From assembly GCA_963665095.1 (NCBI GenBank), contig OY762069.1, positions 4,192,001-4,256,000 on the forward strand: a stretch of DNA of 64,000 bases. The letters run 5' to 3'. The first letter of the stretch is position 1; each line of letters starts with the position of its first letter. Positions 1-64,000 of this stretch are shown one piece after another. The DNA comes from an uncultured Desulfobacter sp. GTDB taxonomy: Bacteria; Desulfobacterota; Desulfobacteria; Desulfobacterales; Desulfobacteraceae. The notes beneath the pieces were generated by a model. That model saw only the letters and a program-made list of their open reading frames with translations. It was not told where the DNA came from and ran no database searches. The position numbers were made by a program, and so were the translations under genes.

Positions 1-1085
1 AGATCCTGAGGGACCCCAGCTCCATCATCCTGGCACTGATCATGCCCATGGTACTGCTGGTAATTTTTGGCTACGGCGTAAGCCTGGATGCGGAACATGT
101 TCCCGTGGTGCTGGTCAATGACGATAAAGGCCCCATGTCCCGGGAACTTGAGGCGCGGTTTGCCAACTCCGCCAACTTCCAGGTACGTACCGCTGAAAGC
201 ATGGCGCAGGCCAGAGAGCTGATTCTGGCCCGAAAAGCCGAAGGCATTATCCATCTGCAGAACAACTTTACCGCCATTCTTGAAGGGGCAGGTTCCGGCG
301 CGGGTTCCGGCGCTCCTGTTCAGCTCATCATCAACGGTACTGACGCCAACCGTGCCCGCCTCATTGAAGGCTATTTGAAAACCATCGGGGCCAAATGGAC
401 GGCCCTGCGTGCCGCCCGGGGAGAAACCGCCATGGTCCCGCAGGTTTCCATCTCCCAGCGCATCTGGTTCAACGAAGCTGCCATCAGCCGCTATTTTCTG
501 ATCCCGGGCCTGATTACTTTAATCATGACACTCATCGGCATTCTTCTCACGGCGCTGGTCATTGCCCGGGAATGGGAGCGGGGCACCATGGAGGCCATGC
601 TGGTGACGCCCTTGAGAAAAGTGGATATCCTTCTTGGAAAAATCCTGCCCTATTACTTTCTGGGCATGTTCGGCATGGGCATGTCCGTGGTGGTGGGAAC
701 CACCCTTTTCGGTGTCCCCTTCAGGGGTTCTGTGGGCACCCTTGTGGCGTTAAGCTCTCTTTTCATGCTCACCTGTCTTGGACTGGGGCTGTTTCTCTCC
801 GCTGCCATCCGGGTTCAGTTTGTGGCGGCCCAGGTCTCCATAGTGGCAGGATTCCTGCCGGCCTTTTTCTTTTCCGGCCTGATCTTTGACCTGGAATCCA
901 CCCCTAAATTTATCCAGATCATCAGCTATATTTTCCCGGCCCGGTATTTTGTCACCATCGGACACACCCTGTTTGCCGCCGGAGATGTCTGGCTGGTGCT
1001 GCTGCCCAATGCCCTGGTGCTGGCATTCATGGCCCTGCTTTTCCTGGGACTCGCGTTCCGTAATATTTCAAAAAGGCTGGAGTAA
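1..1085 (+). CDS. ABC-2 type transporter permease (YbhS-like), 5' end lies outside the window
   Basis: Frame is open from the window edge. Contains IAREWERGTMEAMLVTP motif, a DGxDAN-like motif and multiple TM segments. Confidence 0.9.
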   Translation, partial: ILRDPSSIILALIMPMVLLVIFGYGVSLDAEHVPVVLVNDDKGPMSRELEARFANSANFQVRTAESMAQARELILARKAEGIIHLQNNFTAILEGAGSGAGSGAPVQLIINGTDANRARLIEGYLKTIGAKWTALRAARGETAMVPQVSISQRIWFNEAAISRYFLIPGLITLIMTLIGILLTALVIAREWERGTMEAMLVTPLRKVDILLGKILPYYFLGMFGMGMSVVVGTTLFGVPFRGSVGTLVALSSLFMLTCLGLGLFLSAAIRVQFVAAQVSIVAGFLPAFFFSGLIFDLESTPKFIQIISYIFPARYFVTIGHTLFAAGDVWLVLLPNALVLAFMALLFLGLAFRNISKRLE

Positions 1086-1087
1086 CC

Positions 1088-2209
1088 ATGCAGACTTTAA
1101 GACGCCTGATGGCTTTGGTATTAAAAGAGTTCCTCACCATCATGAAAGACCCCAAAAGCCGATTTGTGGTCATCGGGCCGCCCATTATCCAGTTTTTTGC
1201 CTTCAGCTATGCCGCCACCTTTGACCTGGAAAATGTGCGATATGCCGTGTTTGACGAATGCCGGTCGGTTCTTTCCCGGGCCTATCTGGCTGATGTGGAG
1301 GGTACCGGCCGCTTCCGCCTCACAGGGTACTTTAAAGATGCCAGAGAGGTAAAAGAGGCCATTGACAATGAAAAAGCCCGGCTGGTCATCCATATCGGCC
1401 CGGAATTTGAAGAACATCTGCGGTCCGGACGCCCCGTGGAGATCCAGGTCATTGCTGACGGTAAAAGCCCCAATGTGGCCATGATTGCTCTTGGGTATCT
1501 GGGTACAATTACGGAGAATTTCAATAAAACCCTTGCACAGCAGGGCATCTCCCCGGGAAACGGTCCAGCCCTGGCACTGGTGGAACGGGCCTGGTTCAAT
1601 GAGAATTTAAGCAGCCGGTGGTTTATTGTATCGGCCCTGGGTGGTGTCATATGTACGGTGGTGGTGATGATTCTGACAAGCCTGTCCGTTGCCAGGGAAC
1701 GGGAATTCGGCACCTTTGACCAGCTGCTGGTGGCCCCCTTCAGCCCGGTGGAGATCCTGGTAGGGAAATCCATGCCCGGCATTGTTTTCGGGATGCTGGA
1801 CGCCCTTATTTTTGCCGGCGGGGCCGTGTTATGGTTTCATATTCCTTTCCGGGGAACCATGGGGGCTCTGGTAATAACCCTGCTGTGCTTCATTATCACC
1901 ATCGTGGGGGTGGGGCTTTTGGTATCCTCTTTGTCCACCACCATGCAGCAGGGGCTTTTAGGCGCGTTTCTCTTCCTGATGCCGGCCATTACCCTGTCAG
2001 GGCTTGCCACGCCTGTGGAGAATATGCCTGTATGGCTCCAGCAGGCAGACATGCTTAATCCGGTGCGCCACATCATCACAGCCCTTCGCAGAATTTTTCT
2101 GGAAGGGGCGGATCTTGCCACGGTCTGGCCCCAGATCTGGCCGCTGCTGATCATGGCCTGCGTTACCCTGCCGCTGGCCGCCTGGATGTTCAGGCGCCGA
2201 TCAGTGTGA
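1088..2209 (+). CDS. ABC-2 type transporter permease (YbhR-like)
   Basis: KEFLTIMKDP N-terminus and SVAREREFGTFDQLLVAP motif. Starts 2 nt after the previous gene. Confidence 0.9.
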   Translation: MQTLRRLMALVLKEFLTIMKDPKSRFVVIGPPIIQFFAFSYAATFDLENVRYAVFDECRSVLSRAYLADVEGTGRFRLTGYFKDAREVKEAIDNEKARLVIHIGPEFEEHLRSGRPVEIQVIADGKSPNVAMIALGYLGTITENFNKTLAQQGISPGNGPALALVERAWFNENLSSRWFIVSALGGVICTVVVMILTSLSVAREREFGTFDQLLVAPFSPVEILVGKSMPGIVFGMLDALIFAGGAVLWFHIPFRGTMGALVITLLCFIITIVGVGLLVSSLSTTMQQGLLGAFLFLMPAITLSGLATPVENMPVWLQQADMLNPVRHIITALRRIFLEGADLATVWPQIWPLLIMACVTLPLAAWMFRRRSV

Positions 2210-2221
2210 TCCCTGGCCTGT

Positions 2222-2442
2222 TTAAAACTCGCGATTGTTAAAATTCTTTTCGCATCGAAAGTACCGGCTCAAGTTGGTTCTGGGGTTCACGGCGGTCTGG
2301 AATTCGTTACACAAAGGACACAGAAAACGGAAAACCCCTTCACTTCTCTTGGCGGGGATACCCAGTTGGATTTCAATCAACACATGAACGGGGATTGCAT
2401 TTCGTAATCTATAAAGCCCTTTTAGGAAAATAACTTGCCCAT
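2222..2442 (-). pseudogene. Degraded CHC2/primase-type zinc-finger small protein
   Basis: RBS and ATG at 2442 read MGKLFS-stop. A shifted frame continues LYRLRNAIP...FRFLCPLCNEFQTAVNPRTNLSRYFRCEKNFN. The second CxxC reads YxxC and the 3' end is truncated. Confidence 0.6.
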
Positions 2443-2702
2443 GTTGACCCCCCTTCTTTTTGGTCTTTTTTTTCAGAATTTTTGGTGCCACTCCTGAACA
2501 CGGGCAACATTCTCAGGCCCTGATTTTATATTATTTTAAATTGTATGTACTTTATTGGCCGGAGGTGCGGAAAATACAATGAACATGGTCTTTGGTCTGA
2601 TTTGACTGGAAGGGTAATATTCAAGGCTTAAATTTATCCGGCAGGAAAATTAACGAGGTGATTTTATATGTACAAAAGTCTGGTCCGGATTAAACAAGTC
2701 GA

Positions 2703-2746
2703 ATAAAAGAAACATGCCGATGATTCCTTTTTGAATCATCGGCATG
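2703..2746 (-). terminator. Rho-independent terminator of the PEP-CTERM gene
   Basis: Perfect 14-bp stem CATGCCGATGATTC (2713-2726) / GAATCATCGGCATG (2733-2746). The A-rich left flank gives a U-tract on the minus strand. Confidence 0.8.
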
Positions 2747-2768
2747 ACTTATTTTCACACACAAATTT

Positions 2769-3389
2769 TTAGCTTGCGGTGTTGTTCATGTATCTTTTTC
2801 TGGTGATACGGGCAAAGGTAAGCAGGCCTAATCCTGTCAGAAACAAGGTGGCAGGCTCCGGAGTGCTTAAGTCATCGAAAAACACACTGGTGATCATAAT
2901 GTTCGCATCCAGGCTACTGGCAGCGGAATATTGATCATTCGTCCAGGTATAACGAACCGTATAGGTACCTGCGGTCAAAATTTCAGCTGTAAAATAGCTT
3001 GCGAACTCCTCCTCATCACTGGCAGTGACATATATGGTTGTGGAGAGATCATCACCAAAATCACTTGTAATGTTGAAAACCGCATACCAGTCTTCCCCAA
3101 GATTACCATTGTTAATGGCATTTAACCCGATATTCCAGGTTCCTTCCGTCAGGTCTGCGGTGTATTCAACCCACTGGTTTGCCCAGGCTGTCCAGATGGA
3201 GGTTTCACTAATATACCAACCGTTCTCACTGCTTGGCTTTTCATTTGAAATGCCTGAATACTCATTCCCCAAACGAGTGATATCATCTGTTGTATATGCA
3301 CTTGCCATTGCTGAAGTTGAGATGCACAGAGCTAAGAGAAAGCCTGCAATCAAAGAGAGTCTGAAGTTCATTTCTATCTTCCTTTTCAT
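2769..3389 (-). CDS. PEP-CTERM sorting-domain secreted protein
   Basis: Signal peptide ending ..AMA. C-terminal TPEPATLFLTGLGLL followed by a basic tail (RITRKR). Acidic, S/T-rich body. Confidence 0.9.
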   Translation of the reverse strand: MKRKIEMNFRLSLIAGFLLALCISTSAMASAYTTDDITRLGNEYSGISNEKPSSENGWYISETSIWTAWANQWVEYTADLTEGTWNIGLNAINNGNLGEDWYAVFNITSDFGDDLSTTIYVTASDEEEFASYFTAEILTAGTYTVRYTWTNDQYSAASSLDANIMITSVFFDDLSTPEPATLFLTGLGLLTFARITRKRYMNNTAS

Positions 3390-3483
3390 TCTTTTTCAAA
3401 TATGTGTTCTGCTTTCTACTGTCCTGGAGTCACTTGAACGGTTACTTTTTTTTGTATCTCTTCGTTCTTGATAAGACCTACTA

Positions 3484-3500
3484 TGCATCATCTATGCCAA
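3484..3500 (-). promoter_or_regulatory. Putative sigma54 (-24/-12) promoter of the PEP-CTERM gene
   Basis: Minus strand reads TTGGCATAGATGATGCA, giving GG-N10-GC spacing, about 95 nt upstream of the ATG. Confidence 0.6.
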
Positions 3501-3748
3501 GACCTACACATAGTTTATCAAGCAACACTATACATTAATTTATAGTTTATTATTGGGTAGTTATGCATAGCTACAAAATTTGTAGGTTGTCATATATATT
3601 CTCTTTAAGTATATTCTCCAAAGATTTTACTTTGACAAACCACCTCCAAGATGTGAACAGATATGAACTTGCTTTTTGCTTCCCAAAGTATAAAAAAATA
3701 TCAGAAGTTTGAAATATGCCCCCGCCCTGTCACAGGCACAAAATGTTG

Positions 3749-4191
3749 GTACGCCACGAGGGTGCAGGATACCAGCGGGTGAAAGTTCCGCCCGGGAAAT
3801 TATCCGTTCATCCCGGTAGCGACCCAGACAGTGGGATAGTCAGGCCTTCCTGCTGAAGCTCTGGGGACAGATGTAAGCCTACAGGGCTTCAGCGACCTGG
3901 CAGGCCGCAACGTGAGTGAACCTTGAGCAGGCCTCGAAAGGACAGTCGTGGATGCCGACCCGCCCAATATTCGGGGAAGGCCGAAGCGGAACAGGGATGT
4001 AACTGATCCACTCGAGTCGATCCACCATGGAAATGAGGGCAGCATGTAAGGAAGGTATCCTGGGTAACGTGGACGTGTGCCTTAAGGTGAAGTCAGTCGG
4101 AAAGCCGGATGCGGTAGCTCCGCACGTCCGGTTTGATGAGCAGGGACAGGAAACGGAACGGACTTGTCACCGAGCTTGCCCTTGACCTCTC
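3749..4191 (+). mobile_element. ORF-less, internally deleted group II intron (DI + end of DIV + DV + DVI)
   Basis: 5' end GTACG (variant of GUGCG). DI closing helices CCACG/CGTGG and CAGGATACC/GGTATCCTG. DV AAGCCGGATGCGG..CCGCACGTCCGGTTT at 4102-4134 with the AGC triad. Degenerate DVI. EBS1 CAATAT pairs with flank ATGTTG. Confidence 0.88.
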
Positions 4192-4260
4192 TGAATAAAA
4201 ACAGGAGCCGTTGAACGTGATGAACTGCATTGTTCCGGCTGGAATCGTTAAGGAGAAAGA

Positions 4261-4368
4261 ATGGCTGAAAAAATTCTTCGGGTAGCACTTATCGGATGCG
4301 GCAGGCTTGCTGTCAAACATATCAAGACCACAACCAAGTGGTCTTTCCCTTTTTTTAAAAATCTTTAG
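4261..4368 (+). pseudogene. Truncated duplicate of the 5' end of the Gfo/Idh/MocA gene at 6485
   Basis: Reads MAEKILRVALIGCGRLAVKHIKTTTK versus MAEKILRAALIGCGRIAVKHIKAITK. The RBS region is also similar. It then diverges and stops. Confidence 0.85.
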
Positions 4369-4482
4369 ATTGCCTTACCCGGGCAGACTAAGTCAGATGC
4401 CGCCCATTTACCTGGACAGGCATAAATGGGCGGAACCGTATTTATGAAACCGCATCGGATCCTGCCGGAGCTGCCTCAGTCC

Positions 4483-5637
4483 TTAAACGGCAAATCGTTG
4501 CCTGTAGTCTGAAAACCTGTTCTCTTCCTCCTCCCGGACAAGGGCGAATTCCCCAGCCGAATATGTATGGCTTCCTAAAGAGGATTTCGGATTATCCCTG
4601 AGCCAGGCCGCCATTCTAAGATCATGGCCGGGGGAAAGGGGTTGTCCGAAATACGCATAGATCGAATGGATCTCTTTGATAAAATCCGATGCCATACGTT
4701 TGAAATCCAGGTCATAAAACTGTTTCCCGGGCCATTTATTCCTGTCTTGGAGTGCGCGCATCAGAGCCTTTTGCCACAGCGGCGGAAACCATTTTCCGAT
4801 TTCTGCTTTATCCGGCTCCGTGGATGCCAGTATGGACCAGTTGTACACAAGGCTTGAGCCTGAAATCATGGCAGTGAAGGGATCCCTGTGGGTAAATATG
4901 ATTCTGGCGTCGGGATACGTCTGCATCAGGGTGTCAATGGCCATCAGGTGCATGGGGGCTTTTAACACCCAGTATTCATTGGGGCATTGCCATTGAAGCT
5001 GTTGCAGCAACAGTTTGTGGTATTGGTATCCGGGCTGCATATCGCAGGTTAACAGCCATTCTCCATATTCAGGCAGGTCAAATCCTGCGCAATATTCAAA
5101 ACTTCTGAACGCATGGGCCATCAGATTCTGACACTCTGCTGTCCCCGCGGGCATAAAGTTCAACCCGTTAATGGCCTTCAGGGCCGGGACCGCCTGCTGC
5201 AGGCCTTGCATGGTCTGATGCAGGGTGCTGATACGGGGATCTGTATCACTGTGCAGCAGCCGGGGCGGCGGACAGATGGCCATTGACGATTCCCAGTTTC
5301 GCAGAAATCTGCAGGCCGGATCCAGCGCCATTAATGTCTGCAATATGGTGGTCCCGGTTCTGGGCAGCCCCACAATAATGAAAGGGGCTGAAATCTTCTC
5401 TTCCAGAATTTCCGGATGCTGCAGAACAAGATCCTGGACCTGAAGCCGGTTTATCAGAATCTGTGAGATCTTTGCCTGCAGGTATTGCAGCGCATTTTCG
5501 TGCCAGTTCTTTTTGTTGTTGACGGCATTAACCAACGCATTCAGACCGTCATCAAAGGGGATGGGGCCAAAATCAGTCAGCCCGGTGGATTCAACGGCAA
5601 ACGCCTTTAATTGTAATGAAGAAAGCTGGTCATTCAT
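4483..5637 (-). CDS. PAPS-dependent sulfotransferase family protein
   Basis: 5'-PSB motif IVGLPRTGTT, plus WVLKAPMH and IIFTHRDP motifs. GGAGG RBS precedes the ATG at 5637. Confidence 0.9.
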   Translation of the reverse strand: MNDQLSSLQLKAFAVESTGLTDFGPIPFDDGLNALVNAVNNKKNWHENALQYLQAKISQILINRLQVQDLVLQHPEILEEKISAPFIIVGLPRTGTTILQTLMALDPACRFLRNWESSMAICPPPRLLHSDTDPRISTLHQTMQGLQQAVPALKAINGLNFMPAGTAECQNLMAHAFRSFEYCAGFDLPEYGEWLLTCDMQPGYQYHKLLLQQLQWQCPNEYWVLKAPMHLMAIDTLMQTYPDARIIFTHRDPFTAMISGSSLVYNWSILASTEPDKAEIGKWFPPLWQKALMRALQDRNKWPGKQFYDLDFKRMASDFIKEIHSIYAYFGQPLSPGHDLRMAAWLRDNPKSSLGSHTYSAGEFALVREEEENRFSDYRQRFAV

Positions 5638-5650
5638 TATCTGCCTCCTA

Positions 5651-6268
5651 TTATACGGCCAAAAGGCCGCCCATTGAAAATTGATAGATATGCCGGGCCA
5701 GCCTGTCATAAGCCGGCATGTTGGAATCATCCTGAAACAGCTGCGACACCAGAGGCCAGGAAAAACAATAGTACAGTATCTGGCCGGCGATGCTGATCAG
5801 GCAGTTACGCACGGTCTCCTCTGGTTTATCGTGGCCGATAATGTCCCGGATCATTGCCAGGTTGTTTTCCACCCTTGGACGATTATACTGATCCACAATG
5901 TCCTTTAAGAAGGGGGACGGACTTGTCATCTCCGCAACAAAGATCTTGGTCATATCCGATTCCACGGCATTGTCCCGGTAAAGGAGCTCACAATTGACAG
6001 CAATAAAATCTTTCAAACGATCTTCCGTGGACTTATGCACGTTCTCGGACGGTTTTCGCACATCATATTCCTTGAATATCAATTCCAGAATCTGCCTGTA
6101 CAACAGCTCTTTGCTGCCGAAATAGTAGTTGACGCTGTTAATATTTGAAGAGCCCGCAAGTTTGCAGATCTGCCTAACCGTGGCATCTTTGTACCCCTTG
6201 TCGGCAAAGACCCGGCCCCCTGCCATAAACAGGTTCTCTTTTGTGGTTTTCTTTTCCTCCAGCGACAT
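5651..6268 (-). CDS. TetR family regulator (CerR/DUF1956-type C-terminus)
   Basis: HTH motif FADKGYKDATVRQIC...VNYYFGSKELLY and C-terminal FSMGGL. GGAGG RBS. Confidence 0.9.
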   Translation of the reverse strand: MSLEEKKTTKENLFMAGGRVFADKGYKDATVRQICKLAGSSNINSVNYYFGSKELLYRQILELIFKEYDVRKPSENVHKSTEDRLKDFIAVNCELLYRDNAVESDMTKIFVAEMTSPSPFLKDIVDQYNRPRVENNLAMIRDIIGHDKPEETVRNCLISIAGQILYYCFSWPLVSQLFQDDSNMPAYDRLARHIYQFSMGGLLAV

Positions 6269-6311
6269 CCCAAAACCTCCCATCCGTATAAATAAGATTA
6301 CCTCGATATAT

Positions 6312-6355
6312 TTAATACCCCTGTATTAATACACCCGTATTAATACAGGGGTCAA
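6312..6355. promoter_or_regulatory. Tandem palindromic operator overlapping the TetR promoter
   Basis: Perfect 16-bp inverted repeat at 6317-6332 / 6337-6352, built from 14-bp-periodic TTAATAC-N4-GTATTAA units. TTGACC -35 on the minus strand at 6350-6355. Confidence 0.75.
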
Positions 6356-6484
6356 CATTTTCCACTCGCCTTAAATTGGAACTGACATCTTTATTTTGAG
6401 CTACTGTCTACTCATGTGATAAAAAGAACGCAGGTATACTCAAAAGCGCTGGATTGTACTTACCGGAATCATCAAGGGGAAAAA

Positions 6485-7612
6485 ATGGCAGAAAAAATTC
6501 TTCGGGCAGCACTTATCGGATGCGGCCGGATCGCGGTCAAACACATTAAGGCCATAACAAAGAAAGGCAGCGGGTTCCTGCTCTGTGCTATGGCAGACAC
6601 AGACCCAAAGGCTTTCGACAGATTGCTCGATACCTGCAGACTGTCCGGCAAAAGGAAGCATAAGTTAAAGGACACCGTCAAAGCCTATACAGATTATCAT
6701 GAGATGCTTCAACAGGAGCAACCTGATATCGCCGCCATAACTGTTCCCTCGGGGCTGCATTACGTCATCGGAAAGGCTGCATTGCTCAGCGGTGCCCATA
6801 TTCTCCTTGAAAAACCCATGAGCATGAAAATAAGTGAAGCCAGAGAGCTGGTTGCTATTTCCGAACAGGCGAACAGAGCCATTGCCATGGGCCATATCTT
6901 TCGATATTTTCCTGTTGTGGGCAATCTGCAAAAGGATGTGGCCGCCGGCCGGTTCGGTAAAATCAGCCACGGATCGGTCATTGTACGCTGGGGACATGAC
7001 CAGGCCTATTACGACGAAACCGCCTGGCGCGGCACATGGAAAGGCGACGGCGGCGTGCTGATGAACCAGTCCGTTCACGCCATTGATCTTCTCTGCTGGC
7101 TCATGAACGGCCGCGCAACTGCGGCAAATGCCATGATAGCCAGACGGTCCCATGACATAGAGGCGGAAGATATTGCCCTGGGAACCCTCAAACTTGACAC
7201 CGGAGCGCTATGCCAGATTGAAGGGACAACCAATTCACCTGCCAACGATCATGAGGCGGCTTTTTACCTGCTTGGAGACAAAGGCAGTTTCCGGATCGGT
7301 ATCCGCAGAGGCAGGCCATATTTTGATATCAGAATTAACGGTAAAAAGAAAAACTTTGAATACTTTTTGAAAGAGATCCGGGCAAAAGGTCTTCTGGGGC
7401 TTCTTTCTCTGGCAAATCCCCATGCCGGTATATATGCCGACTTAAAATACGCCATTCTCAGCGGGAGAGCGCCCATTGCCGATGCAAAATCAGGGATGAT
7501 GTCTGTTGAGTCTGTTCTGGCTTTATATCTGTCGGCAAAGGAAAAGAGGCAGATAGAGATCCCTTTGGCAAAGGATTTCTCATCCCGGGAGATGTCGGAA
7601 TATATTTTCTGA
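6485..7612 (+). CDS. Gfo/Idh/MocA family oxidoreductase (WbpB-like sugar dehydrogenase)
   Basis: GCGRIA Rossmann motif, EKP motif and WRGTWKGDGGVLMNQSVH. Confidence 0.9.
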   Translation: MAEKILRAALIGCGRIAVKHIKAITKKGSGFLLCAMADTDPKAFDRLLDTCRLSGKRKHKLKDTVKAYTDYHEMLQQEQPDIAAITVPSGLHYVIGKAALLSGAHILLEKPMSMKISEARELVAISEQANRAIAMGHIFRYFPVVGNLQKDVAAGRFGKISHGSVIVRWGHDQAYYDETAWRGTWKGDGGVLMNQSVHAIDLLCWLMNGRATAANAMIARRSHDIEAEDIALGTLKLDTGALCQIEGTTNSPANDHEAAFYLLGDKGSFRIGIRRGRPYFDIRINGKKKNFEYFLKEIRAKGLLGLLSLANPHAGIYADLKYAILSGRAPIADAKSGMMSVESVLALYLSAKEKRQIEIPLAKDFSSREMSEYIF

Positions 7613-7672
7613 GAACGAACGACTTAAGAACCGTCTTTCTCCAATAAATGGGATCTGCCATTATACCGGAAA

Positions 7673-8545
7673 TTAAAGGTCGGGGAAGGGGTGGACACTG
7701 AAATCAGCCAAAGGCGCCTGGCCCGCCCACTGGGGCAGTCTCTCCCCGGGCCCTTCAATTTTCACCAGCGGGGGCACCCGATCTGCAAGGCCATTAATTT
7801 TGGCCCACAATGTGGTGTCCCCCCAATATTGCGGCGGGGTTTCAGCCAGGGCCACAGACTTGAATATTTTATCCGGTGTCCTGCAGCCGGCGCGGATCGC
7901 TTCAAGGGCCAGACGTTCCAGCCGGCCTAAACCGGTTGCATCGGGCTGCTCTGCAAGTAACCGCGCAGCTGCCGCAGGAATCCAGGGCAAAGATGGCGTA
8001 TCCGTCTTAGACAGGTCCGTCAGCAGCGCAATGTCACAGGTTGCAAATGCTTTGTCTGCAAGGGCTGCAAATTTGAATTGTTCGTCTGAAACAGGGCGCC
8101 TGCTGTCATAGAGAGAAGCAAGCTGCTCCGGTGATAACTGCCCGAGCCCGTGGAATGGTTCGATTCCGGGAAAGGCATCCACACAGAGAAGTTCCACATT
8201 CCGGATATCTTTGCAGGACAAGCATGTAAGAATATGGACAAGCATGGACTGGTCAAAAAGGCAGGCATCAAACCACAGGACAAGATGCTCGTAAGATGCG
8301 GCATTGGCCAGGTGACGGTACTGGTCATGAAATGTCTTCAAAATATAGTCCCTGGACAACCCACCTGCCGTAGTGGCTTCCAGAAAAAGCGCCCGGGCGC
8401 TTAAAATTGCTTCATCCGGCCATCCCGGCTGCCTGGGGCCGTCATAAAGGATGTCATGCCAGACAAACACCTCTCCTGAAAGCCCTGCCCTTGTCAGACT
8501 TTTTCCGGCAATATCTCCGCTTGTGATATGACATACCTTGCCCAT
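7673..8545 (-). CDS. DUF1835-like protein
   Basis: HITSGD, WHDILYDGP, LWFDACLFDQ and GLGQLSPEQL motifs. Confidence 0.7.
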   Translation of the reverse strand: MGKVCHITSGDIAGKSLTRAGLSGEVFVWHDILYDGPRQPGWPDEAILSARALFLEATTAGGLSRDYILKTFHDQYRHLANAASYEHLVLWFDACLFDQSMLVHILTCLSCKDIRNVELLCVDAFPGIEPFHGLGQLSPEQLASLYDSRRPVSDEQFKFAALADKAFATCDIALLTDLSKTDTPSLPWIPAAAARLLAEQPDATGLGRLERLALEAIRAGCRTPDKIFKSVALAETPPQYWGDTTLWAKINGLADRVPPLVKIEGPGERLPQWAGQAPLADFSVHPFPDL

Positions 8546-8731
8546 GGTGATACTCCCCTCTTCTTTTCTTTATTGTATTATCCATTTCCCGGAGGTAAAC
8601 ACAACGACATTTATACTCCTGTTCGACAGTTGCAGGTTCATTTTTTCGAAATTTTGTCAGGATTTTCAAACTTGCCGCTGATGCTGTATTTGGACAACAT
8701 ATAGGTTGAGGCTCAGAAGTGGTCTTTTCCA

Positions 8732-10990
8732 CTACCTTGCCCGGGCAGCAGCCTTGGGCGAAACTCTGAAGAACTGGGGGAGAAGCACCACAAGCACAAG
8801 CAGTGCCCCGGTCAGAATGACCGCCAGCTTGCTGGAGACCAGCAGCAGGCCGCCAATGGTTAAAATTGCCTTGCCCAGAGGCCCGATATCGGATTTAAAG
8901 TAACCGATATATGCGGCGGACAGGGCGATAACGCCAAGTATGCCGCTGATGATGGCTACGGTGAACTCCACAACGGAAAAATTGATGAACAGCATGCTCG
9001 GCGCGTAGACAAACATGAAGGGCACCAGGGCCTTGCCCATGGAGAGCCGGAAGGCGGTGGTGCCGGTACGCATGGGGTCTGCACCGCCAATGCCGGCCCC
9101 CGCATAGGCGGCCAGGGCCACAGGTGGGGTTACATCTGCCAGAACGCCGTAATAGAATACGAAAAAATGGGTGGCGATCAACGGCACCCCAAGGTTGTTC
9201 AGGGCCGGTCCGGCAATGGAGGCCAGGATGATATAGCAGGGGGTTGTGGGGATACCGGCCCCCATGACGATACAGGCCACAGCCACCATGATCAGGCCGA
9301 AAAACAGGGTGGCGCCGTCAGCGGGAATCAGCCCGAAGGGCACCAGGCCTGAAATAAAATTCCCGGCAGAGGTGGAGAGTTCCAGTACTGCACCGGAGAA
9401 TTTAAATCCCATGCCTGTGAGGGTCAAAACACCTAAAATAAATCCCACACAGGCGCAGGCCGCACCAATGGCCAGGGCGTATTTGGCGCCCTCATCCAGC
9501 CCCTTGGCAATTCTCCGGGGGGTCAGGGTTCGGGAGTCGTCCAGCTCACCAATGCCCAGCTTTTTGGTGAGGGGTGGAATCCAGGAACAGACCACGGTGA
9601 GGATAATGCCCCAGAAGGCAGCCAGATAGGGGGTGAACTGCATGAGCAGCAGGGCCACCATGACGGAAAGCGGGATCATCAGGTGCCAGGAAGTCTTCAG
9701 TACATGGGCAAACTGGGGAATCTTCTCCTTTGCCATGCCTTTCAGCCCCAGGCGTTTGGCCTCCAGGTGTACCATGGAAAATATGGCCAGGTAATGAAAC
9801 AGAGCCGGGATGATCGCAATAAGGATGATTTCGTTGTAGGGGACGCCCAGCATCTCCGTCATCACAAAGGCGGATGCGCCCATAATGGGCGGCGTGACCT
9901 GCCCCCCGCAGGAGGCAGAAGCCTCAACCGCCGAAGCAAACCGCGGGGTAAACCCGTTTTTCTTCATCATGGGAATGGTGAAGGACCCGGTGGTGGCGGT
10001 ATTGGCAATGGGGGAGCCGGAGATCATGCCGAAAAAACCGGAGGAAACCACCGATACCTTGGCCGGACCGCCTGAGTATTTGCCTGCCAGGATCATGGCA
10101 AGGTCAATGAAGAGCTGGCCAAGTCCGGACGCCTGGGCCATAACGCCGAAAAGCACAAAATGGAACACATAGGTGGCCACAACACCGACCGCCACGCCGT
10201 AGATACCTTCGGTGCCCAGATACAGGTGCTCCACGATCCGGATAATGTCATATCCCCTGTGGGCCAGGACGCCTGGAAGATGGGGGCCAAGCACCGCGTA
10301 AAGCAGGGACAGCGCACCAATGGTGGGCAGGGTGTTTCCCATGACCCGCCGGCACGCCTCGGTGACCATGATGATGGCCAGAAGTCCCATGAGATATTCA
10401 GGCAGGGTGGGGAACCCGATGTTGACAATAAAAATCTTTTTAAAGAATACAATCAGGTACAGAGAAATGCCGCCGGCGGCAATGGCCAGGGGCCAGTCTG
10501 CAAAAGAGAGTTTGTCACCCTGTCCGCCAAACTGTTTGATGGGCAAGGCGGTGAGGGCCACAAAGAAAATTAAGGCCAAAAGCCCGATCTCCCCTGCCAG
10601 GGGAAGTTCATCCGCAAACCGGGAACTGAGCTGCCACCCTAAGAAGAGGTAGAATGCCGCAAAACACAAGCTGAAAATCCAGTCCGTAACAAGTTTCCTG
10701 GGCTGCCGCCGGGGAAAAATTAAAAAAACCAGACCCAGAACCATTGTCAGATGTACGGTCCGGTGCATCACTTCATTCAGCAGCCCAAACCCGGCGGTAT
10801 ATACATGGAAAAGACTTAAGGCAATACAGACAGCCCCGGCAATCTTTGCAGTGATCCCGGAAAGATTTCTGAAATTGGACTCAGCATCATATTTTTTTAC
10901 AATGGCCTCTACCTGTGATGCATCCACCTCATCCGGGGCATTATCATCTTCAAATGCCTGCCGGGTTTGGCGCTCTTCAGTTACATTCAT
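8732..10990 (-). CDS. TRAP transporter fused 4TM/12TM permease (TAXI type)
   Basis: GGPAKVSVVSS, EASASCGGQVTPPIMGASAF and ADVTPPVALAAY motifs. Confidence 0.95.
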   Translation of the reverse strand: MNVTEERQTRQAFEDDNAPDEVDASQVEAIVKKYDAESNFRNLSGITAKIAGAVCIALSLFHVYTAGFGLLNEVMHRTVHLTMVLGLVFLIFPRRQPRKLVTDWIFSLCFAAFYLFLGWQLSSRFADELPLAGEIGLLALIFFVALTALPIKQFGGQGDKLSFADWPLAIAAGGISLYLIVFFKKIFIVNIGFPTLPEYLMGLLAIIMVTEACRRVMGNTLPTIGALSLLYAVLGPHLPGVLAHRGYDIIRIVEHLYLGTEGIYGVAVGVVATYVFHFVLFGVMAQASGLGQLFIDLAMILAGKYSGGPAKVSVVSSGFFGMISGSPIANTATTGSFTIPMMKKNGFTPRFASAVEASASCGGQVTPPIMGASAFVMTEMLGVPYNEIILIAIIPALFHYLAIFSMVHLEAKRLGLKGMAKEKIPQFAHVLKTSWHLMIPLSVMVALLLMQFTPYLAAFWGIILTVVCSWIPPLTKKLGIGELDDSRTLTPRRIAKGLDEGAKYALAIGAACACVGFILGVLTLTGMGFKFSGAVLELSTSAGNFISGLVPFGLIPADGATLFFGLIMVAVACIVMGAGIPTTPCYIILASIAGPALNNLGVPLIATHFFVFYYGVLADVTPPVALAAYAGAGIGGADPMRTGTTAFRLSMGKALVPFMFVYAPSMLFINFSVVEFTVAIISGILGVIALSAAYIGYFKSDIGPLGKAILTIGGLLLVSSKLAVILTGALLVLVVLLPQFFRVSPKAAARAR

Positions 10991-11015
10991 TAATAATCCT
11001 CATTTCAACTGGGGG

Positions 11016-11483
11016 TTACTCAATATATAACAACAGGGCCTGGTCCTCCCACTGGTTCAGGTCAATGGTCCGGCCCTGGACAATGAGCCGGTTTTCATAA
11101 TTTTTATCCGTCCGCACCACCAGTTTGGGGATGGGCCGCTCCATATACAGAACAAACTGGGAGCCCTGTTTCTCCCATTTAATCCCGCCCGGCTCATCAG
11201 GGCTTGAGGGCAGCCCCGCCCCGTGGGCGGAGAAATACTCCCGGGTCTGGACAATATCGGTTCCCCGGACATCATACAGATCAATCACCCTGGTTTTGGA
11301 CACAGAGTGAATAAAGGAAAGAGAAAACTTTTGCCCGCTCCCCAGAGGAACCCGGAGCAGGATATCATTTCCCGGAAAGGTGGATATCACCATCTGGCCG
11401 GCCGCCAGGGCCGCTACCGGAAAAAGAGAGACTGCCGGCAAGACCCACAGCCAGGCCGGCAGACGTGTAATCAAATATCTCAA
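11016..11483 (-). CDS. DUF1850 family protein (TAXI-TRAP accessory)
   Basis: FIHSVSKT and HGAGLP motifs. Located between the TAXI SBP and the permease. Confidence 0.85.
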   Translation of the reverse strand: MRYLITRLPAWLWVLPAVSLFPVAALAAGQMVISTFPGNDILLRVPLGSGQKFSLSFIHSVSKTRVIDLYDVRGTDIVQTREYFSAHGAGLPSSPDEPGGIKWEKQGSQFVLYMERPIPKLVVRTDKNYENRLIVQGRTIDLNQWEDQALLLYIE

Positions 11484-11484
11484 A

Positions 11485-12459
11485 CTATTTGATCAGGCCT
11501 TTTTCACGGTAGTACTTCTCTGCACCCGGATGAAGCGGAATGGAAACCGACTCAAGGGCCTTATCAAGTGAAATCTCCTTGCCTTTCACATGGACCTTTG
11601 CCAGGGTCTCAGTATTCTCATACAGAGCTTTGACCACATTATAGGCAATGGTATCGTCCAGTTTGTCATGGGTGGCCCAGATGGCTCTCACGGCAATGGT
11701 CCGGACTTCTTCGGTCTGACCTTTATATGTGTCTGCCGGGAGAATAACACTGGCATAGTAAGGCTGAACCTTCTGCAGTGCCTTGATGGGATCGCCTGTC
11801 AGGGGAAGAATCATGATATCATGGTGGTTGGCAAGCTCAAGAACAGACGCCGTAGGGGTACCTGCGGTTATCAGGGATGCATCCAGGTTGCCGTCTTTAA
11901 TTTTTTCGACGGACTGGGTAAAAGAGGAGTAATCCTCTTTGATATCTGTCTTGCGGTCCATACCGTAAACATCCAAAAGATCACCCAGCAACTGCCACTG
12001 GCCGGAACCGGGTGAACCGGAGGAGATGGATTTGCCTTTAAGGTCGGTGAAGCGCTTAACGCCGGCATTGGCCCTTACAACCAGCTGAACCGTTTCCGGA
12101 TATAGGGCACCCAGGGCCCGCAGGTTTTTAAGATTTTTACCTTCAAACTGCTTGGTACCTTTATAGGCAGCATCCAGAATATCCGCTGCCACAAATGCAG
12201 ACTCAATGCCGTTGCGGCTTAACAGCGTGGCATTGGCCACTGAAGCATTCCCGGTTTCTGCGGTGGCAGACAGTTTTTTACCGTCAATGACAACCTTGTT
12301 TGAGATCATCTGAGCCAGCATACCGCCCAGGGGATAGTAGGTGCCGCCGGTACCGCCGGTGGCAATACCGAAAAAGATTCTGTCCGCTGCAGCGGCCTGG
12401 GATGAAAACAGACAGACTGCCAGAAACAGGGTTGAAACAAGCCAAGTAACTTTTTTCAT
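11485..12459 (-). CDS. TAXI family TRAP solute-binding protein
   Basis: Signal peptide, IATGGTGGTYYPLG motif and C-terminal PLHPGAEKYYRE. Confidence 0.95.
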   Translation of the reverse strand: MKKVTWLVSTLFLAVCLFSSQAAAADRIFFGIATGGTGGTYYPLGGMLAQMISNKVVIDGKKLSATAETGNASVANATLLSRNGIESAFVAADILDAAYKGTKQFEGKNLKNLRALGALYPETVQLVVRANAGVKRFTDLKGKSISSGSPGSGQWQLLGDLLDVYGMDRKTDIKEDYSSFTQSVEKIKDGNLDASLITAGTPTASVLELANHHDIMILPLTGDPIKALQKVQPYYASVILPADTYKGQTEEVRTIAVRAIWATHDKLDDTIAYNVVKALYENTETLAKVHVKGKEISLDKALESVSIPLHPGAEKYYREKGLIK

Positions 12460-12782
12460 GAAAACTTCCTCCTTTTCTCACAATAAATATCCCGGAGTAA
12501 AACCTGTTTTTAATCCGGAAAGCTTTAATTTTTTTTTACGCATCTGGTACTCGGTTGGACCGCATTGGACAGGCTTTAGCGGCATTAAAGCCGAACATTA
12601 TCATGTTTCGGACCCAAGGTTCAACCAGGAGGGCCTTTTTCCAGATACAAAGACCCGGGTACAACCCCCAAGGCATTGCGCTTCTGGCCTGTTTTCTGCT
12701 ATTAAGTATATATATTGCGTATCTATGACACAACCGGATTCACCGGCGGGTTCAAACGGCATCAATAACAGATAAATTTTCA

Positions 12783-13886
12783 GTGGACATGACAGCTCAA
12801 ACATCTCTTATCCGACAATTTACGGATCAGGTGCTCAGCACCGTTCAGGAGCACAACATGATCGCTCCCGGCCACAGGGTATTGATCGGATTATCCGGAG
12901 GGCCGGATTCCATGGCCCTGGTTCAGGCATTGATGTGCCTGAAAAAGGACCTGAACATTCATCTGGGACTGGCCCATCTCAACCACATGCTGCGGGGACG
13001 TGACGCCCTGGCGGACGAATCCTTTGTGCGAAAGTTTGCCCGGCAGACCTGCCTGGATCTGGTGGTGGAGACTCGGGATGTAAAAACACTGGCTAAAAAA
13101 GAAAAGAGCTCCATTGAAGAGGCGGGACGCAACGCCAGGTACGAATTTTTCAACCGGACCGCGGACCGGCATCAATTTGACCGGGTTGCTCTGGGCCACA
13201 ACCGGGATGATCATGTGGAGCAGATCCTGATGAACCTGGTCCGGGGAGCCGGCCCCCGGGGATTGCGGGGCATCCCCCCCACACGTGAAGAACGGTTTAT
13301 CCGCCCCCTGATCACCACGCCGAGATCCGACATTGTTGCGTTTCTTGAACAGGTCAGCCAGGACTATGTCACAGATGCATCCAATGAAGACCCTGCCTAC
13401 CTTCGAAACCGGGTGCGTCATCATCTGATTCCGTTTCTGGAAAAGGAGTTCAACCCGGATATAAAAACCGGACTGGCCCGACTCGCCAGTATCATTGCCC
13501 TGGAGGATAATTTTCTGAACCAGATGACTCAAAATGCACTGGAAAGCGTGGTTGCGGACCGGCAACCCGGCCGGATCGACCTTTATGCCGGCAAACTTGC
13601 CGATCTGGACCCGGCACTGGCTGCGCGGGTAATCCGGGAAGGTCTTTTTGTAGTTAAAAAGGATCTGAGACGGATTTCCCATACCCATATCCTGGATATC
13701 CTTACTTTTGCACGGAAAAAAACATCATCAGGAAAAAGCCTGGATCTGCCCGGACAAATCCGGGTATACCGGCAAGGGGATCTTCTTTGTATTAAAAAGG
13801 AAATAACAGACCTGCGAACCCTTGGCAGGCAGACCAAGAAGAGCAGAGAAGCAACGGCCAGACAGGAGCAAAACCTTTCCATATAA
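12783..13886 (+). CDS. tilS: tRNA(Ile)-lysidine synthetase
   Basis: SGGPDS PP-loop, ARYEFF, GHNRDD and RNRVR motifs. Lies upstream of ftsH. The start may be 12789. Confidence 0.95.
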   Translation: MDMTAQTSLIRQFTDQVLSTVQEHNMIAPGHRVLIGLSGGPDSMALVQALMCLKKDLNIHLGLAHLNHMLRGRDALADESFVRKFARQTCLDLVVETRDVKTLAKKEKSSIEEAGRNARYEFFNRTADRHQFDRVALGHNRDDHVEQILMNLVRGAGPRGLRGIPPTREERFIRPLITTPRSDIVAFLEQVSQDYVTDASNEDPAYLRNRVRHHLIPFLEKEFNPDIKTGLARLASIIALEDNFLNQMTQNALESVVADRQPGRIDLYAGKLADLDPALAARVIREGLFVVKKDLRRISHTHILDILTFARKKTSSGKSLDLPGQIRVYRQGDLLCIKKEITDLRTLGRQTKKSREATARQEQNLSI

Positions 13887-13960
13887 CCCTTGTATAAAAT
13901 TAATTTATGTTTATATATAGACAGTAACGTTTTTTGCCTAAACATTTGAGAGGAAATACA

Positions 13961-15979
13961 TTGAATCAATTCTATAAAAATATCTCCCTGTGGCTGGTGA
14001 TCGTTCTGATGTTTGTCATGCTGTACAACATTTTCAACCAGCAGCAGGGCGGCCAGGCTGAAATCGGGTATTCGGAGCTCCTGTCCCTTGTGGAGGACGG
14101 CCGTGTACAGAATGTAGTAATCCAGGGCCGGGATCTGACGATTACAGATTCCAGCGGTGCTAAATTCAACTCCTACGCCCCGGATGACGCGCATCTGATT
14201 GACACCCTGCGTAAAAACGGCGTGGCCATCAAGGCGAAACCTCCGGCTGAATCTTCCTGGTTTATGTCCATTGTTGTTTCCTGGCTGCCCATGATCGTAC
14301 TCATCGGGGTGTGGATTTTCTTCATGCGTCAGATGCAGGGTGGCGGCGGCGGCGGGAAAGCTCTCTCGTTCGGCAAAAGCCGGGCACGACTGATGGATGA
14401 CAAGGGAGAAAAAGTCACCTTTGCCAATGTCCAGGGCATTGATGAGGCCAAGGAAGAGCTCACCGAGGTGGTGGATTTTTTGAAAAATCCCAATAAATAT
14501 ACCCGTCTGGGCGGCCGCATCCCCAAGGGTGTCCTTCTGGTGGGAAATCCCGGAACCGGTAAAACCCTTTTGTCCCGGGCCGTGGCCGGGGAAGCAGGGG
14601 TTCCGTTTTTCACTATTTCAGGTTCTGATTTTGTTGAAATGTTTGTGGGGGTGGGCGCATCCCGGGTGAGGGATCTCTTTGCCCAGGGAAAGAAAAACGC
14701 ACCATGCATCATATTTATTGACGAAATTGACGCAGTGGGTCGGCAGAGAGGCGCCGGACTTGGCGGAGGACATGATGAACGGGAGCAGACCCTGAACCAG
14801 CTTCTGGTGGAGATGGACGGGTTTGAGTCCAATGAAGGCGTCATTCTTATGGCAGCCACCAACCGGGCTGATGTCCTTGATCCGGCACTGCTGCGCCCGG
14901 GTCGTTTTGACCGCCAGGTGGTGGTGGACATGCCCGATATCAGAGGGCGTGAAGGTATCTTACGGGTACACATGAAAAAATGCCCTCTGGCTGAGGATGT
15001 GAACCCGACCCTTCTTGCCAAGGGAACACCGGGATTTTCCGGTGCCGACCTTGAAAATCTGTGCAATGAAGCAGCTCTTCTGGCTGCCAAGCGCAACCAT
15101 GAAAAACTGTCCATGCGCGACTTTGAAGATGCCAAGGACAAGGTTTACATGGGTCTGGAAAGAAAATCCAAGGTACTCAAGGAAGAAGAGAAAAGGACAA
15201 CCGCCTACCACGAGGGAGGCCATGCCCTGGTGGCCCGTTTTCTGCCCAACACCGATGCCGTAAACAAGATCACCATCATCCCCAGAGGAAGGGCCGCCGG
15301 TGTTACCTGGTTTCTGCCCGAAGAGGGGGATTTCAAATATAAAGATCAGCTGGAAAACGAACTGGCCATTGCCTTTGGCGGACGGGTGGCAGAAGAAATT
15401 ATTTTCAAACGAATCTCCACGGGTGCCTCCAATGACATCAAACAGGCCACCAAACTTGCCAACCGCATGATCAGAAGCTTTGGCATGAGCGACAACCTAG
15501 CCCCGGTATCCTATGAGGAGCATGACGACAATATCTTCATCGGCCGGGAGATGACCCAGGCCAAAGGGTACTCTGAAGCCACCGCCCAGAAGATTGATGC
15601 GGAAGTGGCCGGCGCGATCAGCCGTGCCTATGACACGGCCAAGGCCATTCTAAAGGAGAACATCGACATTCTTCACGCCCTGACGGATCTTCTCCTGGAA
15701 GAGGAGACTGTTATGGGACCTGAACTGGACGACCTGATTGCAAAGCTGCGGCCTGATTTTGATTTCTTTGGCCGCCGCAATGTCCGCACCGAACCGGAGC
15801 CGCCACCGGCAGATGATCAAGACCACGACCAGCGCCCTGAGCCCGTTGTAGAACCTGAAGTCAGCCTGGACGAATCTGAAGAGGGCAAGGATGATAATCC
15901 TGAATATAAGGACTCTCAGCAGTCCCCTGATGAGACGGATACGGAAAGCAGGGCATCTGAAAAAAAAGATGATGAATAA
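13961..15979 (+). CDS. ftsH: ATP-dependent zinc metalloprotease FtsH
   Basis: Two TM segments, Walker [22 protein letters not shown] and HEGGH. TTG start after GAGAGG. Confidence 0.98.
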
Positions 15980-16015
15980 TACCTTTAATGCCCCTGACGG
16001 CACCCGGAGACTGAT

Positions 16016-16888
16016 TTGACCACAACCTCTTTTACACTTGAATTCGGCCGTTTTACCCTGGACCTGGGCAACCGGGCCTGCATCATGGGCATTTTAAACA
16101 CCACGCCGGATTCCTTTTCAGACGGGGGGGAATATACCACCCTGGAAAAGGCCCTGACCCGGGCGGAGGAGATGGTGGCTGCAGGCGCTCACATCCTGGA
16201 TATCGGCGGTGAATCCTCAAGGCCCTTTTCCGAGCCGGTGAGTGAACAGGAGGAGCTGGACCGCACCATACCCGTGATTGAGGCCATTTCCCGCCGTATT
16301 GAGATCCCCATCTCCATTGACACTGTGAAAGCGGTGGTGGCTAGGGAGGCCATTGCAGCAGGCGGGGCCATCATCAACGATATCTCTGCATTTGAAAAAG
16401 ACCCGGCCATGGTGGATGTGGCAGTTGAAACAGGGGTGCCATCCATTCTCATGCACATGAAAGGCACGCCTGAAACCATGCAGGTCAATCCCAGCTATGA
16501 CGATCTCATGGGGGAAATTCTCTCCTACCTGAAAGCCCGGGTGGACTTTGTCCTGGAAAAGGGTGTGGCAAAGGATAAGATCATTCTGGATCCGGGCATT
16601 GGATTCGGCAAAACCGTAGCCCACAACCTGGTGTTGATCAAAGAGCTCCACCAGCTGCTGGCCATGGGGTATCCTGTCCTCATGGGACCGTCCAGGAAAT
16701 CTTTTATCCAGAAAGTACTGGCCGATGCCACCGGAAAAGAGAGCGGCCCCAAATCCAGTGGCACTGAATACGGTACCCTTGCCGCCTGCGCCGCATCCCT
16801 CATGAACGGCGCGCACATTATCCGGGTGCATGATGTTGAAACGGTGTGTGCATTTACCCACATCATTGACGCCATCAGGAATGCCTGA
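16016..16888 (+). CDS. folP: Dihydropteroate synthase
   Basis: GILNTTPDSFSDGG, DPGIGFGK, SRKSF and IRVHDV motifs. Confidence 0.97.
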   Translation: MTTTSFTLEFGRFTLDLGNRACIMGILNTTPDSFSDGGEYTTLEKALTRAEEMVAAGAHILDIGGESSRPFSEPVSEQEELDRTIPVIEAISRRIEIPISIDTVKAVVAREAIAAGGAIINDISAFEKDPAMVDVAVETGVPSILMHMKGTPETMQVNPSYDDLMGEILSYLKARVDFVLEKGVAKDKIILDPGIGFGKTVAHNLVLIKELHQLLAMGYPVLMGPSRKSFIQKVLADATGKESGPKSSGTEYGTLAACAASLMNGAHIIRVHDVETVCAFTHIIDAIRNA

Positions 16889-17828
16889 CCTTAAACAGAT
16901 ATGTATATTTTTCAGCCGGCTGGTTCTGCCGGCAGTTTTTATATTTATTTTGCCTGGATGTACAGAAGACCCGGTGGAGACCGATCTCCTGCTGCCTGTG
17001 GATTTTGCCAATGTCCCGGAGGACATGGTCCTTACCAAATTTCACCACGATAAAATCGAAATCCGGATCAAGGGCCGTCCGGGCCGTATTGCAAAAATCA
17101 ACAAAGAACATCTGGTTTATCCGGCAGATATATACACGGATCTGGCCTTTGATCCGGCTGGCGGCACAGATGCCATTGAACCGGGCAGGTATCTGCTGCC
17201 TGTGGACAAAACCCGGATTCCTCTAGGCTCCTCTGTTTCCATTATCAGCATTACTCCGTCCTATCTCAGTGTTCACCTCGAAAGGAAAATCACCAGGGTC
17301 TTTAAAGTAAATGCTCCGCTGACCGGCGAAGCAGCTGATGGCTATATGGCCCTGGCACCGGTCTGCGAGCCAGGCACTGTGGCCCTTACCGGAATGGAAT
17401 CCCTGATCAGCAGGATTGAGCAGCTCCAGACCAAGCCCGTTGACTTAAGTCATGCCAATGAGGATTTTAAAAAAGAGGTGCCTCTGGACCTTGAACACCC
17501 GGAATTATTCACCCCTGCCCAGTCCATATTTGTGGTATCGGTACCGGTCCGACCCCGGCCAGGCACCAGGACCATTGCCCGGATCCCCATTGAACTGCGC
17601 AACAGCCCGGGTAATAAGGCCAGTGTGGAACCCGCAACTATATCCATTGACCTGAAAGGCTCCCAGGAGGATTTGAATAATATGGCACTGACAGAAAAAA
17701 TTTACGCATTCATGGATCTTTCAGGACTCAAGCCCGGGGTCTATGCCCGGCATGCCTATATTGACATCCCTGTGGAACTGGTCATGATCAATGCCTCTCC
17801 CCGGGTATTTACCGTTAAAATTAAATAA
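16881..17828 (+). CDS. CdaR/YbbR-like repeat protein
   Basis: Repeated beta-rich YbbR-like units (P..V.L.G, A.MDLSGLKPG). Hydrophobic N-terminus ending LPGC. Located after folP. Confidence 0.75.
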   Translation: MPDLKQICIFFSRLVLPAVFIFILPGCTEDPVETDLLLPVDFANVPEDMVLTKFHHDKIEIRIKGRPGRIAKINKEHLVYPADIYTDLAFDPAGGTDAIEPGRYLLPVDKTRIPLGSSVSIISITPSYLSVHLERKITRVFKVNAPLTGEAADGYMALAPVCEPGTVALTGMESLISRIEQLQTKPVDLSHANEDFKKEVPLDLEHPELFTPAQSIFVVSVPVRPRPGTRTIARIPIELRNSPGNKASVEPATISIDLKGSQEDLNNMALTEKIYAFMDLSGLKPGVYARHAYIDIPVELVMINASPRVFTVKIK

Positions 17829-17855
17829 TTCTGACTCTAAAGGAGACAAAATATT

Positions 17856-18623
17856 ATGCTGCTGGTCATTGATGTGGGAAATACAAATACCGTCATGGGT
17901 GTGTATGAGAATGAAATTCTTAAACAGGACTGGCGCATCAGAACCATCCGGGAGACCACAGCAGATGAATTCAATATCCTGGCCCGGGCACTGTTCGCGG
18001 ACAGAGGTATTCATCTCACAGATATATCCAAAACCGTTATCTCTTCGGTGGTGCCCTCTTCAGTGAGAATTCTGAACGATTTCTGTGAACGCTATCTGGG
18101 CATGACGCCTCTATGGATCAACCCGGCATCGGTAAAGACCCTGATGCCCATCCTCTATTCCAACCCCAATGAGGTGGGGGCGGACCGTATTGTCAATGCT
18201 GTGGCAGCCTATGAAAAATACAAAAAGGCACTGATTATCATTGATTTTGGCACGGCGACCACCTTTGACGCCATCACGAAAAAAGGGGAATACCTCGGGG
18301 GCGCCATCTGCCCTGGCGTGATGATTTCAGCCGAGGCCCTGTTCCAGAGGGCATCCCGGCTTCCAAGGGTGGAAATATTCAAAGCCCCGGAACGGGTGAT
18401 CGGGAATGATACCATTGAGAGCATTAAATCCGGTATCATTCACGGCAATGCCGCCATGGTGGACGGCATGGTGGCCCGGATGAATCGGGAGATGAAAACG
18501 GTTCCCCTGGTTATTGCCACAGGCGGCCTTGCCCCGCTCATCGGTGAAGCGTCCGAGACCATTGAAATTGTAGATCAGGCATTAACTCTGGACGGACTGA
18601 AAATCATCAGCCGGGCTATTTAG
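17856..18623 (+). CDS. coaX: Type III pantothenate kinase
   Basis: IDVGNTNT, GADR, DFGTATT and IATGGLA motifs. Confidence 0.97.
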   Translation: MLLVIDVGNTNTVMGVYENEILKQDWRIRTIRETTADEFNILARALFADRGIHLTDISKTVISSVVPSSVRILNDFCERYLGMTPLWINPASVKTLMPILYSNPNEVGADRIVNAVAAYEKYKKALIIIDFGTATTFDAITKKGEYLGGAICPGVMISAEALFQRASRLPRVEIFKAPERVIGNDTIESIKSGIIHGNAAMVDGMVARMNREMKTVPLVIATGGLAPLIGEASETIEIVDQALTLDGLKIISRAI

Positions 18624-20858
18624 AGCCTCTTTAACAGCCGATGCGATATCTATAAGGGAATAGGGCTTTGCCACAACCTTTCTGACGCCGAGTTCTTCAG
18701 CCCTGCGGATACGTGCCGTCTGGGAAAAGCCGGAGACAATAACAGCTTTCTGTGCCGGATGACGGGCTATAATTCTCTCATAGGTTTCAAGCCCGTCAAT
18801 ACCCGGCTCCATGATCATGTCCAGCACTACCAGATCCACGCTGTGTGTTTCCATGTATGCTACGGCTTTTTCGCCGCTTTCCACGGCAACAGGCTTATAC
18901 CCCAGCTTCAAAAATATGTTCACCGTAATATCACGTTGCTCTTTTTCATCATCAACAATGAGCAGGGCCTGGCCCTGACCCCGGAATCTATCTATGGACT
19001 CGGCCTTCTTTTCAGGCATCAGCTCCTGGTCAGTTACCGGGAAATAAAGGTCAAAGGTTGTTCCCTTTCCCACGGCAGAAGAGAGATCAATGTAGCCGTT
19101 ATGATCCTTTACAGTTCCCCAGACTACGGACATGCCCAGACCTGTGCCGCTCCGTCCCATAACTTTCTTGGTAAAAAAGGGCTCAAAAATTTTTTCCCGG
19201 TCCTCTTTCACCATACCCACACCTGTGTCCGAAATACTCAGGCAGATATAGTCCCCTTCATTGACCTTTTCATAACTGCCCACCGGTCTGTCCACATAAA
19301 CACTTTTTGTGGTAATGGAAATACGTCCCCCTTCTGGTATGGCCTCGGCAGCATTGGTTACCAGATTCATAACGGTTTTTGACAGATGAAGGGGAGATCC
19401 CAATATATTGGGCAGATTTCCACCCAGACGGCTGGTTACCGTAACTCCTTCATGACAGGAAATCATCTTGAGATGCTCAGGGCTTTGCAGGTAGTCACGG
19501 ATGATCGCATTCAGGCAGATTACTTCATTGACCATGACCCCCCTTCTTGCCAGGGTCAACAGGTCCTGTACAACAGCGGAGGCCTTCCTGCCGGACTCTT
19601 TTATGGTTTCAACAGGTTCTCTTAATTCACTGTCTTCGGGCAGCTGCATGAGCAGAAGATCCGGATAGCTGACAATACCGGTAAGAATATTGTTCAGATC
19701 ATGGGCCACTCTGCCGGCGAGCAACCCGATGGCCTCCATTTTCCTGACCCGCTGAATCTGTGCCTCAAGGGAAATCCGGGCGGCCTCCTGACGCTTTCGG
19801 TTCTCAATCTCCGCTTCAAGAAGCTCATTTTTAAGCGCAATATCCTTCTCCCGTTTGCCGGACTCCTCAACGCGGGCCTGGAGGACGAGATTCTGGGTCA
19901 AAGCAAACATGATGACACCGGCAGCCCCAAGCAGAAGAATAAAAATAAACACCATTGTCAGTCCCTGTAAAAGTGGCGACTGATTTCCAATAATGACCTT
20001 TTTGGAAGCAACCTCCTTCAGGGTTAATTTCGTATCCCCCACAGGGCAGGAAAAACCCAAAACAGGCTCCGAGTGATTAAAAAAAGAATGCCATTTCTGA
20101 AAAAGCATTTCCGGGAAAAAGGTCTGATCTTTTAAAGGAAGCTGATCACCCTCAAATTTCTGATCATCGCCAATCCATTGATTTTTGGGAACAAAAATCC
20201 CCGTGAAGCGCGCCCCTCTGCCCGGCTTCAGGAAGTGCTCCTGAAGCAGCCGCCTGGAAAACACCGCAACGGCCTGAATACTATGACCCTTGACTGTGTA
20301 ATATTTGGTAAAATAAAGCATTGTGCGGCCAAGATCCTGGTTCCGGTCTGCGGCCTGGTAAATGTAAAACCCTTCAGGCTGCTGAAAAAGGTTTTTATGC
20401 CATAACGGCTCATCAGGCAGTGCTGACGCAGCCACCTCACTTTTGACCATCAGTTTACCCCGGGCGTTATAAAATGCAATGCCGTCAAAAATCAGGCTGC
20501 CCCGGAATAGAATGCTGTTATAAAATTCATCCAGTTCCAGTTGCAGTCCCAACAAGATTGATTTCAGGCCGTATTCCATGGACATGCCCATGGCCTGGCT
20601 TTCAAAATAAAGCTGCAGTTTTCCCCAGTTAGTTGCCGAAGACTTAAGAAGCCGACTCTGGGTATCCAGGAAATAGGCCAGATCCATGCCGCGCGACTGA
20701 AGTTCGTATTCGTACTGTTTTAACGCCCCTTGCTTTAATTTTACCTGGGACTGATAGTTGGCAAAAAGAAGAGCCCCTACAAACCCGATCAGGATAAAAG
20801 TGATACTAAAGACCCCGATCAGTTCCTTTATAAACGAAAAAAACACAGGCCTGCGCAT
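18582..20858 (-). CDS. Hybrid sensor histidine kinase (periplasmic sensor, HisKA, HATPase, REC)
   Basis: Two TM segments, AHDLNNILT, EPFFTKK..GTGLG and a REC domain with DD..D..K. Confidence 0.95.
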   Translation of the reverse strand: MRRPVFFSFIKELIGVFSITFILIGFVGALLFANYQSQVKLKQGALKQYEYELQSRGMDLAYFLDTQSRLLKSSATNWGKLQLYFESQAMGMSMEYGLKSILLGLQLELDEFYNSILFRGSLIFDGIAFYNARGKLMVKSEVAASALPDEPLWHKNLFQQPEGFYIYQAADRNQDLGRTMLYFTKYYTVKGHSIQAVAVFSRRLLQEHFLKPGRGARFTGIFVPKNQWIGDDQKFEGDQLPLKDQTFFPEMLFQKWHSFFNHSEPVLGFSCPVGDTKLTLKEVASKKVIIGNQSPLLQGLTMVFIFILLLGAAGVIMFALTQNLVLQARVEESGKREKDIALKNELLEAEIENRKRQEAARISLEAQIQRVRKMEAIGLLAGRVAHDLNNILTGIVSYPDLLLMQLPEDSELREPVETIKESGRKASAVVQDLLTLARRGVMVNEVICLNAIIRDYLQSPEHLKMISCHEGVTVTSRLGGNLPNILGSPLHLSKTVMNLVTNAAEAIPEGGRISITTKSVYVDRPVGSYEKVNEGDYICLSISDTGVGMVKEDREKIFEPFFTKKVMGRSGTGLGMSVVWGTVKDHNGYIDLSSAVGKGTTFDLYFPVTDQELMPEKKAESIDRFRGQGQALLIVDDEKEQRDITVNIFLKLGYKPVAVESGEKAVAYMETHSVDLVVLDMIMEPGIDGLETYERIIARHPAQKAVIVSGFSQTARIRRAEELGVRKVVAKPYSLIDIASAVKEALNSPADDFQSVQS

Positions 20859-20877
20859 AGGAGACGCCCCAAATAAA

Positions 20878-21774
20878 TTATTTCCATGTGCAGCATTTAA
20901 AGAAATCCGGAAAATAGGCGGTAATTCCCGGATAATAGTACCGAACCAGTTTCATATAAGCGCCGTTCTCTTGAATCCTTTTCAGGTACTGATCAAAAAG
21001 CCTGCGCAAATCCGGATCAGATTTGCGAAATCCGCACCCCATCTCCTGGAAGGCAGATACCGGACCGATTATTTTAAGCTGTCTGGGCCATTTCTCCATA
21101 GCAATCATGGCATCCGGAATGTCCATAAGGCTGCATTCCGCATCCTGATTGATGACAGCCGGGGCAAATTCAGACATTCTGCACTGGGGAACAACCCATT
21201 TTGCACCCGAGTCCTCAAACCCATAAAGGGCGGGGTCAAGACAGGAACCCGGCAGGGACAGCACACTAACCCCTTTAACTAGTGATTTTACGGTTTGAAT
21301 GTCTGATACCAGGCTGCCACCAGGCTGGATCGGCGTCAGGCGGGAACCGGCCTGGGCAATAAGCCAGATCCCGGTGGGGAACGTGGGCGCGGAAAAGTCC
21401 AGAAGCTCTTTTCGCCAAGGCAGAATAGTCATACCGTTGGCAATGACATCACCTTTTACCGGGCATGTTCCGGTCACGTTGACCCGGCCCTTTTCAAGCT
21501 GGAACTCTTTACCTGTCAGATCCCGGATAGCTCTTGGCCAGACGATCTCCACATATTCATAGCCAAGCCCGAGCTCTCTGGCAAACCCTTTAACCAATGC
21601 AACACTGAACCCGTCATCCGGGCCCATAACAAAACGTGCGTAAGGGACAGCAAGGTGACGGATAACCCCTCTTCCCCGTATCTCTTCCATATCTGCCAGC
21701 AGTGTCTGGGCCTGAAGAAAAATCAGGATTCCTGTCAGAAAAACAATCTTAATGCGCATTCTTAAATGCACCAT
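20878..21774 (-). CDS. Extracellular solute-binding protein family 3
   Basis: Signal-like hydrophobic N-terminus, ANGMTILPWRKELLDFS motif and LVRYYY end. Start is uncertain (21774 or 21759). Confidence 0.8.
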   Translation of the reverse strand: MVHLRMRIKIVFLTGILIFLQAQTLLADMEEIRGRGVIRHLAVPYARFVMGPDDGFSVALVKGFARELGLGYEYVEIVWPRAIRDLTGKEFQLEKGRVNVTGTCPVKGDVIANGMTILPWRKELLDFSAPTFPTGIWLIAQAGSRLTPIQPGGSLVSDIQTVKSLVKGVSVLSLPGSCLDPALYGFEDSGAKWVVPQCRMSEFAPAVINQDAECSLMDIPDAMIAMEKWPRQLKIIGPVSAFQEMGCGFRKSDPDLRRLFDQYLKRIQENGAYMKLVRYYYPGITAYFPDFFKCCTWK

Positions 21775-22202
21775 TTCCACACTCTCTTTAGGCCCTTCAA
21801 ACAGGTTTCCGAATAAATATTCTGCTTCACTGCAGACGAAACCACGGCTGAAAAACAAGGTATAAATACATGGCGGTTATAATGACATCCTCAAAGAGTC
21901 TCCATTTTTTTTAACCGATACATAAGACAGGTAGCTTCTGTTTGTCAAGCCAGGCATTTCCGATGCTTTCCGTGAATTATACAGTATTTGATCTTGACCG
22001 GCAGGATCAGTACATGCAATAAGTCTTATATAGTGTTTGAATGAAAACCCCGTGTTTGGTGTTTGGACGGTTCGAATACCATCAGTTATTACGGCAGTCA
22101 GGCCGATTCCACAAAAATTATAGCGTTCTTTTACTAACCCATGGAGTTAAACAAAACAAGCTGGTTTACGTATCTTAGGAAACCCACATCGAATCAGGCG
22201 CT

Positions 22203-23702
22203 ATGCAGGCAAAAAGTTATCATTTCATAACGCTGCAATTGCTAATGAAAACCACGATTCTTTTGTGGACAAGTCTCTTGCTGTCACTGGCAGTACCCTT
22301 TCCCGTCCGGTGCAATGACGCACCTTTTGTGAACCACACCGCCAAAAATTTAAGCAAAAAACCGATCCTTTTTGCCATGGACATTATTGGCTGCGATCAC
22401 TACAACCGGATACTGGACCTGGTTTACAGGGAGGCATTTTCAAGGCTTGGATACAGCTTTGCATACACCATGTACCCTTTGAAACGGTCCCTTGCCGGTG
22501 TGAATGCGGGCAAAGTGGACGGAGAGTGCGGCAGGTTTGAACTGAGTCCGGCCCAGATCAAAAAATATCCCAACCTGATGCAGGTGAATGAACCCGTATG
22601 GACTGCAAAGCTGAATGCATATTCCTTGCGCCCGGATTTCCAGGTGGACGGGTGGAGCAGCCTTGAAAAATACAAGAATGCAGTCATCGGATACATCGGG
22701 GGCGTACTCTATCTTGATCAGCTAAAAAGCAGATTCCCGGATTTTGACCTGCAGCTCTATCAAACTCTGGACACGGCCCAGGGCTTAAGGATGCTGGTCT
22801 CAAAACGGATTGATCTATTTCTGGGGTTTGAACGTCCCGTGCAAATCGCCCTTGAAAAAAAAGAGTTCAGCAATCTTCCCATTATCAATTCCGGGCCTGT
22901 TGAGAATTCCATGCCCCTTTTTCCATACCTGCATAAAAAACATGCCGGGCTTGTGTGCCCCCTGGCAGATACATTAAAGCAGATGAAAGAGGATGGATCT
23001 CTCGCTAAAATCATCCAGCAAGTTGAGCAGGAAATCGGTGGATTTCCAGGCCGGGAGATTACACTTTCCACTGGTTTTCAAGCGCCCCTGGATAAGCAGG
23101 AATCTTCCTTTTTTAACATGGCGTCTGATATCGTTATAAAAGCCTTTGCACAGAAAGGCTATCAGGTTTCCTTTTTTTACAAAACAAACAGGGAGGCCTA
23201 TGAAACGGCAAAAAAAGGGCAGGTGGACGGGACTGTGTTCTGGCAGAAAACCCTGGCGCGGGAAAAATATTTTTATATCAGCAAACCCGTCATATCAGCC
23301 GACATTGTCTTTTTCCATATGAAGCACACGCCCTTTGACTGGCACTCCCTGGAAGACCTTGCTCGATTTCGCGCCGGGATTATCCGCGGACTGCAATATG
23401 ACAGTAAATTTGATATGGCGGTTTTGTTGGGGAATCTGCCGGCTGAGACAGCGACGTCAGCCAAAGAAATATTTACCGACCTCCTATCAGGAAAGATAGA
23501 TTATGCCCCTACAATTCTGGAAAGCGGATATGCGGATTTAAATAAAATGTTTCCTCCTGAAGTCGCAGACCTTTTTACCCATCACCCAAAGCCCCTGGCC
23601 AGACCGAAGTTTCATCTGCTTTTATCAAGGCAGGATGAAAGAAACAAAATCATCCTTTCTGATTTTAACCAGGGTTTGTATCTGCTAAAGAAATCTGAAT
23701 AG
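22203..23702 (+). CDS. Tandem two-domain family 3 solute-binding-like protein
   Basis: Two repeats of the pattern EAF..GY....P..R....G.VDG / L....RID. Signal peptide present. The start may be 22245. Confidence 0.8.
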   Translation: MQAKSYHFITLQLLMKTTILLWTSLLLSLAVPFPVRCNDAPFVNHTAKNLSKKPILFAMDIIGCDHYNRILDLVYREAFSRLGYSFAYTMYPLKRSLAGVNAGKVDGECGRFELSPAQIKKYPNLMQVNEPVWTAKLNAYSLRPDFQVDGWSSLEKYKNAVIGYIGGVLYLDQLKSRFPDFDLQLYQTLDTAQGLRMLVSKRIDLFLGFERPVQIALEKKEFSNLPIINSGPVENSMPLFPYLHKKHAGLVCPLADTLKQMKEDGSLAKIIQQVEQEIGGFPGREITLSTGFQAPLDKQESSFFNMASDIVIKAFAQKGYQVSFFYKTNREAYETAKKGQVDGTVFWQKTLAREKYFYISKPVISADIVFFHMKHTPFDWHSLEDLARFRAGIIRGLQYDSKFDMAVLLGNLPAETATSAKEIFTDLLSGKIDYAPTILESGYADLNKMFPPEVADLFTHHPKPLARPKFHLLLSRQDERNKIILSDFNQGLYLLKKSE

Positions 23703-23739
23703 CTTTGGTCGAATTTAAATTGACAATTTAATTTTACTC

Positions 23740-23776
23740 TGACCCCAATTATTCAATTATTTGACCCCAATTATTC
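23740..23776. repeat. 15-bp direct repeat TGACCCCAATTATTC
   Basis: Copies at 23740-23754 and 23762-23776. The second copy overlaps the pyrE stop codon. Confidence 0.85.
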
Positions 23777-24439
23777 GGCACCGTAGGTTTCGAGATAGGC
23801 TTCAATGCGGGATTTCATATTGTTGTCCAGAATGATCCGGCCGTCCATGTCTCTGTTATGGAGGAAATCAATAATTTCCCTGATGGTGACAATGGCAAAA
23901 ATGGGGATGCCCAGGATGTCTGCCACCTCTTTCAGGGCATTTTTTTCAGTGTTGCCCTTTTCCTGACGGTTGACACTGATCACGATGCCGGTCACTTTGG
24001 GATTGCTGCATCCCTTTAAAATTTCCAAGGATTCTCGAATGGCCTTGCCGGATGTGATGACATCATCCACAAGGATCAGGCGGGTGTCGGAAGAAAGCGG
24101 CATGCCCACCACAGCACTTTTATCTGCATAGGTTTTGACTTCCTTGCGGTTGAACACGTATCCTTTATCAATACCCATATCAGCCAGGGCGGATGCTGCC
24201 GTGATGCACAGGGGAATACCCTTGTAGGCAGGGCCGTAAATTCCGTCAAAATCGTCTTTGAAATGGGCATGAACAGCCTTCGCATAAAAAGTGCCCAGCT
24301 TTTTTATTTTAGCGCCGGTGTCAAACATGCCGGTGTTAATAAAGTACGGGGCGATCCGCCCGCTTTTCAGCTCAAACTCTCCGAACTTCAGCGCATCACA
24401 CTGAACCAGAAACTCAATAAATTCCTCTTTGTAACTCAT
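23771..24439 (-). CDS. pyrE: Orotate phosphoribosyltransferase
   Basis: FGEFELKSGR, GPAYKGIP, FNRKE and VDDVITSG motifs. AGGAG RBS. Confidence 0.97.
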   Translation of the reverse strand: MSYKEEFIEFLVQCDALKFGEFELKSGRIAPYFINTGMFDTGAKIKKLGTFYAKAVHAHFKDDFDGIYGPAYKGIPLCITAASALADMGIDKGYVFNRKEVKTYADKSAVVGMPLSSDTRLILVDDVITSGKAIRESLEILKGCSNPKVTGIVISVNRQEKGNTEKNALKEVADILGIPIFAIVTIREIIDFLHNRDMDGRIILDNNMKSRIEAYLETYGAE

Positions 24440-24506
24440 TATATCTCCTTGCATATGTACAAAAATAGGGGCATGCGCACCTCTTCGAGCCGTCCAAACA
24501 CGATGT

Positions 24507-25358
24507 TCACTGGCAGCGCCAGGAGGCATATTCATTTAACGGTACGGGCTTTCCGGTTTTCAGCAGGGCGCGGGTATTAAAATCCGCCATGGTTCGCAAT
24601 GCAGCGGAGCCAAACACCGGCCCGTCCTTGCACACCACGGAACTGCCGCAGACACAGGCCCCGCACACCCCGAATCCGCACCTCATGTACCGCTCCAGGG
24701 AGACCTGGCAGGGAATGCCGCGGGCTTCGCAGATATCAAACACCTTTGCCATCATGATCTCCGGGCCGCAGGTATATACCATGTCCAGGCAGGACCTGTC
24801 ATCTTCTGTATTCTTGACCGGAATAAGATCGTTGATTCGCTCTTCCAGAATGTCGGTGACAACACCGTGATATCCGGCAGATCCGTCATCCGTGCAGACC
24901 TGGACCCGGGTGGTAAACCGATTTGGATAAAGAAGATAGGACTGGGACCGCGCACCCTGGATCAGCAGGATATCCGGATCGTCCTGTTTTTCCAGCTTCT
25001 CCACCAGGGGAGCCAGAGGCGCCATACCGCAGCCGCCGGCCACAATCGCCACCCGGCGGTGCCCGGTGCCGGTGTTGAATCCATTGCCAAAGGGGCCGCG
25101 AATTCCGATTTTATCCCCCGGCTCAAGGTTGACCGCCTTTTTTGAAAAAAGACCCTTGGCCTCAACGGTAATCCCAAAACGTTCAGGGCTATGGTGGGAA
25201 ACCGTATAGGGCTTTTCATCCACCCCGGGGATCCACACCATGACAAACTGGCCCGGCTTGAAAACCAGAGGCGCATCCACAAACAGTGTGGCAAATTCGG
25301 GGCTGTGGACCTCCTTGTCAGTAATTTTCAGCATGGCAGGCAAAAATTCGGTAATCAT
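24507..25358 (-). CDS. pyrK: Dihydroorotate dehydrogenase electron transfer subunit
   Basis: PGQF, RGPFGNGF, GGCGMAP and ERYMRCGFGVCGAC..VCKDGPVF motifs. Confidence 0.95.
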   Translation of the reverse strand: MITEFLPAMLKITDKEVHSPEFATLFVDAPLVFKPGQFVMVWIPGVDEKPYTVSHHSPERFGITVEAKGLFSKKAVNLEPGDKIGIRGPFGNGFNTGTGHRRVAIVAGGCGMAPLAPLVEKLEKQDDPDILLIQGARSQSYLLYPNRFTTRVQVCTDDGSAGYHGVVTDILEERINDLIPVKNTEDDRSCLDMVYTCGPEIMMAKVFDICEARGIPCQVSLERYMRCGFGVCGACVCGSSVVCKDGPVFGSAALRTMADFNTRALLKTGKPVPLNEYASWRCQ

Positions 25359-26263
25359 GCATCCTCCCTATGGGCCGCCCCCCGGATCTGGGCCAGGGTT
25401 GTCTCGTGGGCCGCCAGCCAGTCAGCCAGCTCTTTTTTCACTTTATTAAATACGGTAATGCCCCGGTATCGCACGGCTGTGCCCATGCCCACCAGGCTTG
25501 CGCCGGCCATGATCATCTCAACGGCATCTTTACCGGTTGACACACCGCCAAGTCCGATAATGGGAATGGATACGGATTTAAAGATATCATACACACATCG
25601 CACGGCCACAGGCTTGATCATGGGGCCGGAAAGCCCGCCTTTTTTGAAGGCGAGCACAGGGGTTTGGGCTTCAATGTCAATGACCATGCCGGGTCCTGCC
25701 GTGTTGATGGCACAGATGGCATCGGCACCCGCCTCCTCACAGGCTCTGGCAACCGCCCCGATATCAGACGCTGCCGGGGTGAGTTTGGCAATGACCGGCA
25801 CATTCACCACTTTTTTCACCGCAGCCACCACATCATGGGAAGATTGGGGATTCACCCCGAAGATCATCCCGTGTTTTTCGGAATTGGGGCAGGAGATGTT
25901 CAGTTCAATGAAATCCGGACCTTTGGCAGATACAAATTCAGCCACCCTGACAAATTCATCCACAGATCCGCCGTAAATACTTGCATTGAGAGGGAAAGGC
26001 CGGGCATCCAGTTCTTTCCACTCCTCTTCCATATTCAGGTATCCGGGTGTCGGCAACCCTACTGCGTTGATCATACCGTTGCCAAGGTCAATCACTGTTG
26101 GATTTTTATGCCCCTCCCGGGGTTCCGGTCCAATGGACTTCATGGTAGGCAGCCCGCATCCATTTTCCCAGACCCTCTCCAGAATGGCCTTGTTGTTGCC
26201 CAGCACCCCTGAAGCCAGAACCAGAGGCGTATGCAAAATCTTGTCTAAAAACCTGGTTTGCAT
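25355..26263 (-). CDS. pyrD: Dihydroorotate dehydrogenase family 1B catalytic subunit
   Basis: MINAVGL, ELNISCPN, KLTP, AINT and GGLSG motifs. Confidence 0.95.
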   Translation of the reverse strand: MQTRFLDKILHTPLVLASGVLGNNKAILERVWENGCGLPTMKSIGPEPREGHKNPTVIDLGNGMINAVGLPTPGYLNMEEEWKELDARPFPLNASIYGGSVDEFVRVAEFVSAKGPDFIELNISCPNSEKHGMIFGVNPQSSHDVVAAVKKVVNVPVIAKLTPAASDIGAVARACEEAGADAICAINTAGPGMVIDIEAQTPVLAFKKGGLSGPMIKPVAVRCVYDIFKSVSIPIIGLGGVSTGKDAVEMIMAGASLVGMGTAVRYRGITVFNKVKKELADWLAAHETTLAQIRGAAHREDA

Positions 26264-26421
26264 TTTATTTCCTTTTTATACATGCCTGTTCAGAAATAAG
26301 GATTTTTGATTAAATTCAAGGCGGAGGAAAATTTTAACCAGAGGAATACATGAAGTCTTTTGAGGATTAAAATTTTCATCCAACGCGGAAGTTGAGCAAA
26401 AAGGCTATTTCCGGACCGGCA

Positions 26422-27636
26422 TTAACTGAACTTGTCATAAAAAATCATATCATCCTCCACCCCCATATCATGCAGGGTGTTGATCACCGAGTCAATCATG
26501 GGCGGCGGACCGCAAAGATAATACTCAATCTCGGCGGGATCTTTATGGTCATTCAGGTAAAACTCGCACAGGTTGGTATTTATAAATCCGGTCATGCCTG
26601 TCCAGTTGTCCTCTGGTTCAGGGGCGGACAGGGCCACATGATATGAAAAATTGGGATATCTTTCATCCAGGTCTTTAAAATCTTCGTCATAGAACATCTC
26701 TTTTCTGGATCTGGCCCCGTACCAGAAGGTGATTTTCCGGCCGGAGTTGATCCCGTCCAGCTGATGGAGGATGTGGGACCGCAACGGCGCCATGCCGGCA
26801 CCGCCTCCGATAAAGCACATCTCCCGGTCTGTATCCCTGGCCATGAAATCGCCGTAGGGCCCAGATACGGAGACCCGGTCTCCGGGTTCAAGACCGAATA
26901 CATAGGAAGAACCAAATCCCGGCGGGATCCCTTCGGTGCCCGGCGGCGGCGTGGCAATGCGGACATTGAGCATCAGGATGTGTTTGTCATGGGGCGGATT
27001 GGCCAGGGAGTAGGCCCTGAAGCCTGGCGTGATCCCCCTGGCGGTAAGTTCCAGCAGTTTGTATTTTTTCCATTCACTGACATACTTGCTCTGGATATGA
27101 AAATCCTTGAAATTGAGATCGTATTCCGGCACATCGATCTGGATATAGGCACCGGCTTTGAAATCAAACGGCTCCACCGGGCGCAGCACCAGCTCCTTGA
27201 TAAATGTGGCTACATTGTCGTTTGAAATAACTTCAGCCGCCACCTTCTTGATGCCGAAAATAGACTCCGGCACCGCAATGGAGAGATCCTCCTTGACCTT
27301 GAGCTGGCAGGAGAGACGAATGCCTTCGGCTTTTTCCTTCCTGCTCAGATGGGACAGCTCTGTGGGCAGCACGGCACCGCCACCCTGTGTCACCTTGCAC
27401 CGGCACATACCGCAGGACCCGGAACCGCCGCAGGCCGAGGGCAGAAAAATATCGTTATCGGCCAGGGCGGACAGAAGCGTGGGGCTGCCGGACACTTTCA
27501 GGGCGTCATCTGTCTTGCCGTTAATGGTGATGGCATGTTCCCCCTGGGTGGTCACCCGGGCCTCCACAAACAGAAGCACGGCCACCAGAATACCAATAAC
27601 ACCGGTAAAAACCAGAACACTGATAAGGTAAATCAA
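26422..27636 (-). CDS. nqrF: Na+-translocating NADH:quinone reductase subunit F
   Basis: N-terminal TM, CGGSGSCGMC 2Fe-2S motif, RAYSLAN, GGGAGMAP and YYLCGPP. Confidence 0.96.
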   Translation of the reverse strand: MIYLISVLVFTGVIGILVAVLLFVEARVTTQGEHAITINGKTDDALKVSGSPTLLSALADNDIFLPSACGGSGSCGMCRCKVTQGGGAVLPTELSHLSRKEKAEGIRLSCQLKVKEDLSIAVPESIFGIKKVAAEVISNDNVATFIKELVLRPVEPFDFKAGAYIQIDVPEYDLNFKDFHIQSKYVSEWKKYKLLELTARGITPGFRAYSLANPPHDKHILMLNVRIATPPPGTEGIPPGFGSSYVFGLEPGDRVSVSGPYGDFMARDTDREMCFIGGGAGMAPLRSHILHQLDGINSGRKITFWYGARSRKEMFYDEDFKDLDERYPNFSYHVALSAPEPEDNWTGMTGFINTNLCEFYLNDHKDPAEIEYYLCGPPPMIDSVINTLHDMGVEDDMIFYDKFS

Positions 27637-27646
27637 GACCGCCTCC

Positions 27647-28255
27647 TTAAAGGGTGATGCCGGAAAACATCATAAAGGTCATGGCCATAAGCCCGGCTAT
27701 GATCATGGTAAATCCGAATCCCTGCAGCCCGGCCGGCACATCTGAATAGCGTGTTTTCTTCCGGATGGAGGCCATGGTCACAATGGCCAGCATCCAGCCC
27801 GTGCCCGACCCGGCCCCGAATACCATGGACTCCATCAGGGTGTAGTTGCGCTCCACCATGAAAAGGCTGGTTCCCAGAATGGCACAGTTCACCGCAATCA
27901 GCGGCAGGAACACACCCAGGGTGGCATACAGTTCAGGAGAGTACCGGTCAATGGCCATTTCCACCGCCTGGGTCATGGCGGCAATCACAGCAATAAAGGT
28001 GATATATTTCAAAAAGCTCAAGTCAAGGTCGGCAAGCCCCAGCCAGGAGAGCGCGCCCGGGGCCAGGAACCCGTGGTAAATCATCCAGTTGACGGGGCTT
28101 GTCACCGTGAGCACAAAAATAACAGCAAATCCGAGCCCTGCGGCGGTGTCCACATTCTTGGACACCGCAATAAAGGAACACATCCCCAGGAAGTAGGCCA
28201 GAAGGATGTTGCCGATAAATACCGAATTTATAAACAGACTGAAGAGGTCGCCCAT
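27647..28255 (-). CDS. nqrE: Na+-NQR subunit E
   Basis: [11 protein letters not shown] and [13 protein letters not shown] motifs. Confidence 0.95.
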
Positions 28256-28265
28256 GACAGCTCCT

Positions 28266-28898
28266 TTACTTTTTCTGGCTTGAAATGCCGGGCAAAGAGT
28301 TTTTCAGCCAGACCAGAAGCCCGATGACAAAAAAGGCCCCCGGGGCCAGCACCATAAGCCCCATGTTCTGGAATCCTGAATCATAAACAAACTGAGGAAT
28401 TATAGAAAAGCCTAAAATTTTTCCAGATCCCAGCAGTTCTCGCACAAAGGCCACCAGCACCAGAATCAACCCGTACCCAAGCCCGTTGGCAATCCCGTCC
28501 ATAAAAGAGTCAACAGGATCATGGCTCAAGGCATAAGCCTCAGCCCGGCCCAGTACAATGCAGTTGGTGATGATCAGCCCCACAAAAATGGAGAGCTGCT
28601 TGGATATGTCATAGAGATAGGCTTTCAGGATCTGGTCGGTGACAATAACCAGGGAGGAGATAATGGCCAGCTCCACGATGATCCGGATATTGGAGGGGAT
28701 GATCTTTCTCATGGAGGAGATAATCATGGAGGAGCAGGCCGTCACAATGGTGAGCGCCAGGGCCATGACAACGGCCGTGGACATCTTCACGGTCACGGCC
28801 AGGGCCGAGCATATCCCCAGGACCTGATAGGCCACCGGGTTTTCCGTCCAGATCCCTTTTTTCAGGATCTCATAATAGTCACTCTTTGATTTAAGCAT
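28266..28898 (-). CDS. nqrD: Na+-NQR subunit D
   Basis: [10 protein letters not shown] and [17 protein letters not shown] motifs. Confidence 0.95.
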
Positions 28899-28936
28899 GA
28901 TGCACCTTTTGGTAGTGTTCAGACACTAAATAATTT

Positions 28937-29704
28937 TCACGATTTTCCATCAGGCCCGTGGTCTGTTTTTATTTTGGCGTGAGTTTTCAGCGCCTTCTGC
29001 CGGAAGGTGATGGAGACCCCTTCGTATTTCATCAGTGTGTTTTTTATGCCTTCGGACAGATATTTGCCGGTGAGTGTGGCCCCGGAAATCCCATCCACAT
29101 AATGTTCCTGCTCTTCTTTGGGCAGGTTTTCCGCACTGCCTTTGGCAATACCTACGGATACAAATTTATCTTTTGAATTTAAAATCTTCTTGCCCTTGAA
29201 ATTTTTCTGGAACCAGGCACTTTCAATTTCACCGCCCAGCCCCGGGGTTTCGGAGTGGCTGAATACGGAAAAACCGGACACGGTCTGCCCGTCATTTTCA
29301 AAGGCCAGGTACCCCTGAATTTTTCCCCACAGTCCCCGGGTGTTAATGGGCAGAATATAGCCGCTGATGTTGTCCAGGTTCTTGGTACCGCCCTGGTCCG
29401 GATCATGGACAAAATAAAGGTGTATACCGTCAGGGGCATCGGTCTTTAGCACCCGGCCATTGTGATCCACAATCACCTCCTGGACCCGGGCGTCATAAAG
29501 CGTATTGATCGCATCCGCTCCGGGCTTTTTTCCCGTGGGCATCAGGCCGGCTGCCTTGAGCAGGTTTATCTTCTTGTCAAGCGCCATGTTCTCCTGCTGC
29601 CGGTCCTTGAGGCCCGTGGCAGCCGCCGTGATCAGCAGGCTGCATATCACGGAGAGACACAGGGCAAACACAATGACATGGGATCTGCTGTTTTTCTTAA
29701 ACAT
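28937..29704 (-). CDS. nqrC: Na+-NQR subunit C
   Basis: GLWG and ETPGLGGEI motifs. FMN attachment motif DGISGATLT. Confidence 0.93.
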   Translation of the reverse strand: MFKKNSRSHVIVFALCLSVICSLLITAAATGLKDRQQENMALDKKINLLKAAGLMPTGKKPGADAINTLYDARVQEVIVDHNGRVLKTDAPDGIHLYFVHDPDQGGTKNLDNISGYILPINTRGLWGKIQGYLAFENDGQTVSGFSVFSHSETPGLGGEIESAWFQKNFKGKKILNSKDKFVSVGIAKGSAENLPKEEQEHYVDGISGATLTGKYLSEGIKNTLMKYEGVSITFRQKALKTHAKIKTDHGPDGKS

Positions 29705-30860
29705 TGGGAATCCTTTTTGACGATTTGTACTTGAGAACCAGGTAGTCCAGAAGCGGCGCAAACACGTTCATGAAAAGAATGGCCAACATGACCCCTTCCA
29801 TGAACGCGGGGTTGGCCACCCGGATAATGACAGTGAAAAAACCAATGGCCGCACCGAAAATCCAGCGGCCGGGGTTGGTGCCCGGTGCAGATACCGGATC
29901 TGTGGCCATGAAGGAGATGCCGAAAAGAAATCCGCCGGCGCACAGATGGTAAAGGGGGCCGGCATCGGCCCAGGTGCTGCCGCCACCGGGAATCATGGAG
30001 ACAATGATGCTGGTGATGACAAGGCCTGCAATGCCGCCTGCAATAATCCGGTAATTGGCGATCCGGGTGACCATGAGGATTGCCGCCCCGATCAGGCAGC
30101 ACAGTGCCGAGGTCTCGCCCACACTGCCCGGAACAAAGCCCGTGAAAAGCGCCCCAAGGGAATATCCCGCATGTGACAGGGCATCCGTGATGGTCTGGCC
30201 TCCGGTGCCTGTCACCGCCAGGGCCGTGGCACCGGTCACGCCGTCCACCAGGTGCCGGCCGGCAACCCAGACATCCCCGGACATAGTCAGCGGGTAGGAA
30301 AAAAAGAGAAAGGCCCGGCCGGTGAGCGCAGGGTTGAGAAAATTCCTTCCGGTGCCTCCGAACACCTCTTTGCCGATCACAATACCAAAGGAGATGCCTA
30401 ACGCCACCTGCCACAAGGGTGTGGTGGGAGGCAGCGTCAGCGGGAACAAAAGCCCTGTGACCAAAAGGCCTTCAGATATTTTATGGCGTCTGAAAATGGC
30501 AAAAACAAACTCCCAGAAAAACCCCACGCCATAGGAGACAATGATCATAGGCACCACATACCAGGCCCCCATGAAAAAACATTTGAACCAGGACCATGAT
30601 TCCCCTGCGCCTGTCCCTGCCTGAAAACCGGTATTATATATCCCGAAAAAGGTGACCGGCAGCAGGGCGAAAATAACAATACTCATGTACCGCTTGAGAT
30701 CCAGGCTGTCCCGGATGAAGGGCATGGCCGATATCTTTTCCGAGGGCAGAAAAAAGAAAGTTTTTGTAGCATCCCAGATGGGTTCGTACTTTTTATATTT
30801 CCCATCCCCTGTGAACATCGGTTTGGTATCTTTAAAAAATTGTTTCAAGGGATTTTTCAT
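29697..30860 (-). CDS. nqrB: Na+-NQR subunit B
   Basis: RDSLDLKR and KEVFGGTGRNFLNPAL motifs. FMN motif DGVTGATAL and FMATDPVS. Confidence 0.95.
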   Translation of the reverse strand: MKNPLKQFFKDTKPMFTGDGKYKKYEPIWDATKTFFFLPSEKISAMPFIRDSLDLKRYMSIVIFALLPVTFFGIYNTGFQAGTGAGESWSWFKCFFMGAWYVVPMIIVSYGVGFFWEFVFAIFRRHKISEGLLVTGLLFPLTLPPTTPLWQVALGISFGIVIGKEVFGGTGRNFLNPALTGRAFLFFSYPLTMSGDVWVAGRHLVDGVTGATALAVTGTGGQTITDALSHAGYSLGALFTGFVPGSVGETSALCCLIGAAILMVTRIANYRIIAGGIAGLVITSIIVSMIPGGGSTWADAGPLYHLCAGGFLFGISFMATDPVSAPGTNPGRWIFGAAIGFFTVIIRVANPAFMEGVMLAILFMNVFAPLLDYLVLKYKSSKRIPNV

Positions 30861-32197
30861 GATTTTTCCTTGTAATAGGCGTCAACAGCATCGGAAAAAA
30901 TCCGGCTCAGTTCAATCTTGGACGGACATGCATAGGAACACAGTCCGCACTTGCAGCAGTCCAGAAGGCCTAAATTCAAAGCCTCCTCCAGATCATCCCC
31001 GTGCAGGGCCTTCATGATAAATGAGGGCAGAAGGCCGTTGGGACATATCCGTTCGCAATAAGAGCAGTTGATGCAGGCCCGCTGCTCCCCATGCAGGGTG
31101 CAGTCCAGGGGGGCCGGACGTCTGAACAAAGAGGAGAGAAAGGTAGCGGAAACCGATGGTTTATTCATTCCGGGCCGGACAAATCCGAACATCTCCTCTT
31201 CAGGCCCGGCTTCAATGATATTGACGGTATTTTCAAAAAAGCCCAGGTGGGCATCCCTGTCCAGAACCCTGCCGTTGAACCGCCCGGTGGTTACCAGGCT
31301 GTTTTCCGGAATGATGCCGGACAGGGCAGACAGGGACACGCCCTGCCGGGTCAGGATATGGGGCCGGCTGTCCCCGGGCCGGGTAACTGTGACAATTTTC
31401 TCCACAGGGTAGCACCCGGTCAAAAGGGACCTGCCAATCATAAGCAGATGATCCAGCCGGATACACCAGGAGGAATTTTCCGCTGCCTGCTGCTTGAGCC
31501 GGTAAAGCACTGCCCCGGGATTCCAGGCAGGGTAGATATCCGAGGTCATGTGGGTAACCTGCTCAGCAACATTACTGTGCAAATCCCGGATGGCGCCAAG
31601 GCTGCTTTTGCGGCAGACAGTCACGATCCTGTGGGAAAACCGTCTGAGCACGGCCATCCCCGCCTCAAAAGCCTCAAGGTTATCTGTAAGGAGAACCGCC
31701 GGATGAGGAGAAAAAATATCATTGCCCTCCAGACCCAGGATAATCATGGCAGGCACATGGGAAGGATCTGCCGAATCCTGCACAGGGAACTGCCGAAGAC
31801 CCTGCCATACCCCACCCTGCTGAAGCCTGGAAATAAGTTCCTCTTTGGGCATCTGTGCAATATCGCTTAAGGAAAGCGTATTAAATTCAACATACTCGTC
31901 TTCAGACTTGGTCTGAATCACCACCTCCATCAGGCGCCGCCTGGCACCATAGAGAATCTTTTCCACCCGGCCGGTACCCGGGGAAACGAACCGTGCAGAC
32001 AAATTCCGTTTGTCCGTAAAGAGCGGCTGGCCGGTTCGGACATCCTGCCCCTCTTTCACCAGAAGTTTGGGCCGGATAAAAGGGATATCTCCGGTAGAAC
32101 AACCCAGGATATCGGGCCGGACAAACCGAATCAGGGAAAGGTCGGGTTGTTCAGCCACATTCAGGTCAAACCCCCGGGATATTTTTAACTCTTCCAT
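30857..32197 (-). CDS. nqrA: Na+-NQR subunit A with two 4Fe-4S motifs
   Basis: NqrA-type N-terminus (PKLLVKEGQDV..GQPLFTDK..FVSPGTG). C-terminal CINCSYCERICP and CCKCGLCSYACP. Start is 32197 or 32212. Confidence 0.88.
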   Translation of the reverse strand: MEELKISRGFDLNVAEQPDLSLIRFVRPDILGCSTGDIPFIRPKLLVKEGQDVRTGQPLFTDKRNLSARFVSPGTGRVEKILYGARRRLMEVVIQTKSEDEYVEFNTLSLSDIAQMPKEELISRLQQGGVWQGLRQFPVQDSADPSHVPAMIILGLEGNDIFSPHPAVLLTDNLEAFEAGMAVLRRFSHRIVTVCRKSSLGAIRDLHSNVAEQVTHMTSDIYPAWNPGAVLYRLKQQAAENSSWCIRLDHLLMIGRSLLTGCYPVEKIVTVTRPGDSRPHILTRQGVSLSALSGIIPENSLVTTGRFNGRVLDRDAHLGFFENTVNIIEAGPEEEMFGFVRPGMNKPSVSATFLSSLFRRPAPLDCTLHGEQRACINCSYCERICPNGLLPSFIMKALHGDDLEEALNLGLLDCCKCGLCSYACPSKIELSRIFSDAVDAYYKEKS

Positions 32198-32555
32198 ATA
32201 AAAATTTTCCATTTTTTATTACTGCAGGTGAAAACACACATACTCTCTGCCCGGGACACAATACCATGATCTGGGCAAGGATTGCCGTTTGCAGCCAATG
32301 CTAAAGATTGTCGAGTTTTTATAGTACCCTGCTGATTCAAAGATCTTTTTAGTTTAAAGATGCTGATACCCGCCAAAATAAAATGCCGCCGGATGCTTTG
32401 TCAAGAGCTGAGAGTTATTCAACATGAGCATGGCCGATACGGCAGATGACAAATTTGATAGTGATCAGGGTTGATTTTCCGGTTTAGAAAGAATAGAAGA
32501 AAAAGCTGATTTGCAGAAACAAAACAGGCAATAAATTAAGGATAAATAAAAAAAA

Positions 32556-32939
32556 ATGGTTCAAAAAAATTATGACAGCATCCTCACCCAGGATTTTTTA
32601 GACGAACTGCTGCCGCCTGAAAGAAGTGATCAGTTTTTTGACGCATTATATGGTGATGCCTCGGAAGGGGCCTATGATATCAGACTCGAAACCGTCAGTA
32701 TCTCCAGCACTCGGATTGTCCTGGCCTTTAATCTGCAGCGCAGGCCCGATAAATGCCTGGTATGCAGCCTCACTTACGGCCTGCCCAATGTGTTTTCCCG
32801 CCACCCGCTGATTAACATCAAAGGTATGATTGAAAAAATCAAAGATGCCGGCATACCGGTGAAAGACTGGCGTATAGGTCAGACCGAGGAGAGCTCTGCG
32901 GCCCTTCACCTGATCCCTCTATATATTGATGTAAACTGA
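32556..32939 (+). CDS. Conserved hypothetical protein with CxxC motif
   Basis: FFDALYGDASEGAYDI..CLVCSLTYGLP. RBS present and followed by a terminator. Confidence 0.8.
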   Translation: MVQKNYDSILTQDFLDELLPPERSDQFFDALYGDASEGAYDIRLETVSISSTRIVLAFNLQRRPDKCLVCSLTYGLPNVFSRHPLINIKGMIEKIKDAGIPVKDWRIGQTEESSAALHLIPLYIDVN

Positions 32940-33006
32940 AATCCTTCCGACCCGGACCCAAAGGCCCATTTAGGTTTCAAATCGTTACGCCGGATTCTAA
33001 AAACAC

Positions 33007-33057
33007 AAAAATAAACCTTTTGCCGTCCCATAAAATAACCGCAAAAGGTTTATTTTT
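33007..33057. terminator. Bidirectional terminator
   Basis: AAAAATAAACCTTTTGC / GCAAAAGGTTTATTTTT inverted repeat between convergent genes. Confidence 0.8.
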
Positions 33058-33092
33058 TAAAAGTCTGCTTTTCCAAACACGCTGTCCGGATA

Positions 33093-33323
33093 TCAGCCCC
33101 CTGCAACCAGGGGAAAAAGACCGACCGCATCGCCTGCCCGGAGGATCTGATCCGGCATCACTCTTTTGCCATTGATAAAAATCAGGCTGACCGCCCCATC
33201 AGGGACACCTATTATACGGATGAGTTCAGCGGCTGTGGTCCCGTTTTTGACCTCAAGGCGGCCAGACCCCTTTGGATAGAATCTGACAAGGGTACTGAAT
33301 AAATTCAAATAAATTTCAATCAT
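33093..33323 (-). CDS. MoaD/ThiS family sulfur-carrier protein
   Basis: 76 aa, with INGK and GDAVGLFPLVAGG ending in a C-terminal di-glycine. Confidence 0.9.
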   Translation of the reverse strand: MIEIYLNLFSTLVRFYPKGSGRLEVKNGTTAAELIRIIGVPDGAVSLIFINGKRVMPDQILRAGDAVGLFPLVAGG

Positions 33324-33422
33324 TATCCGGCTGGCATATACACGGTAAAGCCTTTACGAGCATTGGCTAAGGTATTGCGCGGAAATACATAGCATAATAT
33401 TGCGCTGAATTTTGATCCATAT

Positions 33423-33479
33423 ACTGCGTTGCACCAAACGTTTAATAGCAAGCCTATTAAACGTTTGGTGCAACGCAGT
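33423..33479. mobile_element. Putative 57-bp mini-MITE (26-bp perfect terminal inverted repeats, 5-nt spacer, ATAT flanks)
   Basis: ACTGCGTTGCACCAAACGTTTAATAG-CAAGC followed by its exact reverse complement. ATAT at 33419-33422 and 33480-33483. Confidence 0.6.
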
Positions 33480-33528
33480 ATATGGGGCAAAGGGCAAGCA
33501 AGAGGTGCTGTTTATTTCTGTGCGATGC

Positions 33529-34059
33529 CTAAGCTTTGGGAAGTTTGGGAAAAGACTTGTTCAACGCCTTATTCCACTCATCCAGTTTGGCTTTGATCTT
33601 CTTGAATACCGAACCTACATTGCCTTTGATGGTGATGCTGTCAATGGTATCTCCCTGGGTTATGCTGTTGACCACTGCCTGGTCGGCTTCGCTTTCCACC
33701 TCTCCGAACACTGTGTGCATTCCGTCCAGGTGGGGGGTGGGCACATGGGTGATGAAAAACTGGCTGCCGTTGGTTGCAGGGCCGGCATTGGCCATGGACA
33801 GGACCCCGGGTTTATCGTGTTTCAGGTCTTTTTTAAACTCATCTTCAAATTCATAGCCCGGGCCGCCCATGCCGTTGCCGTACGGGCATCCCCCCTGGAT
33901 CATAAAATCGGAAATAACCCGGTGAAAGGTCAGGCCGTTGTAATATTCACGTTTGGCCAGGTTGGCAAAATTACCAACGGTGAACGGAACCTTGTCTGCA
34001 AATAGTTTAAGATGGATGGTCCCTTTTGAGGTCTCCATAATCGCTGTCAGGTCTGCCAT
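33529..34059 (-). CDS. Cyclophilin-type peptidyl-prolyl cis-trans isomerase
   Basis: [28 protein letters not shown] and [10 protein letters not shown] motifs. Confidence 0.97.
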
Positions 34060-34430
34060 AGTTTTTCTCCTGCAAGTTATAATTTATTAAACGGCCAGGG
34101 GCCGTGCTGGTTCATGATTTTAATGCCACAGTGGATATAAAATTCCTGCGTAAGGTTTTCTGGGGACTTTCTTATAAAAGCCGGCGGATGTCAAACATAA
34201 AAAAGAAATTCATGATACTTAGGAATAGCGTCGACCAACCAGGCTATGCCCCCCTGCCTTGAAAATAGTGCAAAAAGTAACAACGGATGTTGCCGGACAG
34301 CTGTTGTTTTGACTTAATCTAACTTGACAGGTCTGTGACGTATATGTGAATTATTAGTGTTTTAATCTTGCAGAGGTAAAAAAATTACCTGTATGATCCA
34401 GGGTCTTCTGCAGATTTATTCAACAGGTTC

Positions 34431-36956
34431 ATGGAGCACCGGAAAGCCCCTATGGATACCCAGAAATCAATTCGTTTTCTCAAGGCAGAGAATCTGACCA
34501 CACTGATTGTCTGCTTCTGCCTGACCCTGTTCATAGGGATTATGTCAGCCAGTCTTGTTTTTCTGCGTGCCGACACACAAAAGCAACAGATAAAAGACCT
34601 TAAGGAGGCCCAGGCCACCAAAGCATCCGCCATGTCCGGCTTTTTTGCAGAGCGGGTTACCGATCTGCACGCAATTTCAGCGGCTCCGGAATTTTTTTCC
34701 ATACTGGGAAATCTGACCATGTCAATGGAACCCTGCCCGGATCAGAATTTTGAACCACTCAAAAAAAGCCTGCTGGCCCTTACAGAATCAAAGGTGATTG
34801 GCCACAACCCCATTTATTCCCGTTTGATTTTTATTTCTCCACATGGCGATATTCTTGTGGACACTCAGGAGACACCAGGGCCCATGCCGTCTTTCTGGCC
34901 CCGGATGGTTACTGCCGGGGAAAAAAACTGGCAGATTCTGACAGACGGCCCCTGGATCGCCGTATGCCTGCCGGTTTACTTCAAGACGACCTATGCAGGA
35001 CGGCTGGCTGGTTTTGTAAATATTGGCCCACCTGTTATTCAGGAAGAAAACAACGAAATTAAATTTGCCCTTATGACCGGTGACGGGAAATTAAATCTGC
35101 CCGCCGGCATTTTTTTAAACGGTATGAATAACGGCCTGGCCGATCCTGCCTGGTTCTCGGATAATGAAGCCAGAATTATCAAGGGGGTATGGAATGACAA
35201 ACCCTGTGACCGGATTATCATCTCAAGGATTCAGGTGCCCCAGACACCCTTTTTTATTGTCGGGCTTACCCGGGCCTCCGGTATTTCCCGTGAAATGATG
35301 ATCGGCATTCTGCTGGCTCTGATTCCCCTTTTAGGGGCAGGCATCTTTTTTATCTGGCGCAACTCCACCCTGAAGCTGATTATGCAGATCCGGCTGTCCG
35401 AAGCCCGTGCCGGGGAAGAGCATCTTAAACAGATAGTGGAATTCCTTCCCATCCCCATTGCTGAGTATGATTTTGACCTGAACATCAGATATGCCAATCA
35501 GGCCGGCCTTAAAACCTTTGGGTTTTCACAGGCGGACATTGATAATGGATTAAGCATTCTGCAGCTCCTGGAGGCGGAGGAACGCCACCGCATTTACAAG
35601 TGGACACAGGCTGTAAAAAATGGAAAAAAACAGGTGCCGCTAATTGTCACCACCCGGAGAAAAGACGGCCGGCTGATGTGGGGCCGGGTTATCTCCCAGC
35701 GGATTTTTAAAAACGGATCGTGCATTGGCATGCGCCTTTGCTTTATTGATATGACCGAACAATTTAAAGCTGAGCAGGCATCCCTCAGAGCTGTTGAAAT
35801 GGAAAAATATGTACTGGTTGGACAGGTAGCCGGAAAAATGGCCCATGATTTCAATAATGTATTAGGAGCTATCATGGGGAACGCCGAACTCAGCCTTCTG
35901 GAATGCCAGGACCCGGACACCCAAAACACCTTAGAAATTATCCTTGAGCAGGTGAAACGGGGAAGAATTCTTACCCAGAATCTGGTAGCCTTTGCAAAGG
36001 ACCAGGAAATTACGGAAAAATATTTCAATATCAATGAAAAAATGGATTTGGTGCTCAACCTCTTAAAAAAAGAACTGCGGGGGGTTGAGATTTTCAGGCA
36101 TTACGAGACCGATTTACCGGAACTTCTGGCAGATCCGGGGATGATCGAACATGCCCTGGTCAATCTGATTCAAAATGCCGTGCATGCCATGGCCCAGACT
36201 AAAAGCCCGGAACTCCATCTTTTTACCCGGAACCAGGGAGACAGTCTGCGCATTGCAATACATGACAATGGCTGCGGGGTGCCTGCCGTTTATAAAGACA
36301 AAATATTTTTGCCGGCTTTCACCCTTAAGGGAAGCAGGGATGTGACCCGGGCCTATCCGGAAGACCTGAAAGGAACCGGTTACGGGCTGTCCAATGTGAA
36401 AAAGTATATTGATAAACACAAGGGCACTCTCCGGTTCACCAGCCAAGAGGGTAAAGGAACTCAGTTCACCATTACACTGCCCCTTACGGCAAGGGATCTT
36501 CTCCCCGAAGAAAAAGAGAAACTGGTTGAAAAAAAGCTGGTTAAGAAGAAACATATTCTGATTGTTGAGGATGAAGAGGCCATTGCCCTGGTGTTGGAAA
36601 AAATAATGACCAGCCATCCCTTTCACCACACCGTGGATATTGCCCGGGATGCGGATACCGCATTCAGCCTCTTATCTGAAAAGCATTTTGACCTGATCAG
36701 TCTGGATTATGTGCTTCCGGGCCGGCGCAACGGCCTGGATATTTACGAGCATATCCGAAAGCGCTGGACAACCCTGCCTATAATTTTTATTTCCGGCAAT
36801 TTCCGCTTTCTGGAATCAATGGAAGCCCTCAAGTCAAAAGATCCCTGTGTGGACCACTTGTCCAAGCCCTTTAAAAACCTGGAATATGCTGATAAAGTCA
36901 ATGACTGGCTTCATGTATCAATGACCAGCAAAGACGCGGACAAAAACGATGGATAA
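34431..36956 (+). CDS. Hybrid sensor histidine kinase (2 TM, PAS, HisKA, HATPase, REC)
   Basis: AGKMAHDFNNVLG, NLIQNA, DNGCG and GTGYG motifs plus a REC domain. Confidence 0.93.
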   Translation: MEHRKAPMDTQKSIRFLKAENLTTLIVCFCLTLFIGIMSASLVFLRADTQKQQIKDLKEAQATKASAMSGFFAERVTDLHAISAAPEFFSILGNLTMSMEPCPDQNFEPLKKSLLALTESKVIGHNPIYSRLIFISPHGDILVDTQETPGPMPSFWPRMVTAGEKNWQILTDGPWIAVCLPVYFKTTYAGRLAGFVNIGPPVIQEENNEIKFALMTGDGKLNLPAGIFLNGMNNGLADPAWFSDNEARIIKGVWNDKPCDRIIISRIQVPQTPFFIVGLTRASGISREMMIGILLALIPLLGAGIFFIWRNSTLKLIMQIRLSEARAGEEHLKQIVEFLPIPIAEYDFDLNIRYANQAGLKTFGFSQADIDNGLSILQLLEAEERHRIYKWTQAVKNGKKQVPLIVTTRRKDGRLMWGRVISQRIFKNGSCIGMRLCFIDMTEQFKAEQASLRAVEMEKYVLVGQVAGKMAHDFNNVLGAIMGNAELSLLECQDPDTQNTLEIILEQVKRGRILTQNLVAFAKDQEITEKYFNINEKMDLVLNLLKKELRGVEIFRHYETDLPELLADPGMIEHALVNLIQNAVHAMAQTKSPELHLFTRNQGDSLRIAIHDNGCGVPAVYKDKIFLPAFTLKGSRDVTRAYPEDLKGTGYGLSNVKKYIDKHKGTLRFTSQEGKGTQFTITLPLTARDLLPEEKEKLVEKKLVKKKHILIVEDEEAIALVLEKIMTSHPFHHTVDIARDADTAFSLLSEKHFDLISLDYVLPGRRNGLDIYEHIRKRWTTLPIIFISGNFRFLESMEALKSKDPCVDHLSKPFKNLEYADKVNDWLHVSMTSKDADKNDG

Positions 36957-38154
36957 ATTACTGCCTCTGGATCTGACCCCTGAAACAGAAATCCGCCAAC
37001 GGATTCATCTGTTAAAAGAGAAGATGGCCCAGGCCGGAATGGACGGCGTATTCATAACTCACCGGCCGGATTACTACTATTTCAGCGGCACAGCCCAGGA
37101 TGCCTGGCTGTATATCACCCTGGACCATGAACCGCTTTTGTTTGTCAGGCGTTACCTGCCCCGGGCTGTGGCTGAGAGCCCTTTAACCCAGATTGTACCG
37201 GTCCAGACGATCACGGAAATACCCCAGATCATCAAGGACAGCCATGGCTGCTTTGCAAAAACCATAGGACTTGCCTTTGATCTTGTGCCGGTCCGGGATT
37301 TCAGATTCTACCAGTCCCTGTTTTTCGGTTCAGCCTGGCAGGATGCCTCCCCTTTAATTCTCTCCTGCCGGGCGGTAAAATCGGGATATGAACTGGGCAT
37401 CCTAGAAAAAACAGCAGAAATATCCAGCAAGGTGTTTGCCTTTATTGCCGGCAATCTGACCCCCGGCATCAGCGAATCCGATCTGGCCGGAAAAATTGAG
37501 GCCTATGCCAGAACCCTTGGCCATTCAGGCCGGCTTCAGATGCGTCATTATCGGTCGGAGGGTCTTTCATGCCATATCATGGGCGGAGCCTGCGGGGGCC
37601 AGCCAGGTGCCCTGGATTCCTCTGTATCGGGCACCGGCGTCTGCACAGCCTGGCCATTTGGTGCCGGCCCCGGGGTGATCAGGAAAAATGACCCTGTTCT
37701 CATTGGTTTCAGCACCATGGCCATGGGCTACCACATGGTCGAATCCAGAATGTTTGTGGCCGGAAAAATGGAGGCCCAGGCCGATGCGGCCAGCCTGGCG
37801 GCCATTGAGATCCTGCATCATATCAAAGATGCCATGAAACCCGGAGTGGCCGTGAAGACCATTTATCAGACATCCATGGCCATGGCAGACAAACTGGGAC
37901 TGGGAGAACAGTTTTTGGGAATTCCGGAATTAAAAGTCAAATCTCTGGGCCACGGCGTTGGTGTTGAGCTGGTGGAATCCCCCATCATTGCCAAAGGACA
38001 CGGCACCACCCTGGAATCCGGCATGGTGATTATCGCCCAGCCTCAATTTATATTTAAGGACCGGTTTGCTGCAGGCATTGAAAGCGCGATCCGGGTGACG
38101 GCCCGGGGCAGCCGGTTCATCAGCCAGACACCCAATAAGGTGTTCTGCGTATAA
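36949..38154 (+). CDS. M24 (Xaa-Pro peptidase) fold protein with degenerate metal site
   Basis: Creatinase-N domain (YYFSGT), RAVKS, GHGVG and AGIE motifs. Two Asp and one Glu ligand are replaced. Confidence 0.85.
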   Translation: MDKLLPLDLTPETEIRQRIHLLKEKMAQAGMDGVFITHRPDYYYFSGTAQDAWLYITLDHEPLLFVRRYLPRAVAESPLTQIVPVQTITEIPQIIKDSHGCFAKTIGLAFDLVPVRDFRFYQSLFFGSAWQDASPLILSCRAVKSGYELGILEKTAEISSKVFAFIAGNLTPGISESDLAGKIEAYARTLGHSGRLQMRHYRSEGLSCHIMGGACGGQPGALDSSVSGTGVCTAWPFGAGPGVIRKNDPVLIGFSTMAMGYHMVESRMFVAGKMEAQADAASLAAIEILHHIKDAMKPGVAVKTIYQTSMAMADKLGLGEQFLGIPELKVKSLGHGVGVELVESPIIAKGHGTTLESGMVIIAQPQFIFKDRFAAGIESAIRVTARGSRFISQTPNKVFCV

Positions 38155-38229
38155 CCGCTGTCTTATATCAGGACAGATCCATATCAAAAACAAAGAAACT
38201 GACGTCAATAAAATACAAGGGAGCCCGCC

Positions 38230-38757
38230 ATGGAACAGAAATTTATCATGACTGCATTCGGCAAAGACCGCCCGGGAATTGCAGCAGACATTGCTGAAAT
38301 CATTTTTGAACATCAGTGCAATCTTGAAGACTCCAATATGGGGCGTCTGGCAGACGAATTTACCCTGATTCTGCTTTTAAGCGGCAAAGGGGAAGACCTG
38401 GAAAAAAGACTGTACATGTCATGCAAACACCTGGAACGGGAAAAGGATATCTTTGTTTTTATACGCCCCCTTGACTATGAATATCCGCAAAAAATCAACG
38501 GCAATCCTTCCGTCCGTATCCTTGTGGAGGGTATTGACCAGACCGGCATCGTATATAAGACCTGCCGGCTTCTGGCCTCCAGTGACATCAATATCGACAC
38601 CCTGTCCTCCAGAAAAAAGCACATTCCCAACAGCGGCACCGTCATATATGCCATGGAGATCAGTGCCGGCCTGCCCAGTGCTGTAAACCGGGAGACCCTG
38701 GAAGAGAGACTGGAAGAGCTGGCCGGTGAACTGAATGTGGAAATTTCGGTATACTGA
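38230..38757 (+). CDS. Double ACT-domain protein (GcvR-like)
   Basis: GKDRPGIAA and GIDQTGIV ACT motifs. Confidence 0.9.
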   Translation: MEQKFIMTAFGKDRPGIAADIAEIIFEHQCNLEDSNMGRLADEFTLILLLSGKGEDLEKRLYMSCKHLEREKDIFVFIRPLDYEYPQKINGNPSVRILVEGIDQTGIVYKTCRLLASSDINIDTLSSRKKHIPNSGTVIYAMEISAGLPSAVNRETLEERLEELAGELNVEISVY

Positions 38758-38977
38758 CATAGCCGGCCGGGCCGACACCCTTAATTCCCCTAATTAGTGC
38801 CAGGAGAGAAATCCTGAATTGATTTCACTCTCCATTCTGGTGTAATAGAACCAGAATTCAACGCCCCATAATGAGGCACCTGCATCTGAAGATAAGATAT
38901 CATAAAAGCAGGATTCGATCTGCTGTATGTTTCCGGACCTTCAGGATACAGGAGATACAGTAACTTAGGGGGAAGAC

Positions 38978-41900
38978 ATGAGAATATCGATACGATGGGC
39001 GATGGTTCTTGGCTGCCTTGGTCTCATCTGGGGAATGCAGATCCTGATCACTTCGTCCACTTACGTGTCATCCCAGCAGATGCTGGCCGGTCATGCCCGG
39101 GACGTGATGCAGAACATCGCGGATCTGACCATGACCCAGTCAAAAAACCATCTCCAGCTGGCCCAGAGAGCAGCCCATCTGACCAAACGCCTGGTTGCCT
39201 CCGAGGTGGTCGGCAGTGACAACCAGCAGTATGATATTCTGGAACGGTATTTTCTGGACCAGTTATCCTTGTACTCCCATTTCGCCGGTATTTACATCGG
39301 CATGCCCAATGGCGGCTTTTTTTATGTCAGCCGCAGTGACGCCCAAACCCCCGGCGGATTCCGGACCAAGGTGATTGATCATCTCAATGGGGGGAGAAAG
39401 GCCCGTCTGATCTGGCGGAAGCCGGACGGCAGCCTGATAAAAGTGTCTGAGGACCCCAATGACGCGTATGATCCCCGGCAGCGTCCCTGGTATCAGAAAT
39501 CCCTTGCCGAACGGGCCATTATCTGGACGGATCCCTACATTTTCTTTTCATCACAAAAACCAGGCATCACAGTGGCAGGCCCAATTTTCAAAGGAAACGG
39601 CCAGCTACAAAGTATTGTGGGTGTGGATATTGAAATTGATGAACTCTCCACATTTATCAGCCGGTTGCGAATCGGCAAGCATGGCCGGGCCTTTATGCTC
39701 AATAACAACGGTGATGTGGTGGCGTTTCCCGACATTTCCAAAATTAAACAGGACGAGGGCGCCGAAGCGCACCACTTCAGAATGGTTAAAATTGATGAAC
39801 TGGACGATGAACTGAGCCGTGCAGCATTTCATGCCATCCAGTGGCAGCGGACAGAAACCGGCCTTCTGCAGCTCGACCACTCCCAGTTTGCCAAATTCAC
39901 CCACAACGGCGAGGTGTACAACACCATGTTCACCCAGTTTGCAGATTCACACTGGCCCTGGATGATCGGCGTGTATATACCGGAGAATGACTACCTGGGC
40001 GCACTCAAGAAAAATCGGTCACTCAACATCTGGATTACCCTGGTCCTTTCAGTGATTACCACCCTGGTGGGTCTGCAGTTGTTTCGCAGCATCACACGCC
40101 CCCTCATGGGACTGGAGAAAGAGGCGCTTGCCATCAAACAGAATGATCTGACCGCCAGCTTCAATACCCGCTCCATATTTAAAGAGATAGATGAGACCGC
40201 TGCCGCTTTTTCACAGATGAAGGCCTCGCTGCAAACCAGTGAAAAAAAGTATCGCCGGATTTTTGAAAACATTCAGGACATCTACTTTGAATGCACTGTT
40301 GATGGAGATATTCTCGAAGTAAGTCCATCTGTGGAAGCGTTGATCCGTCAGAATCGCAAAGAGATCATCGGGACCAAGCTCATGCAGTTTTATAAAAATG
40401 CCGATGATCACCAGCGTTTTTTATCCAACATCTTTGCTGACGGATCCGTGAGTGACTGGGAGATTACACTGGTAAACGAAGACGGAGGGATCGCCTACGG
40501 CTCGGTTACGGCTACACTGAAACGCAATACCGCCGGTAAAGCTGAAAAAATTATCGGGTCCCTGCGCATTATCACCGACAGAAAAAAAGCCGACCTGAAA
40601 CTGCGGCAGTACCAGGATATGCTGGAGGATCTTGTGGAAGAGCGAACCCGGGATCTGCAGAAAAGCAATAAGCAACTGCGCAATGAAATTGACGCACGAA
40701 TTGAAAAAGAAGAGGCGCTCAGGCGCAGCGAGGAGAAGTACCGGTCCATCATAGAGAATACCAACAACGGCTATTACGAAGTCGATATCAACGGTTGCCT
40801 GACCTTTTTCAACGATTCCCTGGCCCTGATTCTCGGATATCCTGCTGAAGAACTTCAGGGCATGGATTACGCCATTCTGATGGATGCCGATGTCCTACGA
40901 CAGATGCCGGAAAAGCCTTCGGACAGTTACCGGTCCGGGATGAACAGCAACCTGTCCCGCCTGACAATCACCCGCCGGGACGGGAGCCGGCGGACCGTGG
41001 ATGTTTCAACCGAGCCTATTCTTGATAAAAACGGTATCAGGATCGGCCAGAGGGGTGTTGTTCTTGATATCAGCGAGCGGCTAAATGCCGAAATAGAGAA
41101 AAAGAAGCTTGAAGAACGTCTGCATCAAATTCAGCGGCTGGAGGGCATCGGAACCCTGGCCGGCGGCGTGGCCCATGACTTCAACAATCTGCTGATGGGT
41201 ATTCAGGGCAATATATCGTTGATGATGCTTAAACCCGATCTTTCAGAGTATAATTACAACAAACTGAAAAGCATCGAGTCCTGCGTGCTCTCCGGAACCA
41301 AACTCACCCAGCAGCTGCTCGGATTTGCACGGGGCGGCAAGTACGTGGCCAAGGCACTGAATTTTAATCAGATTGTCATAAACACCGCCCGCATGTTCGG
41401 CCGCACGCGCAAGGAGATCCGGATTGAGGAGAATATAGAACACGACCTGTGGGCAATCATGGCCGATAAAAACCAGATTGAACAGGTCCTGCTCAACATT
41501 TACATAAACGCCTGGCAGGCCATGCCCGAGGGGGGCACAGTCCTGATTGATGCCCGGAATATGGTCCTTGATGCCACGTTTTCAAAGGCGTTTGACATTC
41601 AGCCGGGACGATATGTATGCGTGTCAATCTCTGATACCGGCATGGGTATTGACCCTGCAATCCAGGCAAAGATATTTGAGCCGTTCTTCACCACCAAGGG
41701 AATGGGCCGCGGCACAGGGTTGGGTCTTGCCTCTGCCTATGGCATTATCAAGAATCATGACGGTGCCATTGATTTTGTCAGCCAGCCGGGCAAAGGCACC
41801 ACCTTTTATGTGTATCTTCCAGCCTCTGATGCAGATATCGAACCGGACCCAGCACTGTCCGATGCAATTGTCAAAGGGACTGAAACACTTCTGCTCATTG

Positions 41901-42244
41901 ATGATGAAGATGTCATTCTACAGGTGGAGCAACCCATGCTTGAATCGCTGGGGTACAAAGTGATGACCGCATCGGACGGCGGAACAGCGGTGGAGCTCTT
42001 CCGCCGGTTCTCCGGGGAGATTGACCTGGTGATCCTGGATGTAATCATGCCGGGTATGAGCGGCGGTGCGGTTTTCGATGAGTTGAAATCCATCGACCCC
42101 CAGGTCCTGGTGCTGCTCTCCAGTGGATACAGCCTCAGGGGGCAGGCAGAAGAGATCCTGTCACGGGGATGTATCGGTTTTATTCAGAAACCGTTTTCCC
42201 TGGAACAACTCAGCGCCAGGCTTCGCGGCGTATTTGACAATTGA
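38978..42244 (+). CDS. Hybrid histidine kinase (dCache, HAMP, 2 PAS, HisKA, HATPase, REC)
   Basis: [14 protein letters not shown] Cache motif, [20 protein letters not shown] and a REC domain. Confidence 0.96.
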
Positions 42245-42261
42245 CGGCTTTCATCCCTGTG

Positions 42262-44511
42262 TCATGAACCTGCCGGCACAGCTGCCACCCGGCAGGGCAC
42301 ATATCTGTGAAGTGGGGTGCCCAGAGGGTCCCGGTGGGTATTCCGGGTCAACCGGTTTACATTAACACCGTAGGTCCGGCCCTTATATGTATAACCAAAT
42401 CCATGGGGCACCAGAACTGTGCCGGGCGCGGCAGCATCACTGACCTCCACCGGAAGTTCCTGGGAACCGGCCTGGGTAGTGATGTTTGCCATGTCCCCGT
42501 CCTTAAGCCCCAGGAGGTCCGCATCCAGGGGGTTGATCATCAGGGTGCAGTCCCGCCGGCCCCTGTTCCACTCAGGATTTCTCATCAGCGAGTTGATATT
42601 GTACTTAAAGTGCCGGCCTGCGTTAAGAACCAGGGGGAATTGCGACGAGCGCTGCAGGGCGCTTGACTCCGCTTCGGGGTTTAATCCCCTGGCAGCGTCA
42701 GCCAGTTCAGGGATATGAATTTCAATTTTCCCGGACGGGGTTTTAATGTGTGCCATTGGGTCATTCTCATCGGCTTTTCCCACCCACAATCCCTGGGGGG
42801 TCTCCAGCAGAGCCTGGAATATCTGATCGCCCTGGGTCAGATCAGATGCAAACCCGGCTCTTTCCGCATGGGCACTAAACTGCCCGGGGGCCGTCATGAG
42901 CATGCCCCAGAAGCCGGCTTTTGCCGCACTGTCCCAGACCTTGCCAAGGGTTTTGGCCAGAACAAAGGGCATGGTTTTAAGGGCCCTGGGCTCGGTGGCG
43001 GCCCAGGCCATCAAAGCCCCGCCAAAAGCCATGCGATCCCCCTGGGCCGCCTTGTATAAAGATTCCGGGATATCCGGTATCAGCCCTAAACGGTCTGCCA
43101 GAAGGGTATGAATCTGGGAAGCTTCCAGGCACTGGCCGGGGGGTGCCACCAGAGGGCGGCGAAGCTGACCAAATATTTCCGGCCAGGTCCAGGGGAAAAA
43201 GGTGGTGTCCCAGGATTCATAATAGGAACGGCACGGAAGCACATAGTCGGCCAGTGCCGCAGTCTCGCTCATGACAATATCGTTGACCACCAGCAGATCC
43301 AGCTGCCTGAACGCGTTTTCATAGGCCTGGGTATCGGGATAGGCCCGCAAAGGATTGCAGGCAGAGACATACACGGCCCGGACCCGGTCAGGATGGCCGG
43401 ATAAGATCTCCTCCGGCAGGACTGCCGGAGGAAAAGAACCGGCAGCAGCCGGCGGCATATCTGTGGCAAGGGTTTTCCAGATTTTTGGGTTCCGCTCATC
43501 CGCATGAAAGCCCATGGGCATGATCATGCCCGGAATCATGTTGCCCCCCGGTGTCTGAAAAACCCCGCAGACACTGCCCAGAATCGCCAGAAAATAGGAG
43601 TTAAGCGTGGAGTGACGGCCCATATAAATCCCTAAATCCTGGTGAAAACTCCAGCGCTTCTTAACCATCAGACGGCACAGGTTCTCAACCTCCCCCTGCG
43701 CCAGGCCGCATACCTCAAGGGCATGGGGCACATCAAACCCGTCAAACCAGGGTCGCACCTTATCCCAGCCATCCACAAATTTTTCCAGATATGCCCTGTC
43801 TTCCCATCCATGGCCCAGGATAATGGCAATCATGGCCTTGATGAGCAGGGCATCGGTGCCGGGACGAAGTGCCAGATGGATATCGGCAATCCGGGCGGTA
43901 TCGCTTTTCCGGGGATCAATCACCACCAGTTGCCGGTCCGGATCCGTGGCAATCTGTTTGAGTATCACAGGAGCCCGGGGCATCTGGTGGCTCTCCACAC
44001 CGTTCCATCCCCAGGCCACCAGCATCTGGGTATTGCGTTCATCCGGCTCGCTGATGTTGTACTGTTTGCCCATGACCCGGCCGGCCACCCACCAGACACC
44101 TGAAAATTCCTGGCCCGCAGAGGAGTAATAATACTGGGAGCCCATACCCCGTAACAGGCTTAGGCCAAAACCCGCCTCCATGTGCCCCCCCTGGGAGCTG
44201 CCCCCCACGTAAACCAGAGCGCGGGGCCCGTGCTGATCCACGGTGACTTTAATTTTATCTGCAATCTGGGCAATGGCATCGTCCCAGGAAATTTTTTCAA
44301 ACCGGCCGTTCACCTTTTTCAACGGGTGGGTGAGCCGGTCCTCCTGGTACTGGTGGTACAGGACATTAAGTCCTTTTCTGCAGACATATCCTTTACTGCG
44401 CAGGTTCTCTTTGTCCGGCAGCACTTTTGTCATCCGGCCGTTTTCAACAAAAATCTTCAGCCCGCAGTTCTGGGCGCACAATACACATCCGGTCTGGTGC
44501 CAGGTTCCCAT
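42262..44511 (-). CDS. Molybdopterin (MopB/DMSOR superfamily) oxidoreductase catalytic subunit
   Basis: N-terminal CVLCAQNC..C, IDPR, RPGTD, SETAALADYVLP and a C-terminal MPT-binding domain. Confidence 0.92.
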   Translation of the reverse strand: MGTWHQTGCVLCAQNCGLKIFVENGRMTKVLPDKENLRSKGYVCRKGLNVLYHQYQEDRLTHPLKKVNGRFEKISWDDAIAQIADKIKVTVDQHGPRALVYVGGSSQGGHMEAGFGLSLLRGMGSQYYYSSAGQEFSGVWWVAGRVMGKQYNISEPDERNTQMLVAWGWNGVESHQMPRAPVILKQIATDPDRQLVVIDPRKSDTARIADIHLALRPGTDALLIKAMIAIILGHGWEDRAYLEKFVDGWDKVRPWFDGFDVPHALEVCGLAQGEVENLCRLMVKKRWSFHQDLGIYMGRHSTLNSYFLAILGSVCGVFQTPGGNMIPGMIMPMGFHADERNPKIWKTLATDMPPAAAGSFPPAVLPEEILSGHPDRVRAVYVSACNPLRAYPDTQAYENAFRQLDLLVVNDIVMSETAALADYVLPCRSYYESWDTTFFPWTWPEIFGQLRRPLVAPPGQCLEASQIHTLLADRLGLIPDIPESLYKAAQGDRMAFGGALMAWAATEPRALKTMPFVLAKTLGKVWDSAAKAGFWGMLMTAPGQFSAHAERAGFASDLTQGDQIFQALLETPQGLWVGKADENDPMAHIKTPSGKIEIHIPELADAARGLNPEAESSALQRSSQFPLVLNAGRHFKYNINSLMRNPEWNRGRRDCTLMINPLDADLLGLKDGDMANITTQAGSQELPVEVSDAAAPGTVLVPHGFGYTYKGRTYGVNVNRLTRNTHRDPLGTPLHRYVPCRVAAVPAGS

Positions 44512-44543
44512 ACATCCTCCTTGCTGATTGAATCTTCTGCTAT

Positions 44544-45605
44544 TTAGATGTTTCCCCTTTCCTGGGCCATTGTGAGGTACGTCGTAAATGTGTTTTCAGG
44601 CGGCACATATTGCTCCGCTTCCGCCTTTTTCACCAGGGCCAGAGCCCCGGACGGACAGACAGGCACACACACACCACAGCCGATACAGCGATCCAGGTTA
44701 ACAACAGCCGCATCATCCTCTATGACAATGGCATCCATGTGACAGCGGTCCATGCAGGCCTCACACCCGACACACTCATCCGCATCCACCCGGGCAAAAT
44801 AGTTGGAGTGTACTGCCTTTGCCGGCGCTTCAAGTTTTCTTAAATTCCCCAGCACCTGACAGCAGCAGCCGCAGCACATGCAGATATTGCCGGGCTCCTG
44901 GGCATTGCCGGGCTGGAGTACAAGTCCGGCCTCACGGCCCTTTTCAAGGATGGTCAGGGCCTCGTCCACATCAATGGAGCGGCCAAGACCGTTCCCCTCG
45001 TAATAATACGCCCCGGAACCAAATGAAAGGCATACCTCCACAGGATATTTGCAGGGTTGCCCCACCATGTCGTGCTCCTTGCGGCAGATGCAGTCACTGA
45101 CCACGATTTTCTTCTGTTTTTTAATAATTTCTTCAGCGGTCTCATAGGGCATGGTGGCCAGATCCACGGTCACCTCCTTTGCCACAGGTATGACACGCAG
45201 CTGTTTGGTTTTATGCTTAAGCCAGCTCTCTTTCATATAGTGGGGCAGATACTGATTCACATCCTTGATAAGCCCCTGGTTGAGCCGGTTGAGATTAAAC
45301 TCCCAGATACCGATCACAAACTGAATGGCCATGTATGAGGGGGAATCATCTTTTCCCGCCCGAAAGATCAATCCCTTCTTTGACATCTCCATTAACCTGG
45401 CACCTAAACTGTCCGGGTCCTTTTCCAGCCGCTCGGCAATCACCGGTACCGGTTCCGGCCACATATTCAGGCCCAGAACAATGGCGGCCTCTTCCTCAGT
45501 GAAAAGTCTTTCAAGAATTTTAATTTCCACGCCGGATTCTGTGGCCGGAAAACCTGCGGGCATTTTATCCAGATGCCGGGCCAGTTTTTTGAACAGTTCG
45601 GTCAT
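44544..45605 (-). CDS. 4Fe-4S dicluster protein with N-terminal wHTH-like region
   Basis: CICR, ICMCCGCCC, CVGCEACMDRC and CIGCGVCVPVCP motifs. Confidence 0.9.
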   Translation of the reverse strand: MTELFKKLARHLDKMPAGFPATESGVEIKILERLFTEEEAAIVLGLNMWPEPVPVIAERLEKDPDSLGARLMEMSKKGLIFRAGKDDSPSYMAIQFVIGIWEFNLNRLNQGLIKDVNQYLPHYMKESWLKHKTKQLRVIPVAKEVTVDLATMPYETAEEIIKKQKKIVVSDCICRKEHDMVGQPCKYPVEVCLSFGSGAYYYEGNGLGRSIDVDEALTILEKGREAGLVLQPGNAQEPGNICMCCGCCCQVLGNLRKLEAPAKAVHSNYFARVDADECVGCEACMDRCHMDAIVIEDDAAVVNLDRCIGCGVCVPVCPSGALALVKKAEAEQYVPPENTFTTYLTMAQERGNI

Positions 45606-45755
45606 AGTAAGCTCCCTGCTTAAGTTGTGAAAAATTGAATGCAATACGATAGTTTCTACACAAAACCGTTATCCCTCTTTTACCTGTTGAAATGGAAAAA
45701 GGAAAGTGTCATAAATGACAAATTATGTGCAATAAATGACTTTAGGAAGGGCTCT

Positions 45756-46748
45756 ATGAACCAGGTGAATATCAGTTTATGGGTAACAGAGGGCTGTCTG
45801 TCATCTGCGGTGCTAACGCTTCTGGACACCTTTACCATTGCCAACCACTGGTACAGCTATCTGAATAAACAAAGCCGGACGCCTTTGTTTAACGCACGCA
45901 TTGTCTCCACATCGGGCAGGCCTGTGACCGTGTCGGGCCATGTCCGGCTCACGCCGGAACTGGCCCTTGAAGAGATTGAACAAACCGACTGTGTGGTGGT
46001 GTCACCCATGCTGCCCCATGTGGACGCCATGCCCCGTGACCTGGATCAGCTTGCTGACTGGCTGAAAAAGCGAAAGACTGAGGGCACTGTGATCGCTTCG
46101 GTGTGCACCGGCACCTTTATTCTGGCCCAGGCAGGGCTTCTGGAGGGGAAAAAAGCCACTACCAACTGGCACTTTGCCCATTTTTTCAAGCGGCGCTACC
46201 CCGACGTCACACTTCTGCCCGAAGACATTCTTGTGGAAGACGACGGTGTTATCACCACAGGTGCGGCCACGGCCGTCAACAATCTGGCCATACACCTGAT
46301 CCGGCGGTTCAGCTCCCGGGAACTGGCATCGGTCTGCGCCAAGGCCCTGCTCATTGATGCCAGCCGCCTCACCCAGTCCCCCTACTCCATGTCCACCCCC
46401 TTTTACGGACACGGCGATGCCCAGGTGTTAAAGGCCCAGGAACTCATTGAAAACGACTACGCCCGGATCACCGGCATTGACGACATTGCCCGGGATGTGG
46501 GCATCAGTCCCAGACACTTCAAGCGGCGGTTTAAAAAGGCCACCGGAGACCTGCCCATCAAATACCTGCAGAAGGTAAGAATAGAAGCGGCCAAGGAGCA
46601 GCTTGAAACTACTGCCGGCAGTCTGGAGGAGATCACCTTAGCTGTAGGGTACAAGGATGTCAGCTCTTTTTGCCGGCTGTTTAAACAGCACACCCGGACC
46701 TCTCCGAAAAATTACAGAGAAAAATTTTATTATCGTCTTCATGCATAA
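45756..46748 (+). CDS. GlxA-type AraC regulator (DJ-1/PfpI + HTH)
   Basis: SVCTGTFILAQAGLLEGKKATTNW and a C-terminal AraC HTH. Confidence 0.95.
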   Translation: MNQVNISLWVTEGCLSSAVLTLLDTFTIANHWYSYLNKQSRTPLFNARIVSTSGRPVTVSGHVRLTPELALEEIEQTDCVVVSPMLPHVDAMPRDLDQLADWLKKRKTEGTVIASVCTGTFILAQAGLLEGKKATTNWHFAHFFKRRYPDVTLLPEDILVEDDGVITTGAATAVNNLAIHLIRRFSSRELASVCAKALLIDASRLTQSPYSMSTPFYGHGDAQVLKAQELIENDYARITGIDDIARDVGISPRHFKRRFKKATGDLPIKYLQKVRIEAAKEQLETTAGSLEEITLAVGYKDVSSFCRLFKQHTRTSPKNYREKFYYRLHA

Positions 46749-46926
46749 ACCCTCCAGGGGGCGGCGTCAGGATAGATCAGACCCCTGACCCGTAGCGCCT
46801 GCACGGGCAGGATGGGAACTCACAGCCGGGCTGTAAAATTATATTCTTACCAAAGCCACATGAAACCCTCACAAATCTGTTATGAAATGCCTCCACACTC
46901 ATTTTTATTTTACAATCGGAGGAAAA

Positions 46927-48207
46927 ATGAAAAACATCCTGTTAGTAACCCTGGTCGCCATGCTTTGTGCATCCTGCGTTTCCCTGAACAAGAACATTGA
47001 TTCCGTGCCGGTGACCGGCGCGGGTCTACCCTACACAGTTCTGTCTACCCTGCCCAATGGAACGGAAATCAGAAACGGCGGATTTGGATCTTCTGCAGTG
47101 GCCCATCCCCAAAAGGACAACATGTTTTATGCGCTGACGGACAGAGGCCCCAATGCCACCTACAAAGGAAAGGCTGGAAAAGGAAAAAAATTTCCTGTCG
47201 CATCCTACAGCCCGCGTATCGGTCTTTTCAAGGTGAACAATAACGGTACTGTCACCATGGAAAAAGAGATTATCCTTAAAAATCCCCAGGGCACCCCCAT
47301 CACTGGTCTGCCAAACCCCAAAGGCAGAGGAACAACCGGTGAGATCCCCTATGATAATGACGGCAAGGTCTTAAGTTACGATAATTATGGCCTTGACGGG
47401 GAGGGAATTGTGGCTCTGAGAAACGGGGAATTCTGGATCAGTGATGAATATGGCCCGCATATGGTGCATTACAGCGCTGATGGCGTAGAGCTGGAAAGAA
47501 TCAGTCCGGTGGGCGTGGACACAGGAACCAGAAAGCTTCCCGCCGTCTTCAAAAGAAGGCGGGCCAACAGGGGAATGGAAGGCCTTGCCATTACACCGGA
47601 TGAAAAAACCCTGGTGGGCATCATGCAGTCCACCCTGTACAACCCCTCTAAAAAGAAAGTGACCAACCCCACGGTCACCCGGATTGTCACCTTTGACCTG
47701 GCAACGGCTAAAACCCATCAGTATCTTTACCGGCAGAACAGCAAATGGCTCTCCAACTCTGAAATTACCGCCATCAGCGACAAAGCGTTCCTGGTCATTG
47801 AAAGGGACGGCAAATTTTCAGGCAATGGCCCCGCCCAGAAACACATTTACAAGATCACCCTTGACGGTGCCACAGACGTCTCAGGCGATTTTTACGCCCC
47901 TGACGGCATGATGATTAACGGTAAAACCCTGGAGCAATGCACCTGGGAGGAGATCGGAAATACCGGCATCATTCCGGTTAAAAAGGAGCTGGTTGCGGAT
48001 GTGGTCAAAGCGATACCCAACCACTATCCCCACGAAAAAATGGAAGGGATCTGGCTGATCAATGACACCACCCTTGGCATCCTCAATGATGATGATTTTG
48101 CCGTATCCGTCAAAGACGACGAGGTTATCCAGAAAATCCTGCCCGGTGCCGGCACCATCGACAAAAATACCCTGTATATCATTGATCTGGACAGAACTGT
48201 CAAATAG
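46927..48207 (+). CDS. Esterase-like/phytase-like beta-propeller lipoprotein
   Basis: Lipobox-like LCASC, plus LTDRGPN, WISDEYGP, NRGMEG and NDDDF motifs. Confidence 0.88.
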   Translation: MKNILLVTLVAMLCASCVSLNKNIDSVPVTGAGLPYTVLSTLPNGTEIRNGGFGSSAVAHPQKDNMFYALTDRGPNATYKGKAGKGKKFPVASYSPRIGLFKVNNNGTVTMEKEIILKNPQGTPITGLPNPKGRGTTGEIPYDNDGKVLSYDNYGLDGEGIVALRNGEFWISDEYGPHMVHYSADGVELERISPVGVDTGTRKLPAVFKRRRANRGMEGLAITPDEKTLVGIMQSTLYNPSKKKVTNPTVTRIVTFDLATAKTHQYLYRQNSKWLSNSEITAISDKAFLVIERDGKFSGNGPAQKHIYKITLDGATDVSGDFYAPDGMMINGKTLEQCTWEEIGNTGIIPVKKELVADVVKAIPNHYPHEKMEGIWLINDTTLGILNDDDFAVSVKDDEVIQKILPGAGTIDKNTLYIIDLDRTVK

Positions 48208-48234
48208 CTTCACCTCAATAAAAATCATTGCATC

Positions 48235-48265
48235 GCCTGTCCGCAAATAGTTTTTGCGGACAGGC
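48235..48265. terminator. Hairpin between convergent genes
   Basis: GCCTGTCCGCAAA / TTTGCGGACAGGC 13-bp stem. Confidence 0.6.
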
Positions 48266-48397
48266 CGAATTGGTTGATCATATGTTTTCAGACAGAAAGG
48301 CGAGATCGGTATTTTTAATACTCAGGGCATTTCCATTGCGGAACTGCGTTACGATATTTTTAGTGTTTGGACAAACACAGGGTTCTATCAGGCCGGA

Positions 48398-49075
48398 TCA
48401 GGACTCTTTTTGACCGGCCGTATCATAAAACTGTCTGATAAATGATTCCTGGACCTGGTAGGACCAGTGGACATCCTTGAGAACACTTGCGGCCTGTTCC
48501 GGATTTCCCTTTCTGAGATATTCGATATACCGCTCGTGTTCGTCACAATTTCGCAATTCCCACGCCTGAATATAACTCTGCCCCTGAAAGTCGTACAGCC
48601 TGTGTTTTATGGGCAGAATAAATTTTTTTAACAACAGGTTGTCAGACAGGTTATTCACTACATCGTGGAAAGCGATATTCGTTTTAAATAAACTGGAAAA
48701 ATTATCGTTTTTTATATCTTCGCGCATCTGGTCATTGAGCCGTTCCAGGCGCTGAATATGTGTGGGTCTTATCCGGTCAAAGGTGCCCACTACAATGGCG
48801 GCCTCAATAATACCGATGGCATCATAGGCATGCCTGACTTCATCAAGGGACAGGGCATTCACCATAACTCCACGCCGGGGCAGGATGGTGACAAACCCCT
48901 CCTGCTCAAGGTGGATCAGGGCGTCACGCAACGGGGTCTTGCTGATGCCAAGCTGATCGGCAATTTTGTTCAGGTTGATGGTTGACCCGGGCAAAAGCCC
49001 CCCTGTGATCATTTCATTTTTCAGGTATTCATATACCTGCTCCCGTAAAGAAGACACATTGAGCAGCGGCTTCAT
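48398..49075 (-). CDS. GntR family regulator (FCD type)
   Basis: SLREQVY, GISKTPLRDAL, PRRG and AFH..EH motifs. Confidence 0.93.
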   Translation of the reverse strand: MKPLLNVSSLREQVYEYLKNEMITGGLLPGSTINLNKIADQLGISKTPLRDALIHLEQEGFVTILPRRGVMVNALSLDEVRHAYDAIGIIEAAIVVGTFDRIRPTHIQRLERLNDQMREDIKNDNFSSLFKTNIAFHDVVNNLSDNLLLKKFILPIKHRLYDFQGQSYIQAWELRNCDEHERYIEYLRKGNPEQAASVLKDVHWSYQVQESFIRQFYDTAGQKES

Positions 49076-49325
49076 CTCTGTCCGTTCCTTGTGTTAGAAT
49101 GCCCATTGTTATGATCGAAAACCACCGGCCCGGCTTTCCACCCGTCTATACGGCAGAGGCGTTGTCCGGCATTGTGATTTGACAGTTAATATATCAGACA
49201 TCAGTTCCGGGTCAATAACCAAGCTTACTGGAAGACTGTCAATTTTCATCTTTTCTTCAGATTTTTGTGCCATACTGGTGTATAGTTGGCCGGCTGACGT
49301 TAATTTTAAAAAGAGTAAATTCGAT

Positions 49326-50240
49326 ATGATAGTAATTAATACCCTGTTTCCCCTCCTTGCAATGATGGCATTGGGCTGTTTCCTCAGACAAAGCGGCATC
49401 ACCTCTGATGAATTTTTAAAAACCCTGGACAAATTGGTGTATTATATCTTTTTCCCGGTCATGCTCTTCTGGAAAACATCCGGGACCACCGGGTCTGATC
49501 CTTCCGGTGTCGGGCTTGTTCTGTCCGGGGTCATTGCCGTAGCCATCGCTTCTGTTGCCAGCCTGTCATACATCGGAAAAGGCGGGGTGTCCCGTTATGG
49601 AGCGGGTTCCTTTTACCAGGCATGTTACCGGTTTAACACCTATATCGGCATGGCTGTTGTTCTTACCGTTCTAGGAGAAGAAGGCGTCAGGCTGTTCAGT
49701 ATTCTCATTGGCTGCATGATTCCCACCATTAATGTCATGGCTGTATCCGTTCTGATCTGGTACTCAGGTAAAAGCCCTTCGCTCGGCCGGCGCATGCGCT
49801 ACCTTCTTTGGGCAATAATCTCCAATCCGTTAATCCTAGGCTGTGCCGGCGGTCTTTTTTTGTCCCATACCGGGATAAAACTGCCGGTATTTATCAATAA
49901 CTCGTTTGCCCTGGTCTCCTCCATGACACTTCCCTTAGCCCTGATTTCCATGGGGGGCATATTAACCTTTTCCGGTATCACGCAGCATGGACGTGCCGCC
50001 TTTGCCGCAGCCGGCATAAAACTGATCATTCTGCCTGTGACAGGATTTCTTCTGCTCAAACTATTTGCCGTATCTGATCTGGCATTTAAAACGGGGATGA
50101 TCTATTTCTGCCTTCCCACCTCGACGGCCATTCACGTGCTCTCCGGCCAGCTGAACTCGGATGTGGAGCTTGCCTCCACAGCTGTCATGATATCAACGCT
50201 GGTGTCATTCATTTCCTTATCTGTGGCGTTGATTCTATAA
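49326..50240 (+). CDS. AEC family transporter
   Basis: LVYYIFFP, RFNTYIG, NPLI and PLALISMG motifs. About 10 TM segments. Confidence 0.92.
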   Translation: MIVINTLFPLLAMMALGCFLRQSGITSDEFLKTLDKLVYYIFFPVMLFWKTSGTTGSDPSGVGLVLSGVIAVAIASVASLSYIGKGGVSRYGAGSFYQACYRFNTYIGMAVVLTVLGEEGVRLFSILIGCMIPTINVMAVSVLIWYSGKSPSLGRRMRYLLWAIISNPLILGCAGGLFLSHTGIKLPVFINNSFALVSSMTLPLALISMGGILTFSGITQHGRAAFAAAGIKLIILPVTGFLLLKLFAVSDLAFKTGMIYFCLPTSTAIHVLSGQLNSDVELASTAVMISTLVSFISLSVALIL

Positions 50241-50247
50241 ATGAAAT

Positions 50248-50856
50248 TTAATCAAGGATTGATTTACAGTTTAATGATTTCAGAGTGGTCTCCTTGAAAG
50301 ACCGGGCCACAGATTCAATAAGATTGGGATCATCAAGGGAATTTTTCACGATACCAAACCCTTCCGACAGGGCAAGGATTTTAGCCGCTGCAATTCTTTT
50401 GTCTTCCACACTGGCAAGTCCGGTATTCTCCCATCCCACAATCTCTTCAACACCGAACTCAATAAATTTGAGCATCATGCCGCGTATTCTTTCCCGGATA
50501 TTTTCATCCCGGAATCCCATGGCATAACAGGACCAGAACACGGCGTCACGCTGGGGCCGGGTGCCGCTGGTATCAAACAGAATATCAAGCAGGGTCTCCA
50601 TACGTTCCCGGGGGTTGGTCAGTGATTCCAGTTCTTTCAGATAATGGTTCATGGAAGACTCATACAGGAAGTCCACCATTTCCATAATCAGGCCTTCCTT
50701 GCTCTTGAAATAGTGGATGAGCAGGCCGGAATTTACCCCCATGCGTTTGGCGATCTTGCCGATGGTCATTCCCTTGAAACCCTCTTCTTCCACAACTTTG
50801 TAGGTATGTCTCAATATTTCAGGTTTTCTGATGTGAGAGATACTTTTTCTGCCCAT
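50248..50856 (-). CDS. TetR family regulator (BetI-like)
   Basis: TIGKIAKRMGVNSGLLIHYFKSKE HTH. Confidence 0.92.
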   Translation of the reverse strand: MGRKSISHIRKPEILRHTYKVVEEEGFKGMTIGKIAKRMGVNSGLLIHYFKSKEGLIMEMVDFLYESSMNHYLKELESLTNPRERMETLLDILFDTSGTRPQRDAVFWSCYAMGFRDENIRERIRGMMLKFIEFGVEEIVGWENTGLASVEDKRIAAAKILALSEGFGIVKNSLDDPNLIESVARSFKETTLKSLNCKSILD

Positions 50857-50995
50857 GAAGTTATTCTGCCTTTTTATTGTTTACATGCTAATCAATCAAT
50901 TCAATATAGTTAGCCTGCCCTTTTTTGTCAAGGCACACTGCGGGCTCAACATCCCATGAATTTTTCAAATTTCAAACTCAATCTGTCAAAATGTC

Positions 50996-51025
50996 TTGAC
51001 AACTTAACAAATCATTTTATACAAT
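50996..51025 (+). promoter_or_regulatory. Sigma70-type promoter for gntR-trpBA
   Basis: TTGACA-N18-TACAAT. The -35 is part of the palindrome TGTCAA-N6-TTGACA (50984-51001). Confidence 0.55.
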
Positions 51026-51057
51026 CCCGCCAGAATTAATTTAACCTAAGGTCGGAC

Positions 51058-51786
51058 ATGCTGAACCCAGACTCACCCATCCCCTTGTACCACCAGCTTG
51101 CGGAACTGTTTCAGACCCGTATCCGGGAAGGGGTCTACGGACCCGGTCAGATGATTCCTTCGGAAACAGGTCTGGCAAAAACATTCGGTGTGGGCAGGCC
51201 CACAGTGCGTCAGGCCATGGATCTGCTGGTACAAAAAGGGCTTATCCAGAGGAAACGTGGATCCGGGACCTTTGTCAGGGAGCCCTCTCCGCAAATTGAT
51301 CTATTCTCTCTGGCCGGCACCTCAAAGGCTTTTTCAACCAGGGGTGTTCCCATTCAAAAAAAAATCACTGCCTCCTTAAAAAAGGATACCATTGAGGGCG
51401 ATGTGTCCAATCCCTTTCACGGGAAGCCGGCCTTTGCCATGTCCCGCCTGACCATGGCCCAGAATGAGCCGGTTCTGCTGGAAGATATTTTTCTGGATCC
51501 GGACTTGTTTGCGGGCATTGACAATATGGATCTGGAAAACCAGTCCCTGTCCCAGGTGGTGGCGGAGCGGTTTTACCTCACGCCCACCGACGGTACCCAG
51601 CAGTTCCAGGTGGAAGTGTTAGGGGAAAAACGGGCGCAGCTTCTTGGCTTGTCCGCCCTTGATCCCATCCTGGTGGTCCGGCGGCTTCTTAATTTTCCCA
51701 ATGCCCCCGGGGCAGTCTATTCCGTGCTTTTCTGCCGGACAGACCGATTTGCCTTTACCCAGACGATCCAGAATCAAAAACAGTAG
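51058..51786 (+). CDS. GntR family regulator (HutC/UTRA type)
   Basis: PLYHQL, IPSE, GVGRPTVRQA and RGSGTFV motifs plus a UTRA-like C-terminus. Confidence 0.93.
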   Translation: MLNPDSPIPLYHQLAELFQTRIREGVYGPGQMIPSETGLAKTFGVGRPTVRQAMDLLVQKGLIQRKRGSGTFVREPSPQIDLFSLAGTSKAFSTRGVPIQKKITASLKKDTIEGDVSNPFHGKPAFAMSRLTMAQNEPVLLEDIFLDPDLFAGIDNMDLENQSLSQVVAERFYLTPTDGTQQFQVEVLGEKRAQLLGLSALDPILVVRRLLNFPNAPGAVYSVLFCRTDRFAFTQTIQNQKQ

Positions 51787-51834
51787 CGATATGAACAAAA
51801 AATTTTTTAGACGCCATCTTATGGAGGCACAGAT

Positions 51835-53064
51835 ATGAAACACCGTGGATATTACGGCCCCTTTGGCGGGGCTTTTTTGCCGGAAATCCTTGTGGCCACC
51901 TTTGACGAACTGGACGACCGGTTCAGGCAGGCCAAAGAAGACAAACGTTTCTGGCAGGATTACGAAACTTTGATGGCAACCTACTCCTGTCGCCCGACCC
52001 CCCTGACCTATGCTGAAAATCTCACCCGGCATTTCGGCGGGGCAAAGATCTATATCAAACGCGAAGACCTCAACCACACAGGCGCCCATAAGGCCAACAA
52101 TGTCATGGGCCAGGGGCTTTTAGTCAAAAAGATGGGCAAAAAAAGGGTGATTGCGGAAACAGGCGCCGGCCAGCACGGCGTGGCCACAGCCACCATGGCC
52201 GCCAAGTTCGGGTTTGACTGTACCATTTATATGGGTGAGGTGGATGTACTGCGCCAGAGGCCCAATGTATTCTGGATGGAGCAGCTTGGTGCCACCGTGG
52301 TGCCGGTCACCGACGGTACCCGGATTTTGAAGGATGCCATCAACGAAGCGTTCAGGGACTGGGTCACCAATATGGACACCACTCATTATGTCCTTGGCAC
52401 TGCCTGCGGGCCTCATCCTTTTCCGGAAATGGTCTCCTGGTTCCAGTCCATCATCGGCAAAGAGGCCCGGGCGCAGATGATGCAAGCCGAAGGCCGGCTG
52501 CCGTCAAAAGTCTTTGCCTGTGTAGGCGGAGGTTCCAACGCAATGGGGCTTTTCCAGGGATTTATGGAGGACCCGGTGGAGCTTGTGGGTGTGGAGGCTG
52601 GTGGGGAAGGCATTGCATCTGGCCGCCACGCATCACGTCTTTGCTCTGACGACGCCAGTCCCGGCATTGCCCAGGGCTATAAAACCTATTTTCTGCAAAA
52701 CAGTGACGGCCAGATGAAGGAGACCCACTCCATCTCCGCGGGCCTGGATTACGTAGGCGTTTCCCCCATCCTTGCCAATATGCGCGATGTTGGAAAGGCC
52801 CGGTTTGAATATGCCACAGACACCGAAGTCGTGGAGGCGCTCAAGCTGACCATGCAGATGGAAGGCATTATTCCGGCCCTGGAATCCTCCCATGCCTTTG
52901 CCGGCGCCTTCAGGGAGGTCCCCAACATGTTAAAAGACGACATCATCATCATCAACCAGTCCGGCCGGGGAGATAAAGACATCTTCACCGTGGCCGATGC
53001 CATTGGCGATCCCAAGTGGAAAGAGTTTATCTGTTCTAAAGCAGGAGAATATCAAAATGACTGA
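51835..53064 (+). CDS. trpB: Tryptophan synthase beta chain
   Basis: KREDLNHTGAHK, ETGAGQHG, GGGSNA, HSISAGLDY and SGRGDKD motifs. Confidence 0.98.
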   Translation: MKHRGYYGPFGGAFLPEILVATFDELDDRFRQAKEDKRFWQDYETLMATYSCRPTPLTYAENLTRHFGGAKIYIKREDLNHTGAHKANNVMGQGLLVKKMGKKRVIAETGAGQHGVATATMAAKFGFDCTIYMGEVDVLRQRPNVFWMEQLGATVVPVTDGTRILKDAINEAFRDWVTNMDTTHYVLGTACGPHPFPEMVSWFQSIIGKEARAQMMQAEGRLPSKVFACVGGGSNAMGLFQGFMEDPVELVGVEAGGEGIASGRHASRLCSDDASPGIAQGYKTYFLQNSDGQMKETHSISAGLDYVGVSPILANMRDVGKARFEYATDTEVVEALKLTMQMEGIIPALESSHAFAGAFREVPNMLKDDIIIINQSGRGDKDIFTVADAIGDPKWKEFICSKAGEYQND

Positions 53065-53857
53065 AACATGCACACCGACTTTACCCACTGCTTTCCTGGA
53101 AACCTACATCAGGGGACAGCGGAAGAATAAAAAAATTCTGTTGATGACCCATATTGTCATGGGGTATCCCTCCTTTGAGGCCTCCTTTGAAATTGTCCGG
53201 CAGATGGTGGCGGCGGGTGTGGATCTCATGGAGCTGCAGATTCCATTCTCGGAACCTATGGCAGACGGCCCTGTGATCCTTAAGGCCAACCAGGCCGCCC
53301 TTGACACCGGGGCCACCGTTGAAAAATGCTTTGAGTTTGCCAGGAAAGCTGCAGACAGCTTTAATATTCCGTTTCTCTTCATGACCTATGGCAACATTCT
53401 GTATAAACACGGGATGGATGGCTTTGCCTCCCGGATGGCGGAGATCGGGATAAAAGGGGCCATTGTCCCGGACCTGCCTCCGGAAGAAGCTGGTGATTAC
53501 CTTTCCGCCATGAAGGCCCACCAACTCAGCCCGGTTTTTATCTTTTCTCCGGAGACCTCAAACCAGCGCATGCAGATGATTGATACCCATGCCTCCGGAT
53601 TTATCTACTGTCTGGCAAGAAAAGGGGTGACAGGGAAAGACACACAATTTTCATCGGACATGGGAACCTATCTTACCCGGTGTCAAAAACATACCCGCCT
53701 GCCCACAGCAGTAGGCTTCGGGGTGAAGGAAAAAGCCGACATTGATTTCCTTGTGGGAAAATCCGACATTGCCGTGGTGGGTTCCCAGACCATCCGGGAG
53801 GTGGAGCAAAAGGGGGTTAATGCCACAGGTCCCTTTATCCGAAGCCTGTGTGTGTGA
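53057..53857 (+). CDS. trpA: Tryptophan synthase alpha chain
   Basis: PFSEPMADGPVI, PDLPPEE, GVTG, VGFG and VVGS motifs. Confidence 0.97.
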   Translation: MTETCTPTLPTAFLETYIRGQRKNKKILLMTHIVMGYPSFEASFEIVRQMVAAGVDLMELQIPFSEPMADGPVILKANQAALDTGATVEKCFEFARKAADSFNIPFLFMTYGNILYKHGMDGFASRMAEIGIKGAIVPDLPPEEAGDYLSAMKAHQLSPVFIFSPETSNQRMQMIDTHASGFIYCLARKGVTGKDTQFSSDMGTYLTRCQKHTRLPTAVGFGVKEKADIDFLVGKSDIAVVGSQTIREVEQKGVNATGPFIRSLCV

Positions 53858-54003
53858 GAGGCGTATTGTGATTGATTTGCAAGCAGAAGGCAGAATCAAC
53901 CTTTTTAACCATGAATGTGCTTGGCTGCGGCACCCTTTGGCATGCAAACGAAACACTGACAAAGGAGTTGACAGGGTTGGGCGGTGCTAAACACTGTCAC
54001 ACA

Positions 54004-54430
54004 TTATTGAATAAACTTGACGTGCTCCAAAACTGTATCCGGGATATTGATGCGTAGCCGTTTCGAAGTCGTCTCATTGATCAATAATACTGACGGATTT
54101 TTTTGAACAGGAATAGACCCCAGGCTTTCACCTTTGCGGTGGCGGTCAATGATACGGGCGGCGCTTTTTCCAGAGGCATAGTAGTCAAACCTCGTTGCCA
54201 TGAATATGCCGCCCTTTACCATATTCATACTCGGGCCAACACTCGGAATTTTCGCTTGGGTCAAATACCGGGCAATGAGTTCAGCCTGAGAGCCCAAAAA
54301 GCTGTCCGGCGGTAAAAAAACAATATCAATATCGCTTGACGCTTCCGTAATTTTTTTCAAATTGGTTTATAGTATTTCAACCGTTGGCGTGCGAACATCA
54401 ATCACATTAATTCCCCTGTCTTTGGCAATT
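54004..54430 (-). pseudogene. 3' fragment of an ABC_sub_bind-type substrate-binding protein
   Basis: Reads IAKDRGINVIDVRTPTVEIL-stop(54367-54369)-TNLKK..PPDSF..GKSAARIID..IPV..LLIN..INIP. The 5' part is replaced by the intron fragment. Confidence 0.7.
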
Positions 54431-54713
54431 ACCCCGGTGGATCGAAACGAGTGGATCGGTTACATCCCCGTTCCGCTTCGGCCTTCCCCGAATATAGGGC
54501 GGGTCGGCATCCACGACTGCCCTTTCGAGGCCTGCTCAAGGTTCACTCACGTTGCGGCCTGCCAGGTTGCAAAAGCCCTATAGGCTTACATCTGTCCCCA
54601 GAGCTTCAGCAGGAAGGTCTCCCTATCCCACTGTCTGGGTCGCTACCGGGATGAACCGAAAATTTCCCGGGCGGAACTTTCATCCGCGGGTATCCTGCGC
54701 CCTCGTGGCGCAT
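54428..54713 (-). mobile_element. 5' fragment (most of domain I) of a group II intron
   Basis: 286 nt colinear without indels with 3749-4034 (23 mismatches by hand count, about 92% identical). Starts ATGCG. EBS1 CTATAT pairs with flank ATATAG. Confidence 0.88.
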
Positions 54714-55156
54714 CTATATGTTGTGGCGTCAGGAGTCAAGTGCATAGCCCCGTTATTTTTTTTATATAACCCCCCAGTAATTATACCCAATTGATTTATA
54801 AAACACTTTACACAGACCACGCATCTCCTGGCCGGTATGCAGCAGCAATGGGGACTAACTTTCCTGATCAATAACAAGCCCCCCCGATTGACTTCCGCAC
54901 GGATATAAATATATCTATCAGGGATAGACATTTCCGTTTTATTTCAGGGTTAGTACCTGCTTTAACGCACGATTCCAGCCGAACCCGTATAAAAGTATCC
55001 TCTTAAATCATCTGTCATATTTCCATTTGATTAAAAAACCTCAGCGCCTTGATTCCTGATCCGGATTAGGGTTTTATGTACAAATAAACCGTTTGATCTG
55101 GTATAAGAATTGACATCTGAAACTTGAGGCTTGAAAAGTCATAAAGGAAGCGCACC

Positions 55157-56296
55157 ATGAATGTGGATGGAAAACAGATGCGGCCCATCTGGTTTGATAA
55201 TGAAAGTGAAACCGTCAAGGTCATAGACCAGAGGCGGCTCCCCCATGAACTGATTGTGGAAGACCTGACCACCAATGACCTGGTGATCCACGCAATTAAG
55301 GAGATGTATGTCAGGGGCGCCCCGCTCATTGGTGCCACAGGGGCATTAGGGGTTTATGTCATCCTGGTGCAGGAAGGCAATAACGGCGCAGATGACAACT
55401 GGTTTAAGGCCGAGTGTACACGGCTTCGGGATGCCCGTCCTACGGCCACCAATCTTGCCTGGGGTGTGGACCGGGTCATGGCAAAGGCGCTTGCTGAATC
55501 AGAATATGACGCCCGGGTGGCAGCCGCATTGAAAGAGGCCCTGGAGATTGTGGAAGAGGAGGCTGTAAACTGCGAAAAAATTGGTGAATACGGTCTTTCC
55601 ATCATCAAAGAGATCGCAGAAAAAAAGAAGGGACAGGCGGTCAACATCCTGACCCACTGCAATGCAGGCTGGCTGGCCTGCATTGAGTACGGAACCGCCA
55701 CAGCGCCGATGTACACGGCCTTTGATGCAGGCATCGACATTCATGTGTGGGTGGATGAGACACGCCCCTTGAACCAGGGCTCACGGCTGACGGCCTGGGA
55801 GCTTGGCAAGCACGGCATTAAACACACCGTAATCACGGACAATGCCGGCGGCCATCTCATGCAGCACGGCATGGTGGATCTGGTCATCGTGGGCACGGAC
55901 CGCACCACCCGGGCAGGAGATGTGGCCAATAAAATCGGCACCTATCTTAAGGCCCTTGCCGCCCGGGACAACAATGTGCCCTTTTACGTGGCACTGCCCT
56001 CCTCCACCTTTGACTGGACCATCACCGACGGTGTAAAAGATATTCCCATTGAGGAGCGCAATCCCGATGAAATCAGATATGTGCAGGGGCTTTGCAAGGG
56101 AAAAATCACCTCGGTGCTGGTGCCGCCTGAAGACAGTCCTGCTGCCAACCATGCATTTGATGTGACACCGGCACGCCTTGTTACCGGATTCATCACGGAG
56201 AGAGGCTGTTGCGAGGCCAGTGAAGACGCCATTATGGCGCTGTTTCCGGAAAAAAACCCGGTAAATATTAAAAACGGTCAAAATATAAGGTTTTAA
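55157..56296 (+). CDS. mtnA: S-methyl-5-thioribose-1-phosphate isomerase
   Basis: IDQRRLP, VRGAP, RPTA, LTHCNAG, DETRP..QGSRLTAWE and ANKIGTY motifs. Confidence 0.96.
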   Translation: MNVDGKQMRPIWFDNESETVKVIDQRRLPHELIVEDLTTNDLVIHAIKEMYVRGAPLIGATGALGVYVILVQEGNNGADDNWFKAECTRLRDARPTATNLAWGVDRVMAKALAESEYDARVAAALKEALEIVEEEAVNCEKIGEYGLSIIKEIAEKKKGQAVNILTHCNAGWLACIEYGTATAPMYTAFDAGIDIHVWVDETRPLNQGSRLTAWELGKHGIKHTVITDNAGGHLMQHGMVDLVIVGTDRTTRAGDVANKIGTYLKALAARDNNVPFYVALPSSTFDWTITDGVKDIPIEERNPDEIRYVQGLCKGKITSVLVPPEDSPAANHAFDVTPARLVTGFITERGCCEASEDAIMALFPEKNPVNIKNGQNIRF

Positions 56297-56304
56297 ATTT
56301 TTCT

Positions 56305-56784
56305 ATGACAGCATCCCTTACCGACCTTGAAAAAAAAGTAATTGCCCTGCTGCAGACCGACATCCCGGTCTGCAGACGGCCCTACCTTGAAATGGCCGAG
56401 CGCATCGGCATCACTGAAGAAGAATTTATAAAAATCCTTTCCGGTCTCAATGACCGAAACATGATCAGGCGATTCGGAGCCACGCTCAAACACCAGAAAT
56501 CAGGGTTTAAGGCCAATGCCATGGTGGCCTGGAAGGTGCCGGAAGAGCGGGTGGAGGAGGTAGGAAACATCATGGCCTCCTTCCACGAGATCACCCATTG
56601 TTACCGCCGCAACCCTGCACCGGGATGGGACAGAAACCTTTACACCATGGTGCACGGCGCCTCGGAGGAGGAGTGCTTTGCCATTGCGGCAAAGGTGTCC
56701 GAAGCCACAGGTGAAACAGATTATAACCTGCTGTTTTCCCGGCGGGAGCTGAAGAAAACCTCCATGCAGTATTTTGAAGACTGA
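56305..56784 (+). CDS. ahbB: Siroheme decarboxylase subunit (AhbB/NirH-like, Lrp fold)
   Basis: IRRFGATLKHQKSG..ANAMVAW, THCYRR, NLYTMVH and ELKKTSM motifs. Confidence 0.88.
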   Translation: MTASLTDLEKKVIALLQTDIPVCRRPYLEMAERIGITEEEFIKILSGLNDRNMIRRFGATLKHQKSGFKANAMVAWKVPEERVEEVGNIMASFHEITHCYRRNPAPGWDRNLYTMVHGASEEECFAIAAKVSEATGETDYNLLFSRRELKKTSMQYFED

Positions 56785-58120
56785 TCCACCCCACATCCTC
56801 TGCGTCAACCCCTGGGTCCATGATTTTGCCGCCTTTGATTTCTGGGCCCGGCCCTTAGGGCTGTTCACCATTGCCGCCATTCTGCGGCAAAACCGGGTCC
56901 GGGTATCGTTTCTTGACTGCATGAACCGGTTTCATCCCAGGAAAACAGGGGCGGTCAAAGTTTACTGGGACGGCCGGGGTCCCTTTGAAAAAACACCCAT
57001 CCCTTTGCCCGGGGTGCTTGAAACATATCTGGGGCACATCAACAAAAAATTCACCCGGTACGGGGCATTAAAAGAGTGGATCGAACAGGACCTTCTGGCC
57101 ATGGATCGGCCTGACCTGATCCTGGTTACCTCCCTTATGACGTACTGGGCCACGGGCGTTGCTGAAACCATTGCCCTGCTTAAAGAAATTTTCCCGGATG
57201 TGCCCTTAGTGCTAGGCGGCATCTATGCAAGCCTGTGTGAAGACCATGCCCGGCAATTTTCAGGGGCGGACCAGGTCATCACAGGACCTGCAGAGCCAAT
57301 ACTTGCCAAACTTGTCAAAAGCCATACCGGTTTTTCTCTGGAGCAGATGCCCGATCCTGCCAATCTTGACACTGCACCATATGCCGCCCTGGATCTTCAG
57401 CAGGCCATACCCTATGCACCCATCCTCACCTCCCGGGGATGTCCCTTCTCTTGCGAATACTGTGCATCTTCCTTTCTGGAACCTGAGTTGCGCAGGCGCT
57501 CGCCGGACAATGTGTTCGAAGAAATCTGCCACTGGCACAACCGCTTTGGTGTGAAAAACTTTGCCTTTTATGACGATGCCCTGCTGATCACACCTGAAAA
57601 GTACGCATTTCCACTGCTTGAACGCCTCATCCGGCAAAACATGGATCTCTTTTTCCATACCCCCAATGCCCTGCATATCAGGGAAATCTCTGCCAAGGCA
57701 GCTGACCTGATGTTCAGGGTCGGGTTTAAAACCATCCGTTTAGGCCTTGAAACCGCAGACTTTTCCGACCACCGCCATGATATCAAGGTCAAGGAGAATG
57801 AATTCCTGACCGCTGTGGACCATCTGCGCCGGGCAGGGTTTACAACGGATCAGTTGGGCGCCTATCTTTTATGCGGGCTGCCGGACCAGAACCTTGATGA
57901 AGTACAGACTTCCATTAATCTGGTGAAACGCCTGGGCATCACACCGGTTCTGGCCTACTACACCCCCATCCCCCACACGCCCATGTGGGAGGATGCCTTA
58001 AAAAATGCGCGCATAGATATCACTGTCCACCCGGCGTTGACCAACAACAGCCTGTTCCCCTGTGTCCGCTCGCAACAGGACCTGGATCGTATTTCCCAAT
58101 TGAAAAAGATGCTTAAATAA
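56774..58120 (+). CDS. B12-binding-domain radical SAM protein
   Basis: PLGL, LGGIYAS, TSRGCPFSCEYCAS and FYDD motifs. Confidence 0.92.
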   Translation: MKTDPPHILCVNPWVHDFAAFDFWARPLGLFTIAAILRQNRVRVSFLDCMNRFHPRKTGAVKVYWDGRGPFEKTPIPLPGVLETYLGHINKKFTRYGALKEWIEQDLLAMDRPDLILVTSLMTYWATGVAETIALLKEIFPDVPLVLGGIYASLCEDHARQFSGADQVITGPAEPILAKLVKSHTGFSLEQMPDPANLDTAPYAALDLQQAIPYAPILTSRGCPFSCEYCASSFLEPELRRRSPDNVFEEICHWHNRFGVKNFAFYDDALLITPEKYAFPLLERLIRQNMDLFFHTPNALHIREISAKAADLMFRVGFKTIRLGLETADFSDHRHDIKVKENEFLTAVDHLRRAGFTTDQLGAYLLCGLPDQNLDEVQTSINLVKRLGITPVLAYYTPIPHTPMWEDALKNARIDITVHPALTNNSLFPCVRSQQDLDRISQLKKMLK

Positions 58121-58231
58121 CGTATACCCCATACATTTATGGAAGCAATATTATTCTTTTGTTTCCCGGCGTTGCGGACACATTCACTTTTTTTTACCGG
58201 CATGCAGCACAAGGATTAAGAAAGAGCCGAG

Positions 58232-58681
58232 ATGATTGTATTTGATCTGGAATGTATAAACGGCCATGTTTTTGAAGGCTGGTTTGATGACCGGGAGGAC
58301 CTGGATCGCCAACAGGCCCAGGGCCTTTTGCAGTGTCCGGTGTGCGAAAGCCCGTCCGTGACGCCAAAGCTGTCCGCCATAGCCATCCGGAAGTCTTCTT
58401 CCCAGAGCCAGGGCCAGGCAATGGCCAACCAGGCCCATTTGAACGCCCAGCTGGAAGCCATGGCGGAGTTTACTGAAAAAGTAACCCAATACGTTGAAAA
58501 AAATTACGAGGACGTAGGCTCCTCCTTTGCCAAGCAAGCTCTGGAAATGCACTACGGAACCAAGGATTTTAAACAAATCCGGGGCACCACCACCAAAGAA
58601 GAGGAAAAGACCCTGGCAAAAGAGGGCGTTCCGGTATTTAAGATCCCCACGCAGAAAAAAGGCAACGAAGACCTTAACTAA
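58232..58681 (+). CDS. DUF1178 family protein
   Basis: MIVFDLECINGHVFEGWF, CPVC and MHYG..IRG motifs. Confidence 0.9.
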   Translation: MIVFDLECINGHVFEGWFDDREDLDRQQAQGLLQCPVCESPSVTPKLSAIAIRKSSSQSQGQAMANQAHLNAQLEAMAEFTEKVTQYVEKNYEDVGSSFAKQALEMHYGTKDFKQIRGTTTKEEEKTLAKEGVPVFKIPTQKKGNEDLN

Positions 58682-58805
58682 TGTAAATAAATTGCATCGT
58701 ATTTTCTTGCTTCACCTTGTCACACACCGGACACCTTTCGCATAAAAAGCCTATAAACTAAAAAATCATCTAAAACTTCAAATAAGCTCTTGTCTTTTTC
58801 ATAAA

Positions 58806-58822
58806 ATGCAATAGATTTGCAT
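58806..58822. promoter_or_regulatory. Putative Zur box
   Basis: ATGCAA-TAGAT-TTGCAT palindrome upstream of znuA. A Fur-family gene lies in the same operon. Confidence 0.75.
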
Positions 58823-58883
58823 CAGTAGTTTTCATAACCCGGCATTGATCATTTTGATAAAAACGGTATTAAAGGAGTTAGAT

Positions 58884-59825
58884 ATGAAAAGGTTTATTAA
58901 ACTTGTTGCTTTGTTTTCCATGAGTTTTATTTTTTGTGGCCCGGCGGCCTGGGCCGGCAACCCGGTCCCGGTATTTGTCAGCATTGTGCCCCAGCAGTTT
59001 TTTGTGCAACAAATTGGCAAGGACAAGGTGGATGTTTCTATCATGGTTCAACCCGGTGCAAGTCCGGCCACTTATGAACCAAAACCCGCACAAATGGCTA
59101 AAATATCTGAAACAGAAATTTATTTTTCCATTGGCGTGCCCTTTGAAAAATTCTGGCTGGACAAAATTGCATCGGCCAATCCGGCCATGACAGTGGTTCA
59201 TACTGAAGAAGGCATCAAAAAACAACCCATGGCTGCGCACCACCACGATGAGGGTGAAGATCATGACCACGACAAAACAGGACACAATGAAACCCATCAT
59301 GATGGCGCCGATCACGCAGAAGAGGGCCATGGACATGGCGCTCTTGACCCCCATATATGGCTCTCCCCGAAACTGGTGATGGCCCAGGCGGAAAATATCC
59401 TTAAAGGGCTTGTGGCCAAGGATCCTGCAAACAAAGATTTCTATACGGCCAACTACAAGACCTTTATCAGCGATATTGAAGCCCTTGACCAGGATCTGAC
59501 CGGAATGTTAAAGGATAATGCCGGCATGCAGTTTATGGTATTCCACCCGGCGTGGGGTTATTTTGCAAGAGATTACCATCTTAAAATGATCCCCATTGAA
59601 ATAGAAGGCAAGGATCCGAAACCTGCAAAGCTTCAGGCACTGATCCAGCATGCCAGGAACGAAGGGATCAAGGTCATTTTTGTTCAGCCCCAGTTTTCCA
59701 CCAAAAGTGCCAAGCTTGTGGCAAAGGAGATCAACGGCCAGGTTATGCCGGCCAATCCCCTGGCACTGGACTGGCTGGACAACATGAAAAAAATGGCCGC
59801 CCAATTCAAGGAGGCACTCAAATAG
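58884..59825 (+). CDS. znuA: Zinc ABC transporter substrate-binding protein
   Basis: Signal peptide, PGASPATYEP, His-rich loop, DPHIWLSP and FHPAWGYF. Confidence 0.92.
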   Translation: MKRFIKLVALFSMSFIFCGPAAWAGNPVPVFVSIVPQQFFVQQIGKDKVDVSIMVQPGASPATYEPKPAQMAKISETEIYFSIGVPFEKFWLDKIASANPAMTVVHTEEGIKKQPMAAHHHDEGEDHDHDKTGHNETHHDGADHAEEGHGHGALDPHIWLSPKLVMAQAENILKGLVAKDPANKDFYTANYKTFISDIEALDQDLTGMLKDNAGMQFMVFHPAWGYFARDYHLKMIPIEIEGKDPKPAKLQALIQHARNEGIKVIFVQPQFSTKSAKLVAKEINGQVMPANPLALDWLDNMKKMAAQFKEALK

Positions 59826-60628
59826 ACCAGACCAACGACAAGGCCCTGATCACCATCGAGGATGTGGAGTTTTCATACAACGGACAACCCGTTCTTTCCG
59901 ACATCAACCTGACCATCAGGGAACATGATTTTATGGCCATCATCGGCCCCAACGGCGGAGGCAAAACCACTTTGCTCAAGCTGATCCTGGGGCTGTTGAA
60001 ACCTGACAAAGGTAAAATCCGGGTGTTGGGGGAGCGCCCTGGCAAACAGACCTATGCCCTGGGTTATGTGCCCCAGAATGTCCTCATTAATGAGCATTTC
60101 CCCATCACCGCCCTGGATGTGGCGCTCATGGGATGCCTGGGCGGCGCCGGACCGGCAGCAAAATTTTCAGGGAATAAAAAAGAGTGCGAAAGACAGGCCG
60201 TGGGCACCCTGGAACGCCTGGGCATGGCCGGCTACGCCCGCCGGAAAATAGGCGAACTCTCCGGCGGGCAGCGCCAGCGGGTCTTCATTGCCCGGGCACT
60301 GATGGCCCATCCCCGCCTGTTACTTTTAGATGAACCCACAGCCAGCATTGACACCAAAGGCCAGGCCGAATTTTTAAAAATGCTTGAAACCCTGAACAGC
60401 GATGTGGCCATTTTAGTGGTGACCCATGATCTGTTTTCCCTGGCAAGATATGTCAAATCCGTGGCCTGTGTGAACCACGGGCTTCACTTCCACTGCAATG
60501 AAAAATTCGGAGACACTAACCTTGAGTCTGTGTATCAGCCACCGCTGGAGGACGTCTGCCAGGTTCAGTTACTGGCAAAAGGAATGGCAGACCCCATGAG
60601 CACAGGAGGTCATCATGGAAATTCTTAA
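59822..60628 (+). CDS. znuC: Zinc ABC transporter ATP-binding protein (probable ATA start at 59822, otherwise GTG at 59864)
   Basis: GPNGGGKTT, LSGGQRQR, LLLDEPT and VTHD motifs. Confidence 0.92.
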   Translation: MDQTNDKALITIEDVEFSYNGQPVLSDINLTIREHDFMAIIGPNGGGKTTLLKLILGLLKPDKGKIRVLGERPGKQTYALGYVPQNVLINEHFPITALDVALMGCLGGAGPAAKFSGNKKECERQAVGTLERLGMAGYARRKIGELSGGQRQRVFIARALMAHPRLLLLDEPTASIDTKGQAEFLKMLETLNSDVAILVVTHDLFSLARYVKSVACVNHGLHFHCNEKFGDTNLESVYQPPLEDVCQVQLLAKGMADPMSTGGHHGNS

Positions 60629-61442
60629 ATATGAATTCATGCGGAATGCCATGGCGGCAGGGCTTCTAACCAGCATTATCTGCGGTATCATGGGCACCCT
60701 GGTGGTGGTCAACCGCATTGTGTTCCTGTCCGGCGGCATTGCCCATGCGGCATACGGCGGAATCGGTATGGCCTTTTATTTTAACTGGCCGGTACTGCCC
60801 TCCACCATGGGGTTTTCCCTGGGCGCTTCCCTGGTCATGGCTGCGGTGACACTGCACAAACGGCACAGGGCAGACACGGTCATTGGGGTGATCTGGGCCG
60901 TGGGCATGGCATTCGGTATCATTCTGGTGGATCTGACCCCGGGATATAACGTGGATCTGATGAGCTATCTTTTCGGCAGCATTCTTACGGTACCCAAATC
61001 AGATCTGTTGATCATGGCAATCATTGGCGCTCTGATCCTTTTTCTGGTCCTCTTTTTTTACAAAGAACTGATGGCGGTTTCCTATGATGAGGAGTTTGCG
61101 GGTCTTAGGGGACTTCCGGTGCGCGGTATTTACTTTTCACTGATTGCCATGCTGGGCCTGACCGTGGTCATGGTGATTCAGGTGGTGGGGCTGATCATGG
61201 TGATTGCGCTGCTCACCATTCCGCCGTTCATGGTGGAAAAATATGCCCGGTCCCTGGGTACTATGATGGCCGGTTCAAGCCTGCTTGGGATTGTTTTCAC
61301 CTTTTCCGGTCTTTATTTATCCTACCGGTTTAACCTTACCTCCGGGGCCTCCATTATCATGGTTGCCGGCACCGCATTTCTGGTTGTTCTGGGCCTTGAA
61401 AAAATCAAAGGATTTATGCCGGCATCCCGCAGGGCATTGTAA
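60615..61442 (+). CDS. znuB: Zinc ABC transporter permease
   Basis: IAHAAYGG, YLFGSIL and FDEEFA-like motifs. Confidence 0.92.
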   Translation: MEILKYEFMRNAMAAGLLTSIICGIMGTLVVVNRIVFLSGGIAHAAYGGIGMAFYFNWPVLPSTMGFSLGASLVMAAVTLHKRHRADTVIGVIWAVGMAFGIILVDLTPGYNVDLMSYLFGSILTVPKSDLLIMAIIGALILFLVLFFYKELMAVSYDEEFAGLRGLPVRGIYFSLIAMLGLTVVMVIQVVGLIMVIALLTIPPFMVEKYARSLGTMMAGSSLLGIVFTFSGLYLSYRFNLTSGASIIMVAGTAFLVVLGLEKIKGFMPASRRAL

Positions 61443-61454
61443 AAGGATCAGACC

Positions 61455-61892
61455 ATGTGCATTCACTGCAATTACAAAGAGATGCTCCAAGATGCGGGTC
61501 TGTCCCCTACCCCGAACAGGTTGCGGGTGTTGGAAATCATCGGCAGCAACAACTTTCCGTTGTCTGCAACAGACATTCATGAAACCCTGGAACGGACCGC
61601 TCCCATCAACCGGGTCACTGTCTACCGCATCCTGGAACTGTTAGTGGAAAAAGAAATTGTGGCCAGGATCGCCACCGGTGGACGGGCCGCCTACTATGGC
61701 ATGGCACCCAACGAGCAGCACAAGGCCCACCCCCATTTCTACTGCACCGAATGCGGGCGCATGGACTGCCTGGAACCCGAAGCCGTCAACATCAATTTCA
61801 ACGCCTTTCAAAACACCTTTCCTGGACGCATTGACAAGTTTGAAATGCGCATAGACGGCATCTGCAGAAACTGCCTCAAAAAAAAGGAATAA
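61455..61892 (+). CDS. zur: Fur family regulator, probably Zur
   Basis: TVYRIL, HPHFYCTECG and GICRNC motifs. Located in the znu operon. Confidence 0.85.
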   Translation: MCIHCNYKEMLQDAGLSPTPNRLRVLEIIGSNNFPLSATDIHETLERTAPINRVTVYRILELLVEKEIVARIATGGRAAYYGMAPNEQHKAHPHFYCTECGRMDCLEPEAVNINFNAFQNTFPGRIDKFEMRIDGICRNCLKKKE

Positions 61893-62099
61893 GTCTCTTT
61901 GCAATTCCAGGGACACAAGATTCGTATTAAACACATCCGGTCTGAAAAACAAAAATACTTTCCAGTCCAGTTGCCGTTCCAAAAGCTTTAATCTCTTTTT
62001 GTGAAAGACGCATATACAAGGGCCGGCCAAAGGGCATCTCTTCTTTTTTACACGCCATAACGGCAAGACACCTCGCCGGGTTTCAGTGGCCTTGCCGCT

Positions 62100-63476
62100 T
62101 CAAAGAACAGGATTTTCCTGTCGCTGGTTACGGCAAAAGGTTTCCGGCATGAACCAGGAGGCTGTTAAGGCCACAAGTCCCAGCCCAAGCATAAGCTTGA
62201 ATCCTGACAGGTAGCCGTCTGCCCCGTAGACTCTGACCCCGTCAACCATGGTGCCGCTCCAGGACTTATCCAAAACCCAGCCCAGCAGGGGCTGAAGCAG
62301 GCTTGTTCCTGCAAAGGCACCGGTATTGACCACACTGACGGACATGCCGGCCAGACCGGGCAGGCTCATCTCCTTGGCAGCGGCAAAGGTGATCACAAAA
62401 CTGGCCCCGGAAAACCCCAGTACGCATAATAGAATCATGGGCCACACCCCGGCAGGAATCCCCATCCGGATCCATACGGCCCAGGCCAGACAATGGGCTG
62501 AAAGCCCTGCCAGCAGTATGGGCCTGCGTCGGCCCAGGCGGTCGGAAATCCAGCCAAAAACAAGTGATCCCACGGCAAAAGCTGCCAGCATGGCTGTCAG
62601 GTGTTTGGCTGCCAGATGGCGTTCCATGCCTGCCACATCCATGAGAAAGGGCGTGGCCCAGAGCCCCATAAAGGCGTAAAGACTGCCGATCATACCAAAC
62701 TGCACAATAAATCCCGGCCACAGGGATCGTTGGGCAATCACCCGGCCCAGCTCCCGTATCCAGCCACCGGCCGGTTCGCCCGCAATGTCATCTGTTTCTC
62801 CGTCAGGGTCTGTATTGCCGGCAGACCCACCGGACCCTACCGGAAGTGCCACCGGTTCAAACCCTAAATCCTGGGGGCGGCTGCGCACAATAAAAAATCC
62901 AGCCACAGCCAGCCCCACGGCCAGACCGCCAAGCCCCACAAAGACCGTCCTGAAAGTCATGTGATCCAAAATGGCTGCCAGGGGGCCGGCAGCAAGAATG
63001 GAACCCAGATTGCCCAGCAGCAGGGTCAGCCCGCTCATGAACCCGTAATGCCGGGGACTGAACCACTCGGCATTGCTTTTCATGATACTGACAAAAATCA
63101 CGGAAACACCCAGACCCACCATGAGCCGCCCGCACCAGGCCAGGGCAAAGGTGGGTGCAAGACCGAAAATGATCGAACCCAGACCTGCCATGGCATTGCC
63201 CGCCACCATGGAAAGCCGGGTGCCCAGCTTATCCGCCACCACGCCGGACGGAATCTGCATGGCGGCATAGACCATGAAATAGGTGGCGGCAAGGGAACCC
63301 AGGGCGGCACCGGTAATCCCGAACGCCGCCATAAGCTCATCCCGCAGCATGCCCGGGGCCATGCGATGGAAATAGACCAGCACATAGGCCAGGATGAACA
63401 ATCCGAAAATCGACCAGCGGGCAGTTTCAAATTTGAACCGGTTCTGTTCCCGGTCTTTTGTTTCAGGCTGTTTCAT
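62100..63476 (-). CDS. MFS transporter
   Basis: YFHR, QIPSGVVADKLGTR and GWISDRLGRRR motifs. About 12 TM segments. Confidence 0.93.
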   Translation of the reverse strand: MKQPETKDREQNRFKFETARWSIFGLFILAYVLVYFHRMAPGMLRDELMAAFGITGAALGSLAATYFMVYAAMQIPSGVVADKLGTRLSMVAGNAMAGLGSIIFGLAPTFALAWCGRLMVGLGVSVIFVSIMKSNAEWFSPRHYGFMSGLTLLLGNLGSILAAGPLAAILDHMTFRTVFVGLGGLAVGLAVAGFFIVRSRPQDLGFEPVALPVGSGGSAGNTDPDGETDDIAGEPAGGWIRELGRVIAQRSLWPGFIVQFGMIGSLYAFMGLWATPFLMDVAGMERHLAAKHLTAMLAAFAVGSLVFGWISDRLGRRRPILLAGLSAHCLAWAVWIRMGIPAGVWPMILLCVLGFSGASFVITFAAAKEMSLPGLAGMSVSVVNTGAFAGTSLLQPLLGWVLDKSWSGTMVDGVRVYGADGYLSGFKLMLGLGLVALTASWFMPETFCRNQRQENPVL

Positions 63477-64000
63477 CAGTACGTTGACACGATGCCGCCG
63501 TCAAAAAGCAGATCACCGCCCACAAGGTATTTGGCATGCCTGGAAAAGCCCATCACAAAGAGGTTGCCCACCTCCACCGGGCTCATCATCTCCTTAACCC
63601 GGGACGCGCCCATCATCACATTGGTCACCACCTCTTCCTCCGTGATCCCCCGCTGCTTTGCCTGGGCCGGAATCTGGCCCAGGGCCAGGGCGGTTTTCAC
63701 AAAGCCTGTACTCACGGTAAAGCCCCGGATTATGCCTGCCCCTTCCGCCGATATGGATTTGGCCAGCCCCAGCAGGGCAAACTTGGCAATATTATATGAG
63801 GGCTTGTTCAGGGTGCAGATATGGGCGTGGATGGAGGCCATGTTGCCGATGGCTCCGCCGCCGGCCTCACGCATCATGGGCATGACCCTGCCGGAGAGAT
63901 AGAACGGGGCACGGACCATGATGCGCTGCATTTTGTCAAACATCTCTATGGGAAACTTGTCAATGGGATCCACATGCTGGATACCGGCAATATTGGCCAG
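63476..64000 (-). CDS. SDR oxidoreductase, 3-hydroxybutyrate dehydrogenase-like (5' end outside the window)
   Basis: NIAGIQHV, NMASIH, YNIAK catalytic motif and FDGG. Confidence 0.85.
   Translation of the reverse strand: MANIAGIQHVDPIDKFPIEMFDKMQRIMVRAPFYLSGRVMPMMREAGGGAIGNMASIHAHICTLNKPSYNIAKFALLGLAKSISAEGAGIIRGFTVSTGFVKTALALGQIPAQAKQRGITEEEVVTNVMMGASRVKEMMSPVEVGNLFVMGFSRHAKYLVGGDLLFDGGIVSTY

Follow-up and report, generated by a model that had tools for sequence, protein, structure and literature searches.

The window, by which we mean the whole stretch of 64,000 nucleotides of uncultured Desulfobacter sp. DNA that was analysed, contains two segments that match the Rfam model RF02003 (group-II-D1D4-4) with 84.6 and 86.5 bits, the gathering threshold being 49. 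Five related intron copies were found in the genome, one of which is full length, and the two copies of the window can be placed beside it as follows.

3749..4191, plus strand: group II intron copy 1, from BLAST against the full-length copy, RF02003 match at 3773-3915
54428..54713, minus strand: group II intron copy 2, a 5' fragment comprising domain I and slightly more, from BLAST, RF02003 match at 54547-54689
G000:C1:337334-339248: full-length intron copy, 1,915 nt, starting with GTGCG and ending with CTAC

The full-length copy codes for a 440-aa reverse transcriptase/maturase with RVT_1 and GIIM domains (TIGR04416 at 365 bits versus a cut-off of 300), in which domain searches found no endonuclease domain. 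This gene is missing in both window copies: compared with the full-length copy, copy 1 has lost 1,471 nt of domain IV at 4072/4073, that is, its open reading frame has been deleted. Copy 1 furthermore begins with GTACG and is also altered at its 3' end, and copy 2, whose intron start is at 54713 (minus strand), has A rather than G as its first base. In view of these altered first bases, it is likely that both window copies are dead remnants. On the other hand, the full-length intron has moved recently, because contigs of the public sequencing runs X3 and X11 skip exactly its 1,915 nt (GT..AC), which confirms both junctions and demonstrates that an empty allele exists. A joint that omits 1,472 nt, at the position where copy 1 has its deletion, was also found in a contig of run X5 (on L149 1337-2810). 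No splice junction was detected in the RNA runs X19 and X20, which cover the stretch partially. Four of the five genomic copies are on the predicted lagging-strand template, a strand bias that is weak. Homologs were gathered via the intron sequence or its protein, never via the flank; the nearest named ones are from deltaproteobacterial assemblies, and a phylum-wide search of 400 genomes added two further introns, one with the target box described below (81% identity) and one without it (72%). Just past copy 1, a 76-bp duplicate of the beginning of the oxidoreductase gene was noted (window 4225-4300 versus 6449-6524, 84% identical).

The 3' part of the intron is preserved in copy 1.

4102..4134, plus strand: domain V with AGC triad and 5-nt loop, from fold and sequence
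4138..4191, plus strand: domain VI (long) and 3' splice site, from fold and from RF00029 on full-length homologs

Full-length copies match RF02005 and RF00029 (the latter with 37-40 bits, gathering threshold 40), and a domain I, a domain V with its triad, a domain VI, the reverse transcriptase/maturase and the empty allele together identify a mobile group II intron. The 5-nt domain V loop and the long domain VI (the latter a IIF feature) have been described for classes IIE and IIF in passages of PMC3753933. Structural features thus suggest a group IIB-like intron of E/F type, and the label is 'IIB-like' because the EBS2-IBS2 pairing of group IIB was not found. Group IIC was considered and rejected, as EBS1 pairs over 5-7 nt and the palindromic target spans the cut instead of forming an upstream hairpin.

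Recognition of the exons can be followed in both copies, and the relevant elements are listed here.

3965..3970, plus strand: EBS1 of copy 1, CAATAT, pairing with ATGTTG at 3743-3748 with one G-U
54492..54497, minus strand: EBS1 of copy 2, CTATAT, pairing with ATATAG at 54719-54714
4033..4033, plus strand: predicted EBS3 (A) for +1 of the 3' exon, from covariation at intron nt 285
3945..3951, plus strand: EBS2 candidate, rejected, GTCGTGG, its last four bases in an internal helix with 4020-4025

An earlier note on this DNA had located both EBS1 loops and their partners, and its coordinates and both pairings proved correct. Its further proposal that EBS1 variants are matched to variants of the site is borne out by the six EBS1 variants present among 18 copies of the close clade: when tabulated against the flank, eight duplexes are perfect, eight have one G-U and two have one mismatch, giving full pairing in 16/18 if G-U is counted. 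For the wider family, 83 introns whose domain I is complete were compared: flank positions -1 to -5 are paired with nt 217-221 in 99-100% of weighted rows including G-U (82-100% under strict pairing), and EBS1 and flank covary with a mutual information of 1.25-1.62 bits. This covariation is real, yet it is textbook group II intron biology. Nucleotide 285 is the best covarying column for position +1 (80% Watson-Crick, 69 introns), which corresponds to the EBS3-IBS3 pairing of group IIB.

Besides EBS1, no 4-bp helix to 20 flank bases stands out over the 83 introns. The view expressed in the earlier note that EBS2 is lacking holds in that no EBS2 covaries with the target, but a partial complement to the left half of the target, GTCGTGG, is present in domain I. 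It could be argued that this is a hidden EBS2 (GUYGUGG, nt 198-204), pairing with -13 to -7 by strand exchange with the internal helix: it is located just before the EBS1 stem, as in IIB introns, it complements CCACAAY at 6-7 of 7 positions, and passages of PMC3753933 indicate that splicing of E/F introns does not need their apparent EBS2 pairings, which may have a role in homing. However, in three introns (L054, L055 and L057) a G-to-A change in this motif is compensated by a change of its internal partner in the RNA, but the target does not follow and keeps C at -12, and the covariation expected of such a pairing is absent over the 83 introns, though lineage-specific registers could escape this analysis. 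A hidden EBS2 is accordingly regarded as very improbable.

The target itself extends beyond the paired bases, and in the window it comprises three segments, the scores of which refer, as do all bits and genome frequencies per site, to a motif derived from nrdD promoters that is introduced below.

3736..3748, plus strand: left 13 nt of the copy 1 target palindrome, with IBS1 at 3743-3748 (12.2 bits, genome frequency 2e-5)
54714..54726, minus strand: left 13 nt of the copy 2 target palindrome, with IBS1 at 54719-54714 (15.3 bits, frequency 1e-6)
4192..4193, plus strand: TG of the 3' exon, completing the copy 1 palindrome; the DNA beyond differs from the IS91 inner arm

The consensus, CACwAyATrTwG|TG, is a 14-letter palindrome that is cut 2 nt from its right end and is used on both strands. 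The CACAA that the earlier note saw in both flanks is indeed conserved, but it is part of a larger box, namely the whole palindrome running into the TG of the 3' exon; this TG is present in 8 of the 11 sites with a known 3' flank, and T at +1 in 10 of them. To score the 5' side, 28 distinct sites of the close clade were used, with omission of the duplicates L025, L017 and L152, of loci without a 5' end, of the distant introns L022, L034 and L079 (which are without the box) and of three metagenome matches obtained via the flank pattern. Counted by eye from the site table, CAC[AT]A occupies positions -12 to -8 in 18/28 sites, A is found at -8 in 27/28 and C at -10 in 26/28, whereas only 33 of 7,867 IBS1+T-like genomic sites (0.42%) carry CAC[AT]A. 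The left half of the palindrome is therefore selected, although no RNA pairing accounts for it. It is also kept at four sites where full pairing with the right half is impossible (L030, L055, L058 and L151), a result that favours sequence readout over a hairpin. Across the genome the excess of boxes is modest: 12 versus 5-7 in local shuffles at 16 bits, and 7 versus 1-2 at 17 bits.

The explanation that we favour, and regard as somewhat probable, is that the intron pairs EBS1 with the six bases before the cut, that its protein likely reads the left half, and that the intron rides several transposon families. Under this explanation, the intron RNA would pair with -6 to -1 through EBS1 and with +1 through the predicted EBS3, the intron-encoded protein would read C-12, A-11, C-10 and A-8, and EBS1 might drift among variants that still fit the degenerate box. 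As no endonuclease domain was found, cDNA synthesis would be primed from replication forks or rolling-circle DNA. According to passages of PMC8643678, a small number of distal 5' bases are read by the RT protein in other introns. Elsewhere in the family, branches have different motifs at the same upstream distance, ATGTC or TARCCCG, as would be expected if each protein had its own preference. Protein readout is burdened, in turn, by the fact that a 440-aa protein without a clear DNA-binding domain would have to do the reading. As regards the distant introns themselves (L060-L131), their ATGTC or TARCCCG is located 11-16 nt upstream, often in hairpin-like repeats, and in some of these branches pairing would be possible between ATGTC-type flanks and the loop that follows the kappa motif; we take their targets to resemble attC.

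The earlier note considered the two insertions to be independent events at a conserved motif, and named a shared larger duplicated segment as the finding that would speak against this. The flanks support independence, since they match the ends of two different and unrelated IS families.

3655..3658, minus strand: GTTC, predicted target tetranucleotide of the IS91-type element, from sequence
3659..3748, minus strand: outer arm of an IS91-family end (predicted oriIS), from terminal motif to palindrome core, from similarity
54714..54752, minus strand: left end of an IS1595-family element, predicted -35 at 54739-54734, rest of the element missing

For the same reason, the TATAAAAAAA tract and TATGC, which the note listed as features shared further upstream, are coincidental: the flanks stem from unrelated elements, the A tract of copy 2 is outside its element, and neither feature is conserved at other sites.

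Along 79 nt, the copy 1 flank is 91% identical to an IS91-type element end from a relative; four other places in the genome match it at 84%. In the window, the outer 90 bp of this element remain, and the inner arm and transposase are missing. Relatives contain an upstream Y2 HUH transposase (NF033538 above cut-off in L162 and L167), a subterminal palindrome and a GTTC-like neighbour; GTTC has been given as the target of IS801/IS1294 in passages of PMC13181058. The palindrome in these relatives is perfect, with arms of 23-28 bp, and is found about 150-170 bp past the transposase stop; the terminal motif lies 75-76 bp from its centre and is mostly followed by GT (9/11 rows). Its arms differ between elements and its core is nearly fixed, and it is this core that the intron occupies, in both orientations. 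A survey of IS91 ends (L157, L159, L160, L162-L168, L172, L173, L183, L184 and L186) revealed perfect palindromes of 46-56 bp whose arms vary freely among elements with the symmetry around the core remaining perfect. The box was rejected as a general IS91 feature, as it is not near 13/14 Y2 transposase matches in the genome; rather, it marks one IS91 subfamily (14/30 loci), and it is absent from a plasmid IS91 homolog at 52% identity. A search of viral contigs gave no IS91 locus.

With palindromes of this kind, target recognition might depend on a hairpin or cruciform that the single-stranded DNA folds into, in the way that group IIC introns use terminators and attC sites. The perfect IS91 arms, variable in sequence, would agree with this idea, as would the longer imperfect arms of several other sites and the single-stranded circles that IS91 elements form according to passages of PMC13181058. 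However, a stem would bury IBS1 and +1, both of which are needed for RNA pairing, the IS1595 site and several others have a short imperfect palindrome only, and the left half is kept without pairing, so that we consider recognition of a hairpin quite improbable.

Copy 2 inserted into a different type of host. Its flank is matched in 11/150 genomes of the family and, with the box excluded, is 97% identical over 32 nt to an IS1595 end; at empty sites the transposase start follows (NF033547 above cut-off). Five copies with inverted ends and flanking duplications are present in G024, whereas the window keeps the left 39 bp only. Intact relatives have the box at either end, at a distance of 24 bp from the tip; that of the left end overlaps a predicted promoter (TTGACT-17-TAGTAT), which a sigma-70 scan found in the G481 variant and missed in that of G024. 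Copy 2 splits the predicted -10 hexamer of this transposase promoter, and the intron may thereby silence the IS1595 element that it has entered. As in the case of IS91, the box cannot be taken as general to the family, since it was not found upstream in 13/21 loci (which have other end types or are partial), and it is absent from 6/6 IS1595 homologs on plasmids of Proteobacteria and Actinobacteria. At L315 (G547:C67), a pair of IS1595 elements abut, and some 75 bp separate their boxes.

The full-length copy, in turn, sits in a third repeat ('family A', approximately 140 bp). This repeat (L288-L309; G000:C1:3354690-3354840, 1703238, 2467268, 6006722) has a single central box and occurs in 10/24 genomes of the genus; at one locus only it directly follows an integron-integrase fragment, and a copy with a partly deleted box is found just upstream of the nrdJ promoter (G000 3649500-3649586). 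Loose contig ends show that two additional families of repeated boxes in this genome have also received insertions. With the box excluded, 13/28 flanks could be matched, ten of them to IS91 ends, one to IS1595 and two to the third repeat; as the other 15/28 match none of the three reference sets, the statement that most sites are in mobile elements is not supported. The domain I tree is poorly resolved (4/18 branches well supported), and the ten IS91 sites are perhaps not ten independent events. Within these bounds, the favoured explanation of EBS1 pairing with protein readout implies that the intron hides in, and would be carried by, the ends of IS91-family, IS1595-family and other repeats.

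Sites that are chimeric or halved, with the break at the box, were observed at G000:C1:1963760, 3754630 and 5630050 and from window position 4192 onward. They include a junction, at the core, between arms from two IS91 subfamilies, an outer arm with a foreign right half, and copy 1 itself, which is followed by unrelated DNA. The box may be a rearrangement hotspot. A rival reading is that another host protein, such as an IHF-like bender, binds the box, or that an unknown recombinase uses it as a crossover point, and that the intron is drawn to the complex, the NrdR likeness being incidental. Repeat homology often begins or ends at the box, the site at 1963760 joins two IS91 subfamilies at the core, and the box is lineage-restricted, given its absence from the plasmid homologs mentioned above. 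CAA-N4-TTG, furthermore, is the core of the IHF consensus; on the other hand, the intron sites are without what we take to be the three 5' bases of that consensus. Also weighing against this alternative are the symmetry of the sites and their variation at the same positions as nrd boxes, the lack of a recombinase gene regularly adjacent to them, and the possibility that the breakpoints stem from recombination between intron copies. Overall, we rate it as rather unlikely.

The likeness to NrdR boxes, to which the earlier note drew attention, was assessed with a motif based on nrdD promoters alone: 14 of them were used for sampling, for which no seed was given, and 29 for refinement. The genome has a gene for NrdR, and in its nrdD and nrdJ promoters the boxes come in pairs with a spacing of about 32 bp. 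The nrdD-derived motif turned out to be the same palindrome as the intron target: the genome frequency is at most 1e-3 for each of the 28 intron sites and at most 4.1e-5 for 25 of them, the median scores are 14.1-15.0 bits for element boxes versus 15.9 for nrdD boxes, and the intron sites are symmetric, show the 16-bp palindrome of an NrdR operator and differ from one another where nrd boxes do too. Nevertheless, a partner box at 30-32 or 41-43 bp was found at 0/28 intron sites (best 4.9 bits; the downstream side could be tested for 11) and, at NrdR spacing, for 0/43 empty boxes of mobile or repeated elements, compared with 49/53 nrdD boxes, a comparison that is partly circular, the motif having been trained on those promoters. 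No nrd domains were found among the flanking ORFs scanned (65 + 59), and 0/31 nrd loci contain an intron. The notion that the targets are nrd operators was consequently rejected on these grounds. The box is thus a real match to the nrdD motif of these organisms, as had been suspected, but the sites are not canonical operators as far as their sequence tells, and the description of them as ordinary intergenic repressor operators does not hold. Two paired boxes 32 bp apart, at G000:C1:2499241 and 5916610 in a duplicated 940-bp non-nrd segment, are possible extra NrdR targets.

A more far-reaching possibility is that NrdR binds single boxes, or two joined element ends, thereby coupling the activity of the transposons to the supply of dNTPs, and that the intron particle is guided to NrdR-bound or bent DNA. 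All intron sites and element boxes score well on the nrdD motif, NrdR is available in the genome, the sharing of one box by unrelated transposases points to a host protein, and the IS1595 box overlaps the predicted -10, as NrdR boxes do in passages of PMC4409342. Yet such guidance is at odds with the missing partner boxes and with the nrd loci free of introns. Moreover, passages of PMC12051234 report that NrdR of Escherichia coli and Streptomyces coelicolor was unable to bind one box, and single boxes had no NrdR effect in the transcriptomes described in passages of 10.1101/2025.03.28.645925, although an effect at a single topA box is mentioned in parts of an earlier study (PMC4409342). We consider guidance by NrdR unlikely. 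The same doubtful standing applies to the related idea that unrelated elements recruited single NrdR boxes, so that their movement would follow dNTP supply, and that the intron aims at the repressor's box; if true, this would represent a fourth group II specificity, for a host-protein site, with timed reverse transcription and a ride on every box-carrying element. In the favoured explanation of EBS1 pairing with protein readout, NrdR would not be required for insertion, and insertions at paired nrd-promoter boxes may be lost to selection or blocked. Among the titles and abstracts searched, from a library with few subscription papers, none connects NrdR boxes with group II introns or with the ends of IS elements.

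Comparison with known systems helps to define what is particular about this intron. Like class E/F introns, it has a small ribozyme, a 5-nt domain V loop, a long domain VI, recognition dominated by EBS1, and an RT with maturase; unlike the E/F examples in the passages of PMC3753933, which have an apparent EBS2-IBS2, no covarying EBS2 is present here, and those passages give no target comparable to this palindrome. With group IIC it shares the absence of EBS2, the absence of a detected endonuclease and a target recurring at many unrelated loci (PMC4424553, in part), but its EBS1 is 6-7 nt long and IIB-like, its triad is AGC, and its conserved target includes IBS1 with no upstream hairpin. Similar to RmInt1, it is an endonuclease-minus intron in mobile elements (passages of PMC7306698 and PMC8643678), and parts of PMC7306698 describe mobile elements as hiding places that introns are known to exploit; introns of the RmInt1 type, however, use EBS1 and EBS2 at a homing site, whereas here a single short non-coding motif, usable on either strand, gives access to further repeats in addition to two or more unrelated IS families. 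The box resembles NrdR operators in having the same 16-bp palindromic consensus as the paired nrdD and nrdJ boxes and, in IS1595, in overlapping a predicted promoter, and differs from them in being single and away from nrd genes, the likeness being known from sequence. Class E and CL1 introns in attC arrays are likewise IIB introns at the sites of other mobile systems, but the cases in the passages of PMC7923331 are fragments or single cases, and these passages report no motif common to IS families.

The relevant passages of PMC4424553 distinguish three kinds of target for which bacterial group II introns are specific, namely homing sites, terminators and attC sites. Here, the address is a short palindrome common to unrelated transposon ends and read without EBS2. 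The proposal of an unusual targeting strategy can be upheld as far as this target is concerned, which is new, but not for the EBS1/IBS1 matching: what is new is the unusual address, and the exon pairing itself is ordinary. The natural EBS1 variants chart which changes of the target are tolerated, and the intron offers a compact natural system for how an endonuclease-minus intron protein reads DNA. Furthermore, the IS91 and IS1595 elements with perfect single NrdR-type boxes make the action of NrdR on one box testable on a promoter. For the intron, a palindromic address that can be hit on either strand and is spread by several transposon families would be a means to avoid genes and to gain carriers.
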